Positions 1-64,000 of a stretch of DNA of 64,000 nt are shown piece by piece; the stretch's first letter is position 1, and every line of letters begins with the position of its first letter. Origin of the DNA: Fistulifera solaris (taxonomy: Eukaryota). Location of the stretch: contig AP026148.1 in NCBI GenBank assembly GCA_030295235.1, forward strand, positions 744,001 to 808,000, read 5' to 3'. The notes under the pieces are model-generated. The model saw nothing but the letters and a program-made list of their open reading frames with translations. It made no database searches and was not told where the DNA came from. A program made the translations under genes and the position numbers.

Positions 1-665
1 TTCTGGCCGCTGCCCTGAGCGACGACACGTCCACAGGGCATTTACAACAAGGTGCACGTAATGCTTTGTTACAGAAATATGGATACAAAAGCTGGGAGTC
101 GCTGATATCACGCGCCTTTGACAAGCAAAAGGAGGTACCCGATGAACTGATCGAGTTGTTGACGACAGGCAAAAGTAATCAGCGACCGTTGCAATGGGCT
201 TTGATGGATTGTATGCCGGGCTGTCAATTTCGACTGCACGCTCATCCCAACATTGAGCTCGTCTACTGCATGGAAGGCGCTTTACACGAGATTCGAATGG
301 ACGGCTTACCATTTACTAAATCATTCGATTCGGACGGCGCTGGCGAAGGAATATTGATCGGACCGTCTGTCACGCAGTTGCAACGACCGTGGAAGTTTGG
401 CACGTTACAAAAAGGAACATGGCTGGTCAACGAAGTCGGGAGCATACATAAATCATTCACGGCATCCAACTGCGGTTGTAAATTACTCGTTTTGTGGGGC
501 GGGTCACACGCCAACATTCCCGAAGAACCCTCTATGATTTCCGAAGCAGTTCGCTCCATGGACGAAAAAGTGTGCGCTTGTCATGCGGGGGAAATGATTT
601 CGGAGACATTTCTTCCCAACTCGGAGAGAAACAAACGTGGGAGTGAAGAGAAAATGAAAGGATGA
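1..665 (+). CDS. Cupin-fold (ChrR-like) protein, 5' end outside window
   Basis: Frame is open from position 3 (LAAALSDD...) to the stop at 665. Cupin motif 1 FRLHAHPNIELVYCMEG and motif 2 GTWLVNEVGSIHKSFT. Confidence 0.65.
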   Translation, partial: LAAALSDDTSTGHLQQGARNALLQKYGYKSWESLISRAFDKQKEVPDELIELLTTGKSNQRPLQWALMDCMPGCQFRLHAHPNIELVYCMEGALHEIRMDGLPFTKSFDSDGAGEGILIGPSVTQLQRPWKFGTLQKGTWLVNEVGSIHKSFTASNCGCKLLVLWGGSHANIPEEPSMISEAVRSMDEKVCACHAGEMISETFLPNSERNKRGSEEKMKG

Positions 666-857
666 CGACGAAGGAGGAAAGCGATGGTGACTATTTGGCG
701 CCTAAGCGGAGCTTTTTCTGTGCCATGCGGAATGCGGATACCGCCAAGGATACTGCGTGTGGAGATGTGAAATGTGAAGATGCAAGACAAGGCAAGGAAA
801 GAGGAAAGGCAAGGAGCAAGGAGCAAGGATGCTGTTCTTCCTCTCATCGTCCTATTT

Positions 858-990
858 ACAAGAATGAAATTGGAAAACCTGGCCAGCTCATTGGTCCTAG
901 GTCATAGTTCACACTCCATAGTACGTGAAAGAGAGTCGGTGGTGTCTTGTTCTTAGAAACGGCACTGAAGGAACTGAAGTTTGTACAGCT
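858..990. repeat. Diverged ~130-bp non-coding repeat, copy 1
   Basis: The 31-nt core GAAATTGGAAAACCTGGCCAGCTCATTGGTC (866-896) is identical to 1980-2010; flanks share TGTCTTGTT, CTTAGAA and AAGTTTGTAC. Confidence 0.75.
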
Positions 991-1971
991 GTTTGCTTCC
1001 GGTCACTGACATATGTAAATTTCGTAGAAAATGTACCGGATAGTACAAAATCTACGTGCCATTTTCGCGTACGAGCTAAGTCTACTTCACGAAAACCTAT
1101 GATTTGACTGAAAAAGCATCTTTTTCAGAAAATAAATTTGATCATACTGACACTAATCATATTTGACAGCAATTTCTTGTCATCAATTCTTTTTAAACCT
1201 ACCTTTTTTTGAACAAATGGTCGGTTTCATTTCAGTCCCGGGTCAGTCACGCATCGTCACACGACCGACAGGCACGCACCGTTTCGCGCAAAATCTCGCT
1301 CCCTTCTTGCAACTTGCAACATGCCCTCATTACCATTCTTGTTCATGTTGCTGCATCTTAAAGCGAATTTCTTGATAAAGTAAGTTGAAATTACATGAAA
1401 TTAGTACTCTGCCATGAGCGCTGAAGCGATCCAGCGCTGTTTAGTCTGTTTCATCCTCTATTTCGCCCTCTGACGGCAACTTGTCCATATCGTCACTTCC
1501 GTCTTCATCATCGATTTCATGATTGGAACGGCTTTCTTCAACAATGATCGTGTCAATTTTGTTGAACCAAGCTCTCTTTGAGTGCTAGGTGATGATCTTT
1601 CAAGGTCTGAAGGAAATGCTCTCCACAAATCCATTTGTCTTGATAGCCCGCGAGTCATCACTGCACACAAACGTGTGCCAATTTTCACCGACAGTTTTAA
1701 GAACCGAAATGTTGCGAGTCAGGCACGATATATATACCAATCGACGCTAAATAAAAAAAAGGAACAATATGTGTGTTGATCGTGCCTGACTAAAGCAGTC
1801 TGCAAGTGTTATTAGCAATGTAATGATAGGATCGGCATTCTCGAAAACAACACGAGATTTGTCGCGATGGCAGTAGGGCGGAGGAGTAGTCGGACCGCGA
1901 CTCAACTCCGTTGTGGTAGGCTTCTACGGAGCCTACATGAAGTCTGGGCCATTATGCAAACAGCTGTACGA

Positions 1972-2107
1972 ATAAGAAGGAAATTGGAAAACCTGGCCAG
2001 CTCATTGGTCATAGTTCATAGTTCATAGAACGTGAGTCGACAATCGATAATGTCTTGTTATTACCATGTACTTAGAAGCGGTTTCTAAATGTAGTAAAGT
2101 TTGTACC
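1972..2107. repeat. Diverged ~130-bp non-coding repeat, copy 2
   Basis: Direct repeat of 858-990. Confidence 0.75.
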
Positions 2108-2720
2108 AATACGATCATACAAAGTAAAGAAGAACAGTAACTACGGCAACATAATGCATATCTGTCCTAAATCTGAACGGATTGTTCCTTTTCGTTTACC
2201 AGTTCAAAACCTCAATAAAGTAACGGGATTGCATCATGCAGTAATCGCCCTCAGTAATGTGATGCACACATAGAACTTGTACGATATTGACGTCTCTTGC
2301 TCTAAATCCTTGCGGTTGGCCACGCCACAGTCAGGTGGCAAGAGCAGCACAACAAAAAAAAGACATGTTCCGCGTTCGTAATTGATAAACAACCATTCTT
2401 CTCACAACCATCATTATCAAACAACTACCAAAAGAAGCAACAGACCGTAGAGTTGAAAATGTCAAAGAGAAAGTTCATTCCGGAAGAGAAAAAAGCAACC
2501 TGTTGATAAAGCGAGGACATCCCTCGTCTCAAATCCAGCGGACGGAGTAAGGCCTAATCAAATTATGAGACGACAGGCTGGGAACGAGGTTGCCCTGGGT
2601 TTCATGAATAGCGAAAGAGGTAACATATGCTTACGGAATCACTTGCTTGTTTATATTTTCCTTCTCACGGTCAAATGACTCAACCTAGGCAACCGAAGAT
2701 TACGAGAAGAAGACGATGAT

Positions 2721-3598
2721 ATGAATAGTTTGAATCGCTTTATCGATAATTTTATACAATCGCACGACGCCGCTCCACCGATTGTAGAGACAGCTTACCC
2801 CAACTGGCTGCTACAGGAAGCAAATGTTCCGCCTTCTCTGCTTGCACATACAAAAAATAATGTTCCCTCGGTCTTTGGAAGCGTTCCGTTTGCTTCCCTC
2901 GCCGGACAATTAAGCCCTACTCCGGCCCAGCAACAAGCGGAATTGCATCAGAATCTTCAGTATTCAGCACAAATGAATGCTCTTTATTCAGGGCTTCGTT
3001 TGCTGCCGCAGCTTCGGTGCTTCCACCGGCTTTGGTGTCTTCGACGGCGATAACAGCCCCACTGTATACACCGTCTCGCGCTATTACACTCTCCTCGCAT
3101 AGCACAACTTCGAATACAAATCGATCGGTATCATCGCTTACAACAGCCAACGTTTACTTACCACGAGACGAAGAGTCACTGTCACCATACCAGTGTCTAT
3201 TACGTCAACAGTTGGAATTCTTTGAAGCCACTAACGAGGATGCTTCGGTAGTGCAAGGACGTAACAAGGCCGTCTCTCTGTACCAAGTCGGTCTCCGGTG
3301 TCGACATTGCGCGCGGGTCAGTGTCGTGCAGCGAACCGCTGGAGCTACTTATTATCCAACGCGACTCGATTCCATCTACCAGTCGGGGCAAAATGTAGCG
3401 AAACACCATTTTGATGTCCAGGGCTGTCCTACAATTCCACGTGAAATACAACAAGTGATGACGGCACTAGCGCACGAAGTACGAGGACGGAAAGGAAAGT
3501 CGTCTAAGGGTGGTGGTAAATTGTATTGGGCCGAGACGGCGAGAGAGATGGGTGTTGTGGAGACTAGCAAGGGGTTAATATTCGGTAGTCGGCGATGA
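2721..3598 (+). CDS. Diatom-type putative transcription regulator (Q/P/S-rich N-terminus plus conserved Cys/His domain); one frameshift near 2990
   Basis: C-terminal domain LSPYQCLLRQQLEFFEA..GRNK..QVGLRCRHC..GATYYP..YQSGQN..HH..C..GGGKLYWA is typical of an expanded diatom family. ORFs 2721-3053 and 3017-3598 join if one G is restored in a G run (YSGASFAAAASVLPP). Confidence 0.65.
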
Positions 3599-4190
3599 CG
3601 TTCCAAGATTGTGGTGAATTTGAAGGGAAAAGACGCTAACTGAAGAGAGATGGATGCAGCGCGCAAACACTCCTGTTCTTGCTCGATGAAAATGTTTTGC
3701 GTAGCTTTACAATGTGAACTAGGAAGCTTGTAAACAAGTTTCATTTCTCTATCTCTAGCTAGAGTAGAGATACAAACGGTGAACAAAAAAGGTTCGGCCT
3801 TTTAAATATTTTACTTGTGGGCTTCGCAAATCAAGCTGCTGTTTCAACCATAGTACATCTTGGAGTGTCTTGTATTCGGAAAATCCTGAAACACCGCTTC
3901 TGGCCTTTAACAAGGAGAAGAGCCTAAATACGGAAGTAGACACTACTTTAAAACAGATAGTAACTATAAAATATTGTGTTCATAGTAGTCTGGACGCTGC
4001 TCGACGCGATGACCGCGTCGCCGTGTCTTTAATTATTCGGCCTTCGCCCCTCTGCTCCATCGCGAATGATGCAAATCTTTACGCGAACGTCCTCTGCATC
4101 ACATAAAGCAATACCTTCCCGTCATTATTGAAACATCGCTACGAATCAGAGCAATTACTAATATCTTGATTTTTAAAAGAAATTTGCGAG

Positions 4191-4585
4191 ATGACAGTCA
4201 CACACGTTGAAAACATGGACGGATACAAATCCTTGATGGAGATCTCGAAAACAAAGTTGGTGGTCATTGATTTTAGCGCCGAGTGGTAGGTGTCTGTTTG
4301 AGTGGGATTTCTTTTTATTGCTGCTATCTCCTCAATCGATTGCTTCTCTCTCGCAAAAGGTGCGGACCTTGCAAATACATTGGCCCAATTTTCGAAAAAT
4401 TATCTGATGAAATCGACACGGTCGTGTTTGCCAAAGTGGATGTCGACGAAGCCGACGATGTGGCCGGTCTCTGTGGGATCAGTGCTATGCCGACCTTTCA
4501 ATTCTTTCGCAATGGACAGAAAATTGATGAGCTGATGGGTGCTAATGTGGAAGCTTTGCATCAAAAAGTTGCGCAGCACAAATAA
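4191..4585 (+). CDS. TRX: Thioredoxin (cytosolic type); exons 4191-4285 and 4360-4585
   Basis: The GT..AG intron 4286-4359 splits the W codon; splicing gives VVIDFSAEWCGPCK...KVDVDE...AMPTF. Confidence 0.95.
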
Positions 4586-5534
4586 TGGCCGACTGTGTAT
4601 GATCGTCACTCGTTCTCTTTCGATTGCATGTAGATTGTAAAAGTCCAACTTAAACGAAATTACAAACATCATTGAGGAAAGAAACTAAGAGTTATGCGAT
4701 TGATTTTGTCCTGCTGTGATCAAGACTCTTGGCCTTGTTATGCTCGGTGAATATACTATTTCTCTTTCGTGAAAAGCTTTAGTTAGAAATGAGGCGTTTT
4801 CGCAACTAATAAGGCAGAGAGGATTATCGTACATTTTACGCAATGGACTTCCATTCATATTTTAGTCAAACAGTCGACAACCGTGCAGGTACGAAGCGTT
4901 ACTGTTCACGAGTAGACAAAATAGTTGTGGACATTATAAAGAGAATAGGTAAATCGGAGGTTCCCAAGCGAGGTGTATGGCGCTAAGTTGACGACAAATA
5001 ATGAGATATGAACAAGAAAGAGTCACTATGATTTTTCACGGGAAGATGACTTAGCTAAAGTCTTTATTCTAGAACGCCCAATGTCATTTTTTGGCATGTA
5101 AAAGATTTCTGAGGATTCATTATTTGGATAATTATGGCCAATTGACCGGACGACTAGAGATTTCAGTCACGATCCGCAAAGACAGACCACAACCACAGCG
5201 AATTGAATCTGAGGGAACGTGTGTGACTATGTAACGATTAATTTGACTTTTGGCTTGTGGTTATGTTGACGGGTGTCGTGTGTCGTCTCACATGTCAGTG
5301 ACTAAACCTATCAATTGGAACCGTTCCGGTAAGGGTACAATAGACCCAATGTTGTTTCCCGATGAATAGCCATGACCCATGACTGTCAGTCATGAGGCAT
5401 ATCCCGAACGATAAGAAGCGGCGGCGGTTCGGTTTCATTTTTATTGCATTTTTCATTTTCATTGCATTTTTACTTTATTATATACTCCTTCTATTATTGT
5501 CTCTTCTTTTTAAGAATATCTCTTCATTTCAACC

Positions 5535-6268
5535 ATGCATCCTTCTTTTTTTTCGTTTCCCCGATTTATCGCACTGCTCGTTTTGTTGATACAAACTCGA
5601 CTGCCAGCAATACACGCGCAACAATCACAGGCAAATCCGTTGACCTGGCAGGGCGGAGCCATTTTAGCCATGAGCGGACGCAATTGCGTCGCCATGGCCG
5701 TCGATCATCGCTTTGGACAAGGTCCTGTCTTAATAGAAACCCGTCCTCGTCCCGTATTGACCATTTCAAATCAGTGTATGCTAACTTGTACGGGTTTGTC
5801 GGGACATGTGCAAGCGTTGCATCATATCCTTCTCGCGCAATTGTCGAAACGCCTTACAATATCTACCACCAAATCAACAAAAAACGTGACACCCAATGCC
5901 GTTATTTCATTACTAAGTCATTTATTGTATCAACAATACACTTCCTCCGGTCAACCCTTTGCGGTTGAACCCATTGTCGTGGCCTTGCATCCACAGACGC
6001 AAGAACCTTGGTTGTGCAGTATGGACAGCATTGGTGCATTGTCTCGTGCAAAACACGTTGTAGCCGCGGGTCCTACTTCCACACTCTTGGGTGTGGCAGA
6101 AGCCTGTGGCGGCCGCAATTGGAACCAGACGAATTGGTGCAAGTGTTGGCCCGGGCGTTTGTCAGTGCCCTCGAACGCGATTGTTTGTCGGGATATGGTG
6201 CAACGATTTACTTAATGACACCCTCCGAGGGGATTGTCAAATATCCGGTTCGTATGCGGAGTGATTGA
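5535..6268 (+). CDS. PSMB3: 20S proteasome subunit beta-3-like with N-terminal signal peptide; frameshift near 6108
   Basis: GGAILAMSGRNCVAMAVDHRFG, PFAVEPIVVAL, LCSMDSIGA; the second frame gives LWRPQLEPDEL..SALERDCLSGYGATIY..MRSD, all typical of beta-3. Confidence 0.85.
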
Positions 6269-6846
6269 AAGTTGTGCAAAAGTTGTCATGAATTGAATGT
6301 CTGTTGAAGAGTCAGAGGCATTCTTCAAGGACGGTGGCACAGTTCATGGTGCTGTCGTGTTTTGGCGTCGGTCATATATATGCCCATTGCCTTGCCTTGG
6401 AACGTCCAACTAACTTATAAATGGTACAAGTAGTTCCCGTTTAAATCAGGGGTGACTATGAAGAAGCGACGGTATTAAATCAAATCAGGTGGTGTGTGAT
6501 CCTGTCGTTGGGACCGTCAGCAATCATATTAATAAAAGGTACCAGGTGTGCTGGAAGATAAATGCCTTACTAACACGAAGTTAATTATATTTGTAATATA
6601 TTTTTCGATGGTGTTTCAAGTCGATCAATGTTCATGGAACGTGATCCGTGATATCGCTCGATGTGACAATCTTAGTTTTGAAGTGTGTGGGTTATTGTGG
6701 GTTCCCTTTTTTCGATCGTGACTGGATGGATAATAAGAGTCGTGCAAGTGGTAGTTGTCAATGCGACGATGTATTCTCTTTTTTTTTTTTTACTTTCAAA
6801 CCAAATGATGCTTCGTTGTTCATGTCATTTTCTCATTAACATTGTC

Positions 6847-7275
6847 ATGTCATCTCTTCCGTTTCGTTCGTCTTCTTTCGCAAACAACCACAATCATCAT
6901 AATCACAATCAGAAGGAACAGCAGCCCGATGAGATGATTCGTCTTCAACAATTGTGGTTGGATTGGTCCGATCAACAACGACGCATCGTAACAGCCAATG
7001 GGAAGGCTGACTATTATTATGACGCCGCACGTGGATTTCCGTTTCACGAACACGAATTGCCGCATACCTGGTTCGGAAAACACCTGTCCGAGGAATTTCA
7101 GCAATTTTATGTTACGACATTCCAGCAACCATCTTGTAGTAGTAGTATTATCGGTGTCTGGAATCGTCCTTTGTTGGTTGGAGAATGGGAACATTCGACC
7201 GACGATTTGGTGTACAATGTACAAACCAATACATGGTTTATCGATTTACGGATTCCGTTGTGGCGTCTTTCGACG

Positions 7276-7329
<54 letters not shown>

Positions 7330-8139
7330 TTCGCGTCGTCGTATCAAGACATGACGGGCACCGAATTGCGACTCTTGGCGCGACAGCATGTCTTTGCTGG
7401 TATCACCGTCTGTCATACCAAGGCAAGTAATAATAATAACAAGGAAGATGTAGATGTGTCTTCCAAAGTTCCACACGGATTTTGGGGTTATGCCACACGG
7501 TATCATACGATGGATTGGAATTATTTGGGACATCGTCGGAATCGTCCCAATCAGTGGTGGATAGAAAAGATGCCTGGAAATGATTTGACGTGGAAAGAAT
7601 ATTCCTTTGCGACAAATGATGCCGGACAATACTATTATTGGGAACGATGGGAGTCGGCTTTATGCAAGGAACCACCGACGACTACTGAAAAAACTGGAAA
7701 TATGCCGATAGTACTGGCGTTGCAACGATGTGGTCCGTATCATGGATTGATTGTGGTAGTGGGAGATCATTTCAATTATTGTTGTCACAATGTGAAAGAT
7801 GAAACTTTGCAACAATGGTGTCAACAACATCCCGTATCACCGCAACAATGGATCGATGATGCAGTTGAACGGGGTGATCTCGAAGAAGCTCGTCGTGTAT
7901 TGTCACGTATGGCTGGTGGACATGGACGTATTCAACCCAAGAATACTGTACAGATGGAATGGAGGATCGATGTTTCGACCGAACCATGGAGACGCGGTAC
8001 GTTGCTTTGGGACGATGTACAATTGGTGGGTGATCCGCATGACACATCTACTTGGCGCATTCATGACAATGGTGAGAAATGGAAGGTTATGGAATGCAAT
8101 TTGACCTGCATGGAAGAATTGGAACGTTGGTTGCCGTAA
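6847..8139 (+). CDS. Uncharacterised protein, possibly HRI1-like, with poly-Thr tract
   Basis: Long ORF with likely start MSSLPF at 6847. Motifs VYNVQTNTWFIDLRIP and YYWERW resemble HRI1-type proteins (weak assignment). Confidence 0.6.
7273..7329 (+). repeat. (ACA)n microsatellite encoding poly-Thr
   Basis: About 18 consecutive ACA units inside the ORF. Confidence 0.95.
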
Positions 8140-8511
8140 AATGCACAACCCGAAGTGACTCATTATTATTTGTGAACTATCAACCCTCGACAACAACTTG
8201 AAGAACGGAGTTTACTGCAAATCTTGCTTTTAGTAACAAATTGTACTATCTATAGTTATCTATCATGGAACGCAAGTTGTCAATCATAGAGGAGAATTAC
8301 CGAAGCGTTTGGTGCCGCATGATCGCACACACACACACACATGCGCTCGTTATTACGAATCATCATCCACGGCAAAACTACTAACTTCACTGATTACTCG
8401 AGTCAACTCCATGAATACTGCAAATTTTGGTTCTATTTGCCTTTTACACTGTTTTACGCCTTTTATCCGAAATTCTTTCGCGTTTCATCTCATCCTTTCC
8501 CATTCCCTAAC

Positions 8512-9262
8512 TTAATGGGCACCTGCAAAGGCCTCCGGATCCGGAATGTGCAACATCTTAAAGAACAAACCCAAATCCTTGATGTAATACGTATTATCAT
8601 CGTTGTGAATGGTAAACCAGTACACGGCATGCGAGACCGGATCAACGTATCCTACTTGACGCTGTTCGCGTCGACTGGGCACGAGAACGGGCGAAGCAAA
8701 GGTCCCACTACCTTCCGGTGGCACCAAACCCAAATTATTGTAGCCATCCAAATGCTTGTCTTCCATTTCTTCCAAATCATCCATGCTTTCAATACCCATT
8801 TGTTTCATTTCCTTTTTGAGATCGTCCGGAATGAAATCGGGCAAGGGTTTCATGTTTTCTTTGAGTTTGCGATCTTGATCTGTCGCAATCAAGTTGTCGG
8901 GTTCTCCCAATTCAAAGACTTTATTCAAACCGAATGGCATTTTTTCATTGTCTTTGGAAGATGCCAAGCCGCGGAGAAGTGTTGTTGTAGTTGTTGTTGA
9001 AGTAGAAGTAGTAGTACGAGGCGCCAAAGTGGCAGCGATGCTGTAGGAAGAAAAAGTAAATAGACGAAACGAGCGAAAGAGAATGAGAAGAAGAAAAAAT
9101 GTAGAAATATGTATTGAAGACAAGAGAATGAGAACAATTGTAAAGGCTGTTTCGAAAAAGAGGAATAATAGCAAGATGCGAAAAATCGCAATATGCAATC
9201 TCGGATGTTTTTATTATATTATTATACTTGTGAACGTACCGACGTGCTGTAACGGCAAACAT
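8512..9262 (-). CDS. COX5B: Cytochrome c oxidase subunit 5b-like protein; exons 9262-9240 and 9040-8512
   Basis: Intron 9239-9041 (GTACGT...CCTACAG) joins a mitochondrial-type leader MFAVTARRIAATLAPR...LLRGLAS. C-terminal GTFASPVLVPSRREQRQVG..D..HAVYWF...G.FFKM matches the COX5B layout. Confidence 0.7.
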
Positions 9263-9770
9263 GATTGCTTCAATTGAAATTTGCTTTCTTTCGAATCGAC
9301 GAATAGATTAGATTCACAGGAAACAGCAGAGCAGCAATTAGTTCATTCAAAACAACACAACAATAGTAATAATGCCATGCCAAATATTTTCCATTGCAAC
9401 AAACGGCAACGTGCGACGGACGCGACCAACAGGTCTTTTTTTTCGTTGCGCGTCGACGCACCAAGCACCAACGCGAACACTTTTGGACTTACTTACTGAC
9501 TCTATCGATAAACTGTAATGCAGACGTCAGCATATCACAGACCACTTCAGGTCTGTACGTCCGTCTCCCGAGAAAGATCGCTGTTTCCATCGGTGTTCGA
9601 TGCAGTATCGCACATAAAGTGCCTTATCCGTTGAAGACGATTTCGTCGCTACATCATAGACAAAGTATGAAGTAATACGACATGTTTACAGAATCTTATT
9701 AGAAAGAGCAAAGAGGAGTGACCGTTTTCAAATTGGAATGCTGCGGCACGGCTGGCGCTCGCTTTTCCAT

Positions 9771-9807
9771 ACAACAACGACAACAACAACAACAACAACA
9801 ACAACAA
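9771..9807 (+). repeat. (CAA)n microsatellite upstream of condensin G2
   Basis: ACAACAACGACAACAACAACAACAACAACAACAACAA. Confidence 0.9.
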
Positions 9808-9875
9808 ACACAAAATAGCAAGGTTCTCTTCTATTCTTTCGACAACAACCTACTGATCAGCTGGATTCGTTTACC

Positions 9876-12800
9876 ATGACAGCGTCATCGTCGGTTACTG
9901 TTGAGGCATTGTTACACGCCGATACGGTCCACGCGTTGTTGCGACTGTCAGAAAACACTTTCAAACAAGGCGCTCCACAATTCACGAAAGCACAAGCTCG
10001 TCGCTTTTTCGGGATGTGGTTGGATCAGTTTGCGATGGCTATGGAAGAAGAAGTTTTGCAACGTGTCGCACAAATTTTAGTGTATTATTTAAAACAACCG
10101 AAACCTGTCCTTTTGCAAGTCATGATCGACTTGACCAGACATTTGCACGATGCTTTAACGGGCGATCTTTCCCTGAAAACGCGACAAACGATCTTGTCGC
10201 TTTGTGAATTGTGGTGGAAACAAGATTTTCCGCAAAAGAACAATTCATTGCAAATGCTTTGCCGTATTGGTTGGAATCACCGGAAGATGCGGCGGCGGTA
10301 CAGAAATTGTACGAATTGAAGGACGCCCTCGATTGTATTGATTTTGCCGCTGATGAGTCCTTACGAGCGGCCGTCTTATCGCTCGTCTCCAATCCGCTCG
10401 TGTTGAAAACGGGAAAGAAACTACTGGTTCATCTTTTGCAAAATCGAGATTTGATCGAACCCTTGCATCAAGCCATCAAAGTACAACTGGTCGGCAACAA
10501 AACCAAAATTGTCAATGTGTACGCTGATGTCTATTACAAGGCGTATCATGAGACGAAAGATCCGGAGCTGCAAGATGCTTTGGAACACATTGTCTGGTCC
10601 GATTTCGTACAAGCCGTGTTGCATGCGGCCGACCCTGATACTCACAAGGCGGTTCGCATGGTCTTACAACCCCTGCATGCGGCACAAAAACATTACGAAG
10701 CACTCTTGCATCGTTTATATGGTCCGATTCTCTGGCGTGCCTTGTCGGCACCACAAACACAAGTTCGCTTACAAGCGGCGCAGATACTCCCGGAAGTATT
10801 TCCGTTGCGGGAGAACACAGCAGTGCCTTGGCAGCGGTCGAACAATGTGTCACGGCCTTGACCGGCTTGTTGGAAGATCGGGTTCCCAAAGTCCGCGTGG
10901 CGGGCGCTTCCGCGACGGCACAAGTGCTGTGTGACTACTGGACCATTTTGCCGCTGGCCAGTATTCGCATGTTGTTGAATTGTACGTAACGATGGTGGGT
11001 GACATTGTATTATCAACACGCTTCTCACATTTTTTCACAGGGCTTGTCACCAAACATGCATCAGATACGTCATCAGCGTCGGTACGAGTGGGAGCGTTGA
11101 ATGCGGTTAGTCTCGTGTTGCAAAATCCTCAGTCCCATGCTGTGTTACGTCCCCTCTTGCCGTCATTGGGGAATTTGTTACACGACAAGACCGAATCCGT
11201 TCGCCTTGCCACAGTACGAATGCTTCTTTGTGTCAAGGAAACATCCGATTTGGCGTACTACCATGTCGTCCCGGTCTATCACTTGAATGCACGATTGGCC
11301 AACGAGGTAGTGAACAGTTCCGTCGCGGCTGCACTTACATCGCTTTTGATGTCATCATACTTTCCTCCAGACCCGGCGACACAAATTGCCCGTACGTTGC
11401 ATTTCTTGCAAACCGATCCCCAGGCTGCTGCAACCTTTTACGCCAATGTGCATCGCTTTTTGGACACGGCACAGGTTGCGGCCTTGGCGGCCATGTTGTG
11501 GCAGACGGTTTTGACGGCGGTTGAGACGGAAAAGAATCATCAAAACAAGTTGCAATCTTCCGATCCGTCTGGAAAACGACGCAAGAAAGCCGCTGCGAAA
11601 GATGATAACGAGAATAATGCTAAAGGAGAAGAAGACGATGAAGACTTCTTTTCGTCGGCCGATGCGGCTCTCATGGTGACTTTGACCGACACGATCAATG
11701 TGTTGTGGGGGTCTATTGCGAAAGATTTGCACGAAGACGTTGTTTCCTTTTTGGTGGACCATATGGAGGATTGGAGTGAAACGCTTCAACACTTTGAGAC
11801 CAATCCTGACAATCGTCTTGTGGTGCAGAACATTTTAAAGATTGTTCGCCGCCTACCATCTTGTGACGATTTGAAAATCAATGCAGAGAATTTGAATGTC
11901 GCTGGATATTTGTCCGTTTACTGTCATTGGGGTCGTTCTGACGAGGTGATTTCATGCTTGGCCAAGTCCCTCGAAACGAATTTGGGAGTAGAAGAAGAAA
12001 TTCTGTTTTCGACTCCCGAAGCCAAAACCAAGAAACGAAAAAGCCGTCGCGGAAAACAAGGCGAAAGTATCGAGTCGCTACCTGCTTCGGTGGCACTGAA
12101 GGTAGTGCATGAACTCTTGCAAGATCCTGACATTCGTCACTATTTGCTCTCGCCTGTGCTCGAAAAGGCGTTGGAGAAGGGCACCAAGCTTGCCGAAAAG
12201 ATGCTGAGCCGTGATCGAGTAAGTAAAGACGTCATTTTCTGGCTAGCTTGATTTCAGGATACTAACGTATATACTCGAATTTCTCTGGCAGATGATAGGC
12301 GAATCTGATATTGACTTCGTTTTGCGTGTTTGTGAGATTTATGGTCGCTTTGTCTTGCATCAGGCAGCGGCAAGGGATGAACCAAACTTGATCATGACTC
12401 CTCAAGCCGTGAATTTGCTACGTTGGATGTCGGTCAAAGTGATTCCCATGTTGAAAGATGTCGATACTGACCAAAGCTGTGCCGAGTCAAGCATTCCGTT
12501 TAATGATCCGGATCTTTCTACAATTGCTGTCGAACAGAGTTTTGCGGATTGGCCAGCATCACCTACACCTGCCGGTCCGCCTCGTCGCCGACGTGATACC
12601 AAGGCAACTCCCAATCGTGTCGAAGTCGAAAAGCGGTCTTCGTTGAGTCCCGATATCCCTCGTGCGCTGGCAATTTCTTTGGTGCAACTGACTTGCGTTG
12701 TGTTTGCCGAATGGCTTGCAATCAGTGGGGGCGTGGGAGGATCTATCATTGATTCTCAGTTGAGTGAATGGTTCTCGGCTGTGTCCGACGATACTACTGT

Positions 12801-13239
12801 GATTGCAGTCATGTCGAAGCTTGCTTTCCAATTGGTGAGAACGTCGGACCAATACTTGTTATTCGAGCAAATCATGCGCAAAGGGCCCGAATCCAACGGT
12901 CTTGTCCGGAAATTGGTATCAACTCTGTCGAGTCCACTTTCCAAATGCCAGCACAAGACGATTGAGGTTGTATTCGAGACAGCCAAGGCAATGTATGATC
13001 CTTTGAAGGATGAACAGTACCACTCCTCTTGGGATGAGATGTGGACACAATCTTCAAGTGCGATTTCGGCTGCTGTGAGCGCCGTTGTTGCCAACCGCGT
13101 GTCTGTAAATGTTTTGATCGATCTTGCCACAAAAACGCCCAGCAATCCCTTTTCCAAGCAACTTTTGTTCTTGTTGCATGACAGAGTAACCGAAAGAAGC
13201 AGCGACTTTACGGTGCAACCGGAAGATGTAGTAGCCTAA
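9876..13239 (+). CDS. NCAPG2: Condensin II complex subunit G2; introns 10982-11040 and 12219-12291; frameshifts near 10237 and 10830
   Basis: LYGPILWRALSA..VRLQAAQILPEVFPLRE, LLEDRVPKVRVA, DTSSASVR, LGNLLHDKTESVR, YYHVVP..L.ARL are HEAT-repeat motifs of CAP-G2; GT-AG introns bridge the ORFs. Confidence 0.88.
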
Positions 13240-13324
13240 GAAAGAATAGTAAAGTGATTCCTTTATACATGTGAACGACTTCGTTCTTCATTTCGCTTTC
13301 GTATTAGTACACAGTGCAATATTC

Positions 13325-13834
13325 TCAAGAATGCGACAAGTTCAAACCGATGACTCCAGTCGCAATCATAGTTAAATACAATCCCTTGAGCAAACTCCAG
13401 GGTTCCTGAAAGATCAAAACACCAGCTGATGTTACCAGAATCGTTCCTATCGCTCCCCATGCCGCATACGCGGTTCCTACCGCAATCCGTGACAATACGA
13501 CATTCAATCCGAACATGCTCGTCATGTTAAGAAAACAGGCGACCGCAAACAAGGCCAATGAACCGATGTCACGAGATCGTTTCGACAAGGAAGCACCGGT
13601 GCATTCGACCGCAATGGATCCCAACAGTAACAAATAGGCTTGCTGTTTTGATAATGTACGTGTCTTTGTCGGTGGATGGGTAGAATCGACGGGCAAAGGA
13701 AAGGCAAGACGGACTTTGGGTGTTTTTTGGGACATTCGATTACTGCGATTCTTCTGATTGAGAAAGGAAAAGGCTCCTGTACCAGGCACGAGAAACAGAA
13801 GAGCTGCTAGCCGATAAAGATGTATAAATTGCAT
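13325..13834 (-). CDS. SMR (EmrE/QacE/SugE-type) small multidrug transporter with bipartite plastid-targeting leader
   Basis: TM1 Glu (SIAVECTG), IAVGTAYAAWGAIG, FQEP..GVIGLNL. Leader is a signal peptide ending GTGA-FSF followed by a basic transit peptide. Confidence 0.85.
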   Translation of the reverse strand: MQFIHLYRLAALLFLVPGTGAFSFLNQKNRSNRMSQKTPKVRLAFPLPVDSTHPPTKTRTLSKQQAYLLLLGSIAVECTGASLSKRSRDIGSLALFAVACFLNMTSMFGLNVVLSRIAVGTAYAAWGAIGTILVTSAGVLIFQEPWSLLKGLYLTMIATGVIGLNLSHS

Positions 13835-14632
13835 GATAAGGCAATGAAAGGAAAGTATTTGACAGAGAAGTAGAAGGAATATCGATCTCTGCTGATGACT
13901 GACGTTGATTAATGAAGGTGATAATGGGGATCGCAGTGATGGGTGATGGGTGGAAAGTCAATGTTCACTATCTATTAAAAAAGTATTTCAGTTACTAAAG
14001 AGGGAAGATAAAACGCTTCGGATGTCTACCAGGTACGTGAAATTCACGTAAGCCTCGTAGGAATTTTATCTCCGTAGGATTAACACCTCATCAATTCTCG
14101 GGTCTGACAGCGACAAGCTTCATCGTAACATTGCTGAACAAACCTGCAGCAAGAATCATCAGTTTTTGGAACATCAAACCTAAAAAGAACAACAAATGCA
14201 ATGTTGCGAATGTCAACGTGAATTTCACCTTGGCCCCGTGGGAAATTTATCGACAGGTTTTATTGGATCCGGTTAGCGTTGTTTTGAAAGAACTACCTAA
14301 TGTTTTCTTTTCCTTGTTCGAACAGTTCAATAGTTACTAGAACTGAGAAGTACAAAGTAGTTAGACGAAAGCCTAAGGAGACCTTTTCGTGACATGATTA
14401 TCAGTCATGAGTCATGAGTGAGTCACGGGCCGTGTATGTGTCACGATTGCTTATTGTTAAACTTCTTTTTTTAGTAAACGCACAATTAACGGTTTCTTAA
14501 CGCTCACCGTTCACCTCTGTCTGCCGCCACTCATCGTTTAAAACACACGAGCTCGAAGTCGAAGCTCGACATCAGTGTCATGTCATGCTATGAACAATTC
14601 CATTGACAGAAAGAGAAACCAAGCAAGCAGTG

Positions 14633-16779
14633 ATGTTACTAATAGAACGAAGAGAAAATCCACTTTGCTTCCGCAGCTTAAAACGAAGTATACATTTGCT
14701 GGGGCTACTACAATTGACTTTGGTGCACTGCTTTCTTTGTCAACTGCAAACGAAAGGATCATCTCCTGCTCTCTCGTTCATTACTCTCAACAACGTTGCT
14801 CAAAGCTCCGCATCCGACCTATTATCGATAATGCGAGATAATCAATACACGAAACGAGTCATCACGCTTCAACAGGAGGACTTGCCGATTACAGCTGAAG
14901 TTCTGATAGATGGAGAATGTTGCGTCGCCAATATCACAAGAATTCTTTTTCCTACTCTGCCTGCCGGATCAAATTTACCCAACAATGCGCAATTTGAGCT
15001 TCAGGACGGATTGAAAGTAGATGTGGGGCAAATAACGACGTTTTGGATGACGGACAGGTCACCAACATTGAATCTATCGGCCAAGGCCAAGGTATCGGCA
15101 CAATACAAAGAGCGCACACTCGAAGCCGTGTATCGCTCTCACGTGGGGCGCGGTCGAAAAGGAGGACTTTCGAAGCAACAGATAGCGCAATATGGTGAAG
15201 ATACTCAATCGCAGGCTGTCCTGCGGCACATTGTAAAGGAGGAGTAGCGCAATCGCGTGTGGCGGATTCGCTTCAGGTAGAACAACAATCTACTTCTCTT
15301 CTATCGCAAAGTGAATGCGCGAGGCTACTAGCGCAAGATGCACAACTTGGAGGACGGTTTAAGCGATGGCCGTGTGTTTTGCTGGCGTGTGACTTTACAA
15401 AACAAAAACCAACCCTTACTCTGATGAATGGCGGCTGGTTGGTCATGGACCAAAACATACGATCTGTGACCGATGGACAGCTATTTGCGCAACGCAAAAA
15501 GGTACAAACAGTTACGGATGAGCGCATTGTGCTGCGTTTGGAGTGCCTTGCCTTGGGCGAACAGCAGCAACGACAACAAACCTCGAATGAAGTCCTGGAA
15601 CTCGATGTGCGGCAAGTTTTACTCGAGATGAATTTAAGTCTGGATGCCGACGGCGCCAAAGAAGCACTGTTTCAGCTGGGACTATGGACGGCCAAAGACC
15701 AAGACAGTGGGAAAGCGCAGTTTTGGACGCCATCGGTGTTGAGTGCTGCGAAGAACTACATTCAAAGTGTTGATCAAATGAGTTCGCTTGACTCGGTAAA
15801 TGACGAACGGGTCGATTTGCGTCACTTGCCGTGTATTTGTGTCGACGGTCAACGAGTATCATTTCGCGACGACGCAATTGGCTTGCGATCTCGTGCTTCG
15901 ACAGGACGGAGATGTTTTCCAGAGGCTTCGAAATGGGAAATTTTGATTCATATTGCGGACGTTTCTGATATTTATGTGCCAAAAGATGAAGCTACAAGTA
16001 TTTTACGAGAGGCGGCGGCAAGTCGAGGGATTAGTCGATATGATTTGCCGACAGGGCCGGTTCATCTGTTACCGCCTGTGATTCTGCAGGCGTTGAGTTT
16101 GCGGTCAAACAAAGCCAACCGATCTGTTACAATATGGGTCTACGTCGACGAAAGGGATGGGCGGTTGCTTGATGCGGGTGTCGAGCGCTCATTAGTTGCT
16201 GCTCCTTACGAGTATTCATTTAACGAAGCGAGTCGTTTGATGGAAAAGGAAACCACAAACAACTTGAGTCACAGTTCAAACGGCAGTCGTGATGGCAAGG
16301 CTAGGGCAATTCTATTGGTGACGGAGAGGATTGTAACAGCATGGAATCAGGCGCGACAGAGTCGTAGTACAGCAGCAAGGAAGCGAGAGGAGCGCTTGAC
16401 ATCAAAAGAGACAGAGTTTCATCCCGAGAGCATGTTTGATGACGGACGAGACGGTTTTGTACGTACACGGGCGCATCGATTGGTCGACTCCGCACTCGAT
16501 TTGTATTCTTATGCAGCAGCCGCTTTATTGAGACGCGTAGAAGCTCCGATTCCTCGTGCCCAAGGCGTCGGCGCGGACCGTGGAGGACGCATTGCTACTT
16601 CGCCACTTCGGCGTTTTCTTGACGGCGAAGCACAACGGCAACTCTTGGCAGTCTGTTGTGAATTTGGTGATAAATTGTCCGCTAAAGAGTGTTCAGAAGC
16701 GGGCATTCTATCCAACGAAAGACGAAACAAAGTAAATAACGTTCGTTCCGTGCGCCAAAAGAGAAGCTTGAATAAGTAA
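14633..16779 (+). CDS. RNB-domain (RNase II/R-like) protein, probably organelle-targeted; frameshift near 15240
   Basis: RVDLRHLPCICVDG..RDDAIG, ILIHIADVS, SRYDLP..HLLP, AHRLV, ATSPLRRFLD..QRQL. The upstream ORF 14603-15247 joins by a 1-nt shift. Confidence 0.75.
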
Positions 16780-16895
16780 TCAATTGAATTTAATCAATAA
16801 ATCTATGCAAAGTCGAATAACATTTAGCTGCAAAAACAGGTCAAGAGTCAGCAGGGCAATGGAGGAAAAGGACTCAATAAAGCGCCCCAACTTGT

Positions 16896-17147
16896 CTACC
16901 CCATTCGTTTCCACATGTTATTGCTTGTTGCCTTGTGATCGTCGTTTGCACGTTGGGCTTGCATCTCTCGCATCAATCTTTCGTATTGCTGCTTTTGTTC
17001 ATAGTTTGCACCGCCATCTTCATCCAGACCACGAATTTTGTCTTTATCGGCGATGAAGGGTAAATAAATCGTTCCCACACCGACGGCCGCGAGCGTTAAG
17101 GAAACCGCCGCAACAACCATTTTCGATCCGTTGTTTCGTGCTGCCAT
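16896..17147 (-). CDS. Small single-TM hypothetical protein (83 aa)
   Basis: ATG preceded by AAATAA; one hydrophobic segment (VVAAVSLTLAAVGVGTIYLPFI) followed by a charged tail. Confidence 0.6.
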   Translation of the reverse strand: MAARNNGSKMVVAAVSLTLAAVGVGTIYLPFIADKDKIRGLDEDGGANYEQKQQYERLMREMQAQRANDDHKATSNNMWKRMG

Positions 17148-17536
17148 TTATTTTCGATTAGTTGTCGCCTTATAATGTATATATTGTAGTACCTATTTCT
17201 GTTGTTATACTTGTCAAGAAGAATCATGAGCGAATAATGAATTATACCTGGTACCAGTGATCGTGGGCGAGGAGGAGGAGTCGTCGTCGCGAGCGTTTTG
17301 TTAGCGCAAAACCACATCAGTCAGAAGTTCCGTCTGTAGAACTCAGAGTATTACAGTACTCGCGCTCGTTGTCGCTCACATCTTTCACAAAAGTACAACA
17401 ATCATCATCGCATGTCGAAGATACCTACTAAGCTAAAGACTATTTCTTATAAATTTTACCGGTAGAGCGTCTTCTTCATCATTCGGTTGGGCTTTGTGCA
17501 TTTTCAGACGGCAAAAAGTAATCGCTTTCGAATGTA

Positions 17537-18361
17537 TCATTTACGTTCGGCGAAGTGGTTCCGTTTTCTAGCCATTTGCTGTTGTTTCGTACGTCTCAAA
17601 GCCCATCCTAAAGCAATCAAAGTAACGGCAAACATGAAACTCTGACGCGAATACAGTATCAGCTCTAATCCGAAAGCATTACAAGCCCAGGGGAAGAAAA
17701 GTAATAGTAGCCACGGACTGAAACAAGCCAAGTGCTCCAAGTAGCGATCGGGAGAAATCATGACCCAAGGCGTCAAGTACAGGACCAAAACACGATATGG
17801 TGCCATATACAACTGCAGCAGTGCCGGATACAAATGCATTGGTGTATCCGCATAACACGAGGCTTGAATTCCGCTCACGATCAAGTCACCGGTCTGCGTC
17901 AATGGTGCAAAGCGACCTTGTCGTGTCACCATTTCGTGCATTTGCTGAACCGGTAAAGTTCGCCCTCTATCCGATATCAACGTATTTTGCGCATTTTTGG
18001 CTGCGATAGAGCGCTTGACGTTGCCTTGGTAAATAAATAGGAACTGCGATGGTGTCACTTCCAACATGATAGTGTTGTTTCGATGCATCATTGAAAGCTG
18101 AAGAAATTCCGTCAATTCGTTCCAGTACGCGACGGCATATACACGAGTATACGAATTGCCGTGCTTGCTGCGAATTCGAACGAGATCACCGCTGCGCAAC
18201 TCATATATGGGAATGTTACCCCGACCTTGGATCTGCACGGTAGTGTGTCCCGAGAATCCCATGGGTTCCACACGACAACTCGGCAGACTATGAAAGACCC
18301 ACAGGAGCAGCAGGAAAGAGAAAACCAAGAAATTGAATAGAACAAAGAAACGGGATAGCAT
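17537..18361 (-). CDS. Hedgehog/Hint-domain membrane protein (catalytic residues degenerate)
   Basis: GFSGHTTVQ..IYELRSGDLV...LEVTPSQFLF...GRFAPLTQTGDLIVSGIQASCY is a Hog-type Hint domain; hydrophobic N- and C-terminal segments. Confidence 0.8.
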   Translation of the reverse strand: MLSRFFVLFNFLVFSFLLLLWVFHSLPSCRVEPMGFSGHTTVQIQGRGNIPIYELRSGDLVRIRSKHGNSYTRVYAVAYWNELTEFLQLSMMHRNNTIMLEVTPSQFLFIYQGNVKRSIAAKNAQNTLISDRGRTLPVQQMHEMVTRQGRFAPLTQTGDLIVSGIQASCYADTPMHLYPALLQLYMAPYRVLVLYLTPWVMISPDRYLEHLACFSPWLLLLFFPWACNAFGLELILYSRQSFMFAVTLIALGWALRRTKQQQMARKRNHFAERK

Positions 18362-18541
18362 GGTGCATGAAATTCTTTGAACAAAGAATACGATCGCTCA
18401 GGTTGGGGAGAATGAGAAGCGAGTTTGATACGAAGGAGGCTTCATTGTTCAATGGAGTTCTCATTTTACGTCATATTCGGAACGCCTCCGCAAAATATTG
18501 TTCTTGTCGAGATGAAGAGTGTGTTTTCTATATTCTTTCTG

Positions 18542-19484
18542 TTACAGCATACCGCCCTCGAGTTCCACAAAATCCTTAGCCTTTTGCTCAGCCTTTTCTT
18601 TCTCTTGTTGTTCTTCTAGCAGCTTTGCTTCCTCTGATTCTTTGGATGGCTCAGTAGCTTTGGGTGGATCTTCCATCTTTTTCAAAAGGTCTTCATACGG
18701 AGCTCCAGCTCGCTCATCATCCTTTCCTTCACTTTTAGTATTAGAATCTTTTGCGATCGTTTTGTCGTCCTCGTTTTTGGTGACTTCCTTTTTCTCTGAC
18801 GAGCTTTCTTCTATCTTTTCCACCTCTTCTTCTGTCTTACTCTTGGGTTCGTCCTTTTTCTTTAGTTCTTCTGGCAATGACTCTAATTTTGTTTCTAGTT
18901 TTGCTTCGTCTTTCGGCTCGGCTTTTGTTTCTTTAGCGACTTCTACAACAGGTGTTGGTACAGATTCTGGTGTAGCGAGCACAGGTTCTGGTACCGGTGA
19001 TGTGAAAACACCCAATTGAATAGCTAGCACGAACGCAAAGGAAAGTACTCCAGCAATCGATGATAACTATCTCCAAAAAATGAAGGAACTTGCATTGTGA
19101 GAAAGAAGATCTTCCGCTAAGAGGATCATGACCAACATACCTTCGCAATAATCTCGAGTGCTTCCACTCGAGATTTACGTACCTGATTGCTTCTTCTACC
19201 TTGACAAGGCGTTGCTTGGCATCTTCTAAAAACTTTTGGCTGGTTTCAATTTCCAATTGCAATTCATTTCGATCATTGATGGCCGATGCTCGTACTACGA
19301 GAGCAGCTACGGGTACTAAAAACAAGCCAAAATCGAGGGGACCGAGTTCTCCTAGAGTAGCAATTTCAGTTGCGGCATGTAAGCAAGAAGGTCGAGGTTT
19401 CGAGTGACAACTGAAAGGTCTCGACACTTGAAATGCCGATACCGACATGGTCGACAGAAGATAAAAGAGACCGGGAAAGCGCAT
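18542..19484 (-). CDS. Plastid-targeted membrane protein with acidic Lys/Glu-rich tail; exact splicing between 19182 and 19065 unresolved
   Basis: Leader MRFPGLFYLLSTMSVSA-FQV, TM segment, coiled coil; GT donors at 19182 and 19140; downstream ORF 18542-19030 is rich in E/K. Confidence 0.6.
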
Positions 19485-20068
19485 TGCCGTTCTTTTTTAT
19501 TGATTGGAGTGTAGAGGCCCGCAGCTTCGATACTATCAAAAGTAAGTATTATAAAAGCAAATATTGTTCAAATACTTAGTATCTGGTATGCTTCCGAGGA
19601 TGACTTTACTTTTGGATTCGGTTTCATTGCAATCGGCGCGCACACGCTCATTGTTTTCGGGCGGCGGAGGATCATCGTACCCGGTACGCATTGAAAGTCG
19701 GAATGGTTTTGTACACAAATCCTTCTAAATCGTTTAGTGTACAAACGTCACCGAATGTCATCCATCACTGACGCAAGTCTACGTCAGGCATTTATGACGA
19801 CTAACTAACGACCGATATCTCCACGACTGCAATCGATGAAAAAATACTCTATCGTGAAAGGTGACACGACGACGGTGAGATGAAAGCATTGACGATATCA
19901 AAAACATATTTGTAATATCTTGACCGTAAACTCAGAACTAAAAACAAAAAAGGAAGCTGAAATGCAGTACATGGTTAATATTAAGCGCTATTGTGCGAGA
20001 AAACTGTGTAAATCAATGAAAAATGAATGGAACAATCTTTCGAAAGATCGGTGCCCCGACATGTCAGC

Positions 20069-23000
20069 CTAAGAATACTTTGCTAAAAACTTCTGCACAA
20101 TGTCTTCGCCCTTCTTCTCCCACTCGGCGCGGTTGTTGGTTGCGTAATTCAAGTATTCATCGCTCGAAACGCCAAACACGCCACATTCCTTCAACTTCTT
20201 CGTCAGGGGAATGATGTAATTGTCAAAGAAGCCTAGTTCGCCCTTGTACCAATTCACAGAAGGATCGTTCTCCAACAGACCGGCTTTGTATCCCAAATAC
20301 ATTTCTTCAAAGAGGCGCTCGTTCCACTTTTGATAGACGTGCCAGTGTTGCATGGTGTGTGATACGTCACTGGCTTGGATCAGATGCTCAATGACGATGG
20401 TCGCTTTACGGTGGATTTGGGTGTCGACATCTTCGTTCAAATCCGGATTGTGAAAAGCATCGGCCCAGCGCTTCTTACGCATGGCTCCAAGATCCTTGTC
20501 AAAGATGTCAGTTGCCATAACAGAGTTGACCACGAGCTGGCGTAAGCGACGGAGATCGCCTTCGGTCTTGAAGAGGCAGGCTCGCAGGTTACCGAAGGCG
20601 GAGTCCATGAGGATATGCCACGCCAGATCGACTGAGTTTTGTTCAGCGACACTCTGATTGTTGTACGCTGCAGCCATGGTTGGGTCTTGCTTGAGCAGCA
20701 CAAAGTTGGGAATACCACGGTGGTCGACGTCGTGGATGAGCGCGGCAAACACGAGTGCAAACTGCGTCAACGGATCGGACGTGATACCGTACGTCTTGTC
20801 GGCGGCTCCGTCGGTTTCCCGGCCCTTTTCAATGCGGGAAAGCAGCTTGGTGACCGACATGGTAACATGCGATGCGTGCTCGAAGCAGTGAAAGGGATTG
20901 GTATGATACATCTTGGAGAGGACCGTAACAAGGCTGCGAACTTCCTCCACGACGACAGGATCGAGCTCTACCGTGTTGGTATCTTGCGACGCTGTGTGAA
21001 GATGCTCATCTGCGGGCATAACGATGATCTCGGCAATCTCTCCAATGACGTTGGTGGTGTCTCGTCCGATCGACTGTTCAGCCGCGCGGACACGGCGTTC
21101 ATCGGAGAATGCTGTAGGCAACGAGTTGGCTGCTTGCCGCTTCAGAACAAGTTTCTTGAGGAGATTGACCAGGATATCACAGTTCCAGTCAATGAGACGG
21201 TCGATTTTCTTTTGCTCTAAATCGACTTCCACTTTTGGTTGTTCCCCACTGTCTTGCTCGACAATAGAAGCCGACAACTGTTTGTTTTCCTTGGTGGGAT
21301 TGATCTTGAGCCAGTATGTTTGGATCGCTCCTTTGCCTTTGGCCACGATGAGATCTTCGCGGAGTTCCAGCCAGTCTTCTTTTCCGGCTTCCTTGAGCAA
21401 CTGAGCAGTTTCCGGCGAGACGTGAATCTTCTTTCCCTTTCCGGAAGTTTCGATGCGTGACGTGGTGTTCATGGTATCCCCAAAGAGCTGTAATCTGGCT
21501 CGCTCGCCGCGAAGGACACCGGCCGTCACCGGGCCACTGTGCAAGCCGCATCGCAACGAAAGCTCACCCGTGTCCGGCCCCAGTTTGAGCTCGAGGCTTT
21601 CGGTGACTTCTTTCATTTTCTTCTGGCACTTTTGCGCAAACATGGCCATCAATATCGCATGATCGTCTCGGGGCTCTGGCATTCCTGCCACGGCAACGTA
21701 GCAGTCACCAACCGTTTCGACCTTGAAGACGCCCATCTTGCGTGCCACCTTGTCGAACTCACTGAAGATAGCTTCGAGTAATTGAAAGACTTGAGTTGGT
21801 TCTCGGACACTGCTCCAAGCAGTGAACCCAACGATGTCCATGAAGGAAACGGTCGTTGCAACGTACAAATCAGCCACGGGCTTGGTGCCGAATGCAGTGC
21901 TTTGGGTCGGTGCACTGTTTTCTTCCATCAGATTGGAGTAGTCGACTTGCTTGGTAGTTTTAGTCTTTTGGAGTGCCTCAATGTCCCCGCCGTTCTTCAA
22001 CAGCTGGGCCTGGATACTCTTGGGGAACATTGCCGAGACGATCTTGTTCGTTTTCTGGACCCGCATCGCCAGCTTTGTCTGTCTCCTCTTGACGTTCATA
22101 TCCCAGCAAATGAAAGCGAACGCTGTCATGATAAAGATAGCGATGCAACCCACGCTGAATAGCAACGGTGCATTTGTCAAGTACTCATCCTCGAATTCTT
22201 GGGTTGGGTAAAGGCGAAGCGTGTAGACGCATAGCTTGCTTTCGTCGAGTTGAAGACGGCGAGTTTCAGTCGTGGGCTGCTCGGAAAAGCGCGAATTGAC
22301 AAAAGGGACGTGCTTGCCGAGATAGTTGAACTTGTGGTCATGATGGTCTCCTTCTCCAACGTAATGAACCTCTTCGCCCGAAATGTCGAACGTGTACACG
22401 TCTCCACACGAGTTTTCGACAACACACGTCATGGGATATGGTGTGTGCAATATATCCCCCAGAAATAGTTCCCAGGTAAAGATCGAGACAAAATACCCCA
22501 CCACATTTGCTTGCAGCTGCAGGGTATCGTTGATGGGCTGAACGACAAAGCTGTGCGGATGATCGGCGATGACACCTGGGAGAGATGCTGTCCCTAAGTC
22601 AGCAGCCAAGGTCGTCGTGATCTCAGAGACAACAGCATCCGTGAAGACTTCGGAGACTTCTGCCGCGTGACGAAATGCGTCCACAGACCGAAGGTCGAGG
22701 TTCATGACTGTCTTGTCGGTCAGAGGAGGCGACACCTGCCACGTCGGATTAAAGGGTCCTTCGGATTCGCCGGCGATTACGTTCCCCCTCGCCGTCGTGC
22801 AACTGGTTTGCAATTCCCGACTCGCTTTGAGAGTACTGCTCCCACTCTTCCGCTGTCGTTGACGTTTGGCGTAAAGATCATGAGTTCCGTGTGGCTTAGC
22901 GATCGGAATGCCTCGCCCTGTTCTTGGAAATACGGAATAGTCACTTGGGGCCACTGGGCTTGAATAGCAGTTAACACTGATGTTGTCGACGTTGTTATCT

Positions 23001-23382
23001 CGTGCATTTCACTGAGCAGCTCGTTGAACTTGCGCTGTGAGAGACGGATGAGCTCATCAGATAGAATGTGAAACTTTGTCAGGGTGTTGCGTGAGAAGCC
23101 GAAAGCAATAATACTTCATCTCCGGGGAGCGCAGCTTACCTCTCCCTCGAAGTGTTTCTCTTCTTCATTTCGGAAAGCAAAGTAGCAGACGGTGGACAAA
23201 GTAGCAGCGCTGATCAGCAACGTCAAAGCGACGCAGAAGCGACTGTAACGCACAAGCTTATCTTCCGCCGCAAGCTCTTCCGGAGTTTTGTTGCTCGAAT
23301 AGGTCACTCCGGAAGTGTTGCTGAAGCTTCCATCTTTCCCACTGCTGTTGTTGGATGACGAATGATGGGAAGAATCTGTCAT
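20069..23382 (-). CDS. Receptor-type nucleotide (guanylate-like) cyclase-phosphodiesterase fusion, copy 1; intron 23139-23074; small indels near 22785-22855
   Basis: TM, extracellular sensor, TM, class III cyclase (FMDIVGFTAWSS, FKVETVGDCY, LHSGPVTAGV, QLFGDTMNTTSR), then PDEase (FHCFEHASHV, HDVDH, ATD, ASDVSH). Confidence 0.93.
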
Positions 23383-23765
23383 ATCAAAAGAACTGTTGGC
23401 AACAAAGACGCGTGTGTTCGGATTGTGGCTTTTGGTGATTGTTTTGAAATGCTTTTCTTGCTTTCTCTTCCGAGAGGATGGGTCTTGTCGATGTGTTTTG
23501 ATGTGCTTTTGACGTCCTTTATTCTTTGGGCTTATTGGATTGTACTTTATACTATGAATATTGTCTTTCAGAGAACCTTTGGGCGTATTTCAAAAGTTCC
23601 AACCTTCAAATTCAAGGCTTCTTCTATTAATCTTGCCTTCGTTTACGGTAATAACTTTCTACATTCATCAGTTATACCAATAATTCATGAGTTAGGGAGT
23701 ACTAGTTACTACTAATAACAATTAGGACTTAAAGAGAAGGCTCACTGTGACAAGGAAAGGTATAA

Positions 23766-23858
23766 CACCAGCCACCTGCCACCAGCCGCCAGTCACCAGT
23801 GAGCAGTGAGCAGTGAGCAGTGAACACTGAGCAGTGAGCAGTGAACACTGAGTAGTGA
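23766..23858. repeat. Period-7 tandem minisatellite (CCACCAG grading into CAGTGAG/CAGTGAA)
   Basis: About 13 heptamer units, upstream of cyclase copy 1. Confidence 0.85.
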
Positions 23859-25819
23859 AACTCAACGAAAAGACTTTTTAGGCTGGCCCTGTTATTGGCG
23901 GTTGGCGACAGTGGCTAAAAAGACCGAAGAAAGATCCGATTACACCCATTCTCGCCTTTAAAACTTTCAAACATCAACACCAGTAGGCAGTGTTCTTTTG
24001 AGTAACATGTACTACGTAGTAATTTTCTTAAACAGCGAAACTGGAAAATACGCAAGCTAACAGTAAATAATGCATTTCCATTTCCTTGTTTGCATGGGCA
24101 ATGGTGTTTCTTGCCGAAAATCAACATGGCTAATCTGTTTCGTAAAAGTTGTGTTAAAGGAAGTTAAGAGAAACAACCTCTTAGGTACCGGTACCTCTTG
24201 ACTGTCATTTGCTTGTTGAAGAATCCTAACAAACCCCGACTGGATCAGATAGTCCATGACTGGATTTCGTTGGCGAGTCGTAGGGTCAGCGGATCGTCTG
24301 GACTTCATCACACCCCGTTGACGATGATTCGATGGATACCCATATCATCCCGTGTCGCACACAAGACGAGAAGGAAGAGAATCAATGAGTGGAAAGTTAG
24401 ATGTGAGTGAGTCTCTAATTTTGTTTTTTCGAACAAGAGACTACAATTTGCTTCGAACATCGAAATGTGCGCGCGATCTGCCCTTCATTCCGGAAAAGAG
24501 CGCATGCTTTACGCGGTGGATTGACAAAGTAGGTTGTCATCACGTTTCCCATGTTGTGCACGAAAATGATGATTCTCCCATTTACATGTGATGATGAAAG
24601 GAAAGATACTAGCATGTCTTTTAGTCGGAGTGAAACGACTTCTATTTCACTTGCTTCTCCACCCAGACTAATCGCAGTTGAAGTGAGAAATCAACCAACA
24701 TGACGACAAACGTTGAATCGTTGATGAGGTGCCTTGTCATCTTAGAGATCAAACGGTTTTCGTGCTTCCTACCCTCATTGTGGCAATACCTGCGCTCTTT
24801 CTTTCCCATCTTGTGCGATTCTTGGTGCAGGACGAATACATATTATAAAAGTGGCTAAAGAGCGACAGTCATACACGAAAATCTTCGATATCTACAAGAT
24901 ATAGCTGTTTTCCAGCAATGATATTTTCGGTTTAGTGAAGCCAGTACATGACAAAATTCAACCAGAGCCGTGCGCGCAACTGGTATGTTGCTTTGCTGCT
25001 CCCATTCGACGCGGTTAATGCTCGGAAATGCTAATACTCACCGCTTGAAAACTACGAAGACGCCGCATGGCTTCCATATATACAACACGAAAACGATGTA
25101 CTTATCAGAGAAACGATCTCTATGATTACCTACATACATGTCGTCAATATCAACTTATCGAAGGGGGAGTTCGCCGCCGGAGAAACACCTGATTGGCACC
25201 TCTCCTCATGAAATTGCCATTGCGCTCCTATTGATAACCACACTTTCATCGATGTAGCGCTAGTGGCTTATCCACGTCCTAATTCTTTTTTTCGTTTAGG
25301 ATACCACATGAACTTCGACATTACGCAGGGGAGTACGTTGTTGACCGTGTCAACACGGTTTAGGAGCGCCTCGACGATATGGCAAATGAGCAGCTGGCAG
25401 TGTGTGCTTTCAAGAACAGAGCACATTAACAATAATAGCTGCTTTGAGTTGGTGAATGCAGGAGCAAGATGAGTGATTCGTAAAAAGGACGCCGTAACAT
25501 GTTGAAAAAACGAGATAGGAGTGTCGCTACAACCACAACTTTTGCCTTGCCTGAACAATTCAAGGACACTGAGTGGACTTTCCGTTGTTAGAGTTTCATA
25601 GGAAAACTTTTATGGTGACATCAATCAGTTTGAAAACGTGTCTGAGAAGGTGTGGTCAAAATGATGATGAACGAACAGGCTTCTTGTTTCTAATCAGCCT
25701 CGATTCTTTTTCACGAATACTACAGAAAAGTGCTTGATTGATATTGAAAAGATATATTTAACTTGAAAAGCTAGAATGTGAACGGTTGAGTGATACCCGA
25801 CACAAATAATTATGTCCAA

Positions 25820-28800
25820 CTAGACGTATTTCACGATGAACTTTTGCACAATGTCTTCGCCCTTCTTCTCCCACTCGGCGCGGTTGTTGGTTGCGTAATT
25901 CAAGTATTCATCGCTCGAAACGCCAAACACGCCACATTCCTTCAACTTCTTCGTCAGGGGAATGATGTAATTGTCAAAGAAGCCTAGTTCGCCCTTGTAC
26001 CAATTCACAGAAGGATCGTTCTCCAACAGACCGGCTTTGTATCCCAAATACATTTCTTCAAAGAGGCGCTCGTTCCACTTTTGATAGACGTGCCAGTGTT
26101 GCATGGTGTGTGATACGTCACTGGCTTGAATCAGATGCTCAATGACGATGGTCGCTTTACGGTGGATTTGGGTGTCGACATCTTCGTTCAAATCCGGATT
26201 GTGAAAAGCATCGGCCCAGCGCTTCTTACGCATGGCTCCAAGATCCTTGTCAAAGATGTCAGTTGCCATAACAGAGTTGACCACGAGCTGGCGTAAGCGA
26301 CGGAGATCGCCTTCGGTCTTGAAGAGGCAGGCTCGCAGGTTACCGAAGGCGGAGTCCATGAGGATATGCCATGCCAGATCGACTGAGTTTTGTTCAGCGA
26401 CACTCTGATTGTTGTACGCTGCAGCCATGGTTGGGTCTTGCTTGAGCAGCACAAAGTTGGGAATACCACGGTGGTCGACGTCGTGGATGAGCGCGGCAAA
26501 CACGAGTGCAAACTGCGTCAACGGATCGGACGTGATACCGTACGTCTTGTCGGCGGCTCCGTCGGTTTCCCGGCCCTTTTCAATGCGAGAAAGCAGCTTG
26601 GTGACCGACATGGTAACATGCGATGCGTGCTCGAAGCAGTGAAAGGGATTGGTATGATACATCTTGGAGAGGACCGTAACAAGACTGCGAACTTCCTCCA
26701 CGACGACAGGATCGAGCTCTACCGTGTTGGTATCTTGCGACACTGTGTGAAGATGCTCATCGGCGGGCATAACGATGATCTCGGCAATTTCTCCAATGAC
26801 GTTGGTGGTGTCTCGTCCGATCGACTGTTCAGCCACGCGGACACGGCGTTCATCAGAGAATGCTGTAGGCAACGAGTTGGCTGCTTGCCGCTTCAGAACA
26901 AGTTTCTTGAGGAGATTGACCAGGATATCACAGTTCCAGTCAATGAGACGGTCGATTTTCTTTTGCTCTAAATCGACTTCCACTTTTGGTTGTTCCCCAC
27001 CGTCTTGCTCGACAATAGAAGCCGACAACTGTTTGTTTTCCTTGGCGGGATTGATCTTGAGCCAGAATGTTTGGATCGCTCCTTTGCCTTTGGCCACGAT
27101 GAGATCTTCGCGGAGTTCCAGCCAGTCTTCTTTTCCGGCTTCCTTGAGCAACTGAGCAGTTTCCGGCGAGACGTGAATCTTCTTTCCCTTTCCGGAAGTT
27201 TCGATGCGTGACGTGGTGTTCATGGTATCCCCAAAGAGCTGTAATCTGGCTCGCTCGCCGCGAAGGACACCGGCCGTCACCGGGCCACTGTGCAAGCCGC
27301 ATCGCAACGAAAGCTCACCCGTGTCCGGCCCCAGCTTGAGCTCGAGGCTTTCGGTGACTTCTTTCATTTTCTTCTGGCACTTTTGCGCAAACATGGCCAT
27401 CAATATCGCATGATCGTCTCGGGGCTCTGGCATTCCTGCCACGGCAACGTAGCAGTCACCAACCGTTTCGACCTTGAAGACGCCCATCTTGCGTGCCACC
27501 TTGTCGAACTCACTGAAGATAGCTTCGAGTAATTGAAAGACTTGAGTTGGTTCTCGGACACTGCTCCAAGCAGTGAACCCAACGATGTCCATGAAGGAAA
27601 CGGTCGTTGCAACGTACAAATCAGCCACGGGCTTGGTACCGAATGCAGTGCTTTGGGTCGGTGCACTGTTTTCTTCCATCAGATTGGAGTAGTCGACTTG
27701 CTTGGTTGTTTTAGTCTTTTGAGTGCCTCAATGTCCCCGCCGTTCTTCAACAGCTGGGCCTGGATACTCTTGGGGAACATTGCCGAGACGATCTTGTTCG
27801 TTTTCTGGACCCGCATCGCCAGCTTTGTCTGTCTCCTCTTGACGTTCATATCCCAGCAAATGAAAGCGAACGCTGTCATGATAAAGATAGCGATGCAACC
27901 CACGCTGAATAGCAACGGTGCATTTGTCAAGTACTCATCCTCGAATTCTTGGGTTGGGTAAAGGCGAAGCGTGTAGACGCATAGCTTGCTTTCGTCGAGT
28001 TGAAGACGGCGAGTTTCAGTCGTGGGCTGCTCGGAAAAGCGCGAATTGACAAAAGGGACGTGCTTGCCGAGATAGTTGAACTTGTGGTCATGATGGTCTC
28101 CTTCTCCAACGTAATGAACCTCTTCGCCCGAAATGTCGAACGTGTACACGTCTCCACACGAGTTTTCGACAACACACGTCATGGGATATGGTGTGTGCAA
28201 TATATCCCCCAGAAATAGTTCCCAGGTAAAGATCGAGACAAAATACCCCACCACATTTGCTTGCAGCTGCAGGGTATCGTTGATGGGCTGAACGACAAAG
28301 CTGTGCGGATGATCGGCGATGACACCTGGGAGAGATGCTGTCCCTAAGTCAGCAGCCAAGGTCGTCGTGATCTCAGAGACAACAGCATCCGTGAAGACTT
28401 CGGAGACTTCTGCCGCGTGACGAAATGCGTCCACAGACCGAAGGTCGAGGTTCATGACTGTCTTGTCGGTCAGAGGAGGCGACACCTGCCAAGTCGGATT
28501 AAAGGGTCCTTCGGATTCGCCGGCGATTACGTTCCCCTCGCCGTCGTGCAACTCGTTTGCAATTCCCGACTCGCTTTGAGAGTACTGCTCCCACTCTTCC
28601 GCGTCGTTGACGTTTGGCGTAAAGATCATGAGTTCCGTGTGGCTTAGCGATCGGAATGCCTCGCCCTGTTCTTGGAAATACGGAATAGTCACTTGGGGCC
28701 ACTTGACTTGATGGTAGGCAGTCAGTGATGTCGTAGAAGTAGTAAATTCGTGCAATTCATTAACGAGATCTTTGAACTTCTGACGAGAGAGACGGTCTAC

Positions 28801-29126
28801 CTCATCGGAGAGAATTTTGAACTGTGAACACTGAGTATGATTGGTTCTTAGAATGAACAGCGTAAGCGACTATAATGTCTTACCTCTCCCTCGAAGTGTT
28901 TCTCTTCTTCATTTCGGAAAGCAAAGTAGCAGACGGTGGACAAAGTAGCAGCGCTGATCAGCAACGTCAAAGCGACACAGTAGCGACTGTAACGCACAAG
29001 CTTATCTTCCGCCGCAAGCTCTTCCGGTGTCTTGTTGCTCGAATAGGTCACTCCGGAAGTGTTGCTGATACTTCCATCTTTCCCACTGCTGTTGTTAGAT
29101 GACGAATGTTGGGAGGAGTCTGTCAT
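25820..29126 (-). CDS. Cyclase-phosphodiesterase fusion, copy 2; intron 28883-28822; frameshift near 27720
   Basis: Near-identical to copy 1 over most of the CDS; same motifs. Confidence 0.93.
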
Positions 29127-29970
29127 ATTGAAACGTATATGGATAACGTATATGGATAACAGTCACTTGGGTAAACTAAAATGGGTTGAGTTTTTTTTTT
29201 TTTTTTGATGTTTGGTTGTGTTGTGAGGCGAAGGAGGTGGAGAAGGGAGAAAGTCTTTCGTCACCTTGTCCCGATCAATCAATCGGCTTCCAGGTCGGCT
29301 GTCACAACTTGTACTTGTTTTGAGTAGAAAAAGCTGTAAAAAGGACACTGTAATGACTCTACGTTTGGTTACTTCCTTTCTGAAAATCAGCGAACAGCGA
29401 ATGCTCTCTTTGTTTGGCTGTTTGGCTCATAGCTAATACACTATACACTCGAGACTCGAGTGTTTGCGTTTTCTCCTATGCCTAATGCTCTCCCATGTGG
29501 AAAGCGTCCTGTCCTGTCCCTTGCACTTGACTACGCCCATTCCTTGACGACGCCTTCCTCGTAGATTCTGGAGGAGTTCGTCAACCTTCTTGTCTTTGTT
29601 TCTTGGCCTCTAGAAAACCCTGGTGCCGGTACTCACCCACTCTACAAAAATGGGGCCTTAGGGTACTGTACAATTTAACCTTAACCTTAACCTTACCATA
29701 ACCATTCCTTTTTTACAATAACGCGGCACAGTCAGCTATCCGGACGCTTTTCGACGAAAATCGTCGAAACTCATTCGTTTGAAGGGTGATTTTTGATTCT
29801 GATTACATTTGACTCAATCGGAGCATCCTAAACATTATCTTCCTTTTTTAAAAGTTGCTGAGCATGTGTAAAGTAATTGGAAGTATGAAATCTACGGAGC
29901 TTAAGAATATTATTGATGCGCAACAGAAACTGGGCTCGCCACTGGCCTAGTTTGCTTCATAACAACCTTT

Positions 29971-32900
29971 CTACGAGTACTTCTTGAGGAACTTTTGCAC
30001 AATTTCTTCTCCCTTTTTCTCCCACTCGGCGCGATTGTTCGTCGCGTAATTCAAGTATTCATCGCTCGAGACACCAAACACACCGCAGTCCTTCAGTTTC
30101 TTTGTCAAGGGAATCACATAGTTGTCGAAGAATCCAATTTCCCCTTTGTACCAATTCACGGAAGGATCGTTTTCCAACAGGCCGGCTTTGTAACTCAAAT
30201 ACATTTCTTCAAAAAGCCTCTCGTTCCACTTTTGATACACGTGCCAGTGTTGCATGGTGTGTGATACGTCACTGGCTTGAATCAGATGCTCAATGACGAT
30301 CGTGGCCTTGCGATGAACCTGTGTAAGGGCGGCTTCGTTGGAGTTGTTATAGAAGGCATCTTCCCATCTCTTCTTGCGCAAAAGTCCCAGATCTTTATCA
30401 AAGATATCGGTCGCCATGACAGAATTGACAATCAGTTGTCGCATGCGTCGCAAATCATCCTCGGTGGAGAAGAGACAGTCGCGAAGGTTCGCGAACTCCT
30501 TGTCCATGAGAATATTCCACGCCAAATCCACCGAGTTTTGTTCGGCGACACTTTTGTTGGCGTAAGCCGCCGCCATTGCCGGGTCCTGTTTGATCAAAAC
30601 AAAGTTGGGTACGCCGCGATGGTCCACATCATGAATCAATGCCGCAAGAACGACGGCGAATTGCGTGAGCGGATCCGAGGTGATACCATACGTTTGATCC
30701 TGCAGCTGGCTTTCGTTACTCTTAACAATGCGCGATAGGAGTTTTGTGACGGACATGGTGACATGCGAAGCATGCTCGAAGCAGTGGAACGGATTGTCAT
30801 GGTACATTTTCGATAAAATTGTTACCAGGTTTCGCAGTTCGTCGCGAACTTGAGGATCGATCTCGACATCTTTGGCGTCTTGCTCAACATGGTCGTTATC
30901 AGCTTCGGGCATGGGAATGATTTCAACAATCTCTTCGATCACATTGCCTCCCTTACCCAAATGTTTTTCCGCTTGTTGGATGCGGTTTCGCATTAAACGT
31001 TGGAGAGATACAGGCAAGTTCTTCTTCGACCGCTTCTGAACTATCTTCTTCAACAGGTTGAGCAAGATGTCGCAGTTCCAGTCAATAAGGCGTTGCGTCT
31101 TCTTTTCGTCTGCTGTCATGGGGACTTCATCTTTCTCAGCCTCACCTCTGGACACAATAGCCGCAACAGCATTGCACTGCTTGACTGAAACCGCATTGCT
31201 GGTATTTGGGTCGATCTTGAGCCAATACGTCTGGATGGCACCTTTTCCTTTGGCTACCACGATATCCTCTCGCAATACCAGCCAGTTTTCCTTTCCGTTG
31301 TTCTTCAAAAGTTCAGCCGTTTCAGGGGAGACGTGAATCAAGTGCGGCTTTCCGGATGTTTCAATTCTCGATGTTGTATTCATGGTATCGCCAAAGAGTT
31401 GTAACCTGGACCGTTCACCGCGCAGCACTCCAGCAGTGACCGGTCCACTATGCAACCCACACCGAAGAGCGAGTTCACCGGTATCCGGTCCTAGCTTCAG
31501 CTCCAATGACTCCGTGACTTCCGCCATCTTCTTCTGACAACGCTGAGCGAACCGGGCCATGACAACGAAGTGATCCTCGCGTGGTTCCGGAAGCCCAGAC
31601 ACAGCGACGTAGCAGTCTCCTACAGTTTCTACCTTGAAGACGCCCATTTGTCGAGCAATATCGTCGAACTGGAAGAAAATGGATTCCAGTAACTGAAAGA
31701 CTTGAGTGGGCTCTCGGACACTGCTCCACGCGGTGAAACCACAGATATCGGCGAAGAAAATCGTTGTGGCAACGTATAAATCAGCAATTGGCTTTCCCTT
31801 GAAGGCAATCACGCATTCTTGGCTTTCATCGGCGTCCATAAGGGTCTTGCCGCCCATCTGTTTTTCTTTCAGCTTTTCTGCTTCTTCCATTTGGCGCCGA
31901 GCTTCTTCAATCATTTCGTCCTCTTTGGTCATTTGATGTTCTATCTTGGTAGGGGCAACTCCAGCAATGAGTTGCTTCGTCTGACTGATGTTAAAACTGA
32001 GTTTAGTTTTTTTACGAACAGCGTAATCCAAGATGAGAAACGACACTGCTGTAAAGAGAAAAATAAGTACGCTTGAAACAGCAAGAAAAGCTGGCTGCAT
32101 AGTAGAATAGCCGCCGACGAAGGATGTCGTTGGGTAGAGGTGTATCATGTATACACAACGGGTGGTTTGTTGCAACACGCGTTCGGTTGATGCTTCCGTA
32201 AGATCTGAGTTGGCAAGTTCAAAAGAGATTTTCATATCACTGTATGCCTGGTCATGAAGGTCACCGAAACCCTTGTATGAAACATCACCAGTACCATGAA
32301 GCTGATAAGTACTGACGGACCCGCACGAATTTTCAAGGACAGCCTCAATGGCACCTTCGTGACCATGAACAATATCGTCGAGAACAGCATCCCAGGCAAC
32401 AATAGCCGAGAAATAGGCAACAGGCATTTTGCTCGTCCCAAGCGACAAATCTTTATATACAGGCTCAACGAGGAGACAGTATGGCGGGTTGTCGGTATCC
32501 GAAGTGGCCTCCGAAAAATCAGACGCCGAGACGGTGTCGGAGAGAACAGCTACTTGTGATTCACTTGCAATTTGAACCGCGTTAGCGAAGGATGGAAGAG
32601 ACATTAAATCCAGACTCATAATTGCATGATCAGTGGCCAAGTACGGCGAAACTTGCCAAACTGGTGCGTAAGGCCCTTCTGAATCAACAGGCTGTCCATT
32701 AGCTGTTTGAAGAGAGTAGAACTCGTCGTTGAGTCCCAACTGAGCGTACAGAGTCCATTCAACAAGGTCCTGGACGACAGGGCTAAATATCAATGCCTTT
32801 GTCTCGGTCAAGGCGCTGAAGCTTGTACCAAGACGGTCGAAATAGGGAACGGTGACTTGGGGCCACGCGGCATTTTGAGAAGCGAGAAGCGAAGTGGTCG

Positions 32901-33304
32901 ATGTACTCAGCTCTCTCATTCCCTCCAACAGAGTTGTCACTTTGGTAACACTAACACGAGCTACTTCATCCGTAGCCCTTTCATACTGAATTGGAAATCA
33001 AAAGAGAATTGTACAAAGTATGTCAGTTCCGCTCATGCTATAATGCCTAATATCTTTGATTTCGGTGCTATCATACCTGAACTCTGAATTCCTCATTTTC
33101 ACTATCCTTCGTGACGTAAAATACCGTTAAGGCTACAGTCAATGCGCTCAAAATCAAAGTAATGCCGACAGCCACCTTCATCCCCTTCAACCAACGCTCA
33201 TGTGCGACCAAAAGTCCATCTTGAGACACGCTTTCATTGATGCTATCGTTGGAACTATCATGCTTGCTTGAAGACGATCCTTCGAATGGAGGCTGATCTT
33301 TCAT
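29971..33304 (-). CDS. Cyclase-phosphodiesterase fusion, copy 3 (more diverged); intron 33076-32986
   Basis: 989-aa ORF plus exon 1 (33304-33077) carrying the first TM; same cyclase and PDE motifs and same intron position. Confidence 0.93.
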
Positions 33305-34909
33305 CTTTCGTGCTTTTTTGTTTCACAAGGGAAAAAGTGATGAAAGAAGAAATGTGTGAGCTGACGATGGTGCGATCTTCGTGGTGTCGATTCATCCATC
33401 GGTGGCAAATGACCTTTTTCCGAAGACGGATCGTTGCTCGAAGAATCCGGTTCCAATTACTTCCTTCCTGGGCCTTTATACTATCGATCTTTATGTTGAT
33501 TTCAAATTTTAGTCGAGCAGTCCTTCCGTTCTTCAGTCTTCTTTGCCCTTCTCTCCTTCTAATCATACGATCGGAAACGGGCCCAGAAACAAAAAGGCTT
33601 CTTTGATTTACAGTATTTATCATTTTTACGTGGAAAAAGAATCCGGAGAAGGAAGAGGAGCATTTTTACAGAACAACGGTAGCGGATAACGGAGACAGGG
33701 TACCAGTACAGGCTACATGCTGAAGTTTGCGACTAAACAAGGAGTTCGGATTTGTTGTCGTATTCAATCAGTTCAATCGTTGTTGACAGGCGATGATTGC
33801 AGGATAGGAGAAAATGAAAATGACCTTTAGCCTACAACCTACAACTTGAAGTTAATGGTGGTTGTGGCAAAGCGGATGCTCGCGGCTCTCGAGAATAAAG
33901 TTCGACGCGTGTTAATTGGGCCAATAAACGTAAACTTTGTCGTTTGAAGCTCGCGCTTAAATAAACTCCTAATTTCTCAGAATGAGATTTTGCCATTCGA
34001 CTGTTTTCTCCATTGTTCGTTTTCATTTTCTCACAAATATTTCAATGTGGTACTATGCTGTCTTTTTTGAAGATTACCGTTGACAGTTACGGAGTATTAC
34101 GTTGCTGAACGATTGAGTGACCTCACGTTTCATTTGCATCCCTTGAGGTTTGTTCGGAAAACCCTTTGCATCGCAGGCAGATATCTTATCTGTCTTGAAA
34201 GCTGCCGGAACTACTACGTCATAGGCGAATCTAAATAACTAGTAGAAGATGCTATCAAACGAAGTTTCGTAAATCAATGGTCTTGTTTTAAGGAAATATG
34301 TATACGGTGGAGTTGGACATACAGAAACTCTGTGTACTTCATAGTACAGAAATTCTGTGAGACGTGTACTGGATCATACAGAATTTCTGTGCCTCCCAGG
34401 CTTTGGTCTGGGTTGTAAGGATTGAATAATGACGACGTGAATGTGGTTCAAGTACCGGTACCGAGGTAATAGTGTAGAACGCTGCGTCTCGGTTTCGTCT
34501 TTTCTTAGGTTAGACTACGGTTTGAGTTCCTTGAGGGCTGAGGATCTCACGATTGCCACGTCATCCGGCATCCTGGTTTGTTTTGGGGTTTTATGTGGAA
34601 AACGTGTGTGACTACTTTGTATGTCACGATTAATCGTCGTTGCTTTCCGCCGTCGACGGCGTCATCCCGTCAGCAGCAGCGAACGAGGTTCGTCGTTTTG
34701 TACACCATGGCGGACCCTCAACAGCCCAAGATTTCCTTTTCGAGTTTCTCTTTCGTTCCCTTATCGGCATCGTAACTTGTTGGAAAAAAAAAAAAGAATC
34801 ATCGATAAGCAGCTGTCGTCGCATTTGAAGGGTCCGAAGGTGTAAGGGAATCTCAATTCGACTATCATTCTCGTATTTTCGGTTGATTTTTTTTGCAATC
34901 TAGAAATAA

Positions 34910-36199
34910 ATGACAGGAATGACTTATCGTTTTCTAGTAGCAACAATCGTATCCGCAGCACTGTTGTTGTCGGTCGCCACAGCCTTTCAACCGCTGCAGC
35001 CGCAGCAAACACCGAAGCGACTCGCTAGTGTAAGCGTTCAAAGCTTAGTTGCGCCTACGGACGAGAAGAAGGCAACAATTGCTGCATCATGGCCAGCAAC
35101 CGGAATCCCCAATCACAAAATATTAACCAAAGCACAAGAGCAAAAACTAGGCAAAGCGATACAAAGAGCACGGAAATTACGGCAATGGCTTGAACAGCAT
35201 CCAACACAAGCAAAGATACCGCTCGACGACGCTTCCATCGTTTATGCGCTTTCTTCCTCGGTGACTTCGCACGAATCATCATCGTATCACAACTATACGC
35301 AAGCTCAGATCGATACTATTCTCGAGAAAGGGCACCAAGCCAAGCAAAAGTTGATGATGTACAACCTCCGACTAGTATCAAAAATTGCCAAGAAATGGGC
35401 GTACATGACACACTATAAAAATGGCGATTACATCTCGAATGCCAACGATGGCTCACTCACGCGTCCTTCCATACAAGAAGCCATTCAAGAAGGCATTGAA
35501 GGACTAGCGAGGGCCGTTGATCGTTACGATCCGACCAAAAATTGGCGATTCTCAACGTACGCTACATACTGGATCACCGACTCGATCCGCAACTGCTATG
35601 CATCGGCATCAAACGGTCATGCGATGCGATTGCCCTCCGCTTATCACGAAACAGTCGCGCGTTACAAGTCTCTGATCAAAGAACAGTACCACCTCTACCA
35701 AGCGGCACCTCCCATGGAAAATTTGGCGGCGCAGATGGATTTGAAGCTTTCTCGTTTGCAGAAAATTCTTCGACTCGCTCAGCCTCCTCTGTCCTTGGAT
35801 GGACCCACTTCTTCGTTTGCGAGTGCTGGAAAGTCGGGCATTGCGGATGCATCAACGACTATGCTCGGAGATATCCTGGTCATGGGCACGTCGGAAGATC
35901 CGGAAGCGCTGTTGGAATGGAGTATGCTGCGAGGTGCGTTAGAGCACGCGTTAGTGACCCAATTGTCACCCCATGAACGCGACGTCGTACGACTTCGTTC
36001 AGGGTTAGATGATGGCGTGACGAGGACGTTTCGACAAGTTTCTGTGGATTGTTACGAAGGAAAATTAAGTCCCGTGCAAATTCAGGTGACGTGGGTCAGG
36101 GCCTTGAAGAAACTTCGTTCTCCGGAAGCGTTATCGAAGTACGGATGGATGTCCTATTTCGAACTGTGCGATGTGGACCCCGAGAGTGTTTCTTTGTAA
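34910..36199 (+). CDS. SIG: Nuclear-encoded plastid RNA polymerase sigma-70 factor
   Basis: Leader ending VATA-FQP; region 1.2 ILTKAQEQKLG; region 2 NLRLVSKIAKK, IQEGIEGLARAVDRYDP..RFSTYATYWI; region 4 LSPHERDVVRLRSGLDDG..RALKKLR. Confidence 0.93.
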   Translation: MTGMTYRFLVATIVSAALLLSVATAFQPLQPQQTPKRLASVSVQSLVAPTDEKKATIAASWPATGIPNHKILTKAQEQKLGKAIQRARKLRQWLEQHPTQAKIPLDDASIVYALSSSVTSHESSSYHNYTQAQIDTILEKGHQAKQKLMMYNLRLVSKIAKKWAYMTHYKNGDYISNANDGSLTRPSIQEAIQEGIEGLARAVDRYDPTKNWRFSTYATYWITDSIRNCYASASNGHAMRLPSAYHETVARYKSLIKEQYHLYQAAPPMENLAAQMDLKLSRLQKILRLAQPPLSLDGPTSSFASAGKSGIADASTTMLGDILVMGTSEDPEALLEWSMLRGALEHALVTQLSPHERDVVRLRSGLDDGVTRTFRQVSVDCYEGKLSPVQIQVTWVRALKKLRSPEALSKYGWMSYFELCDVDPESVSL

Positions 36200-36494
36200 T
36201 GATGTGTTGGAAGAAGTCAAGGAGGTGACAACGCAGACTGCCGCATGGAATCAATACAGCTTCGAAATCGCGACACTCTCTTCGAGTGCCATGAGTATTA
36301 ATGATGTCCATCAAACACAGGTACTGCATCTATTGATTAGAGAACGATACAGACTGACTGGAGATTGTCTAAAGCTTTTGACGGCGGTCGACTGAGAGCA
36401 GAACAACATCAGGTGAGGAAACTTAAAGGACGATTTATCTCAACGAGAGAATTTATCCATTGTTTCGATGTCGTTCAAAGCGTTTTACTGCCTT

Positions 36495-36650
36495 ATTGCG
36501 GGATATTATCTCGAGTTTCCTGTATTCATTGTGCTTCTCCCACGGTGAAAAGATATCATCACACGCCAACGGCGTGTAGTCCATGATATTATTCAAGGGA
36601 TTTAATCCAGGCTAGTCCGGGCAATTATCAAGGAAAGGATTGGGACATTT
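36495..36650 (-). pseudogene. Remnant of an M43 metalloprotease C-terminus
   Basis: Minus strand reads KCPNPFLDNCPD*PGLNPLNNIMDYTPLACDDIF, homologous to CPNPLPDTCPNQPGPDPLNNIMDYAPLGCDDIF of the 43295 gene; has an in-frame stop and no recognisable upstream part. Confidence 0.8.
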
Positions 36651-37634
36651 AACAGTGAGCAGGACGCAGGATGCAAACCGCAAGTCAAGTTGTTTAAATA
36701 ATGTCCAATGCAAAATACTATCAACTCCCAAGCACCAAGGCCTACTGCTTACTTGACATTGACCTCGAGCAATGAGCCATGCGCAACGGGCACTCTAAAT
36801 ATTATTAAACTAGTTTTCGGCAGTAAATGTACTCTGGAGCTTTTTAGCTTCCGGTAGATGACAGGAAGTAGGATGGCGGGACAGCAGATGACTTAGATGA
36901 CCGGTAAAGGTCGCAATCTCGCGTCTTTAGCTAGAGTTAAAAAATCAGGATTGATGACTCATGACCGAAATGCAGTCGTGGTAAAGTTGATACAGCACTT
37001 GAGGCTTATAATAAAAGTGGATGTCATCGATCCGCAAAGATTTTCGACGTTTACAAAGCGAGGCGTGCATTGCAAAAAAATACTGTACGAATTTTAACAT
37101 AACGCAGCAATATCTTTTGTCCTTTGCTTACTAATCTTGGCGAATGCACTATTTAGCAATTTCGCCTGTAAAAACATTAGTCGTGACTCATTTTATATAC
37201 GACTGAATTTCGGTGTGGAATTTATATCCCATCTTTTCAAATAATAATTTTCAAAATACCTTGTTGACGAAAGCGTGAATGACCTTATTAACAGGGTAAT
37301 GCTTTATTGCATTACAAGTAGAGCTATCGAATTGGACATCGGAATGATAAGCTTTGGATAATCAGCACAACCCGTATTTTGACTTACAAACAACCTTACT
37401 GTCACTGTCGTTCACTGGCAACAAGAGTTTTTGAAGGCCGAATGAATGAGACGAAACGGATGGCGCTCGATGCGAGATAAAAGATCGAATGAATGAGGTG
37501 TTCAAAGATTTTTCGAGACCCGCACCATTGGATGTGCTGGTGGCTTCTGAGCCACTCGATCTTGTGCGATCTTTTAACGTTTTTGGATCTTTCGCCACAA
37601 TCTCATCTTCTTATTATTACTTCTCAACAACACC

Positions 37635-38419
37635 ATGAAGATCGGTAATTACGCCATCGCCGTTGCGGCACTTCCCTCCTTGAGTTGGGGAGCTCGTCAT
37701 CCTACCTGCCAGACGTTCTCGGATTTGTACGCCGATGGAACGGAACTTTGCGAGAAGATGTTTTCTGATGCCTTTGTCGTCGTCCCCGACGATCAGCCGG
37801 CCTATCACATGTGGTTCTTTGATACGGATAACAATCCGAACGACCAAGTCACTCGTGATATCTTCGGCACGGAACCTGTCGAAGAATGCAACGTGCAGTA
37901 CTTTCACAAAGAAGTGCCGAGCCCGGAAGGCGACGACATGGGCGAGTGTCATCCGTGGAAGCAGCGTTCTTGTTGCCACAGTGAAACTGTCGGAAGCGTT
38001 GAAGAGATGAAAGCGCTTTACGGAAGTAGCTGGGATCGCTGCGGAACCATGTCAGAAGCCTGCGAGCGTTTCTTTGTCTTTGAACTCTGTTTCTACGAGT
38101 GCGAACCCTCGGTTGGTTTGTTTCGTCGCTTCAATGATAGTCAGACGGATCATCCTGACTTCAACACCTGGCAATTGTATCAGATGCCTATGAAGAAGAG
38201 CTATTGTGATGCGTGGTTCGACGCCTGCAAGAACGACTTCTTTTCCGAGGAGCGATTCTCGACGATCAAGGAGAAGAAGGAAGTGGACAAGCTCGGCGTC
38301 TCGTTGGTGTCATCGGCGCATTCGCTTTCCTTCTTTGTCTCTTCTCCTCGTTCTTGGTTCACCGTGAACGCAGTGGCAAGCCCGTGTTTGTCGCTGAAAA
38401 GGCGAACCCTGTGGCTTAA
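37635..38419 (+). CDS. Folate-receptor-family (FOLR-like) protein, copy 1; frameshift near 38305
   Basis: Signal peptide; ECHPWKQRSCC, WDRCG.MSEACERFF..ELCFYECEPSVG, MPMKKSYCDAWFDACKND. The C-terminal TM and tail are in the +1 frame (GVIGAFAFLLCLFSSFLVHRERSGKP) as in copy 2. Confidence 0.88.
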
Positions 38420-38458
38420 ATCGTTTTGAGATACGTTTTGCAACACGGATAGTATGAA

Positions 38459-38589
38459 ATGATACTCTCACCGCGGGAGCTTTGTGATGTGGGTAATGGC
38501 TGAGAAATTAAAAGAGTCGGAAGATTCTTTGTTGACCGTTCGAACCTGAACATGGTAATGCATGCGAAAGGGAAGGTGAGATGTGTCAT
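38459..38589 (+). ncRNA. TPP riboswitch aptamer in the 3' region of FOLR-like copy 1
   Basis: P1 TCTCACC(38466-72)/GGTGAGA(38575-81); GCGGGAGC...GGCTGAGA; GACCGTTCGAACCTGAACATGGTAATGCATGCGAAAGGGAA matches the TPP core; extra hairpin AAAGAGTC-GGAA-GATTCTTT. Confidence 0.88.
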
Positions 38590-38702
38590 GGAAATATGAT
38601 CACGATAGTGTTGCTATGAGGACGTTTAGTTGGTTATCATAGTAGTGAAAAGTGACTATTGAATTGAATCGTTTCTATTGTCTATTGCGCGTTTACTTGT
38701 CA

Positions 38703-39770
38703 TCATGATCGACTTCGAATATTTCTCCATGCTTCCCGCATCCGTCGTGCCTGACCCTCTGTGAAAACATCGTCACAGCCTAAAGGAGCGTAATCCATAA
38801 TGTTGTCTAAAGGGTCTACACCAGGCCGATCCGGACAACTATCCGGCAGCGGGTTGGGACATGCACCAAAAGTTCGTCCATAGTACCAGCTTTGTGCGTT
38901 CGTGTCGTCTACCAAATCTCCTGGAGAACATCCACCGTCAAACGTGTGAAGAAGATTCAGCCAGTGTCCTATAATAGAAAAGAAAGTCGACCAGTGAGCC
39001 TTAGCAGAAGAAGAGAAACGCAAAAGGCGATCGAAGATAATAGCAAACTTACCGACTTCATGCGCCAGTGTCGTTTTATCGGTAGCGCAATCGGTATCGA
39101 CCACAATGCCGTCCCCCTTTCCCATGACCTTGGCATTCTCCGCTAAGTTTGCGTAACCGCAATAGCGACCACCAAACATCCTGGCTGCTTTGTAGTAGAC
39201 ATTGAGTGTTTTGAAACCCCCTTTTCTGTGTTTCTTTTCCCTATTGTTTTGTTCGACGGTATTCCATTCAGAATCATACCAGGTTTTATCCACTACGCGA
39301 TTCGTCGCGACGACATTCAGCTGAAATCCGGTCGAGAGAAGGAGTTCGTTTGTTATATCGATGTTTTCCTGTAAAATTTCATCCGATAAAAAACCGGTTT
39401 CGTTATCTTTTTGAATGGCGTGGATGTATGTGGTGATGTTGACAAAGCCACCATTCTCCGGACCGAAGTCTTCATCGTCAATATCATCCTCAGGGTTGCA
39501 TCGAAACAGACGATTATTAGAGTTTGACCTCCTTTCCTGCTCATATTGAGCAAGGGATAAACGCTCTTGCTGTGCGACGGCCATTTCTTCAATGGAATGA
39601 ACATCGGGCGCTTGAAATCCACAACCATGAGGAGCATCGGAAAGATCTCGTCGATGATGAAGGTGATGGTGATGATGAAGGTGATGAGAGTCGTCATGCT
39701 TCTCGTGATTATGCGCGAGGACAGCGGATGCTGTAAGAAGACCGATAATAATGGAATCGATTTGCATCAT
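38703..39770 (-). CDS. Secreted M43 (pappalysin/ulilysin-like) zinc metalloprotease A; intron 39052-38969
   Basis: After splicing: HEVGHWLNLLHTF zinc motif and Met-turn NIMDY; cysteine-switch-like HGCG; signal peptide plus His-rich N-terminus. Confidence 0.9.
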   Translation of the reverse strand: MMQIDSIIIGLLTASAVLAHNHEKHDDSHHLHHHHHLHHRRDLSDAPHGCGFQAPDVHSIEEMAVAQQERLSLAQYEQERRSNSNNRLFRCNPEDDIDDEDFGPENGGFVNITTYIHAIQKDNETGFLSDEILQENIDITNELLLSTGFQLNVVATNRVVDKTWYDSEWNTVEQNNREKKHRKGGFKTLNVYYKAARMFGGRYCGYANLAENAKVMGKGDGIVVDTDCATDKTTLAHEVGKFAIIFDRLLRFSSSAKAHWSTFFSIIGHWLNLLHTFDGGCSPGDLVDDTNAQSWYYGRTFGACPNPLPDSCPDRPGVDPLDNIMDYAPLGCDDVFTEGQARRMREAWRNIRSRS

Positions 39771-42198
39771 TGCGGCACAACAAAATAAAAAAATACTCCG
39801 TATCTCTTTTAATTTTGTATTTTGTGTCAACCAAGTCAATAATCAACAGCATCTCTCCCTCGTCAACAAGTCAACTTGGTAAAATTCTGTGTTTCTTTAC
39901 AACGTTCTTGGCAACTTTCAGCGTAAGTACATAAGCCCTCTCATCATTTTCTTGAAAATCAATCACTAATCGGAAACCACAATACAGAAATGTACAGCAA
40001 AATGCAGCGCAATACTTAACGTCTGCAAGTCGATAAGAAGACAATTAGGATATCAGTTGTCAGTTTGGTTTAAGCCTGAATCCGATGATCTTCGAAATCT
40101 GTCACAGTTGAAACTTTTCATTTAGTACCTGGTACATTGCAGATTGCAGAAGAAACTGGCGCGCGCTCCGGTCACGTGATTGCCCTCTTTCTTCTTGGAA
40201 GGAGAAACAAGCGAAGGGCACGGGTTTATGTTGATGCGATGCGAATGACACAGGAAGTATACAACGATGGCAGCGATTTATAATAACAAAGAGGAATGCA
40301 ATAATTCACAGTAATCATTCGTGAAGTCTTTTGCCTGAGTCGTAAGATCATCAAAATTAAAGCTGAAGACATGACGACGACAGAAAGATAATTCACATTT
40401 TTTACTTCACATCTCTTGCAATTCCTGTCATCGCGAGACCTTTAATGATAAACAGAAGACAATCGAATGCATCCTTCGCTTTCTTAACCGAGAGGATTCT
40501 GTCTGATTCGACGAATTCACTTTTCCAAGACTGAAAGGTGGGTTCTGCATTGGAACGCCGGCACTTTCCAAGCGAAGGGTCGGCATCAGCGCTCTAGGAG
40601 TGGGCAACGGCGGCGGAAGCGTCAGATTCATCCGTAAATGCTGCCTCATCCAAGCGAACGCCTCGAATTCATGGACCGTTTCATTACGTAACTGATCAAT
40701 CAAGGAATCGGAGAAAAGGGATTGCGTCCGCAAGTTGAGACACTGCTGACCCAATGTCGATTCTTGAATGGGAAAATGCGGAGCTGAGAAGTCTTTCTTA
40801 GAGAGCAATTGCATCTAATTCCCATGACTCGGTGCAGCGTCGACCAGGTGAATTGCGTTTTGATTTTCAGGTGGCAGCTGAACTTTGGCCTTGTTCAGTG
40901 AGCGGCGGTTGGTCGTTGCTTTACTAGCACTTTGGTCGCGACAGAAGTGAGGGTGCGAAAGCATCTGACAATCGGTCGGAAAGCCATGGCGAGTTGGCGG
41001 TGACCGGTTACTTTCGAAACCTCCCGCGGTACACCTTACAAACGAAACTTTCGTATTTCAAGTTGCCAAAGAATCTCCACAGCCATTTCACAAAGAGGGC
41101 GTTGGGGTCGCAAATGACGACAGCGGTTCCATTGAGAGCCCAAAAATTGCTTCCTGCTCCATTTTTCGACCATTCCTAGTGCATCTGCGCTCGATATAAG
41201 TCAACATCAACATGAACGTTGGTACAAATGAGTGAGACTTGCTTGAATCATGATGCATTTGTGCGCAAAAAAAACTTCGTACCCTCTCTAGAAACGTCGG
41301 TTCGCTGTTGAAATCTAGCGTGTACGTAAAAATCTCTGCTGTGGGGAGATGATTAATTGCGTGGGTGAATTCGCTCGTGTTTCGAGCCGGTTGTGAGCTG
41401 TTCGATGCTCCCTCCGCTGGCCTTGCCACGTTATCTAATTTCTCAGACAGAGTATCCTGGGCAGGGGGTTTGATATCGTCCAGTTTGGGACTCGCGTCAT
41501 TGTCAAAAACTTCCGTCGGATTTGACGCAAATGTTAAACCTAACCTTTTCTCAAATAATGATGGTGAATGAGGAATAATCAACAGTCGATCTTTTCAAGA
41601 TTCCTTTTTTTTAGGTGACGCACCTCAACCATCAACAAGCGCTAGTCTGCTAAGAAGAAGTACGGAGTAGATCTTAGATTTAGATTGGTACAGTAAGTAG
41701 TACTACGAACTTCTCTATCCAAGTTCGAAGTTGAAACTTTAGAGGGAGAATAGTGGTATAAAATGAGTCCGGATACCTGGTACGGATCGTAGGTATTTTG
41801 AGGCCGGGTACCTTAACGAGGATAGTAAATGACATCGTAGAGATTTCAGGTTCTGCAGCTTTTCTTTCGCAGCACAGACAACAGACAGCATAAGCAAACG
41901 GCAAAAGCCAGTAAAAATAAATTAATACTTCTTCTTATCACAACCAAATACATTTGATATTATCTGAAAACTGATAATTACAGGATAGTGATTTGTTAAT
42001 CTGTGATCTGAGGAAGATGGAGAGATGATGATGATTGATTCAAACAAAATGTGAAATGGGTGGTGCTGGTGCGCCTGCCAAAGATGCCGATATCTTCGGT
42101 TGACGAAGATCTTGACACGCAGGATTTGACCTGAGCCACACAAAATAAGCAATCTTTAAAATAAAACGCAACAACGTATCTTTTGTATCACCAAGGCC

Positions 42199-42999
42199 AT
42201 GAAGATCACGAACTACGCTATCGTCTTTGCGACCCTCCCTACCTTGACGGGGGGAGCTCGTCATTCCTCTTGCAAGCCGTTCACGGAGATTTACGCCGAT
42301 GGAACGGAACTTTGCGAGAAGATGTTTTCTGATGCCTTTGTCGTCGTCCCCGACGATCAGCCGGCCTATCACATGTGGTTCTTTGATACGGATAACAATC
42401 CGAACGACCAAGTCACTCGTGATATCTTCGGCACGGAACCTCTCGAAGAATGCAACGTGCAGTACTTTCACAAGGATGTGCCGAGCCCGGAAGGCGACGA
42501 CATGGGCGAGTGTCATCCGTGGAAGCAGCGTTCTTGTTGTCATGGCTCTACGGTTGCCAGTGCCGAAGAACTGAAGACACTCTACGGCGGCGGCCCGGAC
42601 AAGTGCGGAATCATGTCGGATGCGTGCGAACGCTTCTTTATCTTTGAGTACTGCTTCTACGAGTGCGAGCCCTCAGTTGGTCTCTTCCGCAAGTTCAACG
42701 ATAATCAGACAGATCATCCGGACTTTAACACCTGGCAATTGTATCAGATGCCTATGAAGAAAAGTTACTGTGATGCATGGTTTGACGCCTGTAAGAACGA
42801 TTTTTACTCCCAAGAAAGCTTCTCGCCGGAAGAGCCCAAGGAAGTGAACAAGCTCGGCATCTCGATGGGTGTGATGGGTGTTCTTTTTTTCGTTCTTTGT
42901 GTCTTTTCCGCGTTCTTGGTCCACCGTGAACGCAGTGGTAAACCCATGTTTGGTACGTCAAAGTCGGTTCCTCCGGCAGAAGGCAATGTCGGTATTTAA
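42199..42999 (+). CDS. Folate-receptor-family (FOLR-like) protein, copy 2 (intact, type I membrane)
   Basis: 266-aa ORF: signal peptide, Cys-rich FOLR domain, C-terminal TM and short tail. Confidence 0.9.
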   Translation: MKITNYAIVFATLPTLTGGARHSSCKPFTEIYADGTELCEKMFSDAFVVVPDDQPAYHMWFFDTDNNPNDQVTRDIFGTEPLEECNVQYFHKDVPSPEGDDMGECHPWKQRSCCHGSTVASAEELKTLYGGGPDKCGIMSDACERFFIFEYCFYECEPSVGLFRKFNDNQTDHPDFNTWQLYQMPMKKSYCDAWFDACKNDFYSQESFSPEEPKEVNKLGISMGVMGVLFFVLCVFSAFLVHRERSGKPMFGTSKSVPPAEGNVGI

Positions 43000-43033
43000 A
43001 TAAACGGGCCGTGTAACAACGTGATCTTGTGAA

Positions 43034-43163
43034 ATGATACTTCTGCCGCGGGAGCTTTGTGATGTGGGTAATGGCTGAGAAATGAAAGAGTCGAAAGATT
43101 CTTTGTTGACCGTTCGAACCTGAACATGGTAATGCATGCGAAAGGGAAGGTGAGATGTGTCAT
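43034..43163 (+). ncRNA. TPP riboswitch aptamer in the 3' region of FOLR-like copy 2
   Basis: Same core as 38459-38589 (GCGGGAGC..GCTGAGA..GACCGTTCGAACCTGAACATGGTAATGCATGCGAAAGGGAAGG); hairpin loop GAAA instead of GGAA; weaker P1 5' strand TTCTGCC. Confidence 0.85.
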
Positions 43164-43294
43164 GGAAATATTATCATCTATGTTGTTACAATGCAAGAAA
43201 GTAGAAAACATAGTAGTGAAAACGTTATCTATGAATCTATTATGAAAAAGGAGGTTCTTGCTATCGCTGTGGCTATCCTATTGAATCGATATCT

Positions 43295-44443
43295 TCACCG
43301 ACTGCGAATGTTGTTCCAGGCTTCTTGCATCCGTTGGGCTTGACCTTTGGTGAATATATCATCACATCCCAAGGGAGCATAATCCATGATGTTGTTCAAG
43401 GGATCCGGCCCTGGTTGATTCGGGCATGTATCCGGCAATGGATTGGGACAAGCACCACTCGTTCGTCCATAATACGATTTTTGCGCGTTGGTATCGTCCA
43501 CCAAATCTCCCGGCGAACATCCACCCGAAAATGTGTGCAACAAGTTCAGCCAATGACCTAAAGAATGAAAGTACAAGATGACAAGTTAGTGAAATGTCAT
43601 ACGCTACTTTCACTACGGTCGATGATTATGGAACGTACCAACTTCATGTGCCACAGTCGTGCGATCCAATGCACAATTGATATCAATGGTGACACCATCA
43701 CCGTTTCCTACAGCCGCAGCATCTTCCGCAAGATAAGCATAACCACAAAATCTACTGCTTCCGGAAACGGCAAGTTTGAAATAAATATTGAGTGTGTTGA
43801 TTCCTCCCCTTTTCAATTTGGCCTGCATATCTTGTTCTTGTGCTGATCCCGATTGTGCCTGGAACCAGTCGTCGTTTTGTACACGGTTGATGGAAATGAC
43901 ATTGATTTGAAATCCGGCCGTTGATAATAAGCTGTTCGCGACTTGAATACTCTGATTCAGCGTGCTGTCGGAAAGAAACCCCTCTCCGTTTGTCCGAGAT
44001 ACGGCATGTATATACGTCGGAATGGAGACTTGAGAATTCCAGTTACCACCGCCACCACCACCGCCGCTATCATTTCCGCCACCGCTTCCACCGCCATCGC
44101 TTCCGCCAGTGTCGTCTCCATCCCCCGGATTCCAAGCACTTCCACCTCCACCTCCTCCTCCACCAAAGGAAATAGAACAGCCGCCTTGTTGTTGCTCATA
44201 CTGTCGTTGTTTCAGTGCGAACTGTTCTTCTTCGACACGAGCGACCCGTTCTTCCTGTTCGGCTTGTAATTGATAGATTTCGTGCACCGCCGGTTCGTGG
44301 AATCCGCAGCCTTGCGGTGTTTGGGCTAGTAGTTGCTGTAATCGACGGTCTCCGTGATGGTGGTGTTCATGGGCCCCTACGAGCGCTGGTATCATCCATA
44401 GTGGTAAAAGAGTGAGGCATTTTGGTACAATGGAGCAAAGCAT
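43295..44443 (-). CDS. Secreted M43 zinc metalloprotease B with Gly-rich insert; intron 43638-43558
   Basis: HEVG|HWLNLLHTF with the intron at the same codon as in paralog A; NIMDY; QGCG; HEHHHHG after the signal peptide. Confidence 0.9.
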
Positions 44444-45690
44444 AATGAATGTTCCGATTCAATTCACTTGCTTCGGACACGATTTTGTTATTGTTGTTGT
44501 TGGTAAGCGAAAACAGAAATCGAGCAATCAGGAAGAAATTGCAAGTTTGTTGGGACTGCACAACGAAGAAGACTCCGCTTTCACAAGTACTGGTAGTAGT
44601 TTGGAGTTTGGAGTCGATTGGCCGAATTGGGGTGCTATTCGGTCATTTCGGAGAAGTCCTTGGGGGATAGTCCAGTACTTGGTACTTTTCGAATCCTCAC
44701 TCATGCAGTACACTACATGTCCTCTCTTGTTCTTTACGTTCTGTTCTTAGAAGATTATGGATCATGGCAATCTATTATCGATTCCAACTCATGTCTATGA
44801 AGTACGGAATCCGAAGAAACAAAGACCGCGAAAAAAGAGCGGACCAAGGACCAAGATGACATTTTGTATTTTGTTGGGACTATTGATTCCAAAGTACCCC
44901 GGAGTAAGAAGTATTGGTTGATTGGCTGGGTGCGGTGGACAGACGATGATTTGCGATGATTGATGATGGCCACGTCCAAGCTTTTCTGAATGCGCAACAA
45001 TTCAAATTCAAACATCATCTCTTCAAAAGGAGATCACAAATCGAAGTCACAACGAAACGGTAAAGGAGTGGTATTGGTGAAAAAGTCGGCTTCTTAATAA
45101 TTTGAGTAAGATCGGCGACTATACGAAGCCGTCGGAGAGCACACAGCAACTATGATCGTATGATTTAGGATTGCATACAAAGTAATTTGCGCGCATAAAG
45201 CCTTTGTCGTGATGTAAGAATTGCTGGCCGTATCGGCACATATCTTTTACGATACTGGTACTTGCTTCCAATGGAAACGAGAGGGGGAAAAGGGTTCAAA
45301 ACTTTGGAGTAGCAAGACTGTGATTTGTAAAGACGGTGTTGAGCTAGTTGTATCGCTGCTATCCGTATCCGGCATCAAGTGCATTCTTGATACAAACGAC
45401 ACAGATTGGATCATTCACAACGCAATTCGGTGTTAGGTTTGGGATCATTTAGCCATCAAACATGCTCAATCTTTCAGAAAACAGATGAAGGAATTCAGAA
45501 TCAGCGGAGGGACGCGATCATCACACGAGTGCACCGTTAAGACAAAGATATAAATGATGAAATACTAATTGCAATCCTAACGTTCAGTAATGAAAATCAT
45601 TATCAAAGGAAGTGTCGATGGGCATTCACATTCATCACCACCTAGGGCCAAGCCCTTTTGTGGGTTGGAAGCAGTGAGTTATTACTTCGA

Positions 45691-45933
45691 TCAAAGATCG
45701 ACCGAGCCACCATCCTCTCGACACATAACGTCATTTTCATCGATGAGATCCAGGGCGCGCTGAAGAATGTCACTGAGCTTACGCATTCGTGCCAAATGGT
45801 CTCGTTTTCTTGAATTCCTTGTCGAAGCCGAATGCACCGAACGAGTCTCCATAGTGATGAACCCTTCGAGAGTGCTATTTGCGACTCTTGCGGAAGAGGG
45901 ACATTTGGTTTCTGAACTCGTCAGTGAATGCAT
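45691..45933 (-). CDS. Small hypothetical protein (80 aa)
   Basis: ATG preceded by AACC; C-terminal amphipathic LSDILQRALDLID segment; no family assigned. Confidence 0.4.
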   Translation of the reverse strand: MHSLTSSETKCPSSARVANSTLEGFITMETRSVHSASTRNSRKRDHLARMRKLSDILQRALDLIDENDVMCREDGGSVDL

Positions 45934-47306
45934 GGTTCGAAGAGTTGTTAGATTTTATGATGAAAAATCGAGTTGCGCACCATGAAACGAGGTGCGTAGT
46001 GCGTAACGGAACGGAAGACTCCGTGCGGATTAGACGAAGTAAAACTGTGTTTCTACTAGAGGTTCTTGCACGTGCAGCCGTTTTACTTGATTTCTTACTA
46101 TACACGTAAAGGTAACGTCCGAAGGGGCAAGAGGTGACGCAACCTTATGCGTTGAAGTTATGTTTCACGTTTTAGTCAGCAATTCAATAATTCGTGATTT
46201 CTATTGCCTACCTTTTACCTCTCTAAACAGCTCTTGATGTAAAAAGAAATCGTTAAGTCATCCTTATTCAAATATTTCCGACAGGGAACATGGAATGCCT
46301 TCGAGGGCAATATAGGGGGTACCTATGTGCCTAAATGTACCTATGTAGAAGAGAGAAATCAGAAATCATTCGCTGACCGGTAACCGGTGACCGGTGTTCG
46401 GTGACAACCTAAAGATGCATGACGCAGTTCTTTTCAGATCTAGTTTCGTGAAACCAGTAAGTTCAAGTTGATTCCGTGGAGTTGACTGGTTTACTTTTTA
46501 CTTTTTACTCCATTATTTTTCGTTGAAATGAAACCTCTTGCTTATTAATAAGTACCAGGTACGGATGTAGGGACAGAAGGCATGGTCTCTCTCTCAGAAT
46601 CTAGAATCTAGATTGAAGTACCGGTACAGTACCAGGTAGCGCTTAGCGATTCCGATGGGTTTCGCTGGAGACTTCGGATCAGGGAGAACGGCGAAGTTAT
46701 ATCCTTTGTCGATTCTAAAAAGAGCGATTGAACTTGGCATTCAGATGCTCATTTAGAATTGATACTTTACCGGCATGTTTCATGGAAGTATTTCACCTAT
46801 TGGGCCATAGATTCGCAGTACCTATGGCCCCAATTTTGCAGCGAACGAAGTAAATATCTCTCGGTCGTAGGATATTCATAAATTTGAACGCATTAGAAGT
46901 TTAAAGGAAGTGACATAGTCGCATTACTCTTTTCTTCTATCTTTTCTATATTTGCAATATCAGAACAAGGTAACATCGCACCACTTTTCCGTTAATTTAG
47001 GCGCCTGGCACAATCTTTCGTCGCGAAGCCTAATCTATAGAGATGAATTGCGGTATACGTTTTTGGTGCATTCTGAAAGCCAATAACACAGACATTTCTA
47101 CATCTATCAGCAATTCAGATGGAAAAGCTCGATAATCCATCACCCATTGCTAGCAACTATATACAGAACAACGGTTTCTCGACCAATCGAGACTCCACCG
47201 CGCATTTTTGACTATTCCACCAGCTCATAAACAGAATGAATGAAATCACACAATTCGTTGTCAATATAGATTAGCATGCAAGGAAACGTTTCGAATGCTC
47301 TATCTT

Positions 47307-48024
47307 CTATGATCGGCCTCGCCCTCCACCACGTCGACGGCCACGTCCCGCAACTCCACGACCCGCATCTCCGCGTCCTCCTTCTTGAATCCGAGTGCTG
47401 GTGCCCATGCTAGACTTTTGCGGCGGGTGATTTCGGGGGATTTCCGTCCTTCGGTGCGAACGAAATCACCATTTTCATGCCATCGGGGATCTGGAATCCC
47501 TTTTGCTCCATGGCTTGTACAGCGGCAACCACAGCTTTTCTAGGTGGAGGTTTTACGACTACAGGAGGCGCCTTTGCAATGGCTTTGGCGGTTTTTGTTG
47601 CTTTTTGCAGCATCTTGGAATCCTCCATACGATCTTTTCGGGTCGCCTGTTTCGTTTTGAGATCCGTTTTCGGGTGCGGTTTGTTTTGACGACGTCGTTG
47701 TCGAGCGCGTTTGACTTGTGCTTGTTCCACTTGCTCTTCGATCTGTTTCTTAGTCGAAGGAGCGTTTGCGGCGGGCGTGCGACCTCGCTTGGCATCCATA
47801 ATGGCTTGACGCCGGACACGATTCTTCGCTACCGAGCGATCCGCGTTTTGTTCTTTGCGACGACTGGCAATCATATCGTCTTAGTATACGACATTATCAA
47901 ACAATGTGTTTAAAAAGGCGTGTAAGAGAGGGCCTTTCTCATTTCTGCTCGAAAATAAAGCTTCAATAACACGAAGGAGCATACCTAAGGACATGTCAAC
48001 AGTTGGTGCACTCGAAGTGCCCAT
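47307..48024 (-). CDS. Basic RGG-tail nuclear protein with Aly/REF-like 'DMSLDDMI' N-terminal motif; intron 47984-47880; frameshift near 47415
   Basis: Splicing gives MGTSSAPTVDMSLDDMIASRRK; after an A-run shift the tail reads GGRGDAGRGVAGRGRRRGGGRGRS*. Confidence 0.65.
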
Positions 48025-48561
48025 AGAAAAGACCGGCTGCACTCCTAACAGTGTCATATTGCAATCACTAGTAAAAAGTAAGTAAACAAGAAAACTGATA
48101 AGAGCAAAGGCAAAAAAAGGATTTTGGTTTGCTTTTGTATTCAATGACTCGACTCCTTAATCGCAACGAGCCGTTGAGTTGCATTTAGCAGCACAAAGCG
48201 CAACGCGGTCTTGCATCGGACGTCTGTCGCACAAGGACCGCACTATAGCACTCAAGTATTGCCGAAAGCCGAGCGAAATCATTTTAAAGTACTCCAGACT
48301 CCGGAGTATCACTTTAGCGCAAACAAAGCAAAACGTAGAAGCTGTACGTTTAGAACAACGAACAGAGAACCTGATGAGATTAGAAGCGACAGGCGCGCAA
48401 CAACATGTCATGAAGTCATGAAGCATTGCTACGTCTACGCCGAACGCCGAACAGTCCTTAACTTAATCATGATTGCAGGAATGTATTTGACAGGAATATA
48501 TATACTTATATATGTTGTGTTCACTAGATATATAATTTCATGGCAACGATAAGTGTCAAAG

Positions 48562-50836
48562 TCAGTTGGGCAAGATCTTGCTCACTTGCCTAGTCTTGTA
48601 AAAAACTCCAGCAACATAAGTCAACTTCCAAAATAGAGCAATGCAAGCCAAGATCAATAGATTTTCACCAACGGACACATCCCCCTGCACGACAGCATAT
48701 GATTTGCTCAACTCGTTCAAAACATTCGACCCAGTCGGAGGATCAACACAAAGGGTTCGGGGCAACTAGTTCTGTTGGTATAGCCTACACAGCAGGGTTC
48801 CCATGTAGTATCCTCGAACTGGTTGTACATTTGCGTGCGCACGTAATAGGAGTATGGCATCACGTAATAAAAGAGTGTAAATGGCCAGAACATGTCACGT
48901 TTGGCAATCAAGAAACCGCCGAACAAGAAACCTCCAAACCAAAAGTTCATAAATTGCAGCATGCCGAGGATCGGGTCGTCAATCCAAACACTCAAGCTTT
49001 CGGCGACGCATTCGTAAATGTATAGAGTCAGTGACCACGTGATCAAAACAATCGGAAATGTGTCACCGGGAACGTCCATAATCGCGTACGAGGGTACGCC
49101 TAACGCAAAGATGCCAAACACAATCATAATTGGTAAGACCAGTATGGTCTTTGCCAACACATAACTTAGTGGTGTCACCATGCCATTTTTCGTCTCACGC
49201 AAGATCGTTTTAAATTCGTCATTCAAAGCGTACACAGCTACAACACTCATGTTGTTGGCCACCGCGACGTGCCAAATCGTAATCCATAGTTTGTTGGCAG
49301 CTTGATTCTGATCATACTTGCGTGCCTTCAAGTACACCAAACTAAAGATGATGTTGGAAATCAAAAAAAGAACAGCACGTCCCATGTAGAGAATAGGATC
49401 GCGAGCAATCATAGTCGCACAACGACGGAACATGATGGAGACTTCACTCGAAAGAGCAGCGCGTTTCATATCTGTTACACCGGTAACCTCTTCTTCTTTC
49501 CAGTCCTTATGATGAGTCGTGGCCGCTTCGGGTCGTTTTTCTTCCCACATGTCCAAGATTTTGGTCACTTCCGCATCATCTGAGAAATCCGCATTTACCA
49601 AATCCAGAAAGTGTTCTGCAGGATTCGTCTGCACAGGCAAAGGATAACCAACGCTTTCAAAGTAAGGAACGGCTTCTTCGACGGGGCCCGTGTATGCTTC
49701 GCGTCCTTTGCTCAAAATCATCGTTTCATCGAAACTATTGTATACCTTGGTCGACGGCTGATGAATGGTACACAAGATAATGATGCGTTCCTCCTTGGCG
49801 ACACGAACAATTTCATTCATGATATTTTCGGCGGCCGCGGCGTCCTATTGTGAAAGAAAAGTCGTTGAGTAATACAAACGGTCAGAGACTTTATCATGAA
49901 GCAGGAGAAAACATTGGTAGGGGCACTTACCAGTCCGGTTGTCGGTTCATCGAGAAAAAGTAAACTAAAGGTATGAGTATGAAAAGAATTTCATTTTCAA
50001 ATGAGCCGACGGTTACTTCATACACACAAATGAACACTATTTTGAACAAAACTTACGTGGGCTGCTTCAAGAGCGCAATGGCAATACTCAAACGACGCGC
50101 TTGTCCTCCACTCAAACGCGCATTACGTGTATCCGCGCATACATCCAAGCCCATCTTGGTAATAATTTCGTCTACAACGGCGGGCATATCCGCCTTATCG
50201 GCGACATCGTACAATTCGGCCGCGAAGAGGAGCGTCTCCCTACAAGTGAGATACGGCCAGTGTTTGTCGTGTTGTACGACGACGTAACTGTGTGCTTTGA
50301 ACATTTTGTCCGTCATGGGGACGCCATTAAGTTTGACGGTTCCCCGGGTCGTACCGAATGTAGCATCCAGCGTCAATGCACTAATTAGAACCGTCTATGG
50401 AAGCAAAACGACGTTGAGGGAGGAGCATGAGATCGATGTCGTGCTTTATAAGTCGATTTTCTACTCAAGGCAGCTTACCTTTCCAGCGCCTGATGGGCCC
50501 ATAATAGCCAACACATCTATAAAAGGGGAGAAGAGAAATGATTGAATGAAGGAAAAAGGAGTGAGAAAAGCGACGCCCTTTCGCACACATTGAAAAATTT
50601 TGTTACATACGTCCCCATTTGACCGTATGCGAAACATCGGAAAGAATCTTGGTTTCTTTCGAGCCCTTATTGACCGTAAAATTCAAATTACTGAACCGAA
50701 AGACAGATGATTCCATGCCTTTTCCGTGATGACTCCGACGTGAACTATTGTTGTGGTTCTTGCTGCTGCCGGATTCATCTTCATCGACTAATTTCGGTAC
50801 TTGCTGCGTTGCATCGTTGTCTTTCTCTTCCGTCAT
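48562..50836 (-). CDS. ABCG (White-type) half transporter; four introns; frameshift near 48780
   Basis: Walker A GPSGAGK|TV, signature LSGGQARRLSIA, Walker B LLFLDEPTTGL, H-loop TIHQP, NPAEHFLDLVN, followed by a multi-TM permease domain. Confidence 0.92.
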
Positions 50837-51691
50837 TGTTGATTAAGATATTCCGTTTTTCAGTGTCCTATCTTGAAAGAAAGATCAACAAAAGGAAAGA
50901 ATGAGGGACGACGTGAGTACTGGTAAGATACCGTACCGTCGAAATAACAAAAACTGCACAGGTTTTTCGTTTTGGAAGGCACGACGAGAAGCATCACGAA
51001 CATCCTACGCGACGACGAAGTTCAGAGAGCTTCGCGGCCTATAAGGCCAAAGGACAATCTAGTAGTATCTACTCCGGAGTACCTTTTATCTTCTTTTGTT
51101 ATACTCGAAGCGCGACAGGTATTGACATACTTAATTGTAAAACTACTCGGAAAAATACATAAGGCCAGGCCCATCGGCTTTCTTCGGACATTCAAACAGC
51201 TGAACTGAGTAATTCCTCATTCCAGATTCCATATTTAAAATGAACCTCAGAACTCAGAAATCGGAGCAACAGTGTGACGTTTAAGGAGCTTACGTCGCCT
51301 ATGAGTCAGGACCAGTCCGACGAAGATTCACTCTACTGACTAGTGTAATAAGGGAATGAATGAATGACTTCGTGTAGGTGTGAGTCACACGACAGGATTT
51401 ACTTGCATTTTTGGATGGCCGCCGCCGCGCCGCGTTTGGTTGCACTCGCGTCATCCGCCGTTTTCGCTTGCTTCGCGGTGCCGACACCATTCAAAAAAAA
51501 AAAATAAACTTGCGAAGCATCATCAATCAAATACAATTCCACCGCATTAAACGGCAGTGATATTCTTCCCCTAGGTGTCATTTCATTCTTCATTCTTTTT
51601 GTGGTTACATAAACTGCGTTGTTTATTGTAAAACGACGGGAAAACAGCAAAATAGTTCTTTTTTTGTGTGTTTGAATTGAAGTGCGAACGG

Positions 51692-52682
51692 ATGAAATCA
51701 TTTCTTTTCACACTTTTGATAGGATTGCTATGGCTTTTTTCTCGGCCGGGCCTTTGCGCCCACATCAATTCGTCGACCGGTGTCTTTTTCTCCCGTTTTT
51801 TCCAATCAAATGATACAAAAACACCACAAAAAATCGCAACAACCAATTCTTTCTGCTGTTTACGTAGAAAGACGGATTAGTTCAATCGAACTACGACAAC
51901 AAAACAAACAACCCAAATTTCCGTTTCTGTATCTGATAGGAAGCACTGGCTTACTATCCGTGCTTTCGAAATGGACGGATCTTGTGTCCACATGGCAAGA
52001 ACGATCGCAATGGCTGTCTTTTTTTGCCCTTCTGGGCAGTCTTTCCCGAGTACCCCTCGGAGCTTTATTGCAAACCTACACACTCTGGTTGACAACACAA
52101 CCATTGCTGACCAAATCGATTACATCGGCTGTCATGGGTTGTGTCGGTGATGCCGTCGCGCAACGGTGGGAGCATCATCCGATTTACTCGAAACGACGGG
52201 GCCTGGCGGCGATGGTCGAGGGATTGTTGTGGAGTGGGCCTCTCATGCATCGCGCCTACTCCTTGTTTGAACACATCTTACCAGTTGGCAATAACATGGG
52301 ATTTGCGTTGATTCATGTCTTACTGGATTCTTTACTACTGGATAGTGTCTTTGTGACGAGTGCCTTTTGGATTACGGGTTTGTTGGAAGGTTTTTCCTTC
52401 AAGCAATTGCGACAACAATACCAACGGGATATTGGTGGTACACTCAAAGCCAGCTGGCTGACGAGTTTGTTCTTGTTGCCAGTGGAAGTCGTTTGCTTCC
52501 GCTATTTACCCGTCACCTACCGTGTCTTGGCTGTCAATGTGCTGGATATTGTGTGGGATACTGTGATTTCGTTCATGTCACATAAAACACGAGGAAAAGA
52601 GCTGACTTCTACAACAACAGACGAGTTATCATTACAGTCTCCCATTCTATCGCCCAGCGATGCCGCCTTGGCCATCAGTTAA
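51692..52682 (+). CDS. Mpv17/PMP22 family membrane protein with signal-peptide-like leader; frameshift near 51790
   Basis: PLLTKSITSAVMGCVGDAVAQ, GPLMH..Y..FE, CFRYLPV.YRVL.VN..DIVW. Leader MKSFLFTLLIGLLWL lies in the upstream frame. Confidence 0.85.
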
Positions 52683-53368
52683 GAGGAATAAGGCGAACAA
52701 ACATTGACGATACAACTGTAAAATAGAAAACAAGCAACGAGTCATGTTTATAAATTTAGATTTTCGGTCGCGAGACAGAGAGATTGCGCTTTTAAGAGTC
52801 TCCATAAGGGCGCGTTGCTTGGTTTTAATTCAAGGTTCGAGTCACGGGGTGCGTTCCGGCTTTTCTTTTCAAGCGGCTAGCGGCACTTGAACAAATTGAT
52901 AAAAATATTGAGTTGCTTGACATTCCATTGGAACTTGAAACGGATTTACGGCGAAAGCCTGTTGCAATGAGTGCTCTCGAAAATGCTGAAACTAAAGACA
53001 ATCAAAAAACGAAGAATTGTGAGGGACGAGATATTATGATATTTAGGAGGGTGACGGGCGGGCTGCAATCCGCGACTGGAACTATGGGACTTTTTACAAT
53101 ATGAAACGACAACGGATATTGCAAGTCCTATCAAACCAAAAATGGCCATGATACACTTTCCGTTGAATACAAATGGGCCACACAGAACGTTTATTTCCCT
53201 AAAAATTCTGGACCTCATGAAACACACACACATTTTGACGAGTTTCAAAAAAGCGGGAAGCTTCTTACCTCGCTGACAGGTCTTTTGCGTTTCATGAACG
53301 AGCTAGCGATTACTTGAAAGACAGACTGAGTGAAGAGAACAACACTCGACTCAACAATAAGTAAAGCC

Positions 53369-54997
53369 ATGAAACAATGGCTTTTTTTCCACGAGCTTCG
53401 CGATCGTTACTGTCTACGCCGATCCAGAAATCGTCATCGAAGAAAATGAAAATTCGCGCAATGTATTCCGGAGAGGTATTCATCCTCGCGGTCAAATCGA
53501 ACCACGAATGACTGGAGGATTTCCTAGTGGCCCGGGTGCCTTTCCCTTTACAGTTCACACATTCGATGGTGATCAAGGCTTATGCGGTGGTGTTTTAGTT
53601 CATTCAGATGTCGTTGTCACAGCAGCATCGTGTCAGAGTGTCTTTGAAGCCACCAATACAACTTATGTCGGTAGTAACGATCTGTATGGACGCGATTTTG
53701 CGCCACTAATAGCAATATCATCGGCGTTGCCACATCCCGACTTTGATGAGGTGACCTACGAGAATGATATTATGCTGTTGCATTTGGAAACCCCTGTTGG
53801 CAGTGCAGTCGCTACGATTGCTAAGCAAATACCATCGGATGATCAGTTATTATTTGCTTTGGGCTTTGGGAGACTCAATCCACTCGATGAAACATTTCCC
53901 ACGACTCGACATGAAGTCGACATGCCAGCGGTTAGCTTTTCGGCATGTCGAGATGTCTATGCGAACGCTGTTGATTCGGAGCGAAATGTATGTGCGGGTA
54001 TTGCTGGGATGGGACCTTGTGACGGAGATGAAGGAGCACCATTACTGGATGCCGTCACAACGACACTTCAGGGAATTTGGTCCTATTCAGAAGGATGTGG
54101 AGCCGCACCGGCTGTCTTCACTCGAGTGGCCTATTATGATTCATGGATTCGTGAATTCATATGCAACTATTCGCAGAGCTGCCCGACGATTGCTCGTCGC
54201 CAGGAGAGGATGATGATGTACCCGTTACTGATGACGAATCGACGAATGATGACATTCCCGTACACGATGACGTGCCTGTTCCAGCGGATGATGATGAACC
54301 TGTAGATGACGACAACATTCCAACATCATCACCAACGCATGAAGTATTGCAACCGAATAACGGAAAGGGAAAAGGCAAAGGAAACAGATCCAGGAAGTCT
54401 GTGGATAGCAAATCGCACAAGAAGAACAGATCCGACAAACTGTCGAAGAAGTCGTTGTCGTCAGGTAAAGGCTCGACGGGGAAAGGGTCTAATGGCACAG
54501 GTTCAACGGGTAAAGGATCCGGAAAAGGGTCATTGGGAAAAGGTTCTAATGGGAAAGGGTCATTTGGAAAAGGTTCTAGTGGAAAAGGCTCATTAGGGAA
54601 GGGAGCTATTGGAAACGGCTCTATCGGAAAAGGTTCTGCAGGTAACGGCTCCAATGGCAAAGGATCTACTGGAAAGGGATCGAATGGCAAAGGATCTACT
54701 GGAAAGGGATCGAATGGCAAAGGCTCCTCTGGAAAAGGATATGTCGGCAAGGAATCGGGCGGCAAGGGTTCTTCTGGAAAAGGATCAGGCGGCAAAGGTT
54801 CTTATGGGAAAAAATCGAGCAAGAAAGGTTCTTCGGGTAAAAAATTATACGGCAAAGGATCATCAAGTGGGAAACGTACCTACGGAAAGGGTTCAGACCG
54901 ACAGTCGGCAACAACGCTGACAGATGATCGTGCCGTTGATGTCTCCCCCTACAATATATTGGAGCGACGCCATAATCGGTCACCATACTCTCCATAA
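53369..54997 (+). CDS. Secreted trypsin-like protease homologue (non-catalytic) with acidic linker and GKGS repeat tail; frameshifts near 53385 and 54180
   Basis: Signal MKQWLFFSTSFAIVTVYA; activation-like IEPR|MTGG; CGGVLV, VTAASC, NDIMLL, CDGDEGAP, PAVFTRV; tail ORF 54161-54997. Confidence 0.82.
54463..54895 (+). repeat. Coding 15-nt repeat encoding (GKGSx)n
   Basis: More than 20 pentapeptide units GKGS[T/N/S/L/F/...]. Confidence 0.9.
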
Positions 54998-56011
54998 GCC
55001 TTCACAACTAGACCAACAGTTTAATGAATAGCAATTCTTTTACTTAACCATCCAATTATCAACTAACTGATATACTTTTGTATAAACTTGATAAAGGACA
55101 GAAATTAGCCTTCGCACTGTAATGCACTGGATTGTTTTACTCAGGCGCGAAAATTATCAACAAAGCGTGCACTCTGAATGATGCCCTGGCCGGAGCCAAT
55201 GTGTTGTCAAGAACAGATCCAATGAGCAACTGACCATCGTCATCCCAAAATATTCCTACCGTGGTGAAGCAAAACAACCACTGACATATTTTTTAATAAG
55301 TCATACCTCAGCTGCTTCATCGAAGATCCTTACGATCATTCTTTTCAGTGAATGCGCTTTATCTAAAAACTCCGGAAGGTGGCGGGTTAACCATTAGCAC
55401 GACTGCATTGCAGTCACGAACCAAAAATATATTCTCCAATGCAGGCTACCGGAGCTCCTGACGCTAAATTGATAAGCTGTAATTATCCTTGGTAACAAAC
55501 AACTGTTACACGCAACATTATCAGCAAATACACGCAACATTATCAGCAAATGATTTACTGATTGTGTCAAGCTTGCCAGTAGGTTTCTGCAAAATTGAAT
55601 GTAGGCCCAAAGTGTAAGCGACCATTCTTCACGACTGCATTCCAGTCACGAAATGATTGTCGTGCGAAGCCCACTGCTTCCTAGCTGGAGGTTCTTCTAC
55701 AAAATTGCTAAGCTGCACCTGTCGTTGATATGATGGAGTTGTTGTATTCAACAATTGCAACGGATGATAATACGATCCTGTCGAAAAACGTAATTCGTGA
55801 CTGAAGCATGATGTTCACTGGCCGTGACTGACTCACTTTTTCTTTTCGCAGCACGCAGCACCACAAAAATTATTGATGTTTTTCTTTTTCGTCGTTGATG
55901 CTCCTGATCGCTCGCAAAAATCTCGATCGACCTTTCGAAACGCTGCAATACCAACTGATTCTGTTCTTATTCTATAGTTCTGCTACACACAGAAGCAACT
56001 AAGAAAACGAA

Positions 56012-56675
56012 ATGACGAAACGACGTCATTTATTACTGCTACAGTGCTTCGGAATGCATTGGCTGTTCTGTCAAGCCAATGGGTTTTCGATCACGCGAGA
56101 GACGCAATTAATTCGTTCTAGGACGTTTCCAAGCAACCAACGTCGCCCTCTTGTATCAAACACGACGAAACACGCACCACGAAACAGCAGCACATCACTG
56201 TTATTACTAAACTGGCGAGGCGGTGCGATATTGACATCAACGACAATTTCATCGCTGACGCAGCGAATTGTGTCGTCTTCTCAAGCCTGTTGGGTGGTAT
56301 TAATCTGCACTGTCATCTTGGAAAGTTGTGCTACCTCTGTATCAAAGCAATCGCGTGATCTAAAGTCAAAGCGACTTTTTGCGCTCGCCTGTGCCATGTA
56401 TCTTCTGAGGTACGTCCCTGTGGAAGCGAAATTTTTACTATGCGCCTCCATTTCTCGACAGCTAACCTTTCATTTTGATTTCTAAAAGCATGTGGGGCTT
56501 CAATTTGAGTTTGGCGCAAGTTCCGGTCGGCATCGCGTATGCGGTATGGAGTGCACTCGGAACGACATTGGTATCGACCATAGGTATTCTACATTTTGAT
56601 GAAACGATGAATTGGAAGAAAGCGGTTTGTTTGCTGTTGATTGTCGCGGGAGTTGTCGGATTGAATGTTGGATGA
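56012..56675 (+). CDS. Second SMR (EmrE/QacE-type) transporter with bipartite plastid-type leader; intron 56410-56488
   Basis: TVILESCATSVSK (TM1 Glu); spliced YLLS|MWGFNLSLAQVPVGIAYAVWSALG..FDE..GVVGLN; leader ending ANG-FSI. Confidence 0.85.
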
Positions 56676-58135
56676 TTTTTACAATACTAGTGAACGAGAG
56701 GAAGCAACGTAGAATAAAGAACAATTGCGAAAATAGATTATTAATGAGTTACGGAGTAGTTTTGAACGACAGATGACCTCCCGCTCTTTGCACGTACACA
56801 TGCCGCACCCTCTATCGTTCAATACGTGATGAAAAGCGCGATTAAAGAAGCTGGGCACTTTGTCGTGAGGCAACTCTTTCAAAACAACGGAAAGGCAGCA
56901 CAAAGTATCGTTAGTCAGGACTACGTCATGCCCGCGTACGACAACGAGTATTTCCCTTTCAATTCTGGAGCTGAATCTCAAATTAACGCGCTTCAAGAAA
57001 TCTCATGTTCGTTGCAGCGGACGATCGACGTGTGATTTGCCACGGACAGCCGCGATGACAACTAATCTATTGTGGAGGTAGCCTAGGGCGTTCGGTTGAT
57101 TGTCGAGTACATTGAATGCAATCAAAGTAGCGCGTTTTTGTCCCTAGTTATTGGAATACATTACCTTATCGATCAAAAAAAAAGAATTTCCACAGCAGTC
57201 GCATCATGATAAAAATGTCGGTGGGAACCATTGTAATCCTAGAATAGTTCAGCATGACAACAGCCAATAATTCGATAGATTCTTGTTTCCTCACTCCGAC
57301 TTTTTTTACTCCAGCATTTGCCAAAAATCCCACAGTCGGTGCAAGTGATGTAGACGACAAGTGTGGCTTTAAGCATCAAGTGTTGACATCCTGTCGGCCT
57401 TACTATTGCCCAACATGGCAATCCTATTCAATAGAAAGAGTATGACAGCAGACGTACTCGTAACCACTGAACGATTAACCGCGATATCTTTGACGGAACC
57501 ATCATTTTGCCAATCGATAGGTACGGTTTCTTGTCTCGGAGTCATCGTTCACCTAACCGATCGCGTGCGATGAGAAGTTGAAAGAAAATCTCAGAAACGA
57601 CTGAAAGTATCAACCAGTTCCCAGTGCTCTATAAGCAGAACTCGCGCTTAGTTATCTTTTGAGGAACGAAAGATAGATAGATAGCACAGTCACTTTCTTT
57701 TCCACCCGAACACCATTCCTATCAATCACGACTTCAGGAATTATGACGGAGTCGAAACAAACTATGGAGTACAATCCTTCTACCATCCGGCAGCTCGCGC
57801 TTCATGACTGAAATACAGTCGTGGCGAAAACCAGACTACACTTTGGGACTATAGTATTTACTGAAGCTTAAGGGCAAACGATGATCCCCAAGGCTTTTTT
57901 GACAAAACGAGTCATCGATGCGTCCGCTACAAATGATGCTGAAGTGGTATCACCGTGACAAGAATCTTATGGTGCTTTGCAAGCTAGCCAAAAGTTCGCC
58001 TGATGCAGCGACGAAGCACATCATGAGGCAATAACAGTATCACAATCATGAGCTTACTTTATTAGAAAAAGAATAAGAAGGTGAATACTGTCTTCTATTC
58101 GTGTTTACTTAGGTTAACTTTGATTCGATTTGCTG

Positions 58136-58643
58136 CTACGACACCTCCTTCACACAAAAAGAAAAAAAGGAACACGAACTCAACCCATTGAAACATTTCT
58201 CCCTGCATTGAACACAACCAAGGAGACAGGGATGAAATAGTGGTTTAATCACAAGTCAGATCGATTGTCATGAAAAAACGTTCATTTGCTAAGGGCACTT
58301 ACCCATTGCTACAGGAACTTGAACCGAAACAGAAAGATGCGTCTGAATCGGTCGCGCAAATAGCATCTCCTTCGTAAGTTCGAATGCACAAACCATCTCT
58401 GCCGCACGGATCTCCTTTCGTAGTACAGGTCTCAAAAGCACTAGCTCTTGAGCAATCCGTGGGTGGATCAGCCGGGGCGTCCTCCGGGCCGTCGTCCGGT
58501 GGCCCTGAGGGAATATTCTTATCGCTGCAGAGAAGGTTCATTCGTTCAAATAACGACATCGGCTGACTCTGTGCCGTTGACGCGAGAGTGAGAGCGAGTA
58601 GGACAAGAATGCATCGGTAAAAGAGTGTTTGCGGAAGCTTCAT
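58136..58643 (-). CDS. Small secreted 10-Cys-domain protein, copy 1; intron 58302-58203
   Basis: Signal peptide, Pro/Asp linker, then CSRASAFETCTTKGDPCGRDGLCIRTYEGDAICATDSDASFCFGSSSCSNG|EKCFNGLSSCSFFSFCVKEVS*; paralogous to 61384-62075. Confidence 0.78.
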
Positions 58644-59487
58644 GATGAGGTTGCTCGAGGTTTTGTTTGTTTTGGATATAACATTCTCCATCTTCAAGAG
58701 TTTGACGAAGGTGCAAGGTTCACTGTTCACTGTTCACTCGTCGCTGGTCGCTCGAGTACAACTACAACCTCACAGTCCAAAGGACTTGTTCTGACTTCAG
58801 ACTATCATGCGAGTACTTGTTCCGTACTGAATCTACCTTATACCTTATCATTGCCCGGCAGCCGGCCCTTTGTACGATAGACGATAGGCGAGAAAGGCGA
58901 CAGATGGCAGAACGAGTAACGAGTCAGTCCTCTGCGTTTAGAGCTCCCCGATCCCCGATGCCCAATGATCAATTATCAATGAGGCATCGACTACAAAAAA
59001 GCAAAAAAGAAATTACTGGTACTACGTAGTAAGAGACCTAGGTTACAACGCAAACGGCATTGGCAAGGCATAAATCAAAATGATTAAGTAAAACATTAAT
59101 ATAATCAAAAAAAAAAAAATTTTTTATCAATGAAAGTGTAGATTATCTGAATTTTACATTCGGAAGTGGGGACTGGAGACAGTAAAAGAAAAGAACTCGT
59201 GTTTCAAGATTAAAGTGCTGGGGTTTTATTTATACTGATCTATTATTGCCCCCGCGGAAACGACGTTGACGTGTGCCGCAGGCCCCTATCGTTGCAGTGC
59301 CACACTGAAAACGAATACAAAGTAATAAGAAAAAAAGAGTATTAAGTGATTCAAACTCGAGAAAAAGATCCGGAACCTTTTCCTCGTCACTCGTCACTCG
59401 TCCCCAATAAACAATAAAAGATCGCAACGAAATAATTGAATTGAAGGAACTGGTATATTTCTCATTACAAGGTATCGGACGTTCAAC

Positions 59488-60772
59488 ATGAGGCGATTGA
59501 ATATACCATTGATGTTGGCGATCTTGCCAGCAGCAAGATCAGTTCATGCTAGGAATGAAACTACCGTGATCCCAAATCAGTACATCGTCTATTATGAAAA
59601 GAATGCAGACCCTGTCGCCACCAATGAAAGACTCTTTTTTTCTTCCGATTCATCGGTGGCGTCCTCTGAAGATTTTCGAGTCGTCGTGGAAGCGCGCAGA
59701 GCGATTGCCATTGCTGGTATAACCGATGAGCAATATCAAGAGCTTCTTCAGGATCCTGCTGTCGCAAAGATTACTCCGGTAAGCTCGAATGAATCATCAT
59801 CGACCGTCTACTCCTCATTTTCCGACATGTTTCGAGTACATCCCTCAAGTTTTTCTCATTTACTCCGTAAGTAGGACTACAGAATTTCGATTGCGGCAGT
59901 CGATAGCTGGGGATTGGACCGAATCGATCAATCCGATCTTCCTCTCGACGACACATACAACACTCCATACACGGGCGCTGGGGGTCCAAGTATACATTAT
60001 TGACACGGGTATCAAGAAAAGCCACGTGGATTTTCAAGGTCGAGCTACGTGCGGTTTGAATATGATTCCCTATGAAAGTTGCGATGACACTCAATCTCAT
60101 GGTACGCATGTGGCGGGGACAGTCGGAGGCAGAAGGTATGGTGTAGCCAAGGGCGTTAGCTTGATTGATGTAAAGGTGCTGAATGCCACCGGTAGCGGCG
60201 AGTGGTCGTCTCTTATATCTGCCCTGGAGTATGTGATTGAACAAAAGAAGGAATCACCAGAGACACCCATGGTGATCAACATGTCCTTGGGTGGCGCAGA
60301 AATCATACCAGAATTCAAGGACATTATTGATGAAGCTGTTGCGGCAGGGATTGTAGTTGTTGTGGCGGCAGGCAACGATTCGATCGATGCCTGTGAATTC
60401 TCCCCGGCATACGTGCAAAGTGCTATAACGGTCGGGGCGAGTGATTGGGACGACAAGCCAGCCGATTTTTTCTAATTTTGGTCGCTGCGTCGACTTGTAT
60501 GCACCGGGCGTCAGTATAAACTCTGCTTATTTTATGTTCGACATGTCCATAACATACGACGGGACGAGTATGGCTGCACCCCACGTCGCCGGTGTTGCGG
60601 CGCTTTACTTGAAGCACATCCAACTTGGACATCCGCCCAAGTTTGGAATGCTATGAAAAAGGATGCCGTAGGAGGGAAAATTCAAGTCACGCTCGATTTC
60701 TTTCAGCTGAACACGTATTTTCGAAAGAGAAGAACCACCGATCTTTTGTTGCAAGCTCAGCACATTGATTAG
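59488..60772 (+). CDS. Secreted subtilisin (S8A, proteinase K/aqualysin-like), copy 1; intron 59779-59874; frameshifts near 59983, 60470 and 60620
   Basis: Signal plus I9-like propeptide (VIPNQYIV); SWGLDRIDQ; triad IIDTG / HGTHVAG / [11 protein letters not shown]. Confidence 0.9.
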
Positions 60773-61383
60773 AATAAAACTAGATTATGCCTTGGTCATT
60801 TCTACTATTATATCTCTCTAGTCAGGAAGTCGTGTTAAGTATCAGCTGCCAGCTAGGGACTTTGCTGTTTGCTTGGTGGTGCTTCAGATTGTGGATTCAA
60901 GACTCAATAGTCGTCAGAATTCTTCAACAGCAACAGCGACCTAAATACTAAAATGAATTCAAAATTGATTTAGATACTTCAATGTGCGTAATTTATGTTT
61001 CTATCACACCTTGCACTTTTGGCTTCGACTTTGTTCATTCAGAGTTCAGAGCTGGAACGTGTAGGAGTGCATCCCATGTTGCCGGAGTCGCGACATTCTA
61101 CCTGCAAACCAATCAAACGTTGACGCAAGAGCCAACATGAACTGTCCTGCGAGGTCACACGATCAGAAGAGTGCGCCGTACGCTCTCCCCTTTGGAAAAC
61201 TACTTTCGAATTTCCACGACATCTAGTGACGTTCCAGGCAGTCTTCGTGTCGACGCGAGTGATCACGATGGCAGTAGCCACAGCCAGTAATGAAAGAGCC
61301 ACGGAACGTCAAAAATGTGTAGTTGACTCTTTTGTAGCCCATAAGTCACTGACTTTCTCTCATAGATAATGATAGCAGCGTCT

Positions 61384-62075
61384 TCACGACCGCAATTCTA
61401 TGACACAAAACGAAGTTCCTTGACAGGCCGAGATACCATTGAAGCATTGTTGACTAAAGTAGCACGTAAAATAGGTTAGATCAAGCTATTGTAGGTCGAC
61501 TTTAACCACAAAAAGTCTTCAGAAACTTACCCTGACGCGCAATCGTCCGAGGTTAAACAAAGCGTAGCGGTACTATCGGTAGCGCAAATCGGAAGACCTT
61601 CGACGGTTCGTACACACAATCCATTTGCACCACAGGGGTCACCGTCTGTGTCACATGTTTCAAACGCGTTGCTTTTGTTGCATAAACTAAAGGGTGTGGG
61701 TGCGATACTGGGTTTCTTGGTCGGCTCGTCCGTGGGCTCCAAAGTCGGCGCGAGGGAAGGTTGTTCAGATGTGGAAGGAGCTGCCGAGACAGAAGGTTTA
61801 GGAGATTGACTGGGCTGTAATGAAGACGATGGTTGAGCAGAGAGAACCGGCGAAGGCGCTGCCGATGCAGTCGGCTCGAAAGATGGCACTTTCGAAGGTG
61901 TCATTGACGGTACAGGCGACTGAGTCGGCGCCATTGTCTGTTTGGACGGAACAGAGGAAACGCGGCCGCAGATGGCATTGACGCGATCAAACAAAAGCAT
62001 ATTTTGTGCGTTTGTTGTGAAAGCATTCACGAGGAAAATTAACAAAAGAGTCGAATAAGTGCAGCAGCGAGGCAT
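61384..62075 (-). CDS. Small secreted 10-Cys-domain protein, copy 2, with Pro/Ser/Thr linker; intron 61530-61454
   Basis: Signal; PSxxPS repeats; CNKSNAFETCDTDGDPCGANGLCVRTVEGLPICATDSTATLCLTSDDCASG|QQCFNGISACQGTSFCVIELRS*; same intron position as copy 1. Confidence 0.8.
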
Positions 62076-62702
62076 CTTTGCTTATGATGCGTTTTTCCTT
62101 TGCACGTGCGTGCCGATGGTATCAAGCGCGGTTTGATAAAATACTGCTTTTGGCTTATCAACGATCGTTTTATGCAATCAAGTCACAAGGATTCACCATT
62201 AATCGTTTTCGTTACGTCGCATTGCGGAGGAATAAACACCGAAAAAAATTCCTGTCATGGCTCGTGGCTATGGTGCCACTATAATACTAATTGTATAGTT
62301 TTACATGTTGTATTTCTCACTGTTAAACTTCCTTCCTTCTTCATCCAATTCTCTCAAGGCAGGGTCTCATAAGCTCATAAGGCCCAGCGGTAACCAGTCA
62401 TCTGTCATCAGTCATCAGTCATTTATTCTTTATCCTCGAAAATCCTGAAGGACACAGAAAATGGAAATTGACAATACACTTTTAATGTAGACTTTTGCTC
62501 GTAGAATCAACAATTAACTATCTAACCTGTCGTCCACAATGACCTTTGACCATTGGGCTTGGTACTGGAACCTGGTACCGGTACCAGGTACTGGGCGGGC
62601 TCGCAGGCTCGCTCACTCCCCTATGCCGCATATCTCCTCCATTATTATTTTTCCTTTACAAAATAAACTCAGTAAGAACAAGCAACCATTTCTCTCAACA
62701 CC

Positions 62703-64000
62703 ATGAAAAAATTCTATTATCATTCAACTCTTCCCTCTTTACTATTTCTGCTATGCCTTTCATCACAAACAATATGCCTATCTGCCGAGTTCATGCGCGT
62801 GAATAATCTGGAAATGAGCACGACAGCTTCGTCTGCTCCGGTTGTAATTCCGAATCAATACATTGTGTTTTATACACTAGATGCTGACCGAGCTGCCACG
62901 AATGAACGACTCTTCTTTTCTTCCAACTCTTCCATTGCAACGTCAGATTCTTTTTCGGTCGTACACGAAATGGATAGAGCCATTGCGGTGACGGGAATTT
63001 CCGATGCACAAAGCAAAGAATTAGCGCAAGATCCATTTGTCGCCAAAGTGATTCCGGTAAGAGCTAAAAGTTGGCTGGATTTGTGTAAGTTCACCTCTCA
63101 TTATACGTATTATAGGATTATGAAGTGACTATAGAGGCTGTACAAGCCAGCCCTTACAGCTGGGGCTTGGATCGAATCGATCAATCCAATTTGCCCCTCG
63201 ATGACACGTACGAATACACGTACACGGGTACAGGGGTTCGTGCTTATATTTTCGATTCGGGTATCCGAAAGACACACGAGGATTTTGGGGGACGAGCGAC
63301 GTGTGGTATCAATTTAATAGCGACAGAAACATGCACCGATATGAATTTTCATGGTACTCACGTGGCTGGGACGGTGGGTGGGATGATTTCCGGAGTCGCC
63401 AAAGGTGTACAGTTAGTTGATGTAAAAGTGCTAGATAAAAATGGAAGAGGAACTTTCTCCGGAGTAATGACCGGATTGGAATACGTATTGGCGCAAAAGC
63501 AGAACAATCCGACCATCCCCATGGTCATCAACATGTCGCTAGGAGGAAAAATTATTATACCAGAGGTTGAAGACGCCATCGATGACGCCGTAGCCGCCGG
63601 GATCGTCGTGGTTGTTGCTGCCGGTAACTCAGCCGTGGATGCTTGCGAGCAAACGCCGGCCTATATACAAAGTGCTATAACCGTCGGGGCGAGTAATATG
63701 GATGACACACGAGCCGACTTTTCCAATTTTGGCGATTGCGTTGATATCTATGCACCAGGTGTCGACATTGTATCTGCGTATCATACAGGAGATGACGAGT
63801 ATGCTTATGCGGCTGGAACCAGTATGGCGGCACCACACATTGCTGGTGTGGCAGCTCTTTATTTGGAGGCTAACCCAACATGGACCCCAGCTCAAGTATG
63901 GAATGCCATGCGAGACGATGCGGTCGAAGCAATCCAGCGCACCTACGACCCAGTAGAAAATTACTTTCGAATGCGAAGAACGACACGGCTGCTCACACAA
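62703..64000 (+). CDS. Secreted subtilisin, copy 2 (runs off window end); intron 63057-63115
   Basis: Same propeptide and intron position as copy 1; IFDSG / HGTHVAG / [11 protein letters not shown]. Confidence 0.92.

Follow-up and report, generated by a model that had tools for sequence, protein, structure and literature searches.

Two tandem FOLR-like genes carry TPP aptamers in their 3′ UTRs

In the stretch of Fistulifera solaris DNA analysed here (64,000 nucleotides, hereafter the window), two tandem paralogues of the ATS1/folate receptor (FOLR) type each bear a 3′-UTR module in which a TPP aptamer sits on a long closing stem. As to what these modules do, we give about even odds (roughly 0.5) to the reading that the TPP-bound aptamer lowers FOLR mRNA output and that the encoded protein binds thiamine or a pyrimidine precursor for uptake. 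The FOLR-aptamer pairing is real, yet already published: Llavero-Pasquina et al. (2022, New Phytol; PMC9544697) print both aptamers letter for letter with their flanks in Table S1b, on the + strand of scaffold BDSP01000064_1 at 9987-10022 and 14561-14596, and their spacing of 4574 nt is the same there and in the window. The F. solaris FOLR aptamers of that table are the same object as ours.

Copy 1 (37635..38419, + strand) and copy 2 (42199..42999, + strand, 266 aa) match PF03024 (Folate_rec) with 126.6 and 116.4 bits, respectively (E 1.2e-36 and 1.6e-33), above the curated cut-off of 29.8 bits, and their stop codons lie at 38417-38419 and 42997-42999. Copy 1 is equivalent to P0002, a 261-aa F. 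solaris protein publicly listed as 'folate receptor', but it is frameshifted in the given sequence, where the open reading frame from 37635 continues to 38429. The frame ending at 38419 requires one extra G after 38305, which is seen in the sole run X1 contig over the site (depth 12.4/12.4) and is also implied by the alignment with P0002. A protein identical to that of copy 2 is already public, on a contig of 36,523 bp.

Downstream of each stop codon, by 43 nt and 38 nt, lies an RNA element that by family is a TPP aptamer, much as the first-pass annotation had placed them (about 35-40 nt) and named them. The RF00059 search that it had proposed (cmscan over the 64-kb window) returned aptamer 1 at 38463..38591 (+), with 56.3 bits and E 2.4e-8, aligned over the full model (1-105) and as the sole match in the window at or above the gathering score of 54.3 bits. 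Aptamer 2 (43038..43164, +) was obtained in a permissive scan of 42900-43300 with 52.1 bits, just under that score (its E of 1.6e-9 refers to a 401-nt search space). The motifs listed in the annotation were all found in both copies on conserved model positions: GCGGGAGC, CUGAGA, ACCG..GAACCUGA, GGUAAUGC and GCG..AGGGAA. CUGAGA on the pyrimidine side is followed in order by ACC..GAACCUGA, GCG and AGGGA on the pyrophosphate side, and every upper-case consensus position is matched in the cmscan alignments of both copies. The inserted hairpin, which is the P3 hairpin AAGAGUC/GAUUCUU, does differ between copies in the loop alone (GGAA vs GAAA). The P1 described there as TCTCACC/GGTGAGA, in contrast, is that of copy 1 only, since the 5′ arm of copy 2 reads TTCTGCC.

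The aptamers belong to the FOLR-like genes, as the annotation had it, and not to the convergent metalloprotease genes, because they lie on the FOLR strand and because contigs cross the copy 1 stop. The contigs of runs X2, X3 and X4 cover only 37612-38550, running from the copy 1 coding sequence past its stop codon to 88 nt within aptamer 1; these runs come from one study, and their RNA origin is merely presumed. Both copies combine a PF03024-like protein with a same-strand TPP aptamer in the UTR, the combination that defines the FOLR/ATS1 group.

That TPP aptamers stand beside algal FOLR-like genes was, as the annotation noted, already known, both from the F. solaris table and from Micromonas ATS1; putative FOLR-linked aptamers are published for F. 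solaris and Halamphora sp. MG8b (PMC9544697). The novelty that it saw in the duplicated context does not stand, as both copies and their homoeologues (behind FisN_9Hh020, 9Hh026, 9Hh048 and 9Lh048) are already in Table S1b (PMC9544697). The family was named ATS1 (Algal Thiamine Sensitive 1) by McRose et al. (2014, ISME J; PMC4260697), and diatom FOLR and ATS1 are called homologous by Llavero-Pasquina et al. (PMC9544697). In the portions available of the former paper, ATS1 of Micromonas RCC299 is, like the genes here, PF03024-like with a TPP riboswitch in the 3′ UTR, it lacks transporter-like topology, and its expression rises 80-fold without thiamine; Micromonas, however, is a green alga, and the rise on thiamine deprivation is shown there only for RCC299 (PMC4260697).

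The aptamer is associated with the FOLR family clade-wide

The association of the TPP aptamer with the FOLR protein family extends across a clade. Of 196 environmental FOLR relatives, the best 80 were examined, and 53 of these 80 loci carry a same-strand RF00059 match (E <= 0.01), 31 of the 80 reaching the gathering score. Sixteen of these 53 aptamers lie past the stop and 37 before or over the start. In a 92-protein tree, the position of the aptamer switches only once: all 16 of the 3′-type loci fall in the clade with copy 2 and all six diatom-named matches, and all 37 of the 5′-type loci fall in the other, dinoflagellate-like clade. The 3′-type FOLR-linked aptamers score 38-60 bits, and only 3/16 attain the gathering score, so a sub-threshold score such as that of copy 2 is usual for the lineage.

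Covariation was seen in the stems of both types, with compensatory changes at 3 of 11 predicted pairs in 12 diatom-type aptamers and at 9 of 16 in 20 5′-type aptamers. P1 arms of 12 nt form more stable duplexes within their own locus (mean -8.7 kcal/mol, 14 real pairs) than across loci (-3.6 kcal/mol, 180 cross pairs), and between F. solaris paralogues in Table S1b P1 changes by eye from UCUCACC/GGUGAGA to UUUUGCC/GGCAAAA, that is, by three double changes (PMC9544697). To the published record we add this survey, with its 3′ or 5′ placement by clade, together with closing stems of ~30 bp, a probable gene conversion weakening P1 of copy 2 and a predicted circular permutation of the protein; the closing stem, gene conversion, weakened P1 and permuted protein are not described in the available parts of Llavero-Pasquina et al. 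(PMC9544697).

A long closing stem bears on how the aptamers could act

Each aptamer is part of a structured module of ~175 nt that begins 12-20 nt past the stop codon and has a closing stem of ~30 bp. Module 1 (38440..38614, +) is predicted to be a TPP aptamer capping an interrupted stem of ~29 bp, composed of P1 (UCUCACC/GGUGAGA), AUGAUAC/GUGUCAU, GUAU/AUAU plus GAU/AUC, and GCAACAC/GUGUUGC. Its minimum free energy is -52.5 kcal/mol (z -3.18; 0/200 shuffles as good), and its flank duplex reaches -32.2 kcal/mol, vs -13.3 on average across loci (sd 4.0). Module 2 (43012..43190, +) shares this architecture; its outer helix is GUAACAAC/GUUGUUAC, its inner P1 (UUCUGCC/GGUGAGA) is weakened, and the module gives -50.2 kcal/mol (z -2.07; 8/200 shuffles as good) and a flank duplex of -28.8 kcal/mol. 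Taken by itself, the aptamer core is no more stable than its shuffles (z -1.47 and -0.90). P1 of copy 1 has seven Watson-Crick pairs and is extended further (-13.2 kcal/mol; 0/180 cross pairs as good), whereas that of copy 2 has by eye three Watson-Crick pairs, three wobbles and one mismatch, with cmscan marking three non-standard pairs; on its own it reaches -7.1 kcal/mol, and 10.6% of cross pairs are as good.

Because a closing stem of ~30 bp should hold P1 closed regardless of ligand, a simple P1 toggle is disfavoured. P2 reads GCGG in these aptamers, not AGGG, so that the AG of the splicing type is absent, and no splice joints were found in the contigs of the four runs X1-X4, which drop rare forms. 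The plant THIC riboswitch, whose TPP aptamer likewise lies in the 3′ UTR, reportedly acts by alternative splicing through an AG in P2 (work ascribed to Wachter et al. in 2007). The splicing type of TPP riboswitch, as in plants, green algae and fungi, was rejected here on the GCGG in P2 and the joint-free contigs. Closer in form are the aptamers of Phaeodactylum THIC and SSSP, which share with ours GCGG in P2, the P3/P3a insert, the 3′-UTR position and the diatom trait of no nearby acceptor AG, but which belong to other genes and gave no thiamine response when tested (PMC9544697).

In the mechanism that we propose, the aptamer in the FOLR mRNA would bind TPP, and in a replete cell this binding would reduce FOLR mRNA output by a route without splicing, in which 3′-end formation or mRNA stability is affected. 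The FOLR protein would then serve as a surface or endosomal binder of thiamine or its pyrimidine precursor and feed uptake. Such a receptor under TPP control is a reasonable and previously printed hypothesis: receptor-mediated endocytosis is proposed for thiamine transport in the Discussion of Llavero-Pasquina et al. (PMC9544697), and the same is implied by ATS1 (PMC4260697). On the favourable side we place the RF00059 matches on the FOLR strand, the contact motifs, the clade association, the covariation, the P1 arms and the X2-X4 contigs, and further the 80-fold rise of Micromonas ATS1 (PMC4260697) and a part-kept pterin site. On the opposite side stand the unresponsive diatom THIC aptamers (PMC9544697), the fixed ~30-bp stem, the core z-scores, the sub-threshold score and mismatched P1 of copy 2, the missing SignalP 4.1 peptide (PMC9544697) and the merely presumed RNA origin of X2-X4.

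The unresponsive aptamers, which the annotation had mentioned, lead to the alternative that fares best, namely that the element has the shape of a TPP aptamer, is no longer a thiamine switch in diatoms, and has been retained for a different purpose, for instance mRNA stability, localisation, 3′-end definition or protein binding, with any link between FOLR and thiamine optional. We regard this as possible though rather unlikely. The sole diatom aptamer experiments found no response for PtTHIC and none clear for T. pseudonana THIC; for Phaeodactylum, as the available text reports, transcript level, splicing and polyadenylation were unchanged, a reporter was unregulated, and mutation of the aptamer left thiamine pools unaltered, and the authors hold that the sequence must serve some other conserved function (PMC9544697). 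A long covarying closing stem with conserved flanks is, moreover, common to F. solaris aptamers of both the FOLR-linked and the THI5-like-linked kind and resembles a fixed rather than a bistable structure. However, the ligand-contact nucleotides are invariant over diatom and dinoflagellate-like lineages, an invariance that is difficult to account for if no ligand is bound. The element also keeps following thiamine-related gene families, ATS1 is thiamine-sensitive in Micromonas (PMC4260697), and the published null responses in diatoms concern genes other than FOLR (PMC9544697).

Probable gene conversion between the two copies

The two genes lie in a pair of duplicated units, A (37624..38971), which holds the FOLR gene, its aptamer and the terminal exon of the convergent peptidase, and B (42188..43560); the units are 79.4% identical across 1396 nt (blastn). 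As first described, the aptamer block is nearly identical between copies and the spacer is diverged: sliding identity is 90-100% in the block vs 33-50% in the spacer (38395-38461), and 28-55% beyond 38602. The spacer between stop and aptamer forms the 5′ arm of the outer helix and hence is not neutral. Gene conversion between the copies is suggested by two tracts of high identity, one within the coding sequence and one over the aptamer's 3′ half. The first (37736..37975; 240 nt at 100% identity, bordered by 52-75%) is likely a conversion tract; the second (38522..38600; 97.5-100% in 40-nt windows) spans the 3′ half of the aptamer plus the 3′ arm of P1, and likely gave copy 2 the P1 3′ arm of copy 1, since by eye the copy 2 homoeologue in Table S1b has the P1 UUUUGCC/GGCAAAA. 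With P1 mismatched in this way, copy 2 probably works less well as a switch or is impaired.

The near-identity of the aptamers, read at first as selection on RNA structure, would thus be partly due to gene conversion; selection is better evidenced by the compensatory changes among paralogues and in other species. Taken further, the same tracts and the mismatched P1 of copy 2 would fit decaying relics, whose near-identity stems from recent duplication and conversion with neither selection nor present function. This is improbable, as aptamers are retained past FOLR stops in 14 distinct diatom-clade environmental sequences (16 loci, three identical), and the six FOLR-linked paralogues and homoeologues of F. 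solaris show compensatory changes in P1 and the outer helices.

The FOLR-like protein is a permuted relative of folate receptors

The copy 2 protein has a weakly hydrophobic N-terminus, 12 ectodomain cysteines and one predicted transmembrane helix (~218-245) followed by a short conserved tail. It shares the cysteine-rich fold of animal receptors (hmmsearch E 1.6e-30 to 2.5e-21), its best structural matches being human FR-alpha and FR-beta, Juno and chicken riboflavin-binding protein (PDB 4LRH, 4KMZ, 5F4E and 6HCE; Foldseek probability 1.0, TM 0.40-0.46 on target, ~120-125 of 266 residues aligned). The segment order differs from theirs, residues 22-83 aligning with Juno 154-217 and residues 79-204 with FR-alpha 9-130; this alignment implies a circular permutation with respect to the animal proteins. 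Animal folate receptors are GPI-anchored, whereas the FOLR-like protein has a transmembrane anchor. SignalP 4.1 predicted no signal peptide in FOLR proteins of F. solaris, according to Llavero-Pasquina et al. (PMC9544697).

Folate in FR-alpha is contacted by D81, R103, R106, H135 and S174, stacked by Y85 and W171, and contacted at its tail by W102, K136, W138 and W140 (PMC9055165). The pocket here keeps the acidic residue and aromatic pair of the pterin site (D81 as E150, Y85 as Y154, W171 as F43, a position held by W in most relatives), and A46 (S in most relatives) and F176 are also kept or similar. R103 is replaced by an invariant N177 and R106 by Q180, and H135, K136, W138 and W140 are without an aligned counterpart, so that by alignment the protein would lack most folate contacts of FR-alpha. 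A genuine role as folate or riboflavin receptor, with the TPP aptamer merely cross-regulating vitamin uptake, would suit the strong PF03024 match and the top structural matches, but is quite improbable given these replacements and the permuted domain order; Juno, too, illustrates that this fold need not mean vitamin binding.

The convergent metalloprotease genes

Convergent to each FOLR-like gene is a Peptidase_M43-like gene (a, 38703..39770, - strand, its stop ~90 nt from the end of module 1; b, 43298..44443, - strand). Table S1b assigns aptamer 1 to gene a and aptamer 2 to gene b, placing them within the 3′ UTRs annotated for FisN_9Lh025 and FisN_9Lh019, and marks both as not thiamine-related (PMC9544697). 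That listing and the nearness of the M43-like stops (~90-110 nt) speak for this ownership, which is nonetheless hardly credible, since the RF00059 matches are on the + strand and an mRNA of these - strand genes would hold the reverse complement of the aptamer, Table S1b itself places the homoeologous aptamers with FOLR genes (PMC9544697), and an M43 relative, sought at the 80 environmental FOLR loci, was found at none. The two M43-like genes are themselves paralogues, b being 45% identical to a.

Two TPP aptamers lie behind tandem FOLR-like genes

Two tandem units at 37624-38971 and 42188-43560 of the window share 79.4% identity across 1396 nt, each made up of a FOLR-like gene on the + strand, a structured 3'-UTR element and the terminal exon of a Peptidase_M43-like gene that runs convergently on the - strand. 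The FOLR-like genes occupy 37635-38419 (+; copy 1; PF03024, E 1.2e-36) and 42199-42999 (+; copy 2; PF03024, E 1.6e-33), and the convergent M43-like peptidases, both with a histidine-rich N-terminal region, lie at 38703-39770 (-) and 43298-44443 (-). The first-pass annotation had placed a TPP aptamer behind each FOLR-like stop codon, and its coordinates and motifs proved right, because the Rfam model RF00059 matches both copies and all conserved consensus positions of the model are kept in each: aptamer 1 at 38463-38591 (+; 56.3 bits, cut-off 54.3) lies 43 nt past the stop, and aptamer 2 at 43038-43164 (+; 52.1 bits, cut-off 54.3) lies 38 nt past it. The helix closing the aptamer junction, P1, had been given as TCTCACC/GGTGAGA for both; this stands for copy 1 and fails for copy 2, where the 5' arm is TTCTGCC and cmscan reported three non-standard pairs. 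The spacer, described as diverged, turned out to be structured itself, pairing with the 3' flank.

Both aptamers with their flanks are listed on the + strand of an F. solaris scaffold in the accessible part of Table S1b of Llavero-Pasquina et al. 2022 (PMC9544697), at a spacing of 4574 nt that equals the spacing in the window. The table assigns them to the published metalloprotease genes FisN_9Lh025 and FisN_9Lh019, with the thiamine link given as 'no', and assigns the homoeologous aptamers to FOLR-like genes. Strand and homoeologues argue that both aptamers belong to the FOLR genes and not to the metalloprotease genes; since they lie on the FOLR strand, a peptidase mRNA would bear only their reverse complement. 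The gene assignment of two published aptamers is thereby corrected. The peptidase stops are only ~90-110 nt from the aptamer modules, so the 3' UTRs of the convergent peptidases and the FOLR genes may overlap in antisense. A conserved FOLR-peptidase gene pair was rejected, M43 matches being found in 0/80 environmental loci (best 80 of 196).

The pairing of aptamer and FOLR gene, its functional hypothesis included, is already known, because it is in print: the available sections of the 2022 paper report putative TPP aptamers on genes with a FOLR domain in Halamphora sp. MG8b and F. solaris and propose that thiamine is transported through receptor-mediated endocytosis (PMC9544697), and those of McRose et al. 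2014 name the riboswitch-bearing PF03024-like gene of Micromonas Algal Thiamine Sensitive 1 (ATS1), with expression up 80-fold without thiamine (PMC4260697). Literature searches for later functional work on FOLR/ATS1 gave only these two papers. The observation in the window is thus real and was correctly read, but had been published before, and the window brings no new principle.

The aptamer of copy 1 is joined to its coding sequence in assembled contigs

Four coded sequencing runs (X1-X4) from one study were used, none of them recorded as RNA. Contigs of X1 covered all 30 bins in a DNA-like pattern, and those of X2, X3 and X4 were restricted to 37612-38550, that is, to copy 1 from 23 nt upstream of its ATG; X2-X4 gave no cover of copy 2, the peptidase genes or intergenic DNA, which we do not take as transcriptional silence. 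Our guess is that the X2-X4 pattern fits cDNA. Contigs at 38329-38550 (X2, X4) crossed the copy 1 stop and reached 88 nt into the aptamer, and the X3 contigs 38378-38500 and 38471-38550 together did the same. The shared end at 38550 was rejected as an RNA end and read as an assembly branch point, because it lies 30 nt past the last difference between the copies. Independent support for an aptamer within the FOLR transcript came from environmental loci, where 11 of the 16 with a 3' aptamer (best 80 of 196) were 1.0-1.5 kb contigs carrying a full ORF and then the aptamer.

In the window sequence copy 1 lacks one G from the G run at 38305/38306, which causes a frameshift and, taken literally, the loss of the membrane anchor. 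The missing G was found in the sole X1 contig at this site (depth 12.4 of 12.4) and is implied by the public F. solaris 'folate receptor' P0002 (261 aa), to which copy 1 is identical apart from the frameshift; its absence is either an assembly error or an allele. The copy 2 protein has a letter-for-letter match in public protein sets and is 92% identical to the published FisN_9Hh020.

A long stem closes both aptamers

In each copy the sequences on either side of the aptamer pair with one another. Folding of 38436-38618 gave the TPP architecture atop a ~29 bp stem (MFE -52.5 kcal/mol, z -3.18, 0/200 shuffles as good), and folding of 43008-43194 gave a ~30 bp stem (MFE -50.2 kcal/mol, z -2.07, 8/200 shuffles as good). 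The aptamer cores on their own were no more stable than shuffles. Duplexes of the 45-nt flanks reached -32.2 (copy 1) and -28.8 kcal/mol (copy 2), and 178 cross-locus flank controls averaged -13.3 kcal/mol (sd 4.0, best -27.5). The outermost helix is formed by GCAACAC/GUGUUGC (copy 1) and by GUAACAAC/GUUGUUAC (copy 2). RNAalifold on the two full modules (aptamer plus closing stem, 38440-38614 and 43012-43190) returned 0 compensatory pairs, because MAFFT had left the outer arms out of register; that the outer helix changes in a compensatory way was thus judged by eye and from the fold of each module taken separately.

Sequences printed in the accessible part of the supplement of PMC9544697 were compared by eye only. 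The F. solaris paralogues there have P1 helices UCUCACC/GGUGAGA, UCUUGCC/GGUGAGA, UUUUGCC/GGCAAAA and UCUUUCC/GGGAAGA, and the next helix is AUGAUAC/GUGUCAU behind FOLR genes and AUUGCAC/GUGCAAU behind THI5-like genes. When the outer arms (12-45 nt out) were taken alone across all diatom loci, they were not clearly above cross-locus controls (cross pairs as good, 17.5% in W1 and 4.5% in W2; real mean -12.5 vs -8.7 kcal/mol). The long stem is well supported for Fistulifera and a few environmental loci (L007, L066), but not as a general diatom feature.

The extended flanks of the FOLR-linked aptamers recur around those behind the THI5-like/NMT1 genes of F. solaris (Table S1b against window 38575-38625; PMC9544697), for example GGAAGAUUAUCAC and then GUGUUGCUGUGGAG downstream, again by eye. 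This comparison suggests a spread of the entire module, and not of the core alone, between the two families of genes.

Probable gene conversion and the mismatched P1 of copy 2

Sliding identity between the copies revealed tracts of 100% identity at 37736-37975 (coding) and 38522-38600 (3' half of the aptamer) in surroundings of 50-80%. Gene conversion is the simplest reading, because synonymous sites are also identical in 37736-37975. The P1 of copy 2 pairs a 5' arm of its own type, UUCUGCC, with a 3' arm of the copy 1 type, GGUGAGA, at an energy of -7.1 kcal/mol vs -13.2 for copy 1. Since arms of two types are combined and P1 is matched in the copy 2 homoeologue (UUUUGCC/GGCAAAA, in the accessible part of PMC9544697), conversion seems to have weakened this helix. 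The window offers a natural experimental pair, an intact-P1 and a mismatched-P1 aptamer on near-identical cores.

FOLR-linked aptamers are widespread in environmental loci

Vitamin B1 and its precursors shape marine phytoplankton communities, and we know of no characterised eukaryotic algal protein that binds them. A metagenome contig scan yielded 196 protein relatives of the FOLR-like genes, the best 80 of which were kept and scanned with Rfam (E <= 0.01, same-strand RF00059). A match was present in 53 of these 80 loci, with the gathering score reached in 31, which makes FOLR/ATS1, in two large algal groups, the most consistent unexplained partner of TPP aptamers. Sixteen matches were of a 3' type, 42-200 nt past the stop (14 distinct sequences, L066-L068 being identical), and 37 were of a 5'-end type. 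The match was absent in 27/80 loci, 16 of which had <100 nt of relevant flank; some loci with enough flank, L017 and a 16-row subclade among them, do lack an aptamer. In a maximum-likelihood tree of 92 proteins one change explained the 3' vs 5' position: all 3'-type loci fell in a clade with copy 2 and all six diatom-named matches, and all 5'-type loci fell in the other, whose nearest named relatives are the dinoflagellates Prorocentrum, Polarella and Effrenium. Double changes occurred in 3 of 11 predicted pairs among 12 diatom-type aptamers and in 9 of 16 among 20 5'-type aptamers, and P1 arms paired at a within-locus mean of -8.7 vs -3.6 kcal/mol across loci; on these predicted pairs, the aptamer stems covary.

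The 37 5'-type aptamers (within L020-L078, e.g. L040:1-171) stand at the very 5' end of their contigs, and where the aptamer did not overlap the ATG (32 loci), it ended 1-136 nt upstream of it, 26 nt at the median. Locus L040 starts GCCATTTTGGCTCAAG; its ending CTCAAG was seen within the first ~20 bases of L033, L041, L042, L051, L059 and L063, and L060 starts CTCAA. We take CTCAAG to be the tail of the dinoflagellate spliced leader; if this is right, the mature trans-spliced mRNA would carry the 5'-type aptamer immediately after the leader. A small separate branch (L054, L062, L077 and L078, together with L050) has its start codon inside the P1 3' arm, the ATG starting 5-7 nt before the end of the Rfam match, an arrangement that suggests bacterial-style occlusion of the start codon.

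The FOLR-like domain appears circularly permuted

The copy 2 protein has a moderately hydrophobic N-terminus, 12 ectodomain cysteines and one strongly hydrophobic segment at ~218-244, where a helix was predicted at 218-245 (AlphaFold2, 65 sequences, mean pLDDT 73.6). SignalP 4.1 gave no signal peptide in F. solaris FOLR proteins, according to the available text of PMC9544697. Among solved structures, FR-alpha, FR-beta, Juno and riboflavin-binding protein come closest. Residues 22-83 of copy 2 match the C-terminal region of these proteins (Juno 154-217, FR-alpha 146-205), and their N-terminal region (FR-alpha 9-130) is matched by residues 79-204; because the order of the segments is swapped, Foldseek aligns about 120-125 residues only. 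The domain of both window copies is judged from these alignments to be circularly permuted relative to animal folate receptors and Juno. A literature search found nothing linking the FOLR-like family to circular permutation, and an ECOD paper considered as precedent for a permuted folate-receptor fold was rejected, the two terms standing in unrelated places. The arrangement may reach beyond algae, because most of the dinoflagellate-type protein aligns with amphioxus proteins at 43-49% identity.

The folate contacts of FR-alpha, as listed in the accessible part of PMC9055165, were carried over to copy 2. The pterin hydrogen-bond residue D81 corresponds to E150, so that the acidic character is kept, and the stacking residues Y85 and W171 correspond to Y154 and F43 (W in most relatives). 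S174, R103 and R106, which also hydrogen-bond the pterin, correspond to A46 (S in most relatives), the invariant N177 and Q180, and W102, at the folate tail, corresponds to F176; H135, K136, W138 and W140 (pterin hydrogen bond or tail) are without an aligned counterpart. A site of this kind, acidic and flanked by two aromatic rings, would probably accept an aminopyrimidine no less readily than a pterin.

A conserved cytoplasmic tail motif follows the membrane helix directly (window 42916-42999), with E244, G247 and F251 unchanged across the 65 sequences and P249 kept in at least 90% of them; it could be a sorting or partner-binding signal.

Readings of the module

We put at about 50% the probability that TPP binds the 3'-UTR module and damps FOLR mRNA output with no splicing involved, the gene product being a candidate receptor for thiamine or a precursor and copy 2 an impaired switch. 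Doubtful, and still the main rival, is the reading that this kind of diatom aptamer is conserved as a structure and has lost its switching; it draws on the finding, in the available part of PMC9544697, that the aptamer of Phaeodactylum THIC (PtTHIC) does not switch. The long closing stem may bear on these negative results: at ~30 bp it would hold P1 formed with or without ligand, which fits poorly with a simple P1 toggle. Distinctly unlikely, in our estimate, is a third reading in which the functional unit would be the whole ~175 nt module, an aptamer capping a covarying ~30 bp stem, copied in Fistulifera behind two unrelated thiamine-salvage families, FOLR-like and NMT1/THI5-like. TPP at the tip would then alter the handling of an extended double-stranded hairpin in the 3' UTR, by way of either nuclease access or the formation of 3' ends beside the convergent gene. 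The encoded cargo would be a folate-receptor fold, circularly permuted and now tuned to bind an aminopyrimidine (thiamine, HMP or a degradation product), and common to diatoms (3' UTR) and dinoflagellates (5' UTR, directly after the spliced leader). If true, this would be a splicing-independent eukaryotic riboswitch mechanism that reporter and P1-centred tests to date could have missed. A splicing mechanism was rejected on the absence of AG in P2 and of joints in the contigs of X1-X4. The function of FOLR/ATS1 and the unexplained silence of diatom 3'-UTR aptamers are directly testable questions.

Neighbouring sequence

A fragment at 36495-36647 (-) resembles the M43-like peptidases at their C-terminus (51 aa at 51% identity) and contains a DNA match of 36550-36601 to 43353-43404. 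It may be the remnant of a third duplicated unit; the RF00059 scan found no aptamer near it. A sigma-70-like ORF (Sigma70_r2 and r3) at 34910-36199 (+), unrelated to the aptamers, presumably encodes a plastid sigma factor in the nuclear genome.
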